Shown here piece after piece: positions 1 to 64,000 of a stretch of 64,000 bases of DNA. Each line of letters begins with the position of its first letter. Position 1 is the first letter of the stretch. Both the position numbers and the translations under genes were made by a program. Where the stretch lies: positions 1,364,001 through 1,428,000 of the forward strand of contig OZ251229.1 of NCBI GenBank assembly GCA_965240325.2, in the 5' to 3' direction. The DNA comes from Rebecca billardiae RCC1528. Its lineage: Eukaryota > Protista > Haptophyta. The notes under the pieces were generated by a model, which was not told where the DNA came from, did not search any database, and worked only from the letters and a program-made list of their open reading frames with translations.

Positions 1-909
1 TCAGCCCCTCCCACCCTGCGCGCGGGCGCGGACGGAGTCGCACGCACGCGGTCCGATCGACGATCGATCGAGGGCGCGGGCCGCGGCAGGACGGGCGTCG
101 ACGCGCAGGTTAGTTAGGTATGGTGCCGGCGCTTCCCGCAGGCGTTGCGCGCTTGGGGCGAGTGGGGCGCGTGGGCGAGACCAGCAGCCAGCCAGCCCAC
201 GCCACCGGCGCGAGGGCACCGGCGCGGCGCGCACGCCTTTGCACGGGGTCCTCGCCCGCTGCCTCGGGCGTGTCGCGCCTCCCGCAAACGCTGGCGGGCG
301 GGTAACCTGTTTTCACAAGCGCCTCTCTTTCATTATGGGCTTATGGCACAGGAGTACAGGACGAGGTTCATCCATCGAGGCAAGCGGGTAACTGGCTTTA
401 AATAGCGCTATTCAAAAGAATCTCTTTCAATATTATGAGGAGGTTCATCCATCGAGGCAGGCGGGTAACTTGGTTGGACAAGCGCTATTGAAAAGAATCT
501 CTTTTAATATGACGAGGCGGTTCATCCATCGAGACAGACGGGTAACGTATTTGAACAAGGACTATTCAAAAGAATCTGGCTTCATAGCTGTTTTCGACCC
601 AAAACAATCAAACGTCGCTCGGCAAACTCGTACTTCAGCATACAAGAGGGATAGGAATACTCACTTGTTTCACCCCCGGGGTATCTGATCCCACGTCCGT
701 CCATAGTAGATACAAGAATTGCAGCGGGCGCGGCCTTTTAAGCTGTGATGGACAGCATACCCCCCCTCAAAAAGTCGAAAACTCACCCTCCAACAGCCCT
801 CAAAATCGTCCCCCATCCCCTTTTCTTTGATCAAAAGATCTTTTTGACAACGTAGTGAGGGCCCCCGGCGGGGCTCCACGCTACGCGCTCCGCCCTGCAC
901 CGCGGGCCA
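1..909 (-). mobile_element. Family H element (Helitron2-like/AT-targeting), 5' end at 909; its 3' end is not visible and probably lies left of the window
   Basis: The reverse complement starts A|TGGCCCGCGGTGCAGGGCGGAGCGCGTAGCGTGGAGCCC, the same end as at 15148, 19308, 61178 and 63434. Bases ~590-909 match 63434-63780. Confidence 0.8.
360..578. repeat. Three diverged tandem units of ~75 bp inside the element
   Basis: GGTTCATCCATCGAG...CGGGTAAC...CTATT[C/G]AAAAGAATCT recurs at ~360, ~437 and ~510. Confidence 0.8.
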
Positions 910-915
910 TAATCT

Positions 916-917
<2 letters not shown>

Positions 918-1004
<87 letters not shown>
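918..1004. repeat. (CT)n microsatellite
   Basis: Perfect CT run. Confidence 0.97.
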
Positions 1005-1008
<4 letters not shown>

Positions 1009-1156
1009 CTATCAGGCGGCGCGGGTCCGACGCGGTCCGGCGCTGCATGTCAGCTGAGCGCGCCGCAGCACTAGTACTACTCGGCGCGGCAGTATACTCA
1101 CTACTCCGGCGGCGGGCAAAGTATTAACTGCGCGCTGACGATGTAGAGTCGTATTT

Positions 1157-1254
1157 ACTGTCATCGTACGACAGTCGTGTTACTGTTAGCAGTGAGGCGT
1201 GAGGCGTACTGTCATCGTACGACAGTCGTGTTAATGTTAGTGAGGCGTGAGGCG
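1157..1254. repeat. ~50-bp tandem duplication
   Basis: TACTGTCATCGTACGACAGTCGTGTTA...GTGAGGCGTGAGGCG occurs twice. Confidence 0.85.
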
Positions 1255-1758
1255 GCAGTGTACTCGGCGCGCGTCATTCAAAAAGCCGTCGCACTGCTGC
1301 CGCTGAGCTAAGTAGGCTTAAGAATAATTGTGCCTCAGGTGGCTAGCGCTGCTTACACTAAATAGCTGCTATATATAAGCAGCTGTCGTTATTACACAGC
1401 TGTATTGTAAGGCCTTAATCAGCAGTAGTTCACGAATATAGTCATGCGTATACTAGCAGTCGGCCGCGCCCCTCAGTAATCTGTAGTGATTCGCGCGCCC
1501 GACCGGGTCGTCCCTGACTTTAGTATTATTACCGTGATCATCAGTGATCTAGATTCTAGTATAGAAGTAGTAGAGGCTCACTTATAGAGCAGTCATCAGT
1601 GCTGCTATAGTAGTAGTACTTGATCTAGTCCGAGTTAGTAACTTGATAAGCAGGACTGCGCGCGCTGCCGCCGTAGGTCTGCGGCCAGATAGCGTAAGTG
1701 AGAGATCGAGGGAGTCGGAAGACGACGAGTCGGTCAGAGAAATCGAGCGCAAGCAGCG

Positions 1759-1864
1759 AGAGAGAGAGAGTAGCGAGAGAGAGTGAGAGAGAGCTAGACT
1801 ATAGCTTAGATCAGAGAGCGATAGCTAAGCAGAGGAGACTGGATATATAGAGAGAGAGAGAGAC
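1759..1864. repeat. Interrupted (GA)n microsatellite
   Basis: GA runs broken by short TA-containing insertions. Confidence 0.7.
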
Positions 1865-2556
1865 ACACACGCACGCACAATGGCCAGCAGCACGCAAGAC
1901 CAGCGGTCCATCACAGGCTCAGGCGCGCCCACGCTGTAGTGCGTCTCGCGCGTACTGGTGGACGCCCCACATTCAGGTCCTTTGCCACCCTCTACCGTAC
2001 AACATGTGTCTCATGGTTTAGGTGAACCTGGCTCTGATCCGTTATCACTCGACGTTGACGCCTCTGCCGAGCAGGACAAGGTGCGTGAGTTCCACAATCT
2101 GGACGAGCTCCTACAAGGGCGCACGGCTTTCGCATCCTACGAAGTCATTCTTCTCCTCGTTGCTCGTGAATTCACGACTGAATTGCGAGGAGTGGCCACG
2201 CCGAGAAGAGACAAGCTCCGTCAGCTCGATCTCAGCGCGGATAGGAGTTCACGGGCGCGTCGGACTCGAGTGGCCAGCCCGTACCGTTCGAATCGCAGAT
2301 CGTGCATCCACGACGGCTTCGACCAGCGGCCGAACCACTGCATTCTACATTGGCGGCTCGGCGCTCGTCAAGGGCAGCAGTCCATCTCACACAGGATCTC
2401 GCGCCCACGGCTCCCGCCATTTCTCGTCCCGCCGGCCAACGGGCTCGCTCGTGCCTCGTCACTGCTCGTGGCGGTCAGTTTCCGGTGGACCACGCGAAAT
2501 CCGGAAATCTGCGGCCTTGCGGGTCATCGCCACGACAATCTGCTGGCTGCTGCACG

Positions 2557-4113
2557 ATGTGGGCCGAGCCCAACCCCTGGCGGGAGGGCCCAGACGTGGC
2601 GGAGGTGGAGTTGAAGGGCTTCAGCACGGAGTATGCAGACCATGGCGTCATCGTGCCGGCACCCCGTGGCTTCGAGGTTGCGGAACTTGTGGTCACGGAC
2701 GCCATCTACACTTTGCCTGCGAGGCAGACCAGTGCAGAGCCAAAGCTCGTGCGCAATATCGGGGATGCCAGCATGCAGCGCATCGTCCACGCGAGCGGCA
2801 CGGCCTTCCTCCTTCGCGCAGAATCCATGCTATTGAATGACGACAGCAACGAGCCCGGCCAAGTCACTGTCTCACCCCTCTCGTCCACGCCCCCTCCCTC
2901 TGGCGACGGCGTGTTCAACCTGTTTGAGCTGCTCGGCTACCCTCAGGGCAACGCGCGCACCTTGCTCGACGAGGAGGGCCTCCGATTTGCGATCGAAATG
3001 CGGGGGGAGGCGGTGAGGGAGGAGGCTGAACGTGGATTCCGCCGGCCCATTTGCGTATCCGCCTTGGCCGCGATGGATGCGTCTCGCGCGCCCGAGCACG
3101 CGCGCGGCCCGCTCCCAGCCTCTCTCGTGCTGCTCTGCACGCAGGACTACCACGTGAGCCTCCTGCGGCTCGGCAACGCGCACATTGGCTCCCCGGTGGT
3201 CCCGTGCCTTGCATCTGCGCCCGTGCCAAATGCCGCGGCGCGTGTGGATCTGCTGTCACATGTCGAGCTGGCCCTCTCTCCGGATGTGCTGCAGCTGGTG
3301 CTCGCCGAGTCGCACCACCACGCCCACGAGGGAGGGCTGGGCAGTCGCGGGATGCAACTCGTGTGCGGAGACGACGGCAGGCTGCTCGCTGCGCTTGGCC
3401 TCAGCTGCGGCGAGGTCATCTTCCTCGACATGACGCCGCCGCTACCGCCCACGGCCCCGGGCGCGAGCCCCACGGCCGCCCCGCCGCTGTGCGCCACGCA
3501 GTCGCCCGCGCCACCCCGCCTCGTGCGGCGGGTGCGGGCGCACGGCATGCCTGTCCGAGGCGTTGACCTGGGCGCGTCAAACGCATTCGTCGCGCACCTC
3601 GTCTGGCACCCGCCGACTGGCTGCCTCGTGTCCGGCGGCGGCGACAGCCGGGTGAGCGTCACTGCGGTCGCTGGCTGGTCGGCTGCCAGTGCGGATCGCG
3701 GCCCCGACGCAGGGGCGGTGGCCGCGGTGCCTGTGGAGGCGCCAGCGCACACGTGGGTGGCATCCGACGGCTGGGGCGCGCCGCTCAACTACAAGGTAAC
3801 CAACGTGGCGGTGGCGGAGGCTGCGCGCGTGGCGGCCACCGCGAGCCAGCTGGACGGCGGGCACGTCATGCTGTGGGAGCTGCCCGCGGGCCGCCGCCTC
3901 TGCCGCCTCGAGCCCGCGCGCGGCATCTACTGCCAACCGCATGTGGACTGGATTACGCGCTTCCGCGTGCACGGGCTCGCGCTCACTGCAGATGGGAGCA
4001 GGGTGGTGATCGTGCACGCCAACGGGGGCATGAACGACGACGAGCCCCTGCAGGTGGAGGCGGCCATCCCGGCGCAGCTTCTTGAGGGACTCCGGACGAC
4101 CTCGGAGGCCTGA
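2557..4113 (+). CDS. WD40-like beta-propeller protein (start uncertain)
   Basis: Long ORF with coding-like composition. WD-like segments include AH...V..LVWHP.TGCLVSGGGDSRV and AATASQLDGGHVMLWE. Confidence 0.65.
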   Translation: MWAEPNPWREGPDVAEVELKGFSTEYADHGVIVPAPRGFEVAELVVTDAIYTLPARQTSAEPKLVRNIGDASMQRIVHASGTAFLLRAESMLLNDDSNEPGQVTVSPLSSTPPPSGDGVFNLFELLGYPQGNARTLLDEEGLRFAIEMRGEAVREEAERGFRRPICVSALAAMDASRAPEHARGPLPASLVLLCTQDYHVSLLRLGNAHIGSPVVPCLASAPVPNAAARVDLLSHVELALSPDVLQLVLAESHHHAHEGGLGSRGMQLVCGDDGRLLAALGLSCGEVIFLDMTPPLPPTAPGASPTAAPPLCATQSPAPPRLVRRVRAHGMPVRGVDLGASNAFVAHLVWHPPTGCLVSGGGDSRVSVTAVAGWSAASADRGPDAGAVAAVPVEAPAHTWVASDGWGAPLNYKVTNVAVAEAARVAATASQLDGGHVMLWELPAGRRLCRLEPARGIYCQPHVDWITRFRVHGLALTADGSRVVIVHANGGMNDDEPLQVEAAIPAQLLEGLRTTSEA

Positions 4114-4444
4114 CGCACAGATCGGCGGACGCAGGGGACTGTGGTAGGGGAGGAGGTGGGCTCTGTTGCGAAGGCAATGCTGAGCTGTACAGTAGTGTGA
4201 GCTCTGAGCATTACCTGTAGCAAACAGAGTCAGAGAGGCCGAAACGGATGCGCGATTCCCCGCGTCCACGACGAATCATAGTAACTTACTGAGTGACCGT
4301 GAGTCCTCGGAACGGTACCAGGCCGAGCAGCTACTAATAGCTGCTATCGCTATCAGACTACAGTCAGTGACGTCGGCATCATGCCGATCGCTCCAGCATT
4401 GAGCGTTCGCATCCGCCTTTCTTGAAAGATGGGCATCAACTTTC

Positions 4445-6290
4445 TCAAGCGGCGCCAGTCACGGACGAAAGCGGCGGCGAGGACGTCGCTGCCGCAGCGG
4501 CGGCGGCTCGACGACTGCCGCCGCTGCTGCTGGCGTGCGGGGCTTCCGCCTCGTCGCCAGCGACCGCTAGCCGGAGCGTGCGCTCCCACTCGGCGCCGAT
4601 CCACGCAGAGAGCACGCGCCGCCAGCCCCAGCCCGCCTCGTCCAGCCACGCGCGGACGTGCGGCACGGCGCGCGCCGCCTGCTCGACCGCCGCCCACAGC
4701 CTGCCGTGCTCAAGCCCCGCGCTCGGCACGCAGCGCGCGCACCAGCGGAGCACGCAGAGGTGGCCGTCCTCCGCGGCCTGCGCGAGCGTCTCCGCGCGCA
4801 CCTCCCACGGCGCGCCGTGCGCGTGCGCCCACGCGAGCGCGGCGAGGTGGCCGTTCGCCGCGGCGCGCGCACACGCCTCGCCCCACGGTGCGCCGTGCGA
4901 GCGCAGCCACTGCAGGCAGCGCAGCTGGCCACGGCCTGCGGCGGCGGCGCACGCGCGCGCGCCAAGCGGCGCGCCGCGCGCGTGCGCGAAGCGGAGCACC
5001 TCGAGCTGCCCCTCGTGCGCGGCGAGCTCGCACAGCCCGTCGGGCAGCGCCATGCCGAGCGTGTCGTGCGCCCAGCTGCACACGGCCACGTGGCCCGCCG
5101 CCGCCGCGCGTGCGATCACTGTACTATCACACTCGGAGCGCGCCACCTCGACCGCGAAGCGAGCGCACTCGAGGTGGCCGCCGGCGGCGGCCGCGGCGGG
5201 CGTGCACCAGTTCATCTCGCAGCCGTGCGCGAGCGCGAAGCGGAGGCAGTCCAGCGAGCCCACCAGCGCGGCGCGTGCGCACGTGCTCCAGTCGAGCGGG
5301 TGGCCGGCGCGCACGGCCCACCGAAGCAGCTCGACGCGGCCGCTCGCCGCGGCCGCGGCGCACACCTGCGGGCTGGTGGGGCAGCTGTGCGCCGCGACCC
5401 ACTCGCACACGCGCAGCTCGCCACTGCGCACCGCCGCGACGGAGGTCTCCTCGTCCCACTCCACGCCGCGCACGCGGAGCCAGCTGCGCGCGCGCGCGTT
5501 TGCACCGCAGCCGTGCCGATCGCGGCCGTTCACGTGCACAGCCGCACGCCACGCGGAGCGCGGCGCGCGGCGCGCGCGGGAAGGAGGGCGCGCGGCTCAG
5601 AGCAGGAGCGCGGGGACATGCGCGTGCACGCCGAGCGCAACGCCCGCCGCGCGCGCGCGCCGCGCACCGGAGCACGTCGAGGCGGCCGGCGCCTGCGGCG
5701 GCGGCGCACGCCGTCGCCGTAGCCTCGCAGCCGCGCGAGAGTGCAAACCGCAGGCATTCGAACGAGCCCGCCTCGGCGGCGGCGGCGATGGTCCACTCGT
5801 CCCACTCGCAGCCGTGCGCGCGCGCGTACGCGAGCACGTGCACATGCCCGCGCCGCGCGGCATTCGAGCACGTGCGCCGCCCCATTGCCGCGCCCGTGCG
5901 CACGGCCGCCTCCAGAATGTCAACACGGCCGATCGCTGCGGCCTCGGCGCACGCGTCGCCCCAGGGGTAGCCGAGGGCGTGGAGGTGCTCGGCGACGTGG
6001 AGTGAGCCCGCGCGCACCGCGAGCGAGCACGCGTCGCGCGCGCTCCAGTGCGCCTCGATCGCCCACTGCGCGCCGCGCACCGTCGTGAGGAACGGCAGGA
6101 CTGGCGTACCGAGCCGGTAGGCGGTCGAGTGCGGCGCACGCGCGGCGTGGGCGAGGGCGAGCGCGGCGAGCCGGCGGCAGACGAGGGCAGCTGGTAGGAG
6201 GAACCCCGCCTCCAGCTGTCGCAGCACCAGTGCGAGCTCGTCGTCGCCGAGCACGCGGAGCAGCGCGGGGGCCACCGTGCCGTCGTCCAT
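4445..6290 (-). CDS. F-box-like plus ankyrin-like (GC.W-type) repeat protein; exons 6290-5668 and 5483-4445
   Basis: N-terminal LLRVLGDDELALVLRQL...LVCRRL is F-box-like. Many C..AA..G.L..L.WAR.HGC.W repeats follow. A GT-AG intron at 5667-5484 joins the frames (phase 2). Confidence 0.85.
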
Positions 6291-8284
6291 GAGGATGGCC
6301 AAAACTCCCCGGCCGTCCGCTCGTCGGTCAGAACTCAGAAGGTTTTTGGACGAAACTCGTCGCGAGAGATTTGCTGTCGGCGGCACGTCCTCGCCGCGCG
6401 GCCGCCGCGGCGGCGGGGGGATGACGACCGGCAGCACCCGCAGCTCACCGTCGATGAGCGCACGCAGCTCGCGCGCGCGCTCGTCGCCCGCGCCCACCGA
6501 GCGGACATGTTTGGCGGACGGGCCACTAGCGCCAAAGCGGTTCCCTGTGAGTGTGTCAGCGGCGTCCGTGGCACAATTGTCCGAGCACGCGTGATAGAAC
6601 TGACAGAGGTCGGTGAGGCTTTAGAGCGGCGCTCACGGAGCCAGCCTTGACAAGCCCTTGGCCTTGAGCAGAGCGTAGCCCAGCGACGCGCTGCTGAATA
6701 TGGACGACTGCCCCCAAAACGCACATACGGGGCCGTGGACCGCCCAGACCGTACTTTGTGTGAGCTGCGGCGTCACTCTGATTGCCACAGCTGCCGGAAC
6801 CGGAGGCGTCGGCTGGAAGGTGTAAGGTGTCTACTGCCGTATCTCTCAGTTGAACGCCTCGTGCCCCGCCTAAGAGACAGTTGAGCAGGTAGCAGCAAGA
6901 GTCCGCACATACGCCGGATGGCAGCGTCCGCGAATGGCGACCGCCATACTGAGTGAGTCTATCTAGAATCTACAATATACCGGGGACAAGAAGGGGTTCG
7001 GCGGAGGGGGCAGCGTTCCTATTGTCGGGGACAATCTCAGACTGGGGGTTCGATCTCGACGAGGGGGTTCAACCCGGTCGGGGTTCGAGGGGTTCAAAGT
7101 CCGGAAGAGTCCGAATAACCAGGTGGCGTAGTGATTTTGAATCGACGACTGCGGTTTGGAGTTTGAATTCAGCCGAGAACAGAGCGCCCGCGACGGCCCC
7201 ACCCCTCGGTCGGCGACCTCCGCACGCGCGCGCGGCGCCCCCAACCGCCGCCGGCGCTCGCCCTCGCCTGCCTCCGCCCGTCGGTGCGGCACGCCGCCAA
7301 GCTGAGCACGCCGCGCCCTCCGATACACGTCATGCGGGCCTGCCCTTCTTCCTGCCCTTCTCCTGCTCTTCCTGCTGGCACGCCGACGGTTCCGACGGCG
7401 ACGCGTGTCCAGCACAACCGCACGCGGCAGTGCTCGGCGCGCACATCCCAAGGCGCGTCGACCGCTTCTTTCTGCATGGCAGTCTACTTGCCATCTGCAT
7501 CATCCTCGCCTCGGCTGAGCGCGCCCCGCCGACGGGCGGCGCCGTGGCTCGGCGCGCCGCGCCGCGCCGCGCCGCGCCGCGCCGCGCCGCGCCGAGCAGC
7601 TCGGCTTGCCGCCGGGCGGCGGTGCCGGGCTCGGCGGAGAGCGGGCGTCGGCGGAGATCGGTGTGCACGACCTGAAGTGCATCGGCTCGTTCTTTCTGCG
7701 CGGCCGCGCAGCCACTACCGTCATCGGACTCGACTTGGTCAAGCGCGCCGCGCGCGCGCAAGCGGCTTTGCGTCTGTGATCGCACGCGCAGCACTACCGC
7801 TGTGGCAGACTCGGCGGCGTCGGAGGCGATCGATCGGCGTGCTCCGCCGGCGGTGCATCGCCCGCATCTTTCGGCGCCCCGCTCCTCTCGGCGCGGCGCA
7901 GTACTCGCCCCCGGCTGCCGACTCGGCCCAGCACGCCGCGCGCACGGCCGGCGCCGCACCGCGGCGCGCCGTGCCGCGCGGCCAAGCTTGCGCGCCGCAT
8001 GGCTACGGTGACGGACTCAGCGGCGAGCGGGCTTCTACGGCGGTGGCGACGATCGGCGTGCCTGGCTAGCCGGATGTCGTCCGCCTCTCTCGGCGCGGCC
8101 GGCGCGGCGCAGTGCTCGGCGCCGACCTCCGACTCGGCGCGGCGCGCGGCCGCGGCCGTGCAGCGCGCCTCGACGTGCGCGGCCGCGCGGCCGAGGTCGC
8201 ACGCCGCACGGCGGCCGTGACGGCCTCGTTCGAGAGCGGGCGTCGACCGCGTGGGCGGAGCTCGGTGCGCACGAGCTGAGCCTC

Positions 8285-9370
8285 CCGACCACGTCGCGCT
8301 GCGTGGCGCCGTGCTCGGCACCGGCACCGGACTCGGCGCGGCGCGCGCGGCCGGCGGCGCGCTGCCGGCCACGCGCTGCGCGCCTCAGCGGCGCGCCGTG
8401 CTGTGCGGCCGAGCGCGCGCGCCGCACGGCTACGGTGACGACGGGCTCGGCGGTGGGCGGGCATCGGCGGCGTTGGCGGAGCTCGGCGCGCACGAACGGA
8501 GGCGCATCGACCACGTCGCGCTGCGTGGCGCCTTGCTCGACACCGGCCTCGGACTCGGCGCGGCGCGCGCGGCCGGCGGCGCGCCGCGCGCCTCAGCGCC
8601 GCGCGCCGCGCCGTGCTGTGCGGCCGAGCGCGCGCGCCGCACGGCTACGGTGACGACGGGCTCGGCGGAGAGCGGGCGGCGGCGGCGTTGGCGGAGCTCG
8701 GTGCGCACGAACGGAGGCACATCGACCACGTCGCGCTGCGTGACGCCGCGCTCGGCACCGTCCTCGGACTCGGCGCGGCGCGCGCGGCCGGCGGCGCGCC
8801 GCGCGCCTCAGCGCCGCGCGCCGCGCCGTGCTGTGCGGCCGAGCGCGCGCGCCGCACGGCTACGGTGACGACGGGCTCGGCGGAGAGCGGGCGGCGGCGG
8901 CGTTGGCGGAGCTCGGTGCGCACGAACGGAGGCACATCGACCACGTCGCGCTGCGTGACGCCGCGCTCGGCACCGGCCTCGGACTCGGCGTGGCGCGCGC
9001 GGCCGGCGGCGCGCCGCGCGCCTCAGGGCCGCGCGGCGCGCCGTGCTGTGCAGCCGAGCGCGCGCGCCGCACGGCTACGGTGACGCGCTCGGCGGCGGGC
9101 GGGCATCGGCGGCGGTGGTGGAGCTCGGCGCGCACGAGTGGAGGCGCATCGACCACGTCGCGCTGCGTGGCGCCGCGCTCGGCACCGGCCTCGGACTCGG
9201 CGCGGCGCGCGCGGCCGGCGGCGCGCCGCGCGCCTCAGCGCCGCGCGGCGCGCCGTGCTGTGCAGCCGAGCGCGCGCGCCGCACGGCTACGGTGACGACG
9301 GGCTCGGCGGAGAGCGGGCTGCGGCGGCGTGGGCAGAGCTCGGCGCGCGTGAACTGAGGTGCATCGATCC
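8285..9370. repeat. ~215-bp GC-rich minisatellite, ~5 units, with degenerate units upstream
   Basis: GACCACGTCGCGCTGCGTG at 8287, 8509, 8724, 8939 and 9151. Confidence 0.92.
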
Positions 9371-9714
9371 GCTCTCCCCGTGCCACCACGCTTCCCGAAC
9401 GCAGGTGCGCGCGAGAGCACCACCCTGCCGTGCCGTGTGTGCGCGCCGTGTGCACCGCGTGTTTGTGTCCTGTGCTGCCGTGCAGGTGGGCGCAGGCAGG
9501 TGCTCTCCATCTACATGGCGCAGGGGCGCAAGTGGCAGTCGTGCAGCACGCCCTCTCTACCTGCAGACGCTGCAACCTACTCGGCGCGCAACGACGATCC
9601 TGCCCATACGTACTCCAGACTTGAGCATGGTGCGAGCACGCTCGCGCAGCGCAGCGCACCAACCATCCGCCGCGTTTGCGCGGCAGCATGCGCACTGTCT
9701 TCTCTCTGACATGT

Positions 9715-10066
9715 GCCCTCCTTCCCTCTCCTCTCCCTCTCCCCTCCCTCTCCCTTCCCTCCCTTCCCTCCCTCTCCCCTCCCTCTCCCCTCCCTCTCCC
9801 CTCCCTCTCCCCTCCTCTCCCCTCCCTCTCCCCTCCTCTCCCCTCCCTCTCCCCTCCCTCTCCTCCCTCTCCCCTCCCTCTCCCCTCCCTCTCCCTCTCC
9901 CCTCCTCTCCCCTCCCTCTCCCCTCCCTCTCCCCTCCTCTCCCCTCTCCCCTCCTCTCCCCTCCCTCTCCCTCTCCCCTCCCTCTCCCCTCCTCTCCTCC
10001 TCCTTCTCCCCTCCTCCTCCTCCTTCTCCCCCCTCTCTCCCCCTTCTCTCCCCCTTCTCCCCCTCT
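9715..10066. repeat. Polypyrimidine (CCCT/CTCCC) tract
   Basis: ~350 bp of C/T only. Confidence 0.95.
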
Positions 10067-11422
10067 GACGCCATCCTTATCCCCGCAAATTAGCCTAAAC
10101 CCAAAATATTTGCCATACCGGGGACAAGAAGGGGTTCGGCGGAGGGGGCAGCGTTCCTATTGTCGGGGACAATCTCAGACTGGGGGTTCGATCTCGACGA
10201 GGGGGTTCAACCCGGTCGGGGTTCGAGGGGTTCAAAGTCCGGAAGAGTCCGAATAACCAGGTGGCGTAGTGATTTTGAATCGACGACTGCGGTTTGGAGT
10301 TTGAATTCAGCCGAGAACAGAGCGCCCGCGACGGCCCCACCCCTCGGTCGGCGACCTCCGCACGCGCGCGCGGCGCCCCCAACCGCCGCCGGCGCTCGCC
10401 CTCGCCTGCCTCCGCCCGTCGGTGCGGCACGCCGCCAAGCTGAGCACGCCGCGCCCTCCGATACACGTCATGCGGGCCTGCCCTTCTTCCTGCCCTTCTC
10501 CTGCTCTTCCTGCTGGCACGCCGACGGTTCCGACGGCGACGCGTGTCCAGCACAACCGCACGCGGCAGTGCTCGGCGCGCACATCCCAAGGCGCGTCGAC
10601 CGCTTCTTTCTGCATGGCAGTCTACTTGCCATCTGCATCATCCTCGCCTCGGCTGAGCGCGCCCCGCCGACGGGCGGCGCCGTGGCTCGGCGCGCCGCGC
10701 CGCGCCGCGCCGCGCCGCGCCGCGCCGCGCCGAGCAGCTCGGCTTGCCGCCGGGCGGCGGTGCCGGGCTCGGCGGAGAGCGGGCGTCGGCGGAGATCGGT
10801 GTGCACGACCTGAAGTGCATCGGCTCGTTCTTTCTGCGCGGCCGCGCAGCCACTACCGTCATCGGACTCGACTTGGTCAAGCGCGCCGCGCGCGCGCAAG
10901 CGGCTTTGCGTCTGTGATCGCACGCGCAGCACTACCGCTGTGGCAGACTCGGCGGCGTCGGAGGCGATCGATCGGCGTGCTCCGCCGGCGGTGCATCGCC
11001 CGCATCTTTCGGCGCCCCGCTCCTCTCGGCGCGGCGCAGTACTCGCCCCCGGCTGCCGACTCGGCCCAGCACGCCGCGCGCACGGCCGGCGCCGCACCGC
11101 GGCGCGCCGTGCCGCGCGGCCAAGCTTGCGCGCCGCATGGCTACGGTGACGGACTCAGCGGCGAGCGGGCTTCTACGGCGGTGGCGACGATCGGCGTGCC
11201 TGGCTAGCCGGATGTCGTCCGCCTCTCTCGGCGCGGCCGGCGCGGCGCAGTGCTCGGCGCCGACCTCCGACTCGGCGCGGCGCGCGGCCGCGGCCGTGCA
11301 GCGCGCCTCGACGTGCGCGGCCGCGCGGCCGAGGTCGCACGCCGCACGGCGGCCGTGACGGCCTCGTTCGAGAGCGGGCGTCGACCGCGTGGGCGGAGCT
11401 CGGTGCGCACGAGCTGAGCCTC

Positions 11423-12508
11423 CCGACCACGTCGCGCTGCGTGGCGCCGTGCTCGGCACCGGCACCGGACTCGGCGCGGCGCGCGCGGCCGGCGGCGCGC
11501 TGCCGGCCACGCGCTGCGCGCCTCAGCGGCGCGCCGTGCTGTGCGGCCGAGCGCGCGCGCCGCACGGCTACGGTGACGACGGGCTCGGCGGTGGGCGGGC
11601 ATCGGCGGCGTTGGCGGAGCTCGGCGCGCACGAACGGAGGCGCATCGACCACGTCGCGCTGCGTGGCGCCTTGCTCGACACCGGCCTCGGACTCGGCGCG
11701 GCGCGCGCGGCCGGCGGCGCGCCGCGCGCCTCAGCGCCGCGCGCCGCGCCGTGCTGTGCGGCCGAGCGCGCGCGCCGCACGGCTACGGTGACGACGGGCT
11801 CGGCGGAGAGCGGGCGGCGGCGGCGTTGGCGGAGCTCGGTGCGCACGAACGGAGGCACATCGACCACGTCGCGCTGCGTGACGCCGCGCTCGGCACCGTC
11901 CTCGGACTCGGCGCGGCGCGCGCGGCCGGCGGCGCGCCGCGCGCCTCAGCGCCGCGCGCCGCGCCGTGCTGTGCGGCCGAGCGCGCGCGCCGCACGGCTA
12001 CGGTGACGACGGGCTCGGCGGAGAGCGGGCGGCGGCGGCGTTGGCGGAGCTCGGTGCGCACGAACGGAGGCACATCGACCACGTCGCGCTGCGTGACGCC
12101 GCGCTCGGCACCGGCCTCGGACTCGGCGTGGCGCGCGCGGCCGGCGGCGCGCCGCGCGCCTCAGGGCCGCGCGGCGCGCCGTGCTGTGCAGCCGAGCGCG
12201 CGCGCCGCACGGCTACGGTGACGCGCTCGGCGGCGGGCGGGCATCGGCGGCGGTGGTGGAGCTCGGCGCGCACGAGTGGAGGCGCATCGACCACGTCGCG
12301 CTGCGTGGCGCCGCGCTCGGCACCGGCCTCGGACTCGGCGCGGCGCGCGCGGCCGGCGGCGCGCCGCGCGCCTCAGCGCCGCGCGGCGCGCCGTGCTGTG
12401 CAGCCGAGCGCGCGCGCCGCACGGCTACGGTGACGACGGGCTCGGCGGAGAGCGGGCTGCGGCGGCGTGGGCAGAGCTCGGCGCGCGTGAACTGAGGTGC
12501 ATCGATCC
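11423..12508. repeat. ~215-bp minisatellite, second copy
   Basis: Duplicate of 8285-9370. Confidence 0.92.
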
Positions 12509-12852
12509 GCTCTCCCCGTGCCACCACGCTTCCCGAACGCAGGTGCGCGCGAGAGCACCACCCTGCCGTGCCGTGTGTGCGCGCCGTGTGCACCGCGTGT
12601 TTGTGTCCTGTGCTGCCGTGCAGGTGGGCGCAGGCAGGTGCTCTCCATCTACATGGCGCAGGGGCGCAAGTGGCAGTCGTGCAGCACGCCCTCTCTACCT
12701 GCAGACGCTGCAACCTACTCGGCGCGCAACGACGATCCTGCCCATACGTACTCCAGACTTGAGCATGGTGCGAGCACGCTCGCGCAGCGCAGCGCACCAA
12801 CCATCCGCCGCGTTTGCGCGGCAGCATGCGCACTGTCTTCTCTCTGACATGT

Positions 12853-13203
12853 GCCCTCCTTCCCTCTCCTCTCCCTCTCCCCTCCCTCTCCCTTCCCTCC
12901 CTTCCCTCCCTCTCCCCTCCCTCTCCCCTCCCTCTCCCCTCCCTCTCCCCTCCTCTCCCCTCCCTCTCCCCTCCTCTCCCCTCCCTCTCCCCTCCCTCTC
13001 CCTCTCCCCTCCCTCTCCCCTCCCTCTCCCTCTCCCCTCCTCTCCCCTCCCTCTCCCCTCCCTCTCCCCTCCTCTCCCCTCTCCCCTCCTCTCCCCTCCC
13101 TCTCCCTCCCTCTCCCTCCCTCTCCCCTCCTCTCTCCTCCTTCTCCCCTCCTCCTCCTCCTTCTCCCCCCTCTCTCCCCCTTCTCTCCCCCTTCTCCCCC
13201 TCT
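12853..13203. repeat. Polypyrimidine tract, second copy
   Basis: ~350 bp of C/T only. Confidence 0.95.
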
Positions 13204-13557
13204 GACGCCATCCTTATCCCCGCAAATTAGCCTAAACCCAAAATATTTGCCACAATAGATTGTCCGCGATGGTTCGGGCGGCATGGCAAGTTCGGCAATA
13301 TTATCGAACGCGTTGAATGTTGAGCGCTCGCGGTTCTCGGCTTGGTTACCAACTGACGAACGCACACATCTCCCGACAGTATTTTGCATCTCCTTGCCAC
13401 GCAGATCTGGAGATCGCGGCCTGGGCCTGTTTTGGGGGGGGGAGATCGGAATCACGGGTTGGGGTGGTTCAGCCGTTGGCTCCTTCAATATTCCCACTTA
13501 TAATATCGGTTCGTAACCTCACTCCTCAGCTCACTCTGAGATCGACAGCCACCCGCC

Positions 13558-14526
13558 ATGCACCTACCCACGATTTCTCGCAGGGCCGCGTACGCGGAGT
13601 TGGCGCCGCACGTGCAGAAGCGCGTGCGAGCACTCGTCGCCGCCATCGCGCCCGACGGCCCAAAGACGGACAAGCGCTGGACCGCCGGCATCAAGCCCGA
13701 GTCAATCGTACTCGCGTGCGCATACCTCAGCCGCCTTGTCGCGAGCGTCGACCAGGACTCCAGCCGGAGGGAGGCGGCGAGGCGCTTCGCGGAGCGCACA
13801 GAGCTGCACTTCGCCACGTGCATCCTCATCGCCGACAAGTACTGCAACGACCGCAGCTACGCCAACCTGCTGCAGCTCGTCGCCGACGCTGCGAACCTCG
13901 ACGTGGCGGTGCTTCGCCGCGCGGAGCTCGCGACTTTCAGCATCCTGCTCGACACGTCGGGCCTGAACGTCTCTCTGAGGGAGTTTGAGGCCATGGCGCA
14001 CATCATCTGCGATACGAAGTGGGAGCGCATGGGCCTCGACAGCAGCCTCGCACTGCTCGTGCGCACGGCGAGCTTGCACACGCACGTGCTGCCGGTGGGC
14101 GCCATCGCACAGTCGCTTGTGACCTCCGGCGAGGATGAGCACGGCCTGACGCGCACGTTGCTTTCGGACGCGCTGCAGAGCTTTGGGAACGTCTTCGGCC
14201 GCTTGCGCGTCCCGAGCATGCCGAAGCCCACGGATGACACGGGCAGAACCAGCAGAATGAGCAGCAGCAGTGTCCAGAGCGGCAGCAGCAGCTTGAGCAG
14301 CACTGGCAGCGGCCGCAGCGGGGGTGACAGCCGGGGCCATGGCGGCTGGAGCGCCGCAGACGGCGTCGACGCGTCCAAGCGCGTGGTGCCGGTGGTGACG
14401 AGGCGGACCAACTGGATGCCTCGCAATCTTGCGCCCTCCAGGGCGCTCGCATCGGCTGGCGAGGCGAAGGGCAGCAGCGGCACGGGCGGGAGCGTGCTGC
14501 CAGCGGCGGTGCGGGTGTCCCGTTAA
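13558..14526 (+). CDS. Cyclin-like protein (PHO80/U-type cyclin box)
   Basis: LACAYLSRL...LHFATCILIADKYCNDRSYAN...LRRAELATFSILL matches the Pho80/Pcl cyclin box pattern (A.K..DD..Y.N; LN.LE..F). The tail is Ser-rich. Confidence 0.75.
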   Translation: MHLPTISRRAAYAELAPHVQKRVRALVAAIAPDGPKTDKRWTAGIKPESIVLACAYLSRLVASVDQDSSRREAARRFAERTELHFATCILIADKYCNDRSYANLLQLVADAANLDVAVLRRAELATFSILLDTSGLNVSLREFEAMAHIICDTKWERMGLDSSLALLVRTASLHTHVLPVGAIAQSLVTSGEDEHGLTRTLLSDALQSFGNVFGRLRVPSMPKPTDDTGRTSRMSSSSVQSGSSSLSSTGSGRSGGDSRGHGGWSAADGVDASKRVVPVVTRRTNWMPRNLAPSRALASAGEAKGSSGTGGSVLPAAVRVSR

Positions 14527-14579
14527 AATCGTCGTCATCAAATCACAGTCGTGTGTTTGTCAAATACCATCTGCTGCTA

Positions 14580-14626
14580 TCTCGCCTGCCTGGCTGTGTG
14601 CGTCTCTTATTCTTAGTCGTAAACTG
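14580..14626 (-). mobile_element. Solo TIR of the family T (Tc1/mariner-like) MITE
   Basis: TA-TCTCGCCTGCC...GTAAACTG-TA, with small indels relative to the other copies. Confidence 0.75.
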
Positions 14627-15147
14627 TAGCTGATTAATATAGCAGTACAGACACGGTCGGTATTTCAGTAGTACTAAGAGTACACGCACTGCCACTAGTA
14701 ATATCGCCGACGCCTGCTGGTGTGCTGCGCTGAGTCGGATGAGGCTCAGAGGCGGCTGTGTCAATAAGGCTCCGGCTGTCAGGTTATTGACCCCCTAAGC
14801 ACTAAGCAGACGAGTCCGCCCGGATTCCGATCAACTGCTTACTCATAGTTACCGTCTAAAACTGTCTTCCGTACCGCCTACCGGTCACCGGGCCACCTAA
14901 ACCTTATTCTAGCTTAGTCCCGCGGGCCCGCGGGCGCGGGGTGCCAGTGGACGGTTGGTCTCAGATGACCCGCCGATCATTGACGTACGATTACTATAGT
15001 ATATACGATGGTTGGCGATATAATCGTCATAATAATATAATAATATATGACCGCGTTCCGCGGTCCTTCCGTAGAACCAACGCAGTTAGGGGCCCGCGGT
15101 GCACCCTCCGTCGGCTGCTCGGCTGCTCAATGTCGTATGAAGATTTA

Positions 15148-17282
15148 TGGCCCGCGGTGCAGGGCGGAGCGCGTAGCGTGGAGCCCCACCGGGGGCCCTC
15201 ACTACGTTGTCAAAAAGATCTTTTGATCAAAGAAAAGGGGACGGGGGACGATTTTTAGGGTTGTTGGAGGGTGAGTTTTCGATATTTTGAGGGGTACGGT
15301 ACAATGCTGTCCATCCCAAGCTTAAAAGGCCGCGCCCGGGTCATTTCGCGTATGTCGTTGGACGGCCGTCACTTTGTCAGTAAACGAATCTGCGCCATTG
15401 TGGTAATGCCCGGGGCCGGACTCCGCCCAGCACCAGACAACAGTGATCCACTCCGGACTGGGCGGTCCGGCGATCGCTCCCCGCGGAGTCGATGACCAGT
15501 GGACCTCTCGACCCGCAGTCAAACGCCGGCGACGCGGCGCGGGCGCGCAAGACAGATCAGAAATCCTGATTCCTGGACGCGCACGCGAACCGGCTCGGCA
15601 TGCGGAACGCGTTGATGCGCTTGGGGACGCACGACATCGGGCCGTTCTGAAACGACACCGGGCGAAACTCTACCGCGTGCACGCGCGGACCGGCGGACCG
15701 CAGGCCGCGGCGTGACGACTGCGACACTGCGCGACGCGAAGGAGCAGGTGCTGGCGCCGCAGATGGCGGTGCGGGCGTTCTGCCCGAGCTGCAACAACCC
15801 GCTGCTCTCGGGCCAGGTGCATCAGCGCATCCAGGACCGCCGCTGCCACGTGCTAACCAAGGTGGTGGGCAATAAGTTGCGTGCGCAAGACACTACGCGA
15901 CCGTGTGCGAGCAAGGCGTGCCAAGATGATCGACACGGCGAAGCAGGTGGTGATCGAGGCGCTGAGCCTGATCATGGTGAGGCGCATCTTCTCGACCTGC
16001 CCGACGCGCAGACCACGCAGGCGTCGCTTCCGGGCGCGTGGGACTCGCGCACCAAGACGGTGTGGCGCGTGGACCCTGTCGCCAAGGCGGTCAACTCCGC
16101 CTGGCCGCTGGAGGTGGTCGCTCGCCGCGCCTGGCCAAGCTGGTGCACGAGGGGCCAGCTGATGGCGGCGGTGGTGCCACCGATGAAGCTGATCTTCGTG
16201 CAGCGCAAGGACGCGTCGGGCCCGTTCTCCCACGTGCTCAAGATCGTCTTCCGCGTCGCGACGATGAGCGTGGCGGCCCCTGACAACCTGCAGCTGCCGG
16301 CGTCGCTGCTCTGTGCGCGGCGCGCGCGCGCGCGTGCGCGCGCGACGGGCACGTGGCGCGCCGACCAGCCGTACGGCGCTGACTGTTGACGCACCTCGCG
16401 CATGCGCTACCCCGGCCGCGCCGCCGCCGCCGCCGCGCAGGCATGCTCTCGTAGGAGGAGACGGCGGAGCTGCGCGCACACATGGCCGCGCGCGGCTCTC
16501 GGTCGGACGGTCGGCGATCACGGGCGCGCTGCCGGCCCGGCGCGCCGCTGAACGACGAGTAGGCCGCGCTGGAGGAGTACGTCCGCCGCCGCGCTCCGCC
16601 TGCGCGAGCAGCGCTCCGCCGCGCCCGACCCGCTGGCCGAGCAGCTGCGCAGCGACCGCGCCATCGCAGAGCAGCTGCAGCGCGAGGAGATGGCGGCACG
16701 CGCGGGCGGCGCGCCCGTGACGCTGCACTCGGCCGAGGTCGACGAGGACGCGCAGATGGCGCTGGCGCTGCTGCTCGTGTGCGAGGCGTGCGACCAGGAC
16801 ACACGCGCGCTGCGCAACGCTGAGCGCCGGATCCGTTTTCGGCGCCGTAAGGTACGCAAGGCGCTGGCAGCGGAGCGCACCGGGGCGGCGGCGCATGCGC
16901 GCACGCGGCGCGCTCGCGGTCGATGCGCGGCAACTCCAACCGCCTCGGCAAGCGCACGCAGCGGGACGATGGCGGCGCCGCGGCGGCGGGTGCGATGAAC
17001 AAATCGGACGAGCGCGCCAAGTCCCGACGCATCGCCAACGCCGCCAAGCTGTTCGAGGACATGGACGGCGACGAGATCGCGGCCGCGGCGCACGCGGCGG
17101 GCAAGCTGGACTGCCAACTTGCGACGCGTCTCGCAGACTGCCACTGCCACTGGGCCTGGCCCATTATAAATCTTCATACGACATTGAGCAGCTACGACAT
17201 TGAGCAGCCGAGCAGCCGACGGAGGGTGCACCGCGGGCCCCTAACTGCGTTGGTTCTACGGAAGGACCGCGGAACGCGGTCA
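15148..17282 (+). mobile_element. Family H element, inner copy (2135 bp), in opposite orientation
   Basis: A|TGGCCCGCGGTGCA ... TGCACCGCGGGCC (17227-17239) ... GACCGCG-GAA-CGCGGTC-A|T. Confidence 0.88.
15712..17160 (+). pseudogene. Frameshifted coding-like cargo in the family H element (second copy at ~17290-18735, minus strand)
   Basis: Protein-like segments (AFCPSCNNPLLSG; MKLIFVQRKDASGPFSHVLKIVF; ANAAKLFEDMDGDEI) lie in different frames. Indels differ between the two copies. Confidence 0.5.
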
Positions 17283-19512
17283 TAATGGGCCAGGCCCAGT
17301 GGCAGTGGCAGTACTTCTGCGAGAGACGCGTCGCAAGAGTTGGCAGTCCAGCTTGCCCGCCGCGTGCGCCGCGGCCGCGATCTCGTCGCCGTCCATGTCC
17401 TCGAACAGCTTGGCGGCGTTGGCGATGCGTCGGGACTTGGCGCGCTCGTCCGATTTGTTCATCGCACCCGCCGCCGCGGCGCCGCCCTCGTCCCGCTGCT
17501 TGCGCTTGCCGAGGCGGTTGGAGTTGCCGCGCATCGACCGCGAGCGCGCCGCGTGCGCGCATGCGCCGCCGCCCCGGTGCGCTCCGCTGCCAGCGCCTTG
17601 CGTACCTTACGGCGCCGAAAACGGATCCGGCGCTCAGCGTTGCGCAGCGCGCGTGTGTCCTGGTCGCACGCCTCGCACACGAGCAGCAGCGCCAGCGCCA
17701 TCTGCGCGTCCTCGTCGACCTCGGCCGAGTGCAGCGTCACGGGCGCGCCGCCCGCGCGTGCCGCCATCTCCTCGCGCTGCAGCTGCTCTGCGATGGCGCG
17801 GTCGCTGCGCAGCTGCTCGGCCAGCGGGTCGGGCGCGGCGGAGCGCTGCTCGCGCAGGCGGAGCGCGGCGGCGGACGTACTCCTCCAGCGCGGCCTACTC
17901 GTCGTTCAGCGGCGCGCCGGGCCGGCAGCGCGCCCGTGATCGCCGACCGTCCGACCGAGAGCCGCGCGCGGCCATGTGTGCGCGCAGCTCCGCCGTCTCC
18001 TCCTACGAGAGCATGCCTGCGCGGCGGCGGCGGCGGCGCGGCCGGGGTAGCGCATGCGCGAGGTGCGTCAACAGTCAGCGCCGTACGGCTGGTCGGCGCG
18101 CCACGTGCCCGTCGCGCGCGCACGCGCGCGCGCGCGCCGCGCACAGAGCAGCGACGCCGGCAGCTGCAGGTTGTCAGGGGCCGCCACGCTCATCGTCGCG
18201 ACGCGGAAGACGATCTTGAGCACGTGGGAGAACGGGCCCGACGCGTCCTTGCGCTGCACGAAGATCAGCTTCATCGGTGGCACCACCGCCGCCATCAGCT
18301 GGCCCCTCGTGCACCAGCTTGGCCAGGCGCGGCGAGCGACCACCTCCAGCGGCCAGGCGGAGTTGACCGCCTTGGCGACAGGGTCCACGCGCCACACCGT
18401 CTTGGTGCGCGAGTCCCACGCGCCCGGAAGCGACGCCTGCGTGGTCTGCGCGTCGGGCAGGTCGAGAAGATGCGCATCACCATGATCAGGCTCAGCGCCT
18501 CGATCACCACCTGCTTCGCCGTGTCGATCATCTTGGCACGCCTTGCTCGCACACGGTCGCGTGTCTTCACAGTCTTGCCCACCACCTTGGTTAGCACGTG
18601 GCAGCGGCGGTCCTGGATGCGCTGATGCACCTGGCCCGAGAGCAGCGGGTTGTTGCAGCTCGGGCAGAACGCCCGCACCGCCATCTGCGGCGCCAGCACC
18701 TGCTCCTTCGCGTCGCGCAGTGTCGCAGTCGTCACGCGGCCTGCGGTCCGCGCGTGCACGCGGTAGAGTTTCGCCCGGTGTCGTTTCAGAACGGCCGCCC
18801 GATGTCGTGCGTCCCCAAGCGCATCAACGCGTTCCGCATGCCGAGCCGGTTCGCGTGCGCGTCCAGGAATCAGGATTTCTGATCTGTCTTGCGCGACAAG
18901 TGCGCGCGCGCCCGCGCCGCGTCGCCGGCGTTTGACTGCGGGTCGAGAGGTCCACTGGTCATCGACTCATCGCGGGGAGCCCGGACCGCCCAGTCCGGAG
19001 TGGATCACTGTTGTCTGGTGCTGGGCGGAGTCCGGCCCCGGGCATTACCACAATGGCGCAGATTCGTTTACTGACAATGTGACGGCCGTCCAACGACATA
19101 CGCGGAATGACTCTGGGCGCGGCCTTTTAAGCTTGGGATGGACAGCATGTACCGTACCCCTCAAAAAATCGAAAACTCATCACCCTCCAACAACCCTAAA
19201 AATCGTCCCCCGTCCCCTTTTCTTTGATCAAAAGATCTTATTTTGACAACGTAGTGAGGGCCCCCGGTGGGGCTCCACGCTACGCGCTCCGCCCTGCACC
19301 GCGGGCCATAATCGATATATATATATGGATTATGGTCGTCGCCGCCTGGCACTCCACACACAGGTCACAGCACGGTCGGGCAGCGCCATGGGCATGCGGG
19401 CTTCATTGAAGTGCCGTACAGTAGTATAACTCACTCTTTCGAGTCACGGGGCAGTGGCGGCAGTAACTCCTGAGTAAGCCAAGGGCCGGAGTGCTCAGGA
19501 GGCACTCAGGCA

Positions 19513-20499
19513 CTAGGCAGACGCTCCGCCAGAGGCCGACAGGCGGTCGAGGGCGCTCGCCACAGCCGGGAGTACAGACGTCTCCCAGCCCAGGTCGGTG
19601 AGGAAGTGGCCCTGGGCGGACACCATGTGGGGAGCCGACGACGAGGCCTGGGCCGCTGCCCATGTGCGCGCAGTCATGCGCACGAGGCGCGGCGGCACTA
19701 TGCGGTCCGCCTCCGCGCCCACCACCTGCACCGCGGCCATCGGGTCGCGCCCGCCTGAGGCCGGGCGCCCGAGGCACCCGCACGAGTAGAAAAGGAACTC
19801 GAGGACCATCAGGAACGACTCGACGCGCGCAAGGCCGGCGTGATACGTTGCAAACGGGACGGTGCGGCCGCCCACGCTCACGTCCGCAAACGTGCGGCTG
19901 TGGAAGCCGGCGGCGAGCGCGCGCTGCTGCGAGCGGAAGCAGCGCCCGCCGCCGACCAGCGCGGCCGGGTTGAGCGTGAGGAGGACAAGGATCATCCCGA
20001 CGGGAAGCACGCATAGCAGCCGCAGCAGGAAGTACGCGTACGCCGCGACGGAGGTGACAGGCACCGGGCAGAGCAACAGCGCGCGCGTTGGGTGCCGCTC
20101 GCCGGCTCCCCGACCGCGGTGTGCGCCCACGCGGTGGGGTCGGCGCGCGAGGACGGCCTGCACAAGGGCACCCCCGTACGAGTGGCCAACGAGGATGGGC
20201 GTCTCGGGCAGCGACGCGCACACCTCCTCAATCTGCCTGCAGTAGCTGCCGACTGAAGAGCACGTGCCCTTGGCAAGACGCACGGGGACGGAGCTGTAGC
20301 CCGCCTCTGCGAGGCGCTCCATGTAGCCACGGAAGCAGTCTCCGGAGTCGTGCGTCGCGCCGGGCACCCACACGAGATAGGCGCGGTGCTGATTGCGTGC
20401 AGGCACCATCGCCATTGCGTCGACGCTGAACGCGATGGCTGCCACCGCCGGCTGGGAGTCGGGCAGTCCGACCAGTTCCGTTCGGGATCCACCGGCCAT
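19513..20499 (-). CDS. Alpha/beta-hydrolase fold protein
   Basis: Nucleophile elbow ILVGHSYGG, acid motif VGAEADRIV, His motif QGHFL, oxyanion region VWVPG. Confidence 0.85.
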   Translation of the reverse strand: MAGGSRTELVGLPDSQPAVAAIAFSVDAMAMVPARNQHRAYLVWVPGATHDSGDCFRGYMERLAEAGYSSVPVRLAKGTCSSVGSYCRQIEEVCASLPETPILVGHSYGGALVQAVLARRPHRVGAHRGRGAGERHPTRALLLCPVPVTSVAAYAYFLLRLLCVLPVGMILVLLTLNPAALVGGGRCFRSQQRALAAGFHSRTFADVSVGGRTVPFATYHAGLARVESFLMVLEFLFYSCGCLGRPASGGRDPMAAVQVVGAEADRIVPPRLVRMTARTWAAAQASSSAPHMVSAQGHFLTDLGWETSVLPAVASALDRLSASGGASA

Positions 20500-20517
20500 G
20501 GGATATCCCGGATGGTA

Positions 20518-20545
20518 CTGTGCGTCTCTTATTCTTAGTAAACTG
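20518..20545 (-). mobile_element. Truncated solo TIR of family T
   Basis: TA-CTGTGCGTCTCTTATTCTTAGTAAACTG-TA. Confidence 0.7.
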
Positions 20546-21306
20546 TACCAGTACGTTCGCAATTTCCCGCGGCGGGAATGCGGGAATGCGCCAATGCGGG
20601 ATCCCCCGGCGGAGGGCGCGGAGGCGTACTCGAGCTCGCCGACCTCCCTCCCAAGGTAGTTGAGCCGATCGTGTCCACAACCGCGCGCCTACCCGACCTT
20701 GTCGTCCTTAACGTCACCGCGCGCCTCTTGCATGGCGCGCCGGTCAGGGGCGGCTGCTCACTGCTGGTCTGCTGGCGCGCGTTGCGCATGCGCTGTGCAT
20801 GCGTGCGCATGCGGGTGGCAGGAGCGTGCGCGACCGGCGGAGCTGCTGCCAGATGTGCGCATGTGGATCGCAGTCCGCAGAGCCAGTGCACACTTGGCGC
20901 TAGTGCACATGAGCGCAGGCAAAGTGCTCAGCCTCGGGCTGGACGATGCGGGCGGCGTGCGCATCATCCGGAGTGATGCGGCGCAGCCTGTGACGGTCGT
21001 GTGATAGACCCGCGACGGTCCAACGACGGCTTATTGAATCACTTCATTCTTCAATCATCCATTAAGTGCGGCAGCAGCGACGGGCTCGGCCCGCCGGCCG
21101 CGGCCGGGCTGGGCCGGGACCGAACTTGCGCGCGGCGGACCCAGTCCCATTCTACTGTATGCCTACGTACTGTTCTACTTGAGTACTGTATTGCCTTTAA
21201 CGACTTACGACACCGGTCCGACCGGACACGCAGGTTAAATCTACAAAATGCGTTACTGTGAATCATAAATAATGATGACGCGCCGCGTGCCGCCGCTGCC
21301 CGCTAG

Positions 21307-23706
21307 CTAGCTACTCGTCGTCGTGGCGGATGTGCCGTCGGCGATGGCACGAGTCTCCGATGGCGCCGTCGCATGGTCTGCGCACGGCGCCGCCGCGCCC
21401 GCCGCCTTGGGCTCGGCGCCGCTCGACGGCTCGTCGCCCTGGCCACCGCCGCTGCCGCCGCTGCGTGCCTCCGGCGCACGCTCGGCCGCGGCGGCGACGG
21501 CGGGCGCGCCGCTCGCCGCCGGCGCGTGCCCGGTGCGCACGAGCTGCTCGAAGTACTCCTGCGCGTGTGCGAGCGCGCCCTCCTCCCGGAAGGTGGCACA
21601 CAGCAGCGGCGCCGCCGCAGCGGGCGAGCGGCGCGCGTGCCGCAGGAAGTCGACGAGGTACTGCGGCTGCGCGGCAGGCAGGCACGCGCGCGGCGCGGGC
21701 GGGGCACGGCAGCCGTGAGTGAGGCGCGCTGGGCGCCGGGGCCGGGCCGGCTGGGCGCGGGGCTCGGCATGCCGCCCCCCCTCTCGGCGGCGCGCAGACC
21801 CGGCGCGCCGTGCGCGCGTGCTGCGCGCGCGCCGTGCTGCGCGCGCGTACGGAGAGGTGCTGAGCCATGATCTGGCAGTTGACAGGGCTGCGGTAGCAGC
21901 AGCAGATCAGCGCTGGGAGCAGCAGCTGCAGGCGGGAGGCGGAGCCGCGCCGCGCGCAGGGGCGCGCGAGGCCGCGCGTGAGCGCGCCGTCCCGCGGGCC
22001 GGGGAGCGCCGGCGGCGCAGCAGCGCGGCAGCACAGCCGCTCGTCAGCGCTCGAGCGCGCGCCCGGCCCTCTGCCGCGCGCGGCGGCGCCGCCCGTGGGC
22101 TCTGCGCGCGGTGGTGCGCGCGCGCGGTGGGCGCGCGCGCCGCACACCACGCACCTTCTTGAGCTCGGGCGTGAGCAGGCACTCGAGGGGCAGCTCGCAC
22201 AGCCGCTGCACAAACGAGGAGCGCGCGTGGCCCCAGCGCCAGCGCGCGCACTCCTGCAGCGGAGTGCAGCCGTGCACCGCCGTCCCCACGACGTGCATCA
22301 GCGCGGCGAAGAGCAGCGCCGAGGCGGCGGGCGCGGCGCCGTCCGCGCGCCGCGCACCCGCGCCGCCGCCGCCTGCGCACCCGCCGGCCGCGCTCGCCTT
22401 GATCGCGAGCGCGCAGCTCGGCGCCAGCAGCAGGTGCGACCCATGGAACCAGGCGGCGAGGGCTGACTGCCGCTGCAACGCGCCCTGCAGCAGACGCGGC
22501 CAGCGCTCGCCGACGGTGGCGAGCGCGCGCACGATCGCGTGCGCGGCCGGCAGCACCGCGGAGGTCTCGTCGGCGGGGCCGGGCGGGGCGCGCGCGCCGC
22601 TCGGCTCCCGCGCGCCGCTGCGCCCGCCCCGCCCCGAGTAGAGCAGCGAAGGCAGCAGGCCGCACAGCGCAGACAGTGCGCCGCTCCGGAGCTCGGCGGT
22701 GACGGCGGTGTCGTCAGCGGCGGCCGATGGCACGGCCGAGGGCGTGGGCGGTGCGCTCGGCGGGCGGTGCTGCGGCGCGCTCCCGGCGCCGGTGGCGTGG
22801 GGCGCAGCCGCGCGCGTGGGCGAGAGCCCCGCGCACTCCGAGCGCACCGCGCCGCGCGCGCTTGAAGCCTGCGCGAGCGCGCAGCCGTGCGCCGCCGCCG
22901 CGGCCGCGAGCGCGGGCGGTGGCGTCGGCTCGTGCGCCGCGGCCGCGGCCGGCGTCGCGCAGTGCGCCGTGCCGGGCGCGGACGAGCAGGGCGAGGCGGT
23001 GGCCGAGCCCAGCTGCAGCGGCGGCACGCTCGGCCGGACGAGCGGCGGCGCAGCCGCTGGAGGCGGCTCGGCCGCGGGCGCGCGCGTCCGCAGCGCGGCC
23101 GCGAGCGCCGCGACGCGCGCGCACTCGTCTGCGAGCGCGCGGCTGTCACGAGCGGCCGGCGCGCCGCCGAGCTGCGCCGCGGGCCGCTCCGGCCAGCCGT
23201 GGCCCTCGCCGGGGCTGAGGGGCAGCGGCGCGACCTGCGGCGGCGGCGATGGCGCCAGCCCGGCCTCGGCTTCCGCCGCGGCCGCCGCGCGCGGCGCCGA
23301 CGGCGGCGCGGCGGCCGCGGCCGGGCCGGCAGTCGGCTGCTCAGACGGCGGCGGCGCGGCTCGGCCCGCGGCGGCGTGGGAGCCTCGTTGGGGCGCCTCT
23401 GGCGTGCAGCCGACCTCGACGAGCACGCCGAGGAAGCCGAGCGCCGCCTCGGCCACGCCGAGCCTGCCGCTCTCGATCCCGCGCGCGGCGGACGCGCTCG
23501 CCGCGCCGCCGCCGCCCGCGCCGCCCTCCCTCTGCGCGCGCACAGCGTGTCCGTTTGTGAGCGCGAGCTCGAGCGCGGCCGCCCAGCAGCCGCTGAGCAC
23601 CGCCAGCGTTGACAGCGATGCGCACAGCTGCGCCGCCGCCGCCGCGTCCGCAACATCCGCCGAGCCGGCGGCGCCGAGCGCGCCGCGGCCCCGTGTCGAG
23701 GGGTCG

Positions 23707-23748
<42 letters not shown>

Positions 23749-25101
23749 GCTGCAGGCTGCCCCGCGTCTGCGCTGGCGGCAGCGCTGGACGCGGTGGCGG
23801 CGGCGGTGGCGGCGATGGCGGAGGTGAGGACTTGCAGCAGCGCGCGAGAGCCCTCGTATGCGCCGCCCCCACCGCCGCCGCCGTGCTCGGCGGCGCGCTC
23901 GGCCGAGATGGCGTGCGGCAGCAGCTCGAGCAGCGGCAGCACGCACCCGCCGCGCACGAGCGCGCGCGCGTTGGCGCGCGCCGCGCACGCCGCGCGCAGC
24001 GCGCGCAGTGCCGCCAGCTGCAGCGCGCTGAGCGCACGCGCGGCGCCGCCGCCGCCGTCGTGCGCCGCGTGCGCAAAGCCGCACGTCGCCGCGCGCGCGA
24101 GCACGTAGAGGGCGTCGGTGGGCGCGAGCCTCGCCAGCTCTGCGCTCGGCAGCTGCTCGAGCGCGGCGCTCACCTCGAGCAGCTTGGCGCGCGCGCGGCC
24201 GGTGGCGTCGTCAGACGTGGGGTCGCGCGCGCCCAGCTCGCTCAGCAGGCGGCCCGCGCGCCCCGCGCACGCGCCGTCCGCGCCGACGGGCGGGCGCGGC
24301 GGGAAGGCGCGGCGCGCGGCGGGCGAGGCGCCTGCGCCCACATCTGCGCCCGCGACCGCGCCGCCGTCCGCGCCGCCGCCGCCGCCGAGCGCGGCGGCAG
24401 CGTCCTCCGCCGCCGTGCGTGCGAGCGCGGCGCTCAGGCGCGCGCGCACCTTGCGCGCGCGCCTGCGCGCCGCCTCGCGCCTTCGCTGCTCCTGCCTCTC
24501 GTCCGCCTGCGCCTGCGCCTGGCGCTGCAGCGTCGGCGTCGGCCGTGTGGGCTCGAGCGCGATCACCGCGCCCTCGCGGAACGAGGCGGCCGCCGCCTCG
24601 TCGAGCGCGGCGGTGGCGTCGCGCATCGCCCCCAGATGGCGCTTGGCGGCCAGGTGCGCCGCCAGCATCTCAGCGGTCAGAATCTCGAGATCGCACGCGC
24701 GGCAAAAGTACTTGGTCCGGACGGGCGAGCGGGGTCCGGTGGAGGCGCCGCCGTGCGCCGCGCCGCCGCGCCGCCTGCCGCCGCCCGCGCCGCCCGAGCC
24801 GCCGCCGCCGCGGGTGGGCGACGCGCCGCCCGAGAGCGCGCCGGAGCAGCAGCCGGCTGCGCCCTCGTCTCGGCCCGACGCGGCGCCGCCCTCGCGCCCA
24901 GAGGCGGCGCCCGCGTCCGCGCCGTCCCAGGCGGTGCCCACGCTGTCGCAGCCGTCCGTGGTGGGGACGAGCCCGTCGTCCGCGCCCGCGTGCGCCCGCG
25001 CCGCGCTGCCGTGCGCGCCCGCGCTCGCCGGGCCGGTGGGCGTGGCGCCGGACGTGTCGGACGCGCCCGGACTCAGGCAGTGGAAGGCTCCACCCGTCAC
25101 C

Positions 25102-25188
<87 letters not shown>

Positions 25189-27161
25189 GCAAACGCGTGC
25201 ACGCCGCACGCGCCGAAGGCGAAGAGGCGCGCGGCGGCGCCGCCGCCCCTGCGCCCGGGCGTCACGCTCGCGCGCTGCCGCTTCACCTCGATCCGCGCCT
25301 CGATCGCCGCCAGCCGCTCCCGTGCCTTCTCGTCCCGACGCACTCGCGCCGCCTCGACGCGACTGTCTGTGAGCTGCGCGGTGCGCTGCGCGGCGGAGAG
25401 CGCCTGCTTGCGCGCGGCGGTCTCGGCCTCCTTGCGCGCGTGCGCGAGCTCGAGCTCGCGCTGCCGCGCCTGCGCCATCTCGCGCTGCCGCCGCCGCGCG
25501 TCGTCCGCCTTCTGCTCCTCCGCCGCCAGCCGGCGCGCCCCCTCTCCGAGCGCGGCCTCGCGCCGCGCGTCAGCGGATGTCAGTCGCGCCTCGATGCGCA
25601 GCCGCACCGCCTCGCGCTCGGCGGCGGCGGCGCGGCGGCGTCGGAGGTCGAGCGCGCGGCGCGCGGCCTCGCGCGCCGCGCGCTGCCCCAGCCTGCGCTG
25701 CGCCTCCATCGCCAGCGCCTGCGTCCGCACCTCCGCCTCCGCCTCGCGCCGCCGCGCTTCTTCCGAGCGCGCCAGCGCCTCCTCCTCACACCCCTTCTCG
25801 TTGATGAACGCGACCTCGTGCACCTTCTGGTTCTCGGAGCGCGCGCGGCGGGCGACCTCGCCGACGGCGGACGCGCGGAGGGACTCCGCGCGCGCGTGCC
25901 GCTGCGCGATCGCCTCCGCCCGCTCCGCCAGCCGCCGCTCCTGCCGCGCGGACACCGCGGCCGCAAGCTCCTGTCGGTGTGCCAGCTTCTGCCGCATGGC
26001 CAGGTGCAGCTGCGCGCGCCGGCGCTCGGCGGCGGCCTCGCGCGCGGCGAGCTCGGCGGCGAGCTCCTCGGCGGTGAGCAGCTGCCGCCGCGCCGCCGCG
26101 GGCGGCGCGGGGCCAGCCCCGCCACCGCCCGCGCGCCCCACCACATCCGCCCAGGAGCGCGGCGGCCGCGGCGACGGCGCGTGCCGCGGCGCGGCCGCGT
26201 GCGCGCCGCCGCCGCCGCCGCCGCCGGGCGACGCCGCGGACGGCGCGTCGGCGTCGGCGTCGGCGGTCGGCGAGGCGGGCGCGGCGTGCGCGCACGCGTG
26301 CGTCGCCCTCGCCCTCGCCACCGCCTCCGCCGCCTCCTCCTCGTCCACCTCGTCCGCCCACGAGCGGCGGCGCGCCCCCAGGCAGGCCGCCCCCAGGCCC
26401 GCTGAGCCGCCAGGCAGCGGCTGCGCCGTCGCGCCCGCCGCGCGCGAGGGCGAGAGCATGGAGGAGACGTCGACCTGCATCGCGATGCCGCCCGCAGTGA
26501 CGCACGTCACCGCAGAGACCACCTGCTCCGCCGCGCACTCGTCCGACGCGGCCGAAGCGCCGGCGGCGGCGGCGGCGGGCGAGCCGGGCGACGCAACAGC
26601 CGCCGCCGGCGCGCGCCCGCCCGTGGGGGTCGGCGCGTCGGAGGCGGCGGGCGACCTGCTGCCGGGCGGCCTGGCCGAGGTGGGCGGGGTGCGCGCACCG
26701 CCCACCGCCCGCTCCGCCGCGGGCGCGCCGCCGCCCTCGGCGCACGGCTCGTGGTGCGGCTGCTCGACGTGCTGCTCGGCGTCAGCGTTGCTCCCGCCCG
26801 GGGTCGTCGAGGACGCGCCGCCGTCGGCGGCCTCGTGCGCGGCGTCGGCGTCGTCGGCGGCGTCGCGGCACGCGGCGGCGCGCACGGAAGGCGGGCGCTG
26901 CCCGAGCGCCGCGCGCGTGCGCCGCTCCATCTCGCCCACCGCCTCGGCGAGCGGCGCGGCGCTCGAGGCGCGCTCGTCCAGAGCCGCGATGGCGGAGTCG
27001 GCGTGCGGCACGGGGTGCGCGAGCGCGAGCTCGTCGGCCGCGGCGCGCAGGGCGCGTGCGACGAGACGCGCGTCGGCCGGCGCGTCGGCGAGCGCGTCGC
27101 GCGCGACGCAGAGCGCTCGCGCGAGCGCCTCCACGGCCGCCAGCTGCTCGCCCGTCGACAT
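21307..27161 (-). CDS. SCAPER: SCAPER-like protein; exons ~27161-22155, 21925-21851 and 21666(or 21660)-21307
   Basis: SWADEV/SWADVV motifs, a coiled coil containing KVHEVAFINE, a C2H2 finger (CRACDLEILTAEMLAAHLAAKRH) and C-terminal VQRLCELP...LKK/LLLPALICCCY..PVN. These recall SCAPER's conserved blocks. Two GT-AG introns. Confidence 0.75.
23709..23747. repeat. (CTG)n encoding poly-Gln in the SCAPER-like gene
   Basis: Perfect trinucleotide run. Confidence 0.9.
25103..25184. repeat. (CCG)n encoding poly-Gly in the SCAPER-like gene
   Basis: Perfect trinucleotide run of ~27 units. Confidence 0.9.
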
Positions 27162-27317
27162 GGGCCCAACGGCAAGCTGTGAACTGTTCCGAGCGGCTTG
27201 GAGGGCTTGCTGTGCGGGGACTGCGGGCGGGCGCGTGTCCGGCGCTGCGGCAGCCGCGACGGCGCGAGTCCGGCCGTCGGCTTGCGCTTCATTACGAACC
27301 GTGTAGGTGACACGTCG

Positions 27318-30551
<3,234 letters not shown>

Positions 30552-30882
30552 GCTGCCGGGGCGCTCGCGCGGCCGGGCGGCTCCGGAAGCTGCTCCGATG
30601 CGTCCGAGCGCCGATCGATCGATTCTGAGGGCTGTATATATATATGGCTCGTGACGACTGTGTTGTGTGGTGCATTATGACGATACAGCTGCTACTGCAC
30701 ATGATCACGAAGCAGCTCGCGAGCCACACTAGTTCTATATATATATACTATATACTGCTGACTCAGTCTCATCATCATCATCGCGATCTACAGGAGACGG
30801 AGTGCTGTGCACAGTGGCGTCGGCTGCATGCAGCATGGCCATGTCGACTTTTGTCGTTACTGACAGTCATCATCACCCGTAG

Positions 30883-32835
30883 TCAGACCTGATCAGCGGC
30901 ATGCCCCAGCTGATCCGCGATCGCTTGCCGTGCCGCCTGCATCGCGACTGCTCGACTCTCAGCGCCGCGGGACCCCAGCTGTGGCGGCTGGTGCGGCTGG
31001 CTTGGCCCCATCCCGTCGCTGCCATGCCGAGGACGTGGCACGTGACGCTCGTGACTCTCGGCGTGTGGGCGGACCGGCGCGCACGCGGCGACGGGCGGCG
31101 CGGCCTGGAGACCGGCGCGGGGCGCAAACTGAGGGCGTGGCCGTGACGGGCAGCGAGGTGGCGCCTCGGTCGAGGGGAGCGCGTGGAGTCGCCTGGAGGG
31201 CGCGCAGCCGCCACACGCCGCCTCCCTCGCAGCGCACCAGCCGGCGCAGCCCGGCCGGCCAGCGAGCGCCGCCCCCACACATGCCCCGCCCGGCCAGCCG
31301 ACCGCCCGTGGCGCAGTGCTTGCCGGCGAGGGCTCATGGCCGGGCACGCTGTGCAGCGCGGGCTGAGGCGCTCGCGTCCACGCTCGATCCGGGGGCGGTG
31401 TGATGCACCCTCCCTCGGGCAGCTCCAGCTCAGCAGCCCAGTGCGCCGCCAGCATCTCCACAGCCTCACGGCTGAGCCCTCCGAGCCCGTCTGTGCCAGA
31501 GGCGGCCGGCAGGCGGGGTGGCGCGGCCCGCGCCGGGGGCCGAACCGCACGGGGCAGCGGTCGCCTCGAGTGCGCGACGACCACGCGCCCGGGGCGGTTC
31601 GGGCTCGAGCTCGGGCTGTGCTCCTCCTCGCTCGAGCTCCGCTCCTCCTCGTCCTCCGCAGAGCCCCCGGCATCGGCGCGCTGGCGTTGCCGACGGCGGC
31701 GGCGCTGCCTGCGCTTGTGCCGCGCGTCGCGAGCGCGCCGTCGACGCCGCCATCTGCGGCACTTGCACACGCACAGAGCGCACGCGCACGCGAGTATGAG
31801 CGCGAGAACAACCCCGATCATCACCATTGCCTCCTCGCCGAGCAGTGCGACCCCCAGCGACAGCGCCGTCTCGATGCCGCTGCCGGTGCCGCTGGCATTC
31901 GTGCCATTCGCGCCCTGCAGCCGTGTGCTCGGCGCGCTGGCGCTCGGCGGCGGCTGGTCTGAGGTGCACCACACGTAGTTGAAGGCATCCTGCTGGCTGA
32001 GCGTGTACCACCCGTCGTCGCACACGCACGTGCTGTTGTCTGCGGCGCGTCTGCCATGCTCGCCACAGTCCAGGGTGCCGCCACCGCCGCCCAGCCCTCC
32101 GCCCAGCCCTCCGCTCGGCCCTCCGCCGCTGCCGGCCTCGTCGAGCGGCGGGAGCGGCGAGGTGTAGTTCTCCCACACGCCCGGCCGCGAGCTCGCGAGG
32201 CACGCGTTCGTCGCGGGGTCGTACACCTCGCCCTCCGCGCACACGGCGGGCACCACGCACACGCGCGCCACCGGGTCCCACGCGTTCAGCTCGCCCTCGT
32301 ACTTGGTGCGGCAGTTGACGGGCTCGCACGCCAGGCCGACGGCGAGCTCGTCGTGCGTGCACGCCTCGCCGGCGGTGGTGCGCGCGCGAGCAGTGTGCTG
32401 GGCCCAGGGGGCGCCCGGCGCCGCGTCGGCTGCGCCTGCTTCGCGCGGCTCCAGCGTGAACGGCAGCGGCGCGCGTCCCTGCTGCAGCAGCTGCATCACG
32501 CACATCGGTCGTCCTGCGCGCGTGCCGTTCACTGCCGACGGCGGCGAGGGCTGGGGCAGAGAGAAGTGCACGCGAGTGGTCTTGTGCGGGGCCACGTTGA
32601 GTGCGCGTGGTGCCCCGCCGAGCAGGCGTGCTCCGCAGCTGCTGCCGGGCGCACCGCAGCATGGGCCCGGGAGCAGCGTCACCCGAGCGTTCGACGCACC
32701 CTGGTTGCGCAGGTCGACGAAGGCGCCCGCGAAGCTGGCGCTCTCCTCGCGCGCGAGGAGGCCAGCGGCGGGCACACTCACCCTCGACGAGACGCCAGCC
32801 AGCGCGCAGGCGCACGCCGCGAGCGCGAGCGCCAT
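30883..32835 (-). CDS. Type I membrane protein with a Cys-rich/EGF-like ectodomain
   Basis: Signal peptide MALALAACACALAG, EGF-like LDCGEHG...CVCDDGW, and TM segment MVMIGVVLALILACACALCVC followed by an Arg-rich stop-transfer sequence. Confidence 0.75.
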   Translation of the reverse strand: MALALAACACALAGVSSRVSVPAAGLLAREESASFAGAFVDLRNQGASNARVTLLPGPCCGAPGSSCGARLLGGAPRALNVAPHKTTRVHFSLPQPSPPSAVNGTRAGRPMCVMQLLQQGRAPLPFTLEPREAGAADAAPGAPWAQHTARARTTAGEACTHDELAVGLACEPVNCRTKYEGELNAWDPVARVCVVPAVCAEGEVYDPATNACLASSRPGVWENYTSPLPPLDEAGSGGGPSGGLGGGLGGGGGTLDCGEHGRRAADNSTCVCDDGWYTLSQQDAFNYVWCTSDQPPPSASAPSTRLQGANGTNASGTGSGIETALSLGVALLGEEAMVMIGVVLALILACACALCVCKCRRWRRRRRARDARHKRRQRRRRRQRQRADAGGSAEDEEERSSSEEEHSPSSSPNRPGRVVVAHSRRPLPRAVRPPARAAPPRLPAASGTDGLGGLSREAVEMLAAHWAAELELPEGGCITPPPDRAWTRAPQPALHSVPGHEPSPASTAPRAVGWPGGACVGAALAGRPGCAGWCAAREAACGGCAPSRRLHALPSTEAPPRCPSRPRPQFAPRAGLQAAPPVAACAPVRPHAESHERHVPRPRHGSDGMGPSQPHQPPQLGSRGAESRAVAMQAARQAIADQLGHAADQV

Positions 32836-33083
32836 GTTGCGCCGTTCGTGCGGGTCTGGGAGTTCGCGCGCTTTGTGGCCGGATCTTGCACGCCCCAACT
32901 TCAATCGGTGCCGGTCCGGCGTTGGATTGTAACCCATCCGGATCAGAATTCTGTGTGCCAACGTGGCTTTCCGCTTGGCCAGCTCAGGGCGGCCATCGTG
33001 CAATTGCGGCCGTCGAATCGAGGGCGTGAGCAAGAGAGTACGCCCACGGAGCGCGAGCGCGCGCAGCACGCGCTCCGGCAGCC

Positions 33084-35709
<2,626 letters not shown>

Positions 35710-36106
35710 GCGGTCTAAGCCTCGGATGCCTCCTACGCGGGATGACCACAATACATGATTTGAGGCAAGCTCCCGAGCGGCTGCTCGTCTGTCAAGTGTG
35801 GTCGTCGCTACTGCCGCGGGAGTCGATCAGAGTTGCTGTCAGTGACAGTGTCAGCGCGACGGTGCGGAGCCGTGCCGGGCTGCTGCGCAGTGCGCGCTTG
35901 GGCTGCTAAGGTAAATAGTCGGCCACGACTCGCCCGTCGCCGATGACTGAGTGACTGGCGCGGTCCCTGGCGGCGCCTGACTCCCGGCCATGTCAGGCAT
36001 GCTGGCTTGCTGCATCGTGATCGTCACAGACGTATACTAGTTACTACGACTAGTCGTGACTAGACTATTAGTGAGTATTAGTCGTCGTCACAGTCGTCAC
36101 TCGTCG

Positions 36107-36982
36107 TCAGTAATAGCAGTAGTGCTTCCGTAGAGCGTTTGGGATATCCCACGTGGTCCAAAAGAGCGGGCGCGTTGGAAGCAAGGAGGCAGATTTGAGC
36201 GCAATGTCCACGGGCACATCCGGGCCTTGTGCCTCGATGGCAGCTGCCAGCTTGGCTGCCGCGGAGACGGTGCAGGCATACGCGGTGGTGCGGGTGCTCA
36301 TGAACGGCAAGGGGACACGAGGCCAATACACGGGCGAGTGAAGGTTGACTGCAGAGATGCCGGGCACCCAGAAGACAAGGTTGCGAATGCTGGCGATCGC
36401 GCGGTGCAGATCGCCGGCCGCGTCGTCCTCGAAGAAGAGCACCCAGTCGCCTTCCCTGCACATCACTGCAGAGGGCTCCGCGGCCGGCGGCTGTCTGCTT
36501 GCGTTATGCGCCGCCGCGGCACGCAACATGTTCAAGTGGCCCTGGCGGCACCCCATCTCTTTCCATCTTCGAAGATCCGCGGCTGTGTGGGCTCGCCTGC
36601 TTGGCTGCGGCCCAGAGAAGCGCACAAGTGGCGCGCTGACGCCTGGATGAGCCCCATACCATTTCTCGAAGCGCAGGCGGCGCAACAGGTGCGTGTCCAT
36701 GTTGAGGAAGTACGCCGCACAGATGTGCACGTCTTGAGCGGTCAGGAGGCGCAGCCCAGACCAGAGTGCTGCCATGGCGAGCGCGCACGAGATAACTGCG
36801 ACGGCGCAGCGTCGGTTGGATCCCAGCCTACAACAGTCCCGGCGAGGCGAGACGCGTTCCGGCTCGTTCTCGTGTTTGAGAAGCCCCACGGCCTCGTCCA
36901 GAGCCAAAGACGGCGATCTTGTCGACGTCGAGGTGAAGAAGAGTGTTGTCATCTCAAATCGCCCCGTCAGCGCCGCCGTCAT
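36107..36982 (-). CDS. Glycosyltransferase family 25-like type II membrane protein
   Basis: TM anchor, then YFLNMD..RR, GC..GH...L, VLFFEDDA, TTAY....AA.KL and PVD motifs typical of GT25. Confidence 0.7.
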   Translation of the reverse strand: MTAALTGRFEMTTLFFTSTSTRSPSLALDEAVGLLKHENEPERVSPRRDCCRLGSNRRCAVAVISCALAMAALWSGLRLLTAQDVHICAAYFLNMDTHLLRRLRFEKWYGAHPGVSAPLVRFSGPQPSRRAHTAADLRRWKEMGCRQGHLNMLRAAAAHNASRQPPAAEPSAVMCREGDWVLFFEDDAAGDLHRAIASIRNLVFWVPGISAVNLHSPVYWPRVPLPFMSTRTTAYACTVSAAAKLAAAIEAQGPDVPVDIALKSASLLPTRPLFWTTWDIPNALRKHYCYY

Positions 36983-37103
36983 TCTGTCCGGTCACGGAGG
37001 GAGCGGGCAGATGGGGAGCGAGGGGAGCGCGGAGGTGCGGCAGGGCGACTGCGCCTGATGGAGTGATGGCTCGAGAGGATCGCGCGAGTGGAACGGTAGA
37101 GTA

Positions 37104-37283
37104 CAGTTTACTAAGAATAAGAGACGCACACAGCTCAGGCAGGCGAGATTGACGCCCGCCAACTGTCACCGCCCATGAAGCCGTCAACCATTAGTACGGC
37201 CCGCCATTCAAGTGTGCACATTAAATGGTACTATCATATCTCGCCTGCCTGAGCTGTGTGCGTCTCTTATTCTTAGTAAACTG
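37104..37283. mobile_element. Family T MITE (180 bp, ~46-bp TIRs, TA flanks), Tc1/mariner-like
   Basis: TA-CAGTTTACTAAGAATAAGAGACGCACACAGCTCAGGCAGGCGAGAT ... inverted copy -TA. Confidence 0.85.
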
Positions 37284-37315
37284 TACCTTTTTGAGCGCGC
37301 CTCCTTGAAAACGTA

Positions 37316-37912
37316 TGGGGGCCGGGGTTATTGGGTTAGCGGTTGGGGGTGGGGTTAGTTTTGGGCCGCTCACCACTCGGACTGGGCGCCGCACTCCGTT
37401 GGGGTGGCCGCGCGAACTGGGAGAGCATGGCCGCTCCAGCGGCTCGCCATGTCCCATAAGGCGACGCTGGGCAACGGCTCCGCCCGTCTCGGTGGCATCG
37501 CGAGTGCTTCGGCGCGTCGCTTCCGCCTCATCAGGAGTCAGATTGCGGGTGGATTCCCAGCCTGGGCTGAGCACGAGAAGGCCGGCTCGCTAGTCCGGCC
37601 AGCAATGCTGCCCACGAGCTCGCGCCGCGCGTGGCCCGTGTGCGCACGCGCCTCCCGGGTTAGTTTTGGGGTGGGGTCCTTTGGGGTCATTTTCAAACGC
37701 GCCTGGCGCGAGCATGTGCGCCCGCGGCGACCCGGCCCCAGCGGGTGCCTTACCGACACGGGCGTCCGCCTCCGGCTTGTCCTCGACGGCGAGGGCGAGG
37801 GGTGCACATCTTGCACGGTCCGTCCGGCAAGCCTCTTCTCCGCGAGGGCGGAGCCGGAGGGGTGGTTTTGGCACGGTTGAGGGCACCCCAAAACTAACCC
37901 AACCGCCCCCGG
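37316..37912. mobile_element. Putative MITE with degenerate G-rich TIRs
   Basis: GCGGTTGG...GGGTTAGTTTTGGG on the left and CCCCAAAACTAACCCAACCGCCCCC on the right. The flanks resemble sequence that is contiguous at ~46866-46905. Confidence 0.45.
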
Positions 37913-37949
37913 TAGGGACGTCTTTGCGTTTCCCGCACTCTTTTATTAA

Positions 37950-40216
<2,267 letters not shown>

Positions 40217-40586
40217 TTAATATATATATATATATATAGTTTATTTAAATAATAAAATTTGTTTACTAACGTGGCGCCAAGGCTCACGAGTCACGGTGGC
40301 AGGTTGCCGCGCCATCCTTCATCGCACGCTCTCCGAAGAGAGACCTGGAAACTGGTTTTGAACCCATGTAATAAGCCCGCGCGGGCCGTTATCGTGAGCA
40401 GACTGAGCCCGTGAGGCTGAGGCTGAGCAGCCCACTGCCCAGGCCGAGTCGCCCCGAGGCGCGCGGACGCCAATGGTGGCCACGCGCGTCGGAATGTCGC
40501 CGTCCGCGGTCGCCGAGAGCCGAGGCACGGCGGCGCGATGCCGATGCCTGGCCTCACCGGGGCAGTGCTGCGGCACCGTGGCGGCG

Positions 40587-41987
40587 CTATGAGCGGCGGC
40601 GGGGTTGAACGGGTTGCTGCGCAGCCTGCGGCAGGAGCGCCTCGGTCGAGACCGATTCCGGCACCGGGCCTGCTCCCAAGCGCGAGCCAAGCTCGGGCGA
40701 GTCCGGCACAGGGCCGAGCGCACTGCCATCCGTGCCCGCACGCCGCACAGGTGCGGCCGTCGGGTGCACGCCGCCCAGGCGGCCGGAGCCCGAGAGGGGT
40801 GCGCTCGGAGCCGCGCCCGGTTCGGCGCTACCGCGCGCGTTGAGCGCGCATGCGGCGGACGAGACGCGCGGCATGGGTTGTGCCTCGGCGGCAAGCAGCC
40901 TCGCATGCGCATGCCCGCACTCGGGTGGCGCCGTCTGCTCCCGGGCGAGACTCGGAGGCTTCGGCTCGACCGTCTCGAGCAGGCTCGCATCCTCCGCTTG
41001 CGCGGACGAGGGCGCGCGCATGATCGGAGGCTCGCCGGTCGTCTCGCTGTCGCCGCCCGCCTCAAGGTCGGCGCCGTCCCCTTCGGAGCCCTCGGGCTGC
41101 GCGCGCATGACCTCCACCTCCCGCCGCCGCACCGCGTTCGACAGCTGCGCGCGCCGCGTCGACAGCTCGCGCATCAGCCGCGGCACCATGAGCTCGTCGA
41201 GCGTCGCGGTCACGATGTGCAGGTGGCGCTCGACGTCGCGCAGCGCGGGCGGGATGTGGTAGTTGCCCTCGCGCAGGTCGACGGTGATTTCGTAGCGCAT
41301 GGTGAGGATCGCGCGCGCGTCCGAGTCGTCCGGCACCAGCTGCCGCACCTCGCTGTGCCCCTCCGGCCCCTCCTGCAGCCACTCGCTCTTCGCCGCGTCC
41401 GAGGGCTCGCGCAGCGTGAGCACGAGCGTCATCACCGGCTCGTCGCACAGGCCCGCCCAGAAGAAGGAGATGGTCATGATGACGGTGAAGGCGGCGGCGA
41501 GCACGAACCAGCGCTGGTGGGACGCAAACGTGAAGCGCTGCGCGGCCGTGTGCAGGAAGAAGGGCACGGCGATGCACGTGCCCACCGTCGCGCACGTGAT
41601 GGCGAGCGCGATCACGTGCGCCGGCTGGCGGTACACGGCGGCCACGCGCCTGAGCAGCGGGTGGTGGTCGACGCGGTGGGAGAACTGCAGCGGGAACTTG
41701 CACACCGTGCAGTACAGCCGCATCTTGTACTCCAGGTCCTGCCTGAGGCACGCGGTGTGCTGCGCCGCGAGCTCGCCCTGGCACAGGCAAGGCGACGCGA
41801 CGATGCCCGTCTCGGCCGTCGTGGGCTCGTAGCAGTACAGGCACGGGTGCTCGTCGTCCTCCTCGTCGTAGGCGTGGTGTGCGGCGCGCGGCGAGCGCAC
41901 CGGCTCGCTCCGCGCCGACGGCAGCGCCTCCAGATCCACGTCGGCCGTCCCGACGGCGTCGTCGTCGCCTTCCGGCGGCGGCGGCAT
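40587..41987 (-). CDS. RING-CH (RINGv/MARCH-type) membrane E3 ubiquitin ligase
   Basis: CLYC...SPCLCQG....HTACL.........CTVCK (C4HC3), followed by two TM helices. Confidence 0.85.
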   Translation of the reverse strand: MPPPPEGDDDAVGTADVDLEALPSARSEPVRSPRAAHHAYDEEDDEHPCLYCYEPTTAETGIVASPCLCQGELAAQHTACLRQDLEYKMRLYCTVCKFPLQFSHRVDHHPLLRRVAAVYRQPAHVIALAITCATVGTCIAVPFFLHTAAQRFTFASHQRWFVLAAAFTVIMTISFFWAGLCDEPVMTLVLTLREPSDAAKSEWLQEGPEGHSEVRQLVPDDSDARAILTMRYEITVDLREGNYHIPPALRDVERHLHIVTATLDELMVPRLMRELSTRRAQLSNAVRRREVEVMRAQPEGSEGDGADLEAGGDSETTGEPPIMRAPSSAQAEDASLLETVEPKPPSLAREQTAPPECGHAHARLLAAEAQPMPRVSSAACALNARGSAEPGAAPSAPLSGSGRLGGVHPTAAPVRRAGTDGSALGPVPDSPELGSRLGAGPVPESVSTEALLPQAAQQPVQPRRRS

Positions 41988-42735
41988 CTGAGCAGAGAGG
42001 ATGGCGTCAGGCTTGTTCGGTTTGGGGTGAGCGTGTGAGCGGACGGGCGGTCGACCAAAGAATTGAAAATAGAGGCGGGTTTTTACGGGGACGGGGAAAG
42101 TGGAAAACCGAAACCCCGCACCGGACGGCGGAACCAAGTGCAACCTTCCGGACCCCGTCCGTTGGATCCGGGGAGGCAGGAGTAAATACCCTTGGATATG
42201 AATCATATAAGAGGACTCATACTGATTATCATATGAGAAGTGCGTGAAGATGTAGGTAACCGTGCAGGGGCAGCCCTGCGACTTCCTACCTCTCAGATGG
42301 TGAGAGGAAAGCCTCAAATGCCCCATTAGAACTTTTAGCGCGCTTCTCAAAATACAGAGGCTGTCATCGAGGTATAATATACCCGCTTGGCTGGTACTGA
42401 AATATGCGGAGTGGGAGGGTTGGCGACAACGCAAGGCGGTTCTGTGCAAGTGCGCTTGTGAAGCGGCGTGCCACGGCTAATCACTATCGGATACAACCGC
42501 GTGTCGCTGGGCCTCCGAGACCCCTCGTGGAACGGGTGAGAGCGAACCGCAATCAGGGCTTCGTCACGACCTAGAAATTTCGACAAGGTTCGAGAAGATG
42601 CGCCGAAGATCCTCCAAACTTCGCCCTCCACACACACAGTCGCCCGGCTGCTGCCCACCACCGCAGTCTCGGGTGCATACCACCTTCCACGCGCGCACAG
42701 ACTCGGTCGTGCGCCTTGATCCGCCAGCAGAGGCC

Positions 42736-43692
42736 ATGGAAGGCACGCTGGACCTTGCGCAGATGGGCGCCGACCTCGATGACAACGGGGCGCTGCGCGA
42801 CATTGGGCAGGACGATGACGCGAGCCAAGCGAACAGCGGCTCGCGGGGTGAGAATGGCGGCGGCAACGGCGGCAGTGTCAATGGCAGCGACGCGCTCGGG
42901 CTGCAGTCCGGCGGCGAGCGCGTGCCGCCATTCCTGTCGAAGCTCTTTCAGATCGTCTCGCAGCCGCAGACGGACCACTGTGTCCGCTGGTCGGCAGCAG
43001 GCGACTCGTTCGTTATCGCGGATCACCATGTCTTCTCGAAGCAGGTGCTGCCCAACTTCTTCAAGCACTCGTCGCTGTGCTCGTTCATCCGGCAGCTGAA
43101 CACGTACGGCTTCCGGAAGCGCACGAACATGGGCTCCTCCTCCGACCAGATGGAGTTCTTCAACGACAACTTCCGCCGAGGGCACCTGGACCTGCTCTCG
43201 CGCATCAAGCGCACGGGCCAGACCAAGGGCCCGTCGCGCGCGGCGGGTGCGGCGACGGCGGGCGCAGCGGGCGCGGCGGGCGGCGCGGCGGGCGCACCGG
43301 TGGCGTCCGTCGGCGTGCGCCCCGGCGCCGCGCCGCAGGCTGCCGTGCTGCAGATGAAGCCGGCCGCTGCGAACGTGCTGCACGCGACCAAGGGCGACCT
43401 GAACCACGTGCAGGGGCAGGTCAACCAGCTGATCACCGAGGTGCGCGACATGCGCACGCTGATGCACCAGTACATGATGGAGGTGGACAAGCGTGTCAAC
43501 CTCTTCACCATGGAGATGCATGGGAACTCGAACGCCGCCACGACCGCGGCGGCCGCAGCTGGCTCGTGGTACCCCCCGGCGGGCACGGGCGCGGGCAGCG
43601 GCGTCGCGCAGCTGCCGGCGCAGCCCAACCTCGACTCGGTCGGAGGGCCGAACGCGGCCACGCTCGCAGCGATGGTGAGTCAGACGATGTGA
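42736..43692 (+). CDS. Heat-shock factor (HSF) transcription factor; the 3' end may splice at GTGAGT 43675
   Basis: PPFLSKLFQIV...VRWS..GDSFVI...LPNFFKHSSLCSFIRQLNTYGFRK is the HSF DNA-binding domain. A coiled coil follows. Confidence 0.93.
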   Translation: MEGTLDLAQMGADLDDNGALRDIGQDDDASQANSGSRGENGGGNGGSVNGSDALGLQSGGERVPPFLSKLFQIVSQPQTDHCVRWSAAGDSFVIADHHVFSKQVLPNFFKHSSLCSFIRQLNTYGFRKRTNMGSSSDQMEFFNDNFRRGHLDLLSRIKRTGQTKGPSRAAGAATAGAAGAAGGAAGAPVASVGVRPGAAPQAAVLQMKPAAANVLHATKGDLNHVQGQVNQLITEVRDMRTLMHQYMMEVDKRVNLFTMEMHGNSNAATTAAAAAGSWYPPAGTGAGSGVAQLPAQPNLDSVGGPNAATLAAMVSQTM

Positions 43693-44206
43693 TCGCCACC
43701 GCACACGCATGGCATGGCTACCTCTGGGTGTGGACGGTGGTGCAGCACCGCTGCCCGCGTCGCCCCAGACATGGCGTCTCCAAGTCTCGCATATCCGCAT
43801 GCCCGCATGCCCCGCATCTCCTGTCGCACGCCCGCATACACGCATGCCCCACGACCTCACCCCAGACTATCACGAGCATGTGCATGCGCTCGTGACGAGT
43901 GCCCATTCCTCGTCGCGCGAGTGACCTTCCTGGTCCTTACCACCGTGGGCGTCCCGCGGGCGCGCGCGAGAGAACTCTCTGGCTGCTTTGTGGCTGGCTT
44001 TCGCTGTCGTGAGCCCTGTCGTCTGAATCTGTCTCAGTTCGGCCCGCGTGTTCACGGCCGCCGAGGGCGGCCAACGGTCGCGGCTGGCAGTCTCCGACCG
44101 CCGCGTCGGCTTGTCGAATGAGCACGGCGACAGAGACAGAGTGCCTGAACCGTGGGCCGCGGCCCAGCGGCGTCAGTCACTGTAACGGCGGCGCAGCCGC
44201 ACGGTA

Positions 44207-45255
44207 CGGTTTACTAAGAATAAGAGACGCACACAGCTCAGGCAGGCGAGATTGACGCCCGCCAACTGTCGCCGCCCATGAAGCCGTCGCCGACAGATGG
44301 TAGCGCCGCCGGAAAAATTCGTTCAGCCGTACTTTGCTGGCCTGTTTTATTTCTACGAGAGCCCAACGGCGACATTCGTCGTCGCCAAAACTCGGTAAAA
44401 TGGCGGCTTTCGGCTCGCCCGGTGGTGGGTGCCGGCGCGATTGCGGAGTAGTGACGGCACGTCGTTGGCGCATGTTCGTACTAGGGCGCTGAGCTGTATC
44501 GATAGGTGTTGCCAAGGCATGCCGCTTGCTTCGCCATGACACAGAGGTCACTCGCAGCGCACGGCAGTGTGACGATCGCCGCGCCGCGGAGTGAGCAAGA
44601 CGCAGTTGCCGGGCGCGCTGCAAGCTGCAAGCACTCTGCCTTTTGGCTGCGTCGCGCCCGTGTCAGTTGGTGAACCAGGATTGTTGAACGACCGATGGCC
44701 TGCAAACGATACCAGCTCTACTCGCTCCGCCGCCACTTCCTTGTCGAGCGTGAGATGTTTCCGTTGCGTGCGCTCGCATGCAGCTTGCCGCCTGCCTTTG
44801 AACGTGGTCACGGCAGGTTGGTGGGCCGGTTGCTCAGGCCTCCTCGGCGTAGATGACGACAAGGTGCGTGGCACGCGCACCCATGACGCGCGTAAAGGCG
44901 TGCACACGCGTCCTCCCGCATCTAGCAGGCTGCAGTCTTGGCCAAGATGATGAGAACAAGCCTGCCAGTGCCTCGCCGCGCGGGCGCGAGCGCGCGGAGA
45001 GTTCTAGGATCCGACCCATGGTGTTGGGTGTACCTCGTGTGCGACAATGACGAGGCGGACGAGAGCCGCAACTGGATTCCTGCACTCACCGGTCACCGAG
45101 GAGTGCAGGAATCGCGTTCCTCGCGCACGTGGGGGCCGCCATCGGCCGAACTTTAAGAATAACGCGGCCTGTCGCCTAACGGGGAGAGCGGGCCCGGGGT
45201 AGGGCGTCAATCTCGCCTGCCTGAGCTGTGTGCGTCTCTTATTCTTAGTAAACTG
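44207..45255. mobile_element. Family T non-autonomous element (1049 bp, 54-bp TIRs, TA flanks)
   Basis: 44207-44260 is inverted at 45202-45255. TA lies on both sides. Confidence 0.88.
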
Positions 45256-45739
45256 TAGCGACTCGCGTGGGGCCATGCTGACGCAATCTGTCTCCGCCAG
45301 CGCAGCGGCGGATGAGCCGATGATGCCCGAACTACTGCCATGGTAAGCCGTACTGACTACTGTGCCATCGCGGGGCCGGTACCGATAACCGAGCGCCGAG
45401 TGACTAACGGTCATTTAACGTCCTGATGATGATTATTAATAACGCGTGTGTACTCGTAGTAGCAGAGTAATCTCAGTACACAGACCGCTAAGCTAGCGCT
45501 CGGTAGCTAATGATTAAAATTGTATTATTATCATAATAATAAATTATTCATTATAAATAATAAATGATCGACTTGACTGTTCCGATGATCATTAGAAGCA
45601 GACGGAGAGTTTATAGTACCGTAGTTTGTTGAGTTACCGAACTAATCAGCACGTTAGTTAGTTTATTACAAGCGAGTCAGAATCATATTCATTAGTAATA
45701 AGTAAATCATTTCGCACAGCATTTCAAATTATCCGTATG

Positions 45740-45900
45740 TAGTTCGTTCGACTAAGAGAAATAAGAGACTCACACAGCTCGACAGGCAGGCGAGATAACG
45801 TCAGATAACGAGATTGACGCCCCCGGCTGCAACTGTCACCGCCCATGAAGCCGTCGCCGATGGTCATGATCATGGTAGCGCCGTCGGAAGATTCGTCCAC
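45740..45900 (+). mobile_element. Decayed family T left end
   Basis: Aligns to 44207-44322 with many small insertions. Confidence 0.7.
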
Positions 45901-48059
45901 GGTCCAGCCGTCCGCCTGCGAGGCCTGGACTGAGGGCTGCGACCGCCACCTCGCGGCGCGCCAGCGCGGCCTGTCGTTGCTCGCCCCACCGTCGTCCACA
46001 AAACGTCGTCGTCCGAACTCTCCGACAAAGACCGACTGGGCGCTGATGCGACAGCGCGCCGACGGCGACTAAGACAAAGATGTATAGTAAGCTATGGGTC
46101 ACGTTGGAATCGGTGGAGCCCCACTGTCGGTTGGGGAAGGCCGTGTAATAAATTTATATATTATAAATGGTACACGTATCAAGCGGCGGCATTAATCACT
46201 GGGGTAGCATTACTAATATGAATCGACCCGGCCGATATGACTTCGAATATAATAATTTATTCGATCTGCGCGGCGCCCGACCGCAGCCTCACAGGCTCAC
46301 AGTCACAAGATCTCGGGGTGCCCGAGCAGCCTCGGAGCCGGCGCAGCCTACGGAGGCTAGAGTGCGCAGCCAGCCCGGGGCCGGGGCGGCGGCAGCCACA
46401 AAATCATCACAATCCGTCAATGATCGATGATTGATCGCCGCCGCGGCGGGGCGGCGGCCCGCCGCCCCGAGCTGCCGGGACTAGCCGCCCGCGGCATAAG
46501 ACCGTCCGGACACTTGTAGTATATATACATATGATACATATATATCGGAATATTATATTGCATGTCCGAGGATGAGACGTCGGAGTCAGCGCCGGCGGGC
46601 GGCGGACCAGCGGATCGCCGGCCCGTGATCCAGACAGACGGACAGTGGTGCCATCGCACATAGCTACTCATGAGTCTTATTCTGGTGAACACAGCTTTAA
46701 ACAATTTTAATTCGTGACAAAGCCCTGGGAGACCCAGCTCCGACCCCCTTTAATTGTGTGTCCAATACTGCTGTCCAAAGTAATACCGGTGTAGGAATAC
46801 GAAGAATGGCGCCTCAAACGTTTTTTGATTAGGCACGCCTCGGGAATCGAGAACGCATGTCGTTACCTTTTTGAGCGCGCGCCATAGGGATGTCGTTGCG
46901 ATTCCCACCTATTTGTTGACGCTTTTCTACGACCATCCGCTCCCCAGGCAAGTCGAGGAACCGCGACGCACGAGTGCGTTCGCCGCCGCGCCGCGTGCGC
47001 TCGGCACACACGATGGAGTATGACTCCGGACGAGCGCGCGCTGCTGCAGGAGGCGAATAAGGCCGCGCGCGACACGCAGATAGCGCTCAGCCGGCGTGGC
47101 TCGACGACGCTGCCGGCACTCGCGCTCGCACACATGCGCGCGACGAGGATCAGCTGTCCGCGGGCCTCCGCCGAACCCAGCGCCAGATGCCATCGTCGGC
47201 GTCGCGAGGAACTGCGCCAATCTGGCGGAGATCCAGCGGCACGTGGCGGCGATCAAGCAGCCGCAACCGCATCAGATGACGTGCACGAACGGGCTCATGG
47301 AGAAGCTCGTACCACAAGCCTACCATAAGCCACCCGCTCGCCGACTTGCCCGACCGTACTACTCGCCCTGGCTCGTCCGTCACCCGCGCCGCCCGCGGCT
47401 CGCGGCGCCATCGCGGAGGTGCGTGCCCGCCGGCGCGAGCTGCACAACACAACATGCACACCGACGCGAGCCGTTGTACCACGTCGTGCCCGACGGGCCG
47501 TGCTCAGCGACGGCTGCAGGAGTCTACGCTGGCCGAGTCGGTTGTGCCCTGCGGCCTGCCGGCCTGCGCCGCTCGCCCCGCGCCTGCAGTCGCCCCGCGC
47601 CTGCAGACCGGTGGGCCATCCGCGGTGCGTGCCGTTGCCGTGCCGTCGTGCCCGAGCAGCCGAGCGCAGCGACGACTGCATCGACGGCCTCGCCGTGCGC
47701 CTCGGTGGGCCTTGCAGAACTGCAGAAGTGCCGCGCTGCCGCGCCTGGCTTAATCGCACGCGCGACGGACCGGATGATACCGTTCTACAGCGCTGAACTA
47801 CGGCCAACTTGTCCCATCGTCGTCGGGTCTGCCGGCCATGGGAAGCTTCTCCGTCGCGTCCTAGACGCGCTGTGTTCGACCAGCCCCACCGGGACAAGGC
47901 CGCCAGGCCCCCGCTGTTTTTCAACTTGCGTTTGTCAGCTTGCAAGGTGGTGGGCTGCGGTCAGCTGCGCTGGCGTCGGGGCGGTCGGGGGCACGGCCGG
48001 CGAAACACGTTCAGGATGCCATTGCGCGTACGAAATGGGCAGTGTGGTCGAGACACGCG

Positions 48060-48905
48060 TCATGATGCGCGCTGGAGCCAGGTGCTGTACGCGGCGCCAA
48101 GGCCGAGGGCGAACACGTGGGCGATCACCACGCCGGCACTGGGGCCTCCGTTCTCGGCGACAGCGAGCACGGCCTGGAGCAGGCATGCCCACGGGGCGGC
48201 GAGCTGGACGCCGTACACGTTGAAGATGAGCGCTGGCTCACGGACTGCCGTCGCTGCCACCCAGCTCAGACGAGCCGCGGTCGATGAGACGCGCGCCGCG
48301 CCACGGTCATCAAAGATGCGTGTGGCGACCCAGTGCGCCAGCACACCCGAGCCGACAAAGAGGGAGAGTGCGCCCGCGACGGTGGCCGGCGCCCGCTGCA
48401 CGACGCTGGAGCAGGAGAGGAACGTCAGCACGGAGACGACGAGGCCCATCAGCGTCGTCTGAGCGAATGGCGCGAGCAGAAAGCTCGGTAGCCTCGCGTA
48501 GCCCGTGTGCGGCGGGATGAAGAATCGGAACGCGAGTCCGGGCGCGGTGCTGAACGCGAGGAAGGAGAGCGAGGAGGTGACGACGAAGACGATCGCTGAG
48601 AGCTCGGCGCGGGGCCAACGCACCCACGTGGCGAGGAGCCCGATGTGCGTCACCTCGGGCCGCTTCGAGTGCCACCGCACTGTGAGGAAGAAGGCATCTG
48701 ACACGCCTCGCAGCGCATCGGCACGCGAGTCGAGCGGGCGCACGGGCTGCTGCAGGTGGTCCTTGAGCCGACGAGGCCAGTCGCTGAAGGTGTGCTTCGT
48801 CGAGAGTGTCTCCGCTCCCGGACGGGTCTGGTGCATGATCCCCAACGCCACCGCCACCGCCGCCCACACCCATGCGCTCGACTCGTCGCCGTGTCGTCTC
48901 GCCAT
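48060..48905 (-). CDS. Multi-pass membrane protein of unknown function
   Basis: 281-aa ORF with several hydrophobic helices, divergent from the SPX-PRS gene. Confidence 0.6.
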   Translation of the reverse strand: MARRHGDESSAWVWAAVAVALGIMHQTRPGAETLSTKHTFSDWPRRLKDHLQQPVRPLDSRADALRGVSDAFFLTVRWHSKRPEVTHIGLLATWVRWPRAELSAIVFVVTSSLSFLAFSTAPGLAFRFFIPPHTGYARLPSFLLAPFAQTTLMGLVVSVLTFLSCSSVVQRAPATVAGALSLFVGSGVLAHWVATRIFDDRGAARVSSTAARLSWVAATAVREPALIFNVYGVQLAAPWACLLQAVLAVAENGGPSAGVVIAHVFALGLGAAYSTWLQRAS

Positions 48906-49084
48906 CGTGCCGAAGAGCACGCGATATTCGCGCGTGTTGTTTTTCAAAAAATACTGTCTTACGTGGCCAGCATTTTCTTTCGTCAGCGTGCGTGGGTCCC
49001 GGACGGTCTCGGTCTCGTCAGGCCACGGCTCACCGCGCGGGCGCCGACGACGCTGGGTCGCGTGGACGTCAGCTGTCAGCCGCG

Positions 49085-51002
49085 ATGTCGACGGCGCACG
49101 CAGGGATGGACCCCCCGGCCAACCGTCTGAAGCCGACGGACAGCATGCGCACCTCGTACGCGCGCGCCGAGGGCCTCGACAAGTTCGCCAAGGAGCTGCA
49201 GTCGTACGTGCAGCCCGGGTGGGAGGATGGGTACATTGACTACCTCAAGCTCAAGATGATCCTGAAGGAGCACGGCGGCGACAAGCTGGACGACGGGCAG
49301 CGCGCGAACTTGGACAAGGACGCGCTCGACGCCGAGTTCTTTCCCGTCCTCGAGGCCGAGCTCGACAAGGTCAACGAGGCGTTCGTGCAGAAGTGCGATC
49401 GGTTCGAGGCAGTCGTGCATGGGTACAAGCCGCTCGGGCCGTCAGAGACGAAGAGCATCTCCGACGTGGAGTCGGAGGGCGGCGGGCAGCCCGCGCCGCC
49501 CATCGGCGCAGACGACTTCTGGACCGCCTTCAAGGACCTCGGCAAGATGACCACGTACGTGTGGATCAACCGGCAGGGCTTCTTCAAGATCATGAAGAAG
49601 TACGACAAGGTGTGCGGCCTGCTCGGCACAGGGCGTGAGCTGGGGCCGGAGTTCGAGCGGCGGCTGGACCACGAGGTGTTCACGGGCCCGCGGCTCGAGA
49701 CGCTCATCGAGCTGTACAAGAACAAGAAGCCACCGAGCACCAGTGCGCGCGCGCGCGCCCGACGGCGCCGCGCGCGCGGGCGGCGCCGCGCGCGCGGGCG
49801 GCGCGCCCCGGCCGCCCCACGCGCCTGCCTGCCTCACACCGCGCGCCGGCCGGCGGCGTCGTGCGCTGCGCGCGTGCCGCGCGCAGGCCACGGCTTCACG
49901 CCCGAGATGAAGCTGGTCGCGGGCACGGCGAACCCCGAGCTCGCGCAGGAGATCTCCGCGCGGCTGGGCGTGCCGTTGATGCCGGTCAAGATTGGCAACT
50001 TCAACGACGGCGAGGTCGCGATCCAGCTCCTCGAGAACGTGCGCAACTCGGAGGTGTACATCATCCAGCCGACGTCCACGCCGGTCAACGACAACCTGAT
50101 GCAGCTGCTGCTGCTCGTGAGCGCGTGCCGCCGCGCGTCGGCCGCGCGGGTCATCGCCATTGTGCCGTACTACGGGTACGCGCGGCAAGACCGCAAGGAG
50201 CGCTCGCGCGTGCCCATCTCGGCGGCGGACGTCGCCCGGTTGATGGAGGCGATGGGGGTGGACCGGGTGTGCTGCGTCGACCTGCACTGCGGCCAGATCC
50301 AGGGCTTCTTCGGCCCGCGCACGCCAGTGGACAACCTGTGGGCTTCGACCATCGCGCTGCACTACTTCAAGAGCAAGGTCGAGCAAGGCTCCGTCGTCGT
50401 CGTCTCGCCCGACGCAGGCGGCGTCGCGCGCGCCAAGCTGTTCAAGGACGGCTTGGACGCGGTCGGGCTCAAGCCCGCGCTCGCTGTGATCATCAAGCAG
50501 CGGGTGAAGGCGGGCGAGGTGGGGCAGACCGACCTGGTGGGCTCGGTGGAGAACTGCGACGCGATCATCGTCGACGACATGATCGACACGGCGGGCACCC
50601 TCTGCGCCGCTGCCAACGAGCTCAAGCAGTTTGGCGCCAAGCGCGTGTTCGCGTTCGCCACGCACGGCCTCTTCAACAACCCGGCGGCGGAGCGGATCGA
50701 GAAGAGCGCGCTTGAGGAGGTGGTGACGGCCAACACGATCCCGCTGCGCGACGAGGTGGTGATGACCACCAAGAAGATCCGGCAGGTGCGGCGCGCGGGG
50801 GCGGCCGCGCCCGCCCCCAGTGCGCAGCCACGCGCGCGCGCAGCCGTCACCTGAGTGCCCGCCGTGCGCGCGCTCCGTGCACGGCGCTGCGCAGCTGTCC
50901 GTCGGCAAGCTGCTCGCCGAGGCCATGCTCTCGATACACACGGGGAAGAGCGTCTCGCAGCTGTTTGACTTGCAGAAAGCGCTCGAGCGCGTGTCCGGCT
51001 GA
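49085..51002 (+). CDS. SPX domain-ribose-phosphate pyrophosphokinase (PRPP synthetase) fusion, ~554 aa; exons 49085-49742, 49887-50785, 50895-51002
   Basis: SPX motifs: KFAKEL...W..GYIDYLKLK, FF..L..ELDKVN.AF, IN..GF.KIMKKYDK. PRS motifs: FNDGE, PYYGYARQDRK, DLHCGQIQGFF, VSPDAGG, VDDMIDTAGT, ATHGLF, SVSQLF. Confidence 0.92.
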
Positions 51003-51233
51003 GCGGATGGCACGCGCCGCCCGTCCCGCGCAACTAGACCTAGTACAAGTGCTGCTCATTCTGATTCTGCGCGGATGGCTCGAATAGCAGGGAGCGGCTG
51101 CTCGGCGCTCCGAGGGTACCCGTGTCCGTGACGTGCGCGAGGCAGTGCCTCAGAGACTACCGTTGCTGACGAGCAGGCACGGGAGTGCTGCCCGGCGGTG
51201 CGGCTAAACGCCCGCCGACTCCGACGTACTGTA

Positions 51234-51278
51234 TCTCGCCTGCCTGAGCTGTGTGCGTCTCTTATTCTTAGTAAACTG
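51234..51278 (-). mobile_element. Solo TIR of family T
   Basis: TA-TCTCGCC...GTAAACTG-TA, a perfect match to the TIR. Confidence 0.8.
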
Positions 51279-51375
51279 TACGCCGGCTTCCGCCCCCGGA
51301 GGCCCGGACAGCCCCGGTCAAGATAATTAATAATCGAGTTTATTCGCATCAAGTTTGGCCAGCAGGCGCGTGTGA

Positions 51376-51915
51376 ATGGCGCCCAGGCTGCGCCCCAGGC
51401 CGTCGAAGCTGCCGCCACAGCCTAGCCTCGCCGCCGAGCTCGAGGCGCATGTAGCTGCCGCCCCTTCAGAGGATGTGACGGGCTCAGACGACGATGACGA
51501 GGTCAAGGAACGGCGCAAACTCGCTGTCTTGCTGCCAAAGGTGGAAGACTCGGCGGTGCGCGGCTTCCGGCGCCTGGTGGCGACGTGCCACCGCTCGGGC
51601 ATCACCGAGGTGATCGTCACCGATCATCCGTCATATGGGTTGAGTCTGGGCGTCAGCGCCCACAATGGCCCCAAGCGCGCCAAGGTGGATAGCGTCGAGC
51701 TTGCGGGTGGCACAAAGTGTGACGTCGACTTCGTCTACGCAGACGTGACGTGGCCGTGGTTCGTCAAGATGTGGGCGCGAGCTGAGGGGCCAGCGAGCGG
51801 GGTGCGCTGCATTGTCTTCGCCAACGGCTTAGGTGACATGCTCGACCTGACCACCGGGGAGGCGCCGCCAGACGACTCCATTACGATCCCTGGCTTCTTT
51901 GAGGACGACGACTAG
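51376..51915 (+). CDS. Hypothetical protein, 179 aa
   Basis: ATG-started ORF with non-repetitive, globular-looking sequence and an acidic FFEDDD tail. Confidence 0.55.
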   Translation: MAPRLRPRPSKLPPQPSLAAELEAHVAAAPSEDVTGSDDDDEVKERRKLAVLLPKVEDSAVRGFRRLVATCHRSGITEVIVTDHPSYGLSLGVSAHNGPKRAKVDSVELAGGTKCDVDFVYADVTWPWFVKMWARAEGPASGVRCIVFANGLGDMLDLTTGEAPPDDSITIPGFFEDDD

Positions 51916-52362
51916 CGCTGGTCACACGTTGACGCCGGAGGACGATCAAGACGGGTGGCGCGGAAGGCCCGCGCCCGCTGTGACTGTGAGTGTGATTGAT
52001 GGATCCGCCTTATCCGCGTCCGCCGCCGATCGCATTCGCCGGCGGGCCAGGGTACAATGATACATGACGATACAATAATGACGGGACTACGATAGTTGGC
52101 TCTGATACATTTGAAATAACATTATTATCACATTTACGTCATATGCATCACTCATCATGATTCAGCATGCACCTCGGCTCCGACGGCGCGATGCTCGGCG
52201 CCGGCGCGCCCTTCCGCCTTGGATTGTGCAGACAGATGCCGGCGGGGTCGCGTCGCGCTGCCGTGCCGGACGACCGCCGGAACGCTCTCACCTCCATCAC
52301 TCAGGCACACGTGCTGCCTCTGGCCCCGCGACGGGTGGCATTGAGGCGATGCGAGCGGGCGA

Positions 52363-55300
52363 TCACACCATGTCTGCCCGCAAGTACACCGCCGGCTCGA
52401 CGGCCGTGCCAGCTGGCAGCGGGCTCGCCGCGATCGCGGAGGGCGAGAAGACGCCAAGCCCGGCGTCGAGCGAGAGCGAGCGCTGCCGCTTGACGGGCGT
52501 CGCGGGCAGGATGCCGCCCGCGGGGAAGCAGAGCAGGTCGAACTCGTCGTCGTGCGCACTCGTCGGCGCCGCCCCGGAGAAGAAGGAGTCCTGCGCGCAG
52601 CAGCGGGCGGCGCGTGCGCGGGGAGGGCGGTGAGCGCGGGGCCACCGAGGCGCGAGAAGGCGCCGGCAGCTGTGCGGGCGGGGCGCGTGCGCGTGCGCGG
52701 GTGCGAGCGTGTGAGCGCGGCGGCGCGGCGCCCACCTGCCACGCCACAGATGCCTTGGTGCACGGCTCGTCGGATGGCCAGTCGGGCGCGCCGACATACT
52801 CGCCAAGCCGGCTGTGGCCGCAGGCGGCGCGGCGCGGCGCGAGCGGGCGGTCGGCCGGGCGCGTCAGCCGAGGCGTCGCCGGGGCCGGAGGGGCGGCGCA
52901 CGGGCGCGCGCACGGCGGGCGGCGCGCACAGTTGGTTGTTGCGCTGGTGCTCGGCCTCGATCGCGATCACCTGCGACGCCTTGAGCCGCGCGTGCGAGCG
53001 TGCGGGCGCGGGCGCGGCGGCTGCCCTCGCGTCGGCGGGCGCGTCTGCTGCGGGTGCATCCGCGCCGCGCGCGGGCTTGCCCTCCGCCGCGCCGCGCGCC
53101 GCCTTGACCGCGTTCTCCTTGTCCGCCACGCGCCGGCCGGAGGAGGCGGCGGGCTTGGCCTCGGCCACCGGCTCGAGGCACTCGCGCAGCAGCTCGTCCG
53201 CGCGCAAGTCGAGCTCCTCCTCGGGCGCGGCGGCCATCTCGACGTCGTCGGTGCGCATGGGGGCCGCGCCCGCGCCGAGGCCCACGCCCGCGCGCGCGAG
53301 GCTGCGCTGGAGCGCGGCTGCCGCCGCCGCCGCAGCCGCCCGCTGCGAGCGCATCGGCGGCACGCCGTCCATCGCGCGCCGGTCGGCGCGCGTGCGCGGC
53401 GCGGGCGCGCCCTGCTCGACGTGCAGCCCGCTCAGCCGCGAGCGGATCCCGGCGGTGACGGAGGCGGTCGACGCGTCCGAGTCGACGGAGGTGATTCGCT
53501 TGAGCGGGGACATGCCCGGGCTGAGGCCCGACGGCGCGTTCGGCGCCGCGGTCGGCGGCGAGGTGAGCGGCGACGAGTTGTCGTTGCCGCGCATCGGCGA
53601 GCACGGCATGCGCATGGCGGGGCGCGCGCCGACAACGGCCGCCGTCGACGCCGGCATCGGGTCGTCGCTGCCGAAGAGCGTGCGCGGGCAGCCTGCGCGA
53701 GGGCGCTCGGCGGGGCGCTCGGCGGCCGCGATCGACGCGCCGCGCGCCGCCTCGCCGTCGGCCTCGGCGCCCATCAGGCTCTTACTCGCCACGGCGGGCG
53801 GCTGCATCTTGGTCGCGGTCGGCGGCGTCGGCGGCGGCATGGCGCCGACCGAGGCGCGCTCGGTGCGCGCGGCCGAGAGGGAGAGCGCGGCGCGCGTGCA
53901 CTCGTGCCGCTTGCGCTTCTGCGCGGAGAGCGGCGACGCGGCGAGCAGCTGCGTCACGTGCTCCGTGTTCAACCGCCCCTTCGACGGCGAGAGCAGCGCC
54001 TCCTCGGGGCTGAGCAGCGAGCCCTCGGCCCCAAACGAGTTCATGAGCGCCTCAATGTCGCTCGAGCCGTTGAGCACCGACTGGAAGAGGTCCTCGTCGG
54101 CGGGGCTGAGCAGCCCGGCGACCGGCACGCACACGGAGGGCGGCACGGCAAAGTCGGGCAGCACGGTCGGGCCACTCGGCGCCGTGGGCTTGGACGGCCG
54201 CGCCTGCTGCGCCGGCTGCGGCTGCGCCGGCTTGGGCTGCGCCGGCTTGGGCTGCGCCGGCTTGGGCGCCTTGGGCTGCTTGGAGGCCTTCGGCTGCGGC
54301 TGCGCGGCGGGCTGCGGCTGGGCGGGCTGCGGCTGCGGCTGCGCGGCGGGCTGCGGCTGCGCGGCGGGCGGCTTCGCCTTGGGCTTGGGCTGCGCGCTCG
54401 GCTTCGCGCCTGGCTGCAGGCCGATGGGCAGCAGCTGCGCGCGGACGGGCTCGGCCGCGGCTGCGTGTGCGTGTGCGGGCGAGCCCGCCATCATGCCCAA
54501 CGCGGTCGGGTGCGCCGTCACGGGCGAGTGCAGATCCTCCGCGCGCTCCGCGACGCCGACAGCGCGCTTCTCGGCAGAGCCGGGCAGCGAGCTGCCGATG
54601 GGGAGCCCCTCGATCGGCATGGCAGGCACGGGCGCGACCGCCTCGGTGTCCATGCCGGCAAGCTGGCGCACGGCACGCGCCTCTGCGCGGCAGGGTGGCG
54701 CACGTGGGGCTTGCGCGTGTCAGCGCGCGCGAGGCGGTGCGGGCGGCGCGCAGGCGCACGGCGACGCGCGCACTCGTGGCGGACGCCTGGTTCTGCTTGT
54801 GCGGCGCCGCCTTCTTCGCGCTCGCCCGCCGCTCGGCGCGCGAGCGGCCATCGCCGATCGGCTGCGATGCGGCGACGAGGTGGTCTGGGTGGCAGCTGCC
54901 CTCGACGAGCGGCTCGAGCTCGTGCTGCTTCTGGAGCTTGCGCCGGATGGACGAGTTCCAGTGGTTCTTGATCGCGTTGTCCGTGCGGCCGGGCAGCCGC
55001 TTCGCGATCTCCGCCCAGCGGTTGCCCAGCTCGCGGTGCGCGGACAGGATGGTGACGTCCTCGTGCTCCGTCCACGCCTCCTTGCGGATCTCCGGGTTCA
55101 GGTGGTTGTGCCAGCGCTCGCGGCACTGCTTGCCGATGCGCCCGGGCAGGTGCGAGGCGATCAGCGACCACTTCTTCGCGCCGTGCAGCTTCACGAGGCT
55201 CAGCACCGTCTCGTCCTCCTGCGCGCGCGCGGGCGCGAGCGTGCGCGCGCGGTGCGCGCGCGAGCCGAGTCGGTTACTGCCTCTGCGATGCGATGCGCGC

Positions 55301-55957
55301 GGCGCGCGCGGACGTGGGCCGAGGCGGGCGGGCTAGCGGCGCACCTCGGTCGTCCACGGGCCCTTGACCAACTCAGGGTTGAGCACCTTCGACCAGCGGT
55401 GCGAGCACTGCATCTCCGTCCGCTCCGAGAAGTGCGCCGAGACCGCGCTCCAGTCGACGCTCTCGTCGTCAAACTCGTCCGAGCCCGCGTGCGAGCGCTG
55501 CTGCTCGATGAGCTCACGCAGCTTCTCGTCCTGCGCGCGGGCGCGGGCGCGGGCGGGAGGCGGCGGGCGCGGGCGAGCGGTGAGCACCGACCTCGCGCAG
55601 CGCGGCCGCTGCCCAGGCCGGCGCCCCGTGCTCGCGGCTCTGGCCGCGGGAGCGAGGGCGCGCACCTCCACTGGAGTCCAGGGCTTGTGCCCCGGGCGCT
55701 TCTTCGACTTGCCCGGCGCCTTGAAGGTGATGGGGTCCGTGGCGAGCTCGGTGGGCGGAGAGGCCGTGCTGCGCGAGTCGGCGCGCGCGCACGCGCACGC
55801 GGCGCACGTGCCGGTCGTCAGAGCGGGCTGGCTCGTGCGGCGCGCATCGCGCGCACGCGGGCTAGATTGCATGCTGCGCCCACCTCAGGTCGAACTCGTC
55901 GTTGAACGCGTCGAAGAGCGGGTCGGCGAAGTCGTCGGCCGCGGTGGGCCTGCGCAT
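52363..55957 (-). CDS. R1R2R3 (3R) MYB transcription factor; exons ~55957-55884, 55768-55666, 55530-55345, 55218-54787, 54662-52930, 52811-52736, 52590-52363
   Basis: Three Myb repeats (PWTPVE/DEKL; CSHRWSKVLNPELVKGPWT; GRIGKQCRERWHNHLNP; GRTDNAIKNHWNS). The introns keep phase; one has a GC donor. Confidence 0.9.
54205..54400 (-). repeat. AQPQP/AQPKP coding repeats in the MYB gene
   Basis: Repeated Pro/Gln/Lys pentapeptides in the translation. Confidence 0.8.
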
Positions 55958-57551
55958 GGCACGCGTTCGCCCGCCCGCCCAGGTCAGATCCGGTCCGCAC
56001 GACCTCGGCCGGGTGCGCGCGGGCGCGCGGCTAGAAGGGGGGCGGGCGCAAGACGTACGTGCGTGTCGCGAGCGGTGTGTGCGGGAGCGTCTCGGCGGAG
56101 GTCCTGCGGGGCGGCGCGGTCGGAGATCGTGCGCGTGGATCGACCCGAGGTCAGCCCGCCGCGCGAGCGCGCGCTCGCCGCGCACTCCCGGCGCCCAATC
56201 CCGCGCCCCCTTGCGCGTTTCGCGCGCCCGCCCGCACATCTTGGTGCCCCGCCCTTTCACGCCCGAGCGAAGGCGAACGAGGGCAAACGGGCGGTGCGCA
56301 CTCGTGGCCAACGCTTGGTGCCGGCCGTCATCACGTACCACTCGCAATAATTACCACCCTGGCGAGCCTGAGAAATCGTGGTGCTCGCTTTCCTATTGGC
56401 CGCCGCACCAACCAGGAGCCTTCTCAAAAAGTCCGATGCGCCCTTGTTTCGTCGGCCAAAACCGAGCCTCGCCGGACTTTTTTCGTTGGGCGCGAAATTT
56501 GCCGCGCAGGAGCCGCTGCGCCGTGTCGTCGCGCACTCGCGCAGTCTGAATCTGTCTGATCAAAGGAATCAAGTCTGATCGCGGAGATTGCATGGGGCAA
56601 GACGTAAGATGGGCGGAAGAACGGGCTGCACAGCGGGGGGGCGGGCGCGACGCGACGTGAGTCGCCGCACGTGCATGCTGCCATAAGTATGCGCCATTTT
56701 CTGTGTCTCTCGGATTTGCGCTCTCGCCTGCGTCGCCATGCTGCGACACTCCGTCCGAACGCTTCATACGGGTAGTTGGGCGGTACTCACTGCGCTGCAC
56801 CCGCGCCACAGTGCCGGTCAGGCCCGACTGGACAGATCGGGGTCACTCGTGTGATGCGTCTCGACCAGTTCGCTCATGTCGCACATGGTCGCGTGGGGCA
56901 CGCGGATAGCAACGTGGTCAGCGTCCAACCCCACCGCAAGCGGGTGGGGTCAAGCGCAAAAGACTGGCCAGCCACGGCCAACCAGCGCGCCGCGGCGGCC
57001 CGGGGCCGGCCCGCGGCTCGGACCTGTCCGAGGTGACCTGGCGACGTCGGCCAAGTAGCCCAGCAAAGGCTGAATGCATGCCGACTGTGTCCGCTCTGCG
57101 GCAACACATCGGCAGACGGCTCAGTCGAACATTCGGTGGGGATCAGATCAGGGCATCCGCGCCTCAATCCGGCAGCCTGGTGCCCAGCCGGGCTGTCGAA
57201 CGCGGCACTCGATCGGCCCGTCCGAGAGGGCCGTAACCGAGAGCGGCCGGACGGGTGGACTGGCCCATCACTCCTATGAGGTTGCCGCCGGTGGTGCCGG
57301 AGGCCAGGCCGCCCGCTGACGGCCGCGTGCGCCGCGGGCGGCCGGCCTGAGACCTCCTCAGGCTGAGCCGCGACTGTGGCCACCGGCACCGCTCGACTCG
57401 CAGTCACTCCGCTCGAGTACGCGACCGGTGCGCCCGCGCCCGATCGGCCCGATGAACCGCGGAGGGCGCGGAGGGTCTGGCCTGGATCAGACGGCCTCGT
57501 CAGGCCAGCTATCATCCGGTGATACTATGTGTCATGTGACCGCCGGCTGAT

Positions 57552-59267
57552 TCAGGACGCTGACGATCGGCCTAGGGCTGGGAACAGCCACGCCAGCGTG
57601 TGCCCGGCGCCGCCAGTGTCGTCGCCTTTAGCAGCGCCGCGCCGCTGATCGCTGCCAGGCTTGCCACTGCCACCCGCGCCGGGCTTGCCGCCGGAGGGCT
57701 TGACCGCTGCCCAGGCTTCGACGTCCACGCGAGAGGATTCCGACTCTGAGTCCATGCTGTCCGTCTCCTCCACCACCAGATCCGCCGGCACGGGCAGCAT
57801 GCGCATCGAGATGCGCATCGAGAGCGCCTGCGGCTCGATCGTCGGATCCATGTACTCCTGCAGGCCGATCATCGTGAGATGCTGGATGCGCTTCTCGACC
57901 CGCTCATCCGGATAGGCGGCCGCGGCCACCTCGTTGGCCCCAACCACCGTGATGATGACGAGGCCACCCACGATCGTGTACAGCGACGGGATCTCGGCGA
58001 GCACGAGGAAGGTGAGCAGCGGGCTGATGAATGCCTCGATCTGCATCAGCAGCGCCAGCTCGGTGCCCGAGACCAGCAGGCACGCGATCACGACGAGCGC
58101 GTCGAAGAAGCTCGACAAGCCGCTGAGGAAGAGCCAGACGAGCGCCATCGGGTCCTCCGGCATCAGCGGCTCTCCCGGCGGGTGCAGGTTGAGCAGGAAG
58201 GCCCAGCCGATGGCAAACGACAGGAAGCCGCCAAACATCTCCGCGACCATCATCGGCGCGTTGGGCGCGGTGATCGACGCCGCCTGGCGCGGAGTGGGGT
58301 GGGCCGGGGGGCGAGCGGGAAGGGGAGCTGGGCTGTGAGAGGATGCGCGCGCGCAGCCCGCGGTCTTCCTCGCCGGGCGTGGATGCTGCGCTGTCGGCTA
58401 GCTGGCAGGGCAGGCGCGCGGGCCGAGGGTGCGCTCGCGCGCTCGCACCTGGTACACGGTGAAATTGGCGGCACCGACGATGCCCGCGGCGATCGCGCAC
58501 AGGATGCCCATGACGGACTCCACGGTGCCGTCCGCGCCAAACTCGTTCCGCACGCCGTACGCGACGACGCCGCAGCCGAGCAGCGCGATGCCAACAGCGA
58601 TGCGCGTGCGCAGCGGCACGATGATGGAGAGGTACAGCCACGTCATGATCGCGCTCCACATCGGCCCGAGCGCCGCGAATGCGAGCACGTTGGCGCTCGT
58701 CGTGTACGTGAAGCCCAGCGTGTAGCAGATGCTCTCGAGCGCGCCCAGCAAGACGGCATACCCCATATAATACCACCCACGTGGGGTCGGCTTCTCGAGC
58801 AACGGGCCGCTCTGCTGCGGGTACCAGCGGTCAATGCCGTGCATGGTGGCGATGATGAGGCTCATGACGACGGTGGAGGCGCCGTACTTGACGATGATCA
58901 CGACCGCAGGCGAAGCGCCCGCGTCGCCCGCCATCTTGATCAGGAGCGCATCACACGAGAGGGCAACGATCGCGACCGTCGCGAGTGGGATGCCCACTTT
59001 CCTGCCGTAGTTGCGCGTGGACGGCTCGACGAAGCTGGCTCTGCGGGTCTCCTTGGAGAGCGCGGCCGGGTGCTTTGGCAGCTTGGCCGGGGGAGAGCGC
59101 ACCTTCATCGGGCTGCCTTTGATGTACGGCCGAAGCCGCGTAGGCTCCTCCACGCGCAGCATCGTTGATGTAGTCTTCGTCAAGGCTGGCGGGTGCTGCC
59201 CAGCCGGGGGCGAGCCGATTCGCACTCTACACGGAAGATTCGTTCCGGACTCTGTGGGTGTAGCCAT
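57552..59267 (-). CDS. EamA/DMT-family transporter; exons 59267-58449 and 58283-57552
   Basis: About 10 TM helices, including TTSANVLAFAALGPMWSAI..W.YL and ALLMQIE.FISPL.TFLVL.E.PS..TIVGG. One GT-AG intron. Confidence 0.85.
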
Positions 59268-61177
59268 CGGATTCAGGAGGGGGTTCAACTCACCCCATCC
59301 GGTTTCGGCGTCTTACATCATTGAGCCTGGCTCAATATTCATCGAGGAAGGTGATCACTCATAATGTTGCGTAGTGGTTCCGAACCACAAGTCCACAACT
59401 ACTTCATACGGCTCATTAACGATGAGAATGAACTTGCAGCTGAGAAATCGTCTGATGAGTGATCATTGACGAATGTTCGCCGGAGCGGTCACCTCAAGCG
59501 GTTGCCCGGTGATCGGCGTCCGGCCTCCTGCCGCCGGGCGGGCGCGGTTGCGGCGGCGAAGGTGCCAGCGTAGTCACTTCCAGCGTGTCGCAAACGCAGG
59601 CGGCAGGCGGCTGCCGTCACCGGCGGTCGGCGCCGTTACCGCGGACGGCACTCAGCGGACGCGGGCTGACCCCCCTCTCGCAAGCCCCTCCGGCGGGAGA
59701 CTGGCCGGAGCCGGAGGGCGCGCAGACCGCACAGTCCGCTGCCGGGCCGTACGCCCCGAGTAGCCCGATCAGTCATCGCGTGAATTAGTGCCACGTTGCT
59801 GTTCGGTCAGCTGAGCTGACAGCATCCGACTTACAGATTACCACACAGTCTGCACCCGCGGCGTCATTGAAGCCGCTGCGCACGCGCAGTATGGATGGGG
59901 ATAATCTCAAAGTGTCGATGACGACGAATACTGTACTTGCGACTCATCATCAGTCTGTCAGGGATTCCGATCGGATCGAGGCATCAGCGTAGTAACTAGC
60001 AGTAGTAACAAGTCTACGGTAGGCTGCCGGGTAAGTCGGCGCAGGCGCGCAGCCAATCGATCGTAACCGAGTGACTGCGTCTGCGAGACTTAGCACACTG
60101 CACAGCGGGCAGTTACCTGTGATCACTGATTAGCATCTCACTAGCTGTCGCCTGTCAGCAGCCATCAGCTGGCAATACTGCTTAATAGTCTCGTCGGGCT
60201 GCCGTAGTGGCGCGCAGATCGTCATGCGCGACGAGACGCGCCGCTTCAGCCTCGCGCCATGCACCGTGCTGCGAGCAGTGGGTGGACAGCAACCGACAGC
60301 AGTCTCCCTCCGTTGCGTACGAGGTGCTCAAACCCGACGGCAGCACCGTGCTCGCCGAGTGCGGGCAGATCTCGCTGGCGAGCTCGCCGCTGCAGCTCTC
60401 TCGGCAGGGCCTCGTGCTGCCCGGGTGCACGGTGCGAGTCCACGCCGGCGACGCCGATCACGAGATGCGCGGGGTGGTGACAGGAGCGCATCCGGCGGCG
60501 GTGGTCGGAGCACAGCAGTGCTCCCTCCCGTGGTACGCGGCGCGCCGCCGTCGGCGCTCATGCCCCCACGATGGCGTGTAACGACGAGGAGGCTTCGCGC
60601 CGTCGATGCGGAGCCGGGGCTGCGGATCCGTGCCGCTGCCAGGGCGCCGCGGTGTCACGGCACTACAATACGCGACTCGCTGCTGGCACAATCCGTGCTC
60701 TGCCACTCAATCAGTGCCAGTTCATTCATTAACCTAATTTACAAATGACGACTACTTAGTAAGACTAGGAACCATCACTGTGAAGACTACGTAATGACTC
60801 AGTCGGCCGGACTGACCTTGTAGCCGTAGCTTAGAGTACGCTTAATAAGTAGGCAGCGGTCCGCGAGCAGCCTGCGACGACTATTGCCTACTGCTGGGAG
60901 TGATAAGCCGCTGGCAGTATTATAATAGCTCGTCAATCATCATTACTCACACGGAGGCGCCTACTACTACCAATAACTCATTGTCAACTTACAGCTATCA
61001 GCAAGCCACTAGCCAGGCGGTCCGACGACACTTTGTGAACACTGCTGAATCAGTGAACAGCAGAGCAACCGATGGCCGATTGCGGATTGGCCGTACTCGG
61101 CGACTGTTATAGTTACCGAGCGAGCATACGTCTCCGCTTACTTGAGACTCTGAGTCAGCGTGATAACTGAATAATGA

Positions 61178-62480
61178 TGGCCCGCGGTGCAGGGCGGAGC
61201 GCGCAGCGTGGAGCCCGCACCAGCGGGCCCGAACCACGTTTCAAAAAGATCTTTGATCAAGAAAAAAGGGACGGGGGGCGGCGGAAAAAAAGGGACGGGG
61301 GGCGATTTTTAGGGCTGGCGGAGACCGAGTTTCGAGTTTTTGAGATCGCATTGAGAGGTCTATCAGGCCAAAAAAAACCGCGCCCAGCTGATTCCCTTAA
61401 GTAAAGTGCGATCTAGGGACGTCAGCTGGACGTGACATTAGTGTAACGGTTCGTTACGAGCGAATCGTACTCGTCTTCCCGGATCGCGTGACGTCCGGAC
61501 TGGGCCACATCCGGATCGTCGGAGGTGACGTGCCCCGGCACGATGGGCGATGGCGGATATGCGCGGGACGGCGCCTGCACGTGCCTCCGGACCCGCCTCC
61601 CGCTTGCTGCTCACGCAGTCAGCTGCGACCGTGGCGCATGATCGCAGAAGCAGTGCCGGCAGTACGGCCTGCATCAGCTAGTGCCGCGCCGTCGTGGCGC
61701 GCGCGGTACGGTTGCGCGTTTGCAGCGCTCGCCGCTCGGCGACGGCACGCGCGTGCGGCTCAGGTGTGTCAAATGCGGTCTCGTCGGCGCGCTTTCGCCT
61801 GCCACCTCGTGCACCCGTGCCGCCAGTTTCATCGTCTTCATGAGGACTGCTGCTGCTGTCGCCATCCGCTCTCCATCACCCCGAGTCGCCGGTCGCGCGG
61901 CGCGCGCGGTAGGCACTAGGCAGGGCGTACGGTCACTCACCCGTGCAACGGGTCAAGTGGCCAGAGTACGTCTGGTCGTTGGCTGGCACGGGCCGCAGCG
62001 CTAAAGCACCCTGCTGTCACACCCGACTCCTTCAGTACTCCGAGCTCCGCGGCACGACTCACTCGGCACGATCGCGGACGGGTCGGATCCGAGCTGATCA
62101 GCCAGAGTTGGACACAGTTGACAGTATGGCAGCTACTATGCAGTAGTAGTAATTCCGATGCCGATGGCACGATCGCGGACGGGTCGGATCCGAGCTGATC
62201 AGCCAGTTGGACATTTGGCAGCTAGTTGTCAGACGGACGTCCGATTTGACGACCGGTGCCGGGTGCGGTCTCAGGTCCGCTGCTGTGATTGTGTGAAGTG
62301 TGACGAATGAGTCTCGCGGTCGCGCAGGCAGGGCGACGGTCGGACTAATATAGCTTCAGTCATCTCAGAACCGACTTCAACTGGCGAACTGCCACTACGG
62401 CGGAGAGCCGCGATTGCACGGCCACCGCGGGCCCCCAACTGCGTTGATTCTATGCAGAAAAGGACCGCGGAACGCGGTCA
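61178..62480 (+). mobile_element. Family H element, complete 1303-bp copy with different internal sequence
   Basis: A|TGGCCCGCGGTGCA ... CACCGCGGGCC ... GACCGCGGAACGCGGTCA|T. Confidence 0.85.
62065..62206. repeat. 41-bp direct repeat
   Basis: GGCACGATCGCGGACGGGTCGGATCCGAGCTGATCAGCCAG at ~62065 and ~62166. Confidence 0.85.
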
Positions 62481-62889
62481 TATTTCCGAACAGTTATTGA
62501 TATATCAGATAACACTTAACAGCATCAGTCTCAGCAGCAGCATCGCACATAATTGTTCGTCACGAGTAACTAGTGCGCGGCCCGTCGGCCGGGCGCCAGG
62601 CTCAGCCAGCGCCGGTCGTCCGTTAGGCGTTACCGTTGCCACCGGTCCAGTGCTGCGTGCCGCCGCCGCCCCGCGGCCGCGCTGCTGAGTGCTGACTGCT
62701 CACTGCTGACTCTGCAGACAGTAGAGGCCAGAGATGACGCGCACGCCTCAGCAGAGTCCGAGCTGAAGCTCAGGCGAGATTGACGCCATCATCAATTCTA
62801 CTCAGCCACCGCGGTACCGCCCCATGGCCATGACTCAGCCGTCACACCGATGGTACCTGTAACTACTACTAGTAACACTGTCGTCTGCT

Positions 62890-63418
62890 TTGGCCCTGGC
62901 AAGATATTTGAAATTTGTTTTGCACTATTGCCAGCGCGATTCTGCGAGACAATATTGTTCAAATAAACGGCAATATATCTGGGGCTTCCAGACGTCTGGA
63001 GCCGAATATCGGTCATATTGCCGTCCCACGGTCCCACCGCCGACCGCGTCCAGCAGGCTCCAGACGACCACACGACCGCCGATCTACCGCGACATGGCCC
63101 CTTCTCGACCAGAACAACATGCCTCTGGCAGTCGGCCAGCTCGTCGAGGACGAGATCATCGGCAAGGGACGCGTCGAGCTGCTCGGCGAGGCCCGGTCCG
63201 ACGGCATGGCGGCCAGGTGCAGCCATCCACTTTGAGGAGGACGGCGAGACCAAGTGAGTCGTCAGACGACGATGAGCCTTCACGGTCGGGGGCCACGCGC
63301 GGGCCGCGCGGCGCAGCGATATTCGATCAATATTGTGCAATATCTGCACTGAGAGGCTAGCGAATATCAAATAATACGATATTCTGGCCATCGGGAGGCA
63401 ATATCTTGCCAGGGGCAA
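62890..63418. mobile_element. 529-bp MITE with 19-bp TIRs and an 8-bp TSD (hAT-like)
   Basis: TTG[G/C]CCCTGGCAAGATATT inverted termini. CGTCTGCT is duplicated at 62882-62889 and 63419-63426. Confidence 0.85.
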
Positions 63419-63433
63419 CGTCTGCTGAGTTCA

Positions 63434-64000
63434 TGGCCCGCGGTGTAGGGCGGAGCGCGTAGCGTGGAGCCCCGCCGGGGGCCCTCACTACGTTGTCAAA
63501 AAGATCTTTTCATCTTTTGATCAAAGAAAAGGGGACGGGGGACGATTTTGAGGGGTGTTGGAGGGTGAGTTTTCGCTTTTTCGAGGGGTACGTTGGCCCA
63601 TAGTGCTCTGCATTAGCAACTACGCGCTTGACGAAATAAGCGCGCCCACGCCATTCCGCATAAGTCGATGGACGGACGTGGGATCAGATACCCCGGGGGT
63701 GAAACAAGTGAGTATTTTTGTCATTCTTGTATGCTGGAGTACGAGTTTGCCGAGCGACGTTTGATTGTTTCGAGTCAAAAACTTGTTATGAGAAGGATCC
63801 CAGCAAAACCGTTTAATTGGAGCTACGGGAGCTACGACCTGATGGAGATCGCCGTAAACGCTATTATCTCGTTTGGTTTTGATTCTTGCCGAAGCAGAGA
63901 TAACCGTGATCACTATCTATCTCCATTCGATCTTACGCGAAGGATCCCAGCAAAACCGTTAATTGGAGCTACGGGAGCTACGACCGCTAATGGAGATCGC
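63434..64000 (+). mobile_element. Family H element 5' part, running off the window, with an internal ~147-bp-period repeat
   Basis: A|TGGCCCGCGGTG start and homology to 590-909 (reverse complement). GAAGGATCCCAGCAAAACCGTT...GGAGATCGC occurs at ~63792 and ~63938. Confidence 0.82.

What the first reader, a model, noticed from the sequence alone, without database searches (positions are those of the whole stretch)
49085..51002. SPX phosphate-sensor domain fused to a class I PRPP synthetase
Seen: one reading frame joins an SPX domain to a complete PRS enzyme. The SPX part keeps the ligand-binding residues (KFAK; the Tyr/Lys of YIDYLKLK; the lysine cluster KIMKKYDK). The 144-bp intron between the domains is in frame and stop-free, so the fusion does not depend on my splice call. 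Known: SPX domains bind inositol pyrophosphates and control Pi homeostasis. Their familiar partners are EXS, MFS, RING, VTC, ANK-GDPD and SLC13-type transporters. Class I PRS needs Pi and is inhibited by ADP; its C-terminal SVSxLF segment is retained here. Inference: this may be a direct PP-InsP switch on PRPP supply, linking phosphate status to nucleotide, His/Trp and NAD synthesis in an alga. I do not know of a description of this architecture but cannot confirm novelty without a search.
Basis: partly seen in the sequence, partly recalled or inferred. Interest (0 to 1): 0.92.

Follow-up and report, generated by a model that had tools for sequence, protein, structure and literature searches.

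The report
SPX phosphate sensor fused to PRPP synthetase
A haptophyte alga carries one real gene that joins a phosphate-signal sensor (SPX domain) to the enzyme that makes PRPP, the sugar-phosphate building block of nucleotides. The gene is shared by haptophytes and pelagophytes, and a similar fusion was already described in trypanosomes, so it is interesting but not new in kind.

Summary
Window 49085-51002 (+) is a three-exon gene for a 554-aa protein: a disordered N-terminal tail (aa 1-31), an SPX domain (aa 32-215), a short linker and a complete class I PRPP synthetase (aa 227-554).

- **Splice calls:** both hold. An MMETSP transcript ORF from a related alga aligns at 89.5% identity with no gaps. 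Two other pavlovophyte genomes have the linker intron at the same position and phase.
- **Conserved residues:** all SPX ligand-binding residues and all PRS catalytic and allosteric motifs are present.
- **Distribution:** the fusion occurs across haptophytes (Emiliania, Gephyrocapsa, Prymnesium, Chrysochromulina, Scyphosphaera, Pavlovales) and in the pelagophyte Aureococcus. The PRS domains of these fusions form one strongly supported clade.
- **Novelty:** the claim does not hold at the architecture level. An SPX-PRPP synthetase (TcPRPS4) was pulled down on 5-IP7 beads in Trypanosoma cruzi and published in 2020/2021, although it was said to be unique to kinetoplastids. The algal orthologues sit in public databases, unremarked.
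- **Function:** control of PRPP supply by inositol pyrophosphate is plausible but untested for any member. Whether the algal and kinetoplastid fusions share an origin could not be resolved.

Verdict: new member of a known kind, moderate interest.

The parts
49085..49177 (+). Start codon and N-terminal extension (aa 1-31) ahead of the SPX domain
   Evidence: K33 aligns to K2 of solved SPX domains. The extension is conserved among pavlovophytes (SY[AV]RAEGLD) but absent from prymnesiophyte and pelagophyte members, which start MKF. AF2 gives pLDDT below 50 for residues 1-29 of orthologue P0001. It has no hydrophobic signal-peptide-like stretch (read from the sequence).
49178..49729 (+). SPX domain (aa 32-215), with phosphate-binding cluster Y53, K57, K172 and lysine surface cluster K168, K171, K175
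   Evidence: Pfam SPX scores 54.3 bits against a cut-off of 27.8. phmmer matches solved SPX domains of C. thermophilum Gde1/Vtc4, yeast Vtc3/Vtc4, XPR1 and OsSPX1. In an AF2 model of this window sequence (pLDDT 80), the 50 best PDB Foldseek matches are all SPX domains, with TM up to 0.73. Ligand residues were mapped to ScVtc4 Y22/K26/K133 and K129/K132/K136 as defined in PMC9911596.
49730..49742 (+). End of exon 1: start of the SPX-PRS linker (PPST + first base of S220)
   Evidence: Sequence and splice reconstruction.
49743..49886 (+). Intron 1: GT..AG, 144 nt, phase 1, CG-repeat rich, in frame and free of stops
   Evidence: Absent from all orthologous proteins and transcripts. Same position and phase in D. 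lutheri (96 nt) and Pavlovales sp. CCMP2436 (173 nt).
49887..50785 (+). Exon 2: linker end and class I PRPP synthetase (aa 220-519). Contains FNDGE, YARQDRKERSRVPISA, DLHCGQIQGFF, SPDAGG, catalytic loop K423-Q-R425 (50495-50503) and ribose-5-P loop DDMIDTAGT (50573-50599)
   Evidence: Pribosyltran_N 160.9 bits, Pribosyl_synth 72.7 and Pribosyltran 45.2. NCBIfam NF002320 scores 352 bits against a cut-off of 297, and TIGR01251 scores 313 against 113. It scores 278 bits against E. coli PRS 6asv/4s2u and 245 bits against human PRPS1.
50786..50894 (+). Intron 2: GT..AG, 109 nt, phase 0
   Evidence: Orthologues continue ...KIRQ|LSVGK... across this point. D. lutheri has an intron at the same place.
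50895..51002 (+). Exon 3: C-terminal PRS helix with SVSQLF (50949-50966) and stop codon TGA (51000-51002)
   Evidence: alignment to orthologues.
48060..48947 (-). Divergently oriented upstream neighbour (295-aa ORF). It bounds the 5' end of the gene and leaves about 137 bp of shared intergenic DNA
   Evidence: The same neighbour lies head-to-head with the SPX-PRS gene in D. lutheri and Pavlovales sp. CCMP2436 (tblastx: 51% over 151 aa and 52% over 103 aa). It has no Pfam family.

Best explanation
This is one expressed gene of a pavlovophyte haptophyte. It encodes a probably cytosolic 554-aa enzyme in which an N-terminal SPX domain is joined by a linker of about 12 residues to a complete, probably active, class I ribose-phosphate diphosphokinase (PRPP synthetase). 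It belongs to an SPX-PRS family that was inherited vertically within haptophytes and is also present in pelagophytes and in uncultured marine eukaryotes.

The most likely mechanism is inferred, not shown. The basic surface of the SPX domain (K33, Y53, K57, K168, K171, K172, K175) binds inositol pyrophosphates (5-InsP7 / InsP8), whose level reports cellular phosphate and ATP sufficiency. Ligand binding changes how the SPX domain packs against the PRS body or its oligomer. As a result, PRPP synthesis is allowed when phosphorus is plentiful and throttled when PP-InsP levels fall. This would add a signal-level control on top of the enzyme's own Pi activation and ADP inhibition, and would tie nucleotide, NAD, His and Trp synthesis to phosphate status.

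The direction of control (activation by ligand) is the less certain part.
For: Shown here:
- Both domains pass curated family thresholds.
- The SPX fold is confirmed on the window's own sequence.
- All six PBC/KSC residues plus K2 and F3 are invariant in pavlovophytes and nearly so across 19 fusion sequences (residue definitions from PMC9911596).
- The PRS catalytic and allosteric motifs are intact.
- The fusion is read as one ORF in MMETSP transcripts marked 'complete'.
- A single 1995-nt contig of a run guessed to be RNA, from a more distant relative, carries both domains.
- The spliced protein matches P0001 at 89.5% identity with no gap.
- Intron positions are conserved in three genomes.
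- In the PRS tree, 33 SPX-bearing rows lie on one side of a 100/99 branch, with pavlovophytes sister to prymnesiophytes. This indicates long retention of the fusion under selection.
- The AF2 full-length model of orthologue P0001 has pLDDT 89 and pTM 0.83. It superposes over both domains on an independent AFDB model at TM 0.75/0.81, which suggests a fixed inter-domain arrangement.

From the literature:
- SPX domains are PP-InsP receptors (PMC9911596; bioRxiv 10.1101/2019.12.13.875393).
- The kinetoplastid SPX-PRPS TcPRPS4 was enriched on a 5-IP7 affinity reagent (bioRxiv 10.1101/2020.01.09.900860).

Context, unchecked:
- Notes on the same genome report VTC4, SPX-MFS and SPX-RING genes and an inositol polyphosphate kinase.
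Against: - No binding, activity or expression data exist for any algal member.
- The T. cruzi paper shows only a pull-down, with no effect on enzyme activity.
- No RNA from the window's own organism could be examined.
- The SPX domain does not start at residue 1 as in most SPX proteins. A 31-aa extension precedes it in pavlovophytes, and this could alter the ligand site, to which the N-terminus normally contributes.
- Many prymnesiophyte members have lost the catalytic-loop lysine. In part of the family the PRS body may therefore be regulatory rather than catalytic, so activity here is not guaranteed.
- Neither the sign of regulation nor compatibility of an N-terminal SPX with the PRS hexamer could be assessed, because only monomer models were available.
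Confidence: 0.6

Rival explanations
1. The PRS body is a non-catalytic or weakly catalytic regulatory subunit, comparable to the animal PRPS-associated proteins. It would co-assemble with a separate canonical PRS and bring PP-InsP sensing to a hetero-oligomer.
For: Within the same clade, many prymnesiophyte members replace the catalytic-loop Lys by Q, T or P, and some alter the ribose-5-P loop (DTART, DTANT). One divergent member (L001/P0039) has lost most catalytic motifs while keeping an SPX domain.
Against: The window protein and all pavlovophyte orthologues keep every motif examined, including K423-Q-R425, DDMIDTAGT, DLHCGQIQGFF and FNDGE. The window protein also clears the NCBIfam PRS cut-off. 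The PRS part is 87-94% identical among pavlovophytes, as expected of a working enzyme.
Confidence: 0.12
2. The SPX domain is not a PP-InsP receptor here. It might sense another phosphorylated ligand (Pi itself, or PRPP as product feedback). Alternatively it might act mainly as a protein-interaction module, for example by docking a transcription factor, as stand-alone plant SPX proteins do.
For: The N-terminal extension departs from the usual free SPX N-terminus. A family-specific conserved block follows the lysine helix, L-x-G-T-G-x-E-L-x-P-x-F-E-x-R-L, with no assigned role. SPX crystal structures also hold sulfate or Pi at the same site (5ijh).
Against: The full PBC + KSC signature that defines PP-InsP binding is invariant. 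The only experimentally examined SPX-PRPS was captured on 5-IP7. In studied SPX proteins, affinity for Pi is far weaker than for PP-InsPs (general knowledge of the family, not tested here).
Confidence: 0.15
3. The fusion is an artefact: two adjacent genes (a stand-alone SPX protein and a PRS) that merely share a frame across GC-rich, stop-poor spacer DNA.
For: In DNA with 68-72% GC, long stop-free frames are common. ORFs of over 100 aa occur in other frames and on the opposite strand over this region. No RNA of this organism was available.
Against: Full-length single ORFs come from independent transcriptomes (MMETSP 'complete' ORFs P0001, P0006, P0181, P0235). Dozens of 1.7-2.1-kb environmental transcript-like contigs carry both domains. 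The canonical GT..AG intron is at a conserved position and phase. Exon 2 has no start codon context: the PRS part begins directly at its first beta-strand. The architecture is conserved across two haptophyte classes and pelagophytes.
Confidence: 0.02

Closest known systems
TcPRPS4, the SPX-domain PRPP synthetase of Trypanosoma cruzi and other kinetoplastids (Mantilla et al., bioRxiv 10.1101/2020.01.09.900860; Mol Microbiol 2021, doi 10.1111/mmi.14672)
   Same: An N-terminal SPX domain is followed by a PRS body, and the proposed role is 5-IP7/PP-InsP control of PRPP and nucleotide synthesis. The ESM Atlas feature search ranks a Euglenozoa cluster carrying SPX + Pribosyltran_N + Pribosyl_synth as the nearest cluster (score 0.92).
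   Different: According to the paper, TcPRPS4 has an extra 85-aa C-terminal region and a PRS body only about 33% identical to the other T. cruzi PRPP synthetases. The window protein ends 11 residues after SVSQLF, and its PRS body scores 278 bits against E. coli PRS. A probable kinetoplastid AFDB entry (A0A7G2CEE2; organism recalled from memory, not shown by the tool) aligns at only 17% identity. Common origin versus convergence was not resolved. The paper's statement that the fusion is unique to Kinetoplastida is contradicted.
Class I PRPP synthetases (E. coli Prs 4s2u/6asv, B. subtilis 1dkr, human PRPS1 2h06)
   Same: The PRS body aligns end to end with them, and the flag region, regulatory flexible loop, catalytic flexible loop, PPi and ribose-5-P loops and the C-terminal SVSxLF allosteric segment are all kept.
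   Different: The window protein carries a 220-residue N-terminal addition (tail + SPX + linker). It also has a two-residue insertion, GFF-GP-RTPVDNL, shared with its nearest non-fused eukaryotic relatives.
Vtc4 (SPX fused to the TTM polyphosphate polymerase) and Gde1 (SPX-ankyrin-GDPD)
   Same: An SPX domain is fused directly to a soluble catalytic domain of phosphate metabolism. In VTC, PP-InsP binding to the SPX domain activates the enzyme (PMC9911596). Their SPX structures are among the best sequence and fold matches.
   Different: The catalytic partner is different. Those proteins handle phosphate storage or scavenging, whereas PRS commits phosphate and ATP to biosynthesis. No membrane-complex context is evident here.
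PRPS-associated proteins (PRPSAP1/2; 2ji4)
   Same: They are PRS-fold proteins that regulate PRS complexes. This is a relevant analogy for the prymnesiophyte members that lack the catalytic lysine.
   Different: The window protein keeps its catalytic residues and matches 2ji4 much less well (156 bits against 245-278 for active enzymes). PRPSAPs have no SPX domain.

Membership tests
SPX domain (Pfam PF03105) | Profile match above the curated threshold | tested here: met
   54.3 bits against a cut-off of 27.8, E = 2.9e-14; phmmer matches solved SPX domains down to E = 2.5e-7.
SPX domain (Pfam PF03105) | Helical SPX fold: N-terminal helical hairpin plus long helix bundle | tested here: met
   The AF2 model of window 49085-49741 has pLDDT 80 and helices at aa 22-40, 53-63, 78-113, 142-176, 187-194 and 203-213. 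The 50 best PDB Foldseek matches are all SPX domains, with TM by target up to 0.73.
SPX domain (Pfam PF03105) | Phosphate-binding cluster (ScVtc4 Y22, K26, K133) and lysine surface cluster (K129, K132, K136) | tested here: met
   Y53, K57, K172 and K168, K171, K175 are present. They are invariant in all pavlovophyte orthologues and nearly so across the family. Residue definitions come from PMC9911596.
SPX domain (Pfam PF03105) | Domain begins at the protein's first residues (MKF...); typical rather than strictly defining | tested here: not met
   A 31-aa extension precedes D32-K33-F34 in the window and in all pavlovophyte orthologues. Prymnesiophyte and pelagophyte members do start MKF.
SPX domain (Pfam PF03105) | Binding of InsP6 / PP-InsPs | not testable with these tools
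   Needs ITC or a similar assay with recombinant protein.
Class I ribose-phosphate diphosphokinase (EC 2.7.6.1) | Profile matches above curated thresholds over both PRT-like domains | tested here: met
   Pribosyltran_N 160.9, Pribosyl_synth 72.7 and Pribosyltran 45.2 bits. NF002320 scores 352.1 against 297, and TIGR01251 scores 312.9 against 113.
Class I ribose-phosphate diphosphokinase (EC 2.7.6.1) | Catalytic residues: flexible-loop Lys/Arg, His of DLHxxQIQGFF, ribose-5-P loop DDxxDTxGT, PPi loop SPDxGG, flag region FxDGE | tested here: met
   K423-Q-R425, DLHCGQIQGFF, DDMIDTAGT, SPDAGG and FNDGE are all present. The roles of these motifs are taken from established PRS enzymology (my own knowledge).
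Class I ribose-phosphate diphosphokinase (EC 2.7.6.1) | Allosteric Pi/ADP site elements: regulatory flexible loop and C-terminal SVSxLF | tested here: met
   YARQDRKERSRVPISA and SVSQLF are present and conserved in the clade.
Class I ribose-phosphate diphosphokinase (EC 2.7.6.1) | Pi dependence, ADP inhibition, hexameric assembly | not testable with these tools
   Only monomer models were possible; an enzyme assay and SEC-MALS or EM are needed.
Kinetoplastid PRPS4 (SPX-PRPS of Mantilla et al.) | N-terminal SPX domain followed by a PRS body | tested here: met
   paper text.
Kinetoplastid PRPS4 (SPX-PRPS of Mantilla et al.) | Extra C-terminal region of about 85 aa without homology to other PRS | tested here: not met
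   The window protein ends at aa 554, 11 residues after SVSQLF.
Kinetoplastid PRPS4 (SPX-PRPS of Mantilla et al.) | Orthology: PRS and SPX domains group with kinetoplastid PRPS4 in trees | not tested
   No kinetoplastid sequence could be obtained. The only indirect figure is 17% identity in a Foldseek alignment to AFDB entry A0A7G2CEE2.
   Careful IQ-TREE run: 35 rows (33 with SPX) on one side of a branch with support 100/99. The window is sister to P0001 (100/97), inside pavlovophytes (92/100), which are sister to prymnesiophytes (82/95).
   Same codon and phase in the window (144 nt), D. lutheri (96 nt) and Pavlovales sp. CCMP2436 (173 nt).

The most novel reading that the evidence does not exclude
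The algal SPX-PRS family arose independently of the kinetoplastid PRPS4, so SPX was fused to PRPP synthetase at least twice. This would imply strong, recurrent selection for direct inositol-pyrophosphate control of nucleotide precursor supply. Within haptophytes the family then split into catalytic sensors (pavlovophytes, including this gene) and lysine-less, PRPSAP-like sensor subunits (many prymnesiophytes, including Emiliania). If so, a major group of ocean phytoplankton would have a post-translational, signal-driven brake on phosphorus spending for nucleic acids.
Probability: 0.3. Interest if true: 0.65.

Novelty: new member of a known kind. Interest (0 to 1): 0.45.

Why it matters
PRPP synthesis is the entry point for purine, pyrimidine, NAD, His and Trp synthesis. 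By my own recollection (not checked here), nucleic acids are among the largest phosphorus pools in phytoplankton cells. A sensor domain wired directly onto this enzyme would be a post-translational link between phosphate status and growth in haptophytes and pelagophytes, groups that dominate many phosphorus-poor ocean regions and form blooms.

The session also corrects the published statement that SPX-PRPS is restricted to kinetoplastids. It supplies a set of well-behaved members with canonical enzymes, which may be easier to study biochemically than the very divergent trypanosome protein.

No SPX-PRS has yet been shown to respond to PP-InsPs, so the central question remains open and is directly testable.

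Tried and rejected
- **Prokaryotic genome scan:** a scan of genome contigs with the SPX part found nothing, as expected for a eukaryotic domain.
- **RNA of the window's organism:** none was listed. The second search listed only runs holding about 6% of sampled words, which means relatives.
- **Laying relatives' contigs on the window:** this showed one contig spanning both domains in a run guessed to be RNA. The sequences were too divergent to show a clean splice joint on this DNA.
- **Kinetoplastid PRPS4 sequences for a joint tree:** word-based protein searches with three different SPX regions never reached them. The Atlas and AFDB tools give no usable sequences.
- **Regulated intron-1 retention adding an Arg-rich linker:** rejected. 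The insert is absent from all transcripts, and the homologous intron is out of frame in CCMP2436.
- **Upstream ATG at 48872 as the true start:** rejected. Orthologues start at or after the position of 49085, and the divergent neighbour occupies 48060-48947.
- **Plastid targeting:** judged unlikely, because the N-terminus is hydrophilic and is predicted disordered in orthologue P0001.
- **Literature searches by locus tag or accession:** no papers found. A phytoplankton SPX survey (PMC8233357) and a bloom-alga transcriptome paper (PMC5513979) do not mention the fusion. A 2026 pan-domain PRPS preprint (PMC13252144) has no occurrence of 'SPX' or 'fusion'.
Full report
**1. What is in the sequence**

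A single frame on the + strand is open from 48872 to 50854. Translated from the ATG at 49085, it gives Pfam matches to:
- SPX: 54.3 bits against a cut-off of 27.8.
- Pribosyltran_N: 160.9 bits.
- Pribosyl_synth: 72.7 bits.
- Pribosyltran: 45.2 bits.

The gene model is as follows:

| Feature | Coordinates | Notes |
|---|---|---|
| Exon 1 | 49085-49742 | start codon, N-terminal tail, SPX domain |
| Intron 1 | 49743-49886 | GT..AG, 144 nt, phase 1 |
| Exon 2 | 49887-50785 | linker end, most of PRS |
| Intron 2 | 50786-50894 | GT..AG, 109 nt |
| Exon 3 | 50895-51002 | C-terminal PRS helix and stop |

The spliced CDS is 1665 nt and encodes 554 aa.

**2. Is the fusion real?**

A protein search with the SPX part returned six full-length proteins with the same four Pfam domains. 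They include two MMETSP transcript ORFs marked 'complete' and the gene models of Diacronema lutheri (KFE25_010554) and Pavlovales sp. CCMP2436.
- None of them contains the 48 residues encoded by intron 1, and all continue ...KIRQ|LSVGK... across intron 2.
- The spliced window protein and the MMETSP ORF P0001 are both 554 aa. They align at 89.5% identity without a single gap.
- In the D. lutheri and CCMP2436 genomes, an intron interrupts the same linker codon in the same phase (96 nt and 173 nt).
- The 173-nt length shows that the in-frame, stop-free state in the window is a coincidence, not a conserved read-through option.
- No RNA run from the window's own organism was listed. In a run guessed to be RNA from a more distant relative, one 1995-nt contig covers both the SPX and PRS parts.
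- The upstream divergent neighbour (48060-48947, minus strand) is conserved head-to-head with the gene in all three pavlovophyte genomes. This fixes the 5' boundary.

The two-gene reading is therefore very unlikely.

**3. The SPX domain**

phmmer matches solved SPX domains (C. thermophilum, yeast Vtc3/Vtc4, XPR1, OsSPX1), with K33 aligned to K2 of those domains.

An AF2 model of the window's own residues 1-219 has pLDDT 80, and its 50 best PDB matches are all SPX domains.

The residue sets are defined for yeast Vtc4 in PMC9911596: PBC is Y22, K26, K133 and KSC is K129, K132, K136. The window equivalents are Y53, K57, K172 and K168, K171, K175. They are invariant in pavlovophytes and nearly so in 19 fusion sequences from all lineages.

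Two features are unusual:
- A 31-aa N-terminal extension, found only in pavlovophytes. Residues 1-29 of orthologue P0001 are predicted to be disordered.
- A family-specific conserved block after the lysine helix (L-x-G-T-G-x-E-L-x-P-x-F-E-x-R-L).

**4. The PRS body**

It scores 278 bits against E. coli PRS and 245 bits against human PRPS1. It clears the NCBIfam thresholds.

It keeps every motif examined:
- FNDGE.
- YARQDRKERSRVPISA.
- DLHCGQIQGFF.
- SPDAGG.
- The catalytic loop K423-Q-R425.
- DDMIDTAGT.
- SVSQLF.

The roles of these motifs come from established PRS enzymology (my own knowledge, not tested here). The protein therefore looks like an active class I enzyme with its Pi/ADP allosteric site.

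**5. Distribution and history**

An exhaustive HMMER search of 1.84 billion representatives, two further word-based searches and cluster look-ups show the fusion in the following groups:
- Emiliania huxleyi (EMIHUDRAFT_462667).
- Gephyrocapsa oceanica.
- Scyphosphaera apsteinii.
- Prymnesium parvum (KAL1518998.1).
- Chrysochromulina parva.
- Pavlova sp. CCMP459.
- Aureococcus anophagefferens (KAK7235699.1).
- Several unnamed groups from marine metatranscriptomes.

A careful IQ-TREE analysis of PRS domains (72 rows) gave these results:
- All 33 SPX-bearing rows, plus two identical N-terminally short Chrysoreinhardia rows, lie on one side of a branch with support 100/99.
- Pavlovophytes (92/100) are sister to prymnesiophytes (100/97).

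This pattern fits one fusion event that was then inherited vertically in haptophytes. The nearest non-fused PRS share a two-residue insertion (GFF-GP-R) with the clade.

**6. Structure**

The full-length AF2 model of P0001 has pLDDT 89 and pTM 0.83. The best AFDB cluster match is a 507-aa protein that aligns over residues 33-552 at 55% identity, with TM 0.75/0.81. Two independent predictions therefore give a similar relative placement of the two domains, which is consistent with allosteric coupling through a short linker. No oligomer model could be made.

**7. Prior knowledge**

A full-text search found one description of this architecture. Mantilla et al. captured a T. cruzi ribose-phosphate pyrophosphokinase on a 5-IP7 affinity reagent and noted its N-terminal SPX domain. 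They named it TcPRPS4 and stated that it is unique to Kinetoplastida. The published version is cited in PMC9286782.

The paper reports no enzymatic effect of 5-IP7.

The ESM Atlas also holds a Euglenozoa cluster with SPX + PRS domains.

No paper mentioning the algal fusion was found. This includes surveys of phytoplankton SPX genes and a 2026 pan-domain PRPS analysis.

Compared with TcPRPS4, the window protein lacks the 85-aa C-terminal region, and its PRS body is far less divergent. A probable kinetoplastid AFDB entry aligns at only 17% identity. Whether the two fusions share an origin could not be tested, because no kinetoplastid sequence could be obtained.

**8. Mechanism and verdict**

Shown:
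- A real, conserved, single-chain SPX-PRS.
- An intact PP-InsP-binding signature.
- Intact PRS catalytic and allosteric motifs.

Inferred:
- PP-InsP binding to the SPX domain modulates PRPP synthesis.
- The most likely direction is that synthesis is permitted when phosphorus is plentiful.

The main rivals are a PRPSAP-like regulatory role and a different ligand or partner for the SPX domain. The first is suggested by lysine-less prymnesiophyte members, but the window protein's intact motifs argue against it.

The finding is a new member, and a new lineage, of a kind already described.

Unchecked notes from the same genome mention VTC4, SPX-MFS, SPX-RING-Zn2Cys6 and an inositol polyphosphate kinase fusion. 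If correct, this gene sits within a broad SPX/PP-InsP system.

Noticed in passing
window 48060-48947 (-); L002 3105-3914; L003 about 3255-3582: A 295-aa ORF lies head-to-head with the SPX-PRS gene and is conserved in that position in D. lutheri and Pavlovales sp. CCMP2436 (about 51% identity). It has no Pfam family. The ESM Atlas feature search points to rhomboid intramembrane proteases (score 0.90, 157 shared features), which is only a lead. This may be a conserved bidirectional promoter pair.
   Followed up: partly
proteins P0181, P0192/P0212, P0203/P0209, P0235/P0237 and relatives: Many prymnesiophyte SPX-PRS members replace the catalytic flexible-loop lysine (K423 in the window protein). 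It becomes Q in Scyphosphaera and Prymnesium, T in Emiliania/Gephyrocapsa and P in the Chrysochromulina type, and some also change the ribose-5-P loop. The SPX ligand residues were checked, and found kept, in other members of the family only. These may be PRPSAP-like sensor subunits rather than enzymes.
   Followed up: partly
L001 150-1769 (Logan ERR6349571; P0039 extended upstream): This is a very divergent SPX-PRS-like protein of 540 aa with degenerate catalytic motifs (YSRQAGS, DLHSDSIRGVS, no C-terminal SVSxLF) but a recognisable SPX domain. The gene caller had cut off the first 41 residues, including the MKFGSDLK start of the SPX domain. It is probably a pseudoenzyme.
   Followed up: partly
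window 27640-30560 compared with L002 19-2972: A CDC48-like AAA ATPase gene sits directly beside the conserved neighbour gene in D. lutheri. In the window it lies about 17.5 kb further from the SPX-PRS locus. The window has therefore gained DNA or been rearranged between 30.6 and 48.0 kb.
   Followed up: no
window 49749-49818 (inside intron 1): The CG-repeat-rich intron attracts short matches (35-47 nt) from many unrelated contigs in all four runs laid. This is a low-complexity GC-rich motif shared widely in these genomes. Apparent depth there is not evidence of expression.
   Followed up: no
proteins P0035, P0155, P0117; AFDB F0GZJ6: Other N-terminal fusions to PRS turned up among the best PRS hits: nucleotidyltransferase (GlmU/IspD-like)-PRS and MeaB GTPase-PRS. 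PRS therefore accepts N-terminal partners in several lineages.
   Followed up: no
proteins P0022/P0177 (Chrysoreinhardia, MMETSP1166): These are pelagophyte PRS of 345-346 aa that fall inside the SPX-PRS clade but have no SPX domain and degenerate motifs (YSRQTHR; catalytic loop shortened). They are either 5'-truncated transcripts or a secondary loss of SPX.
   Followed up: no
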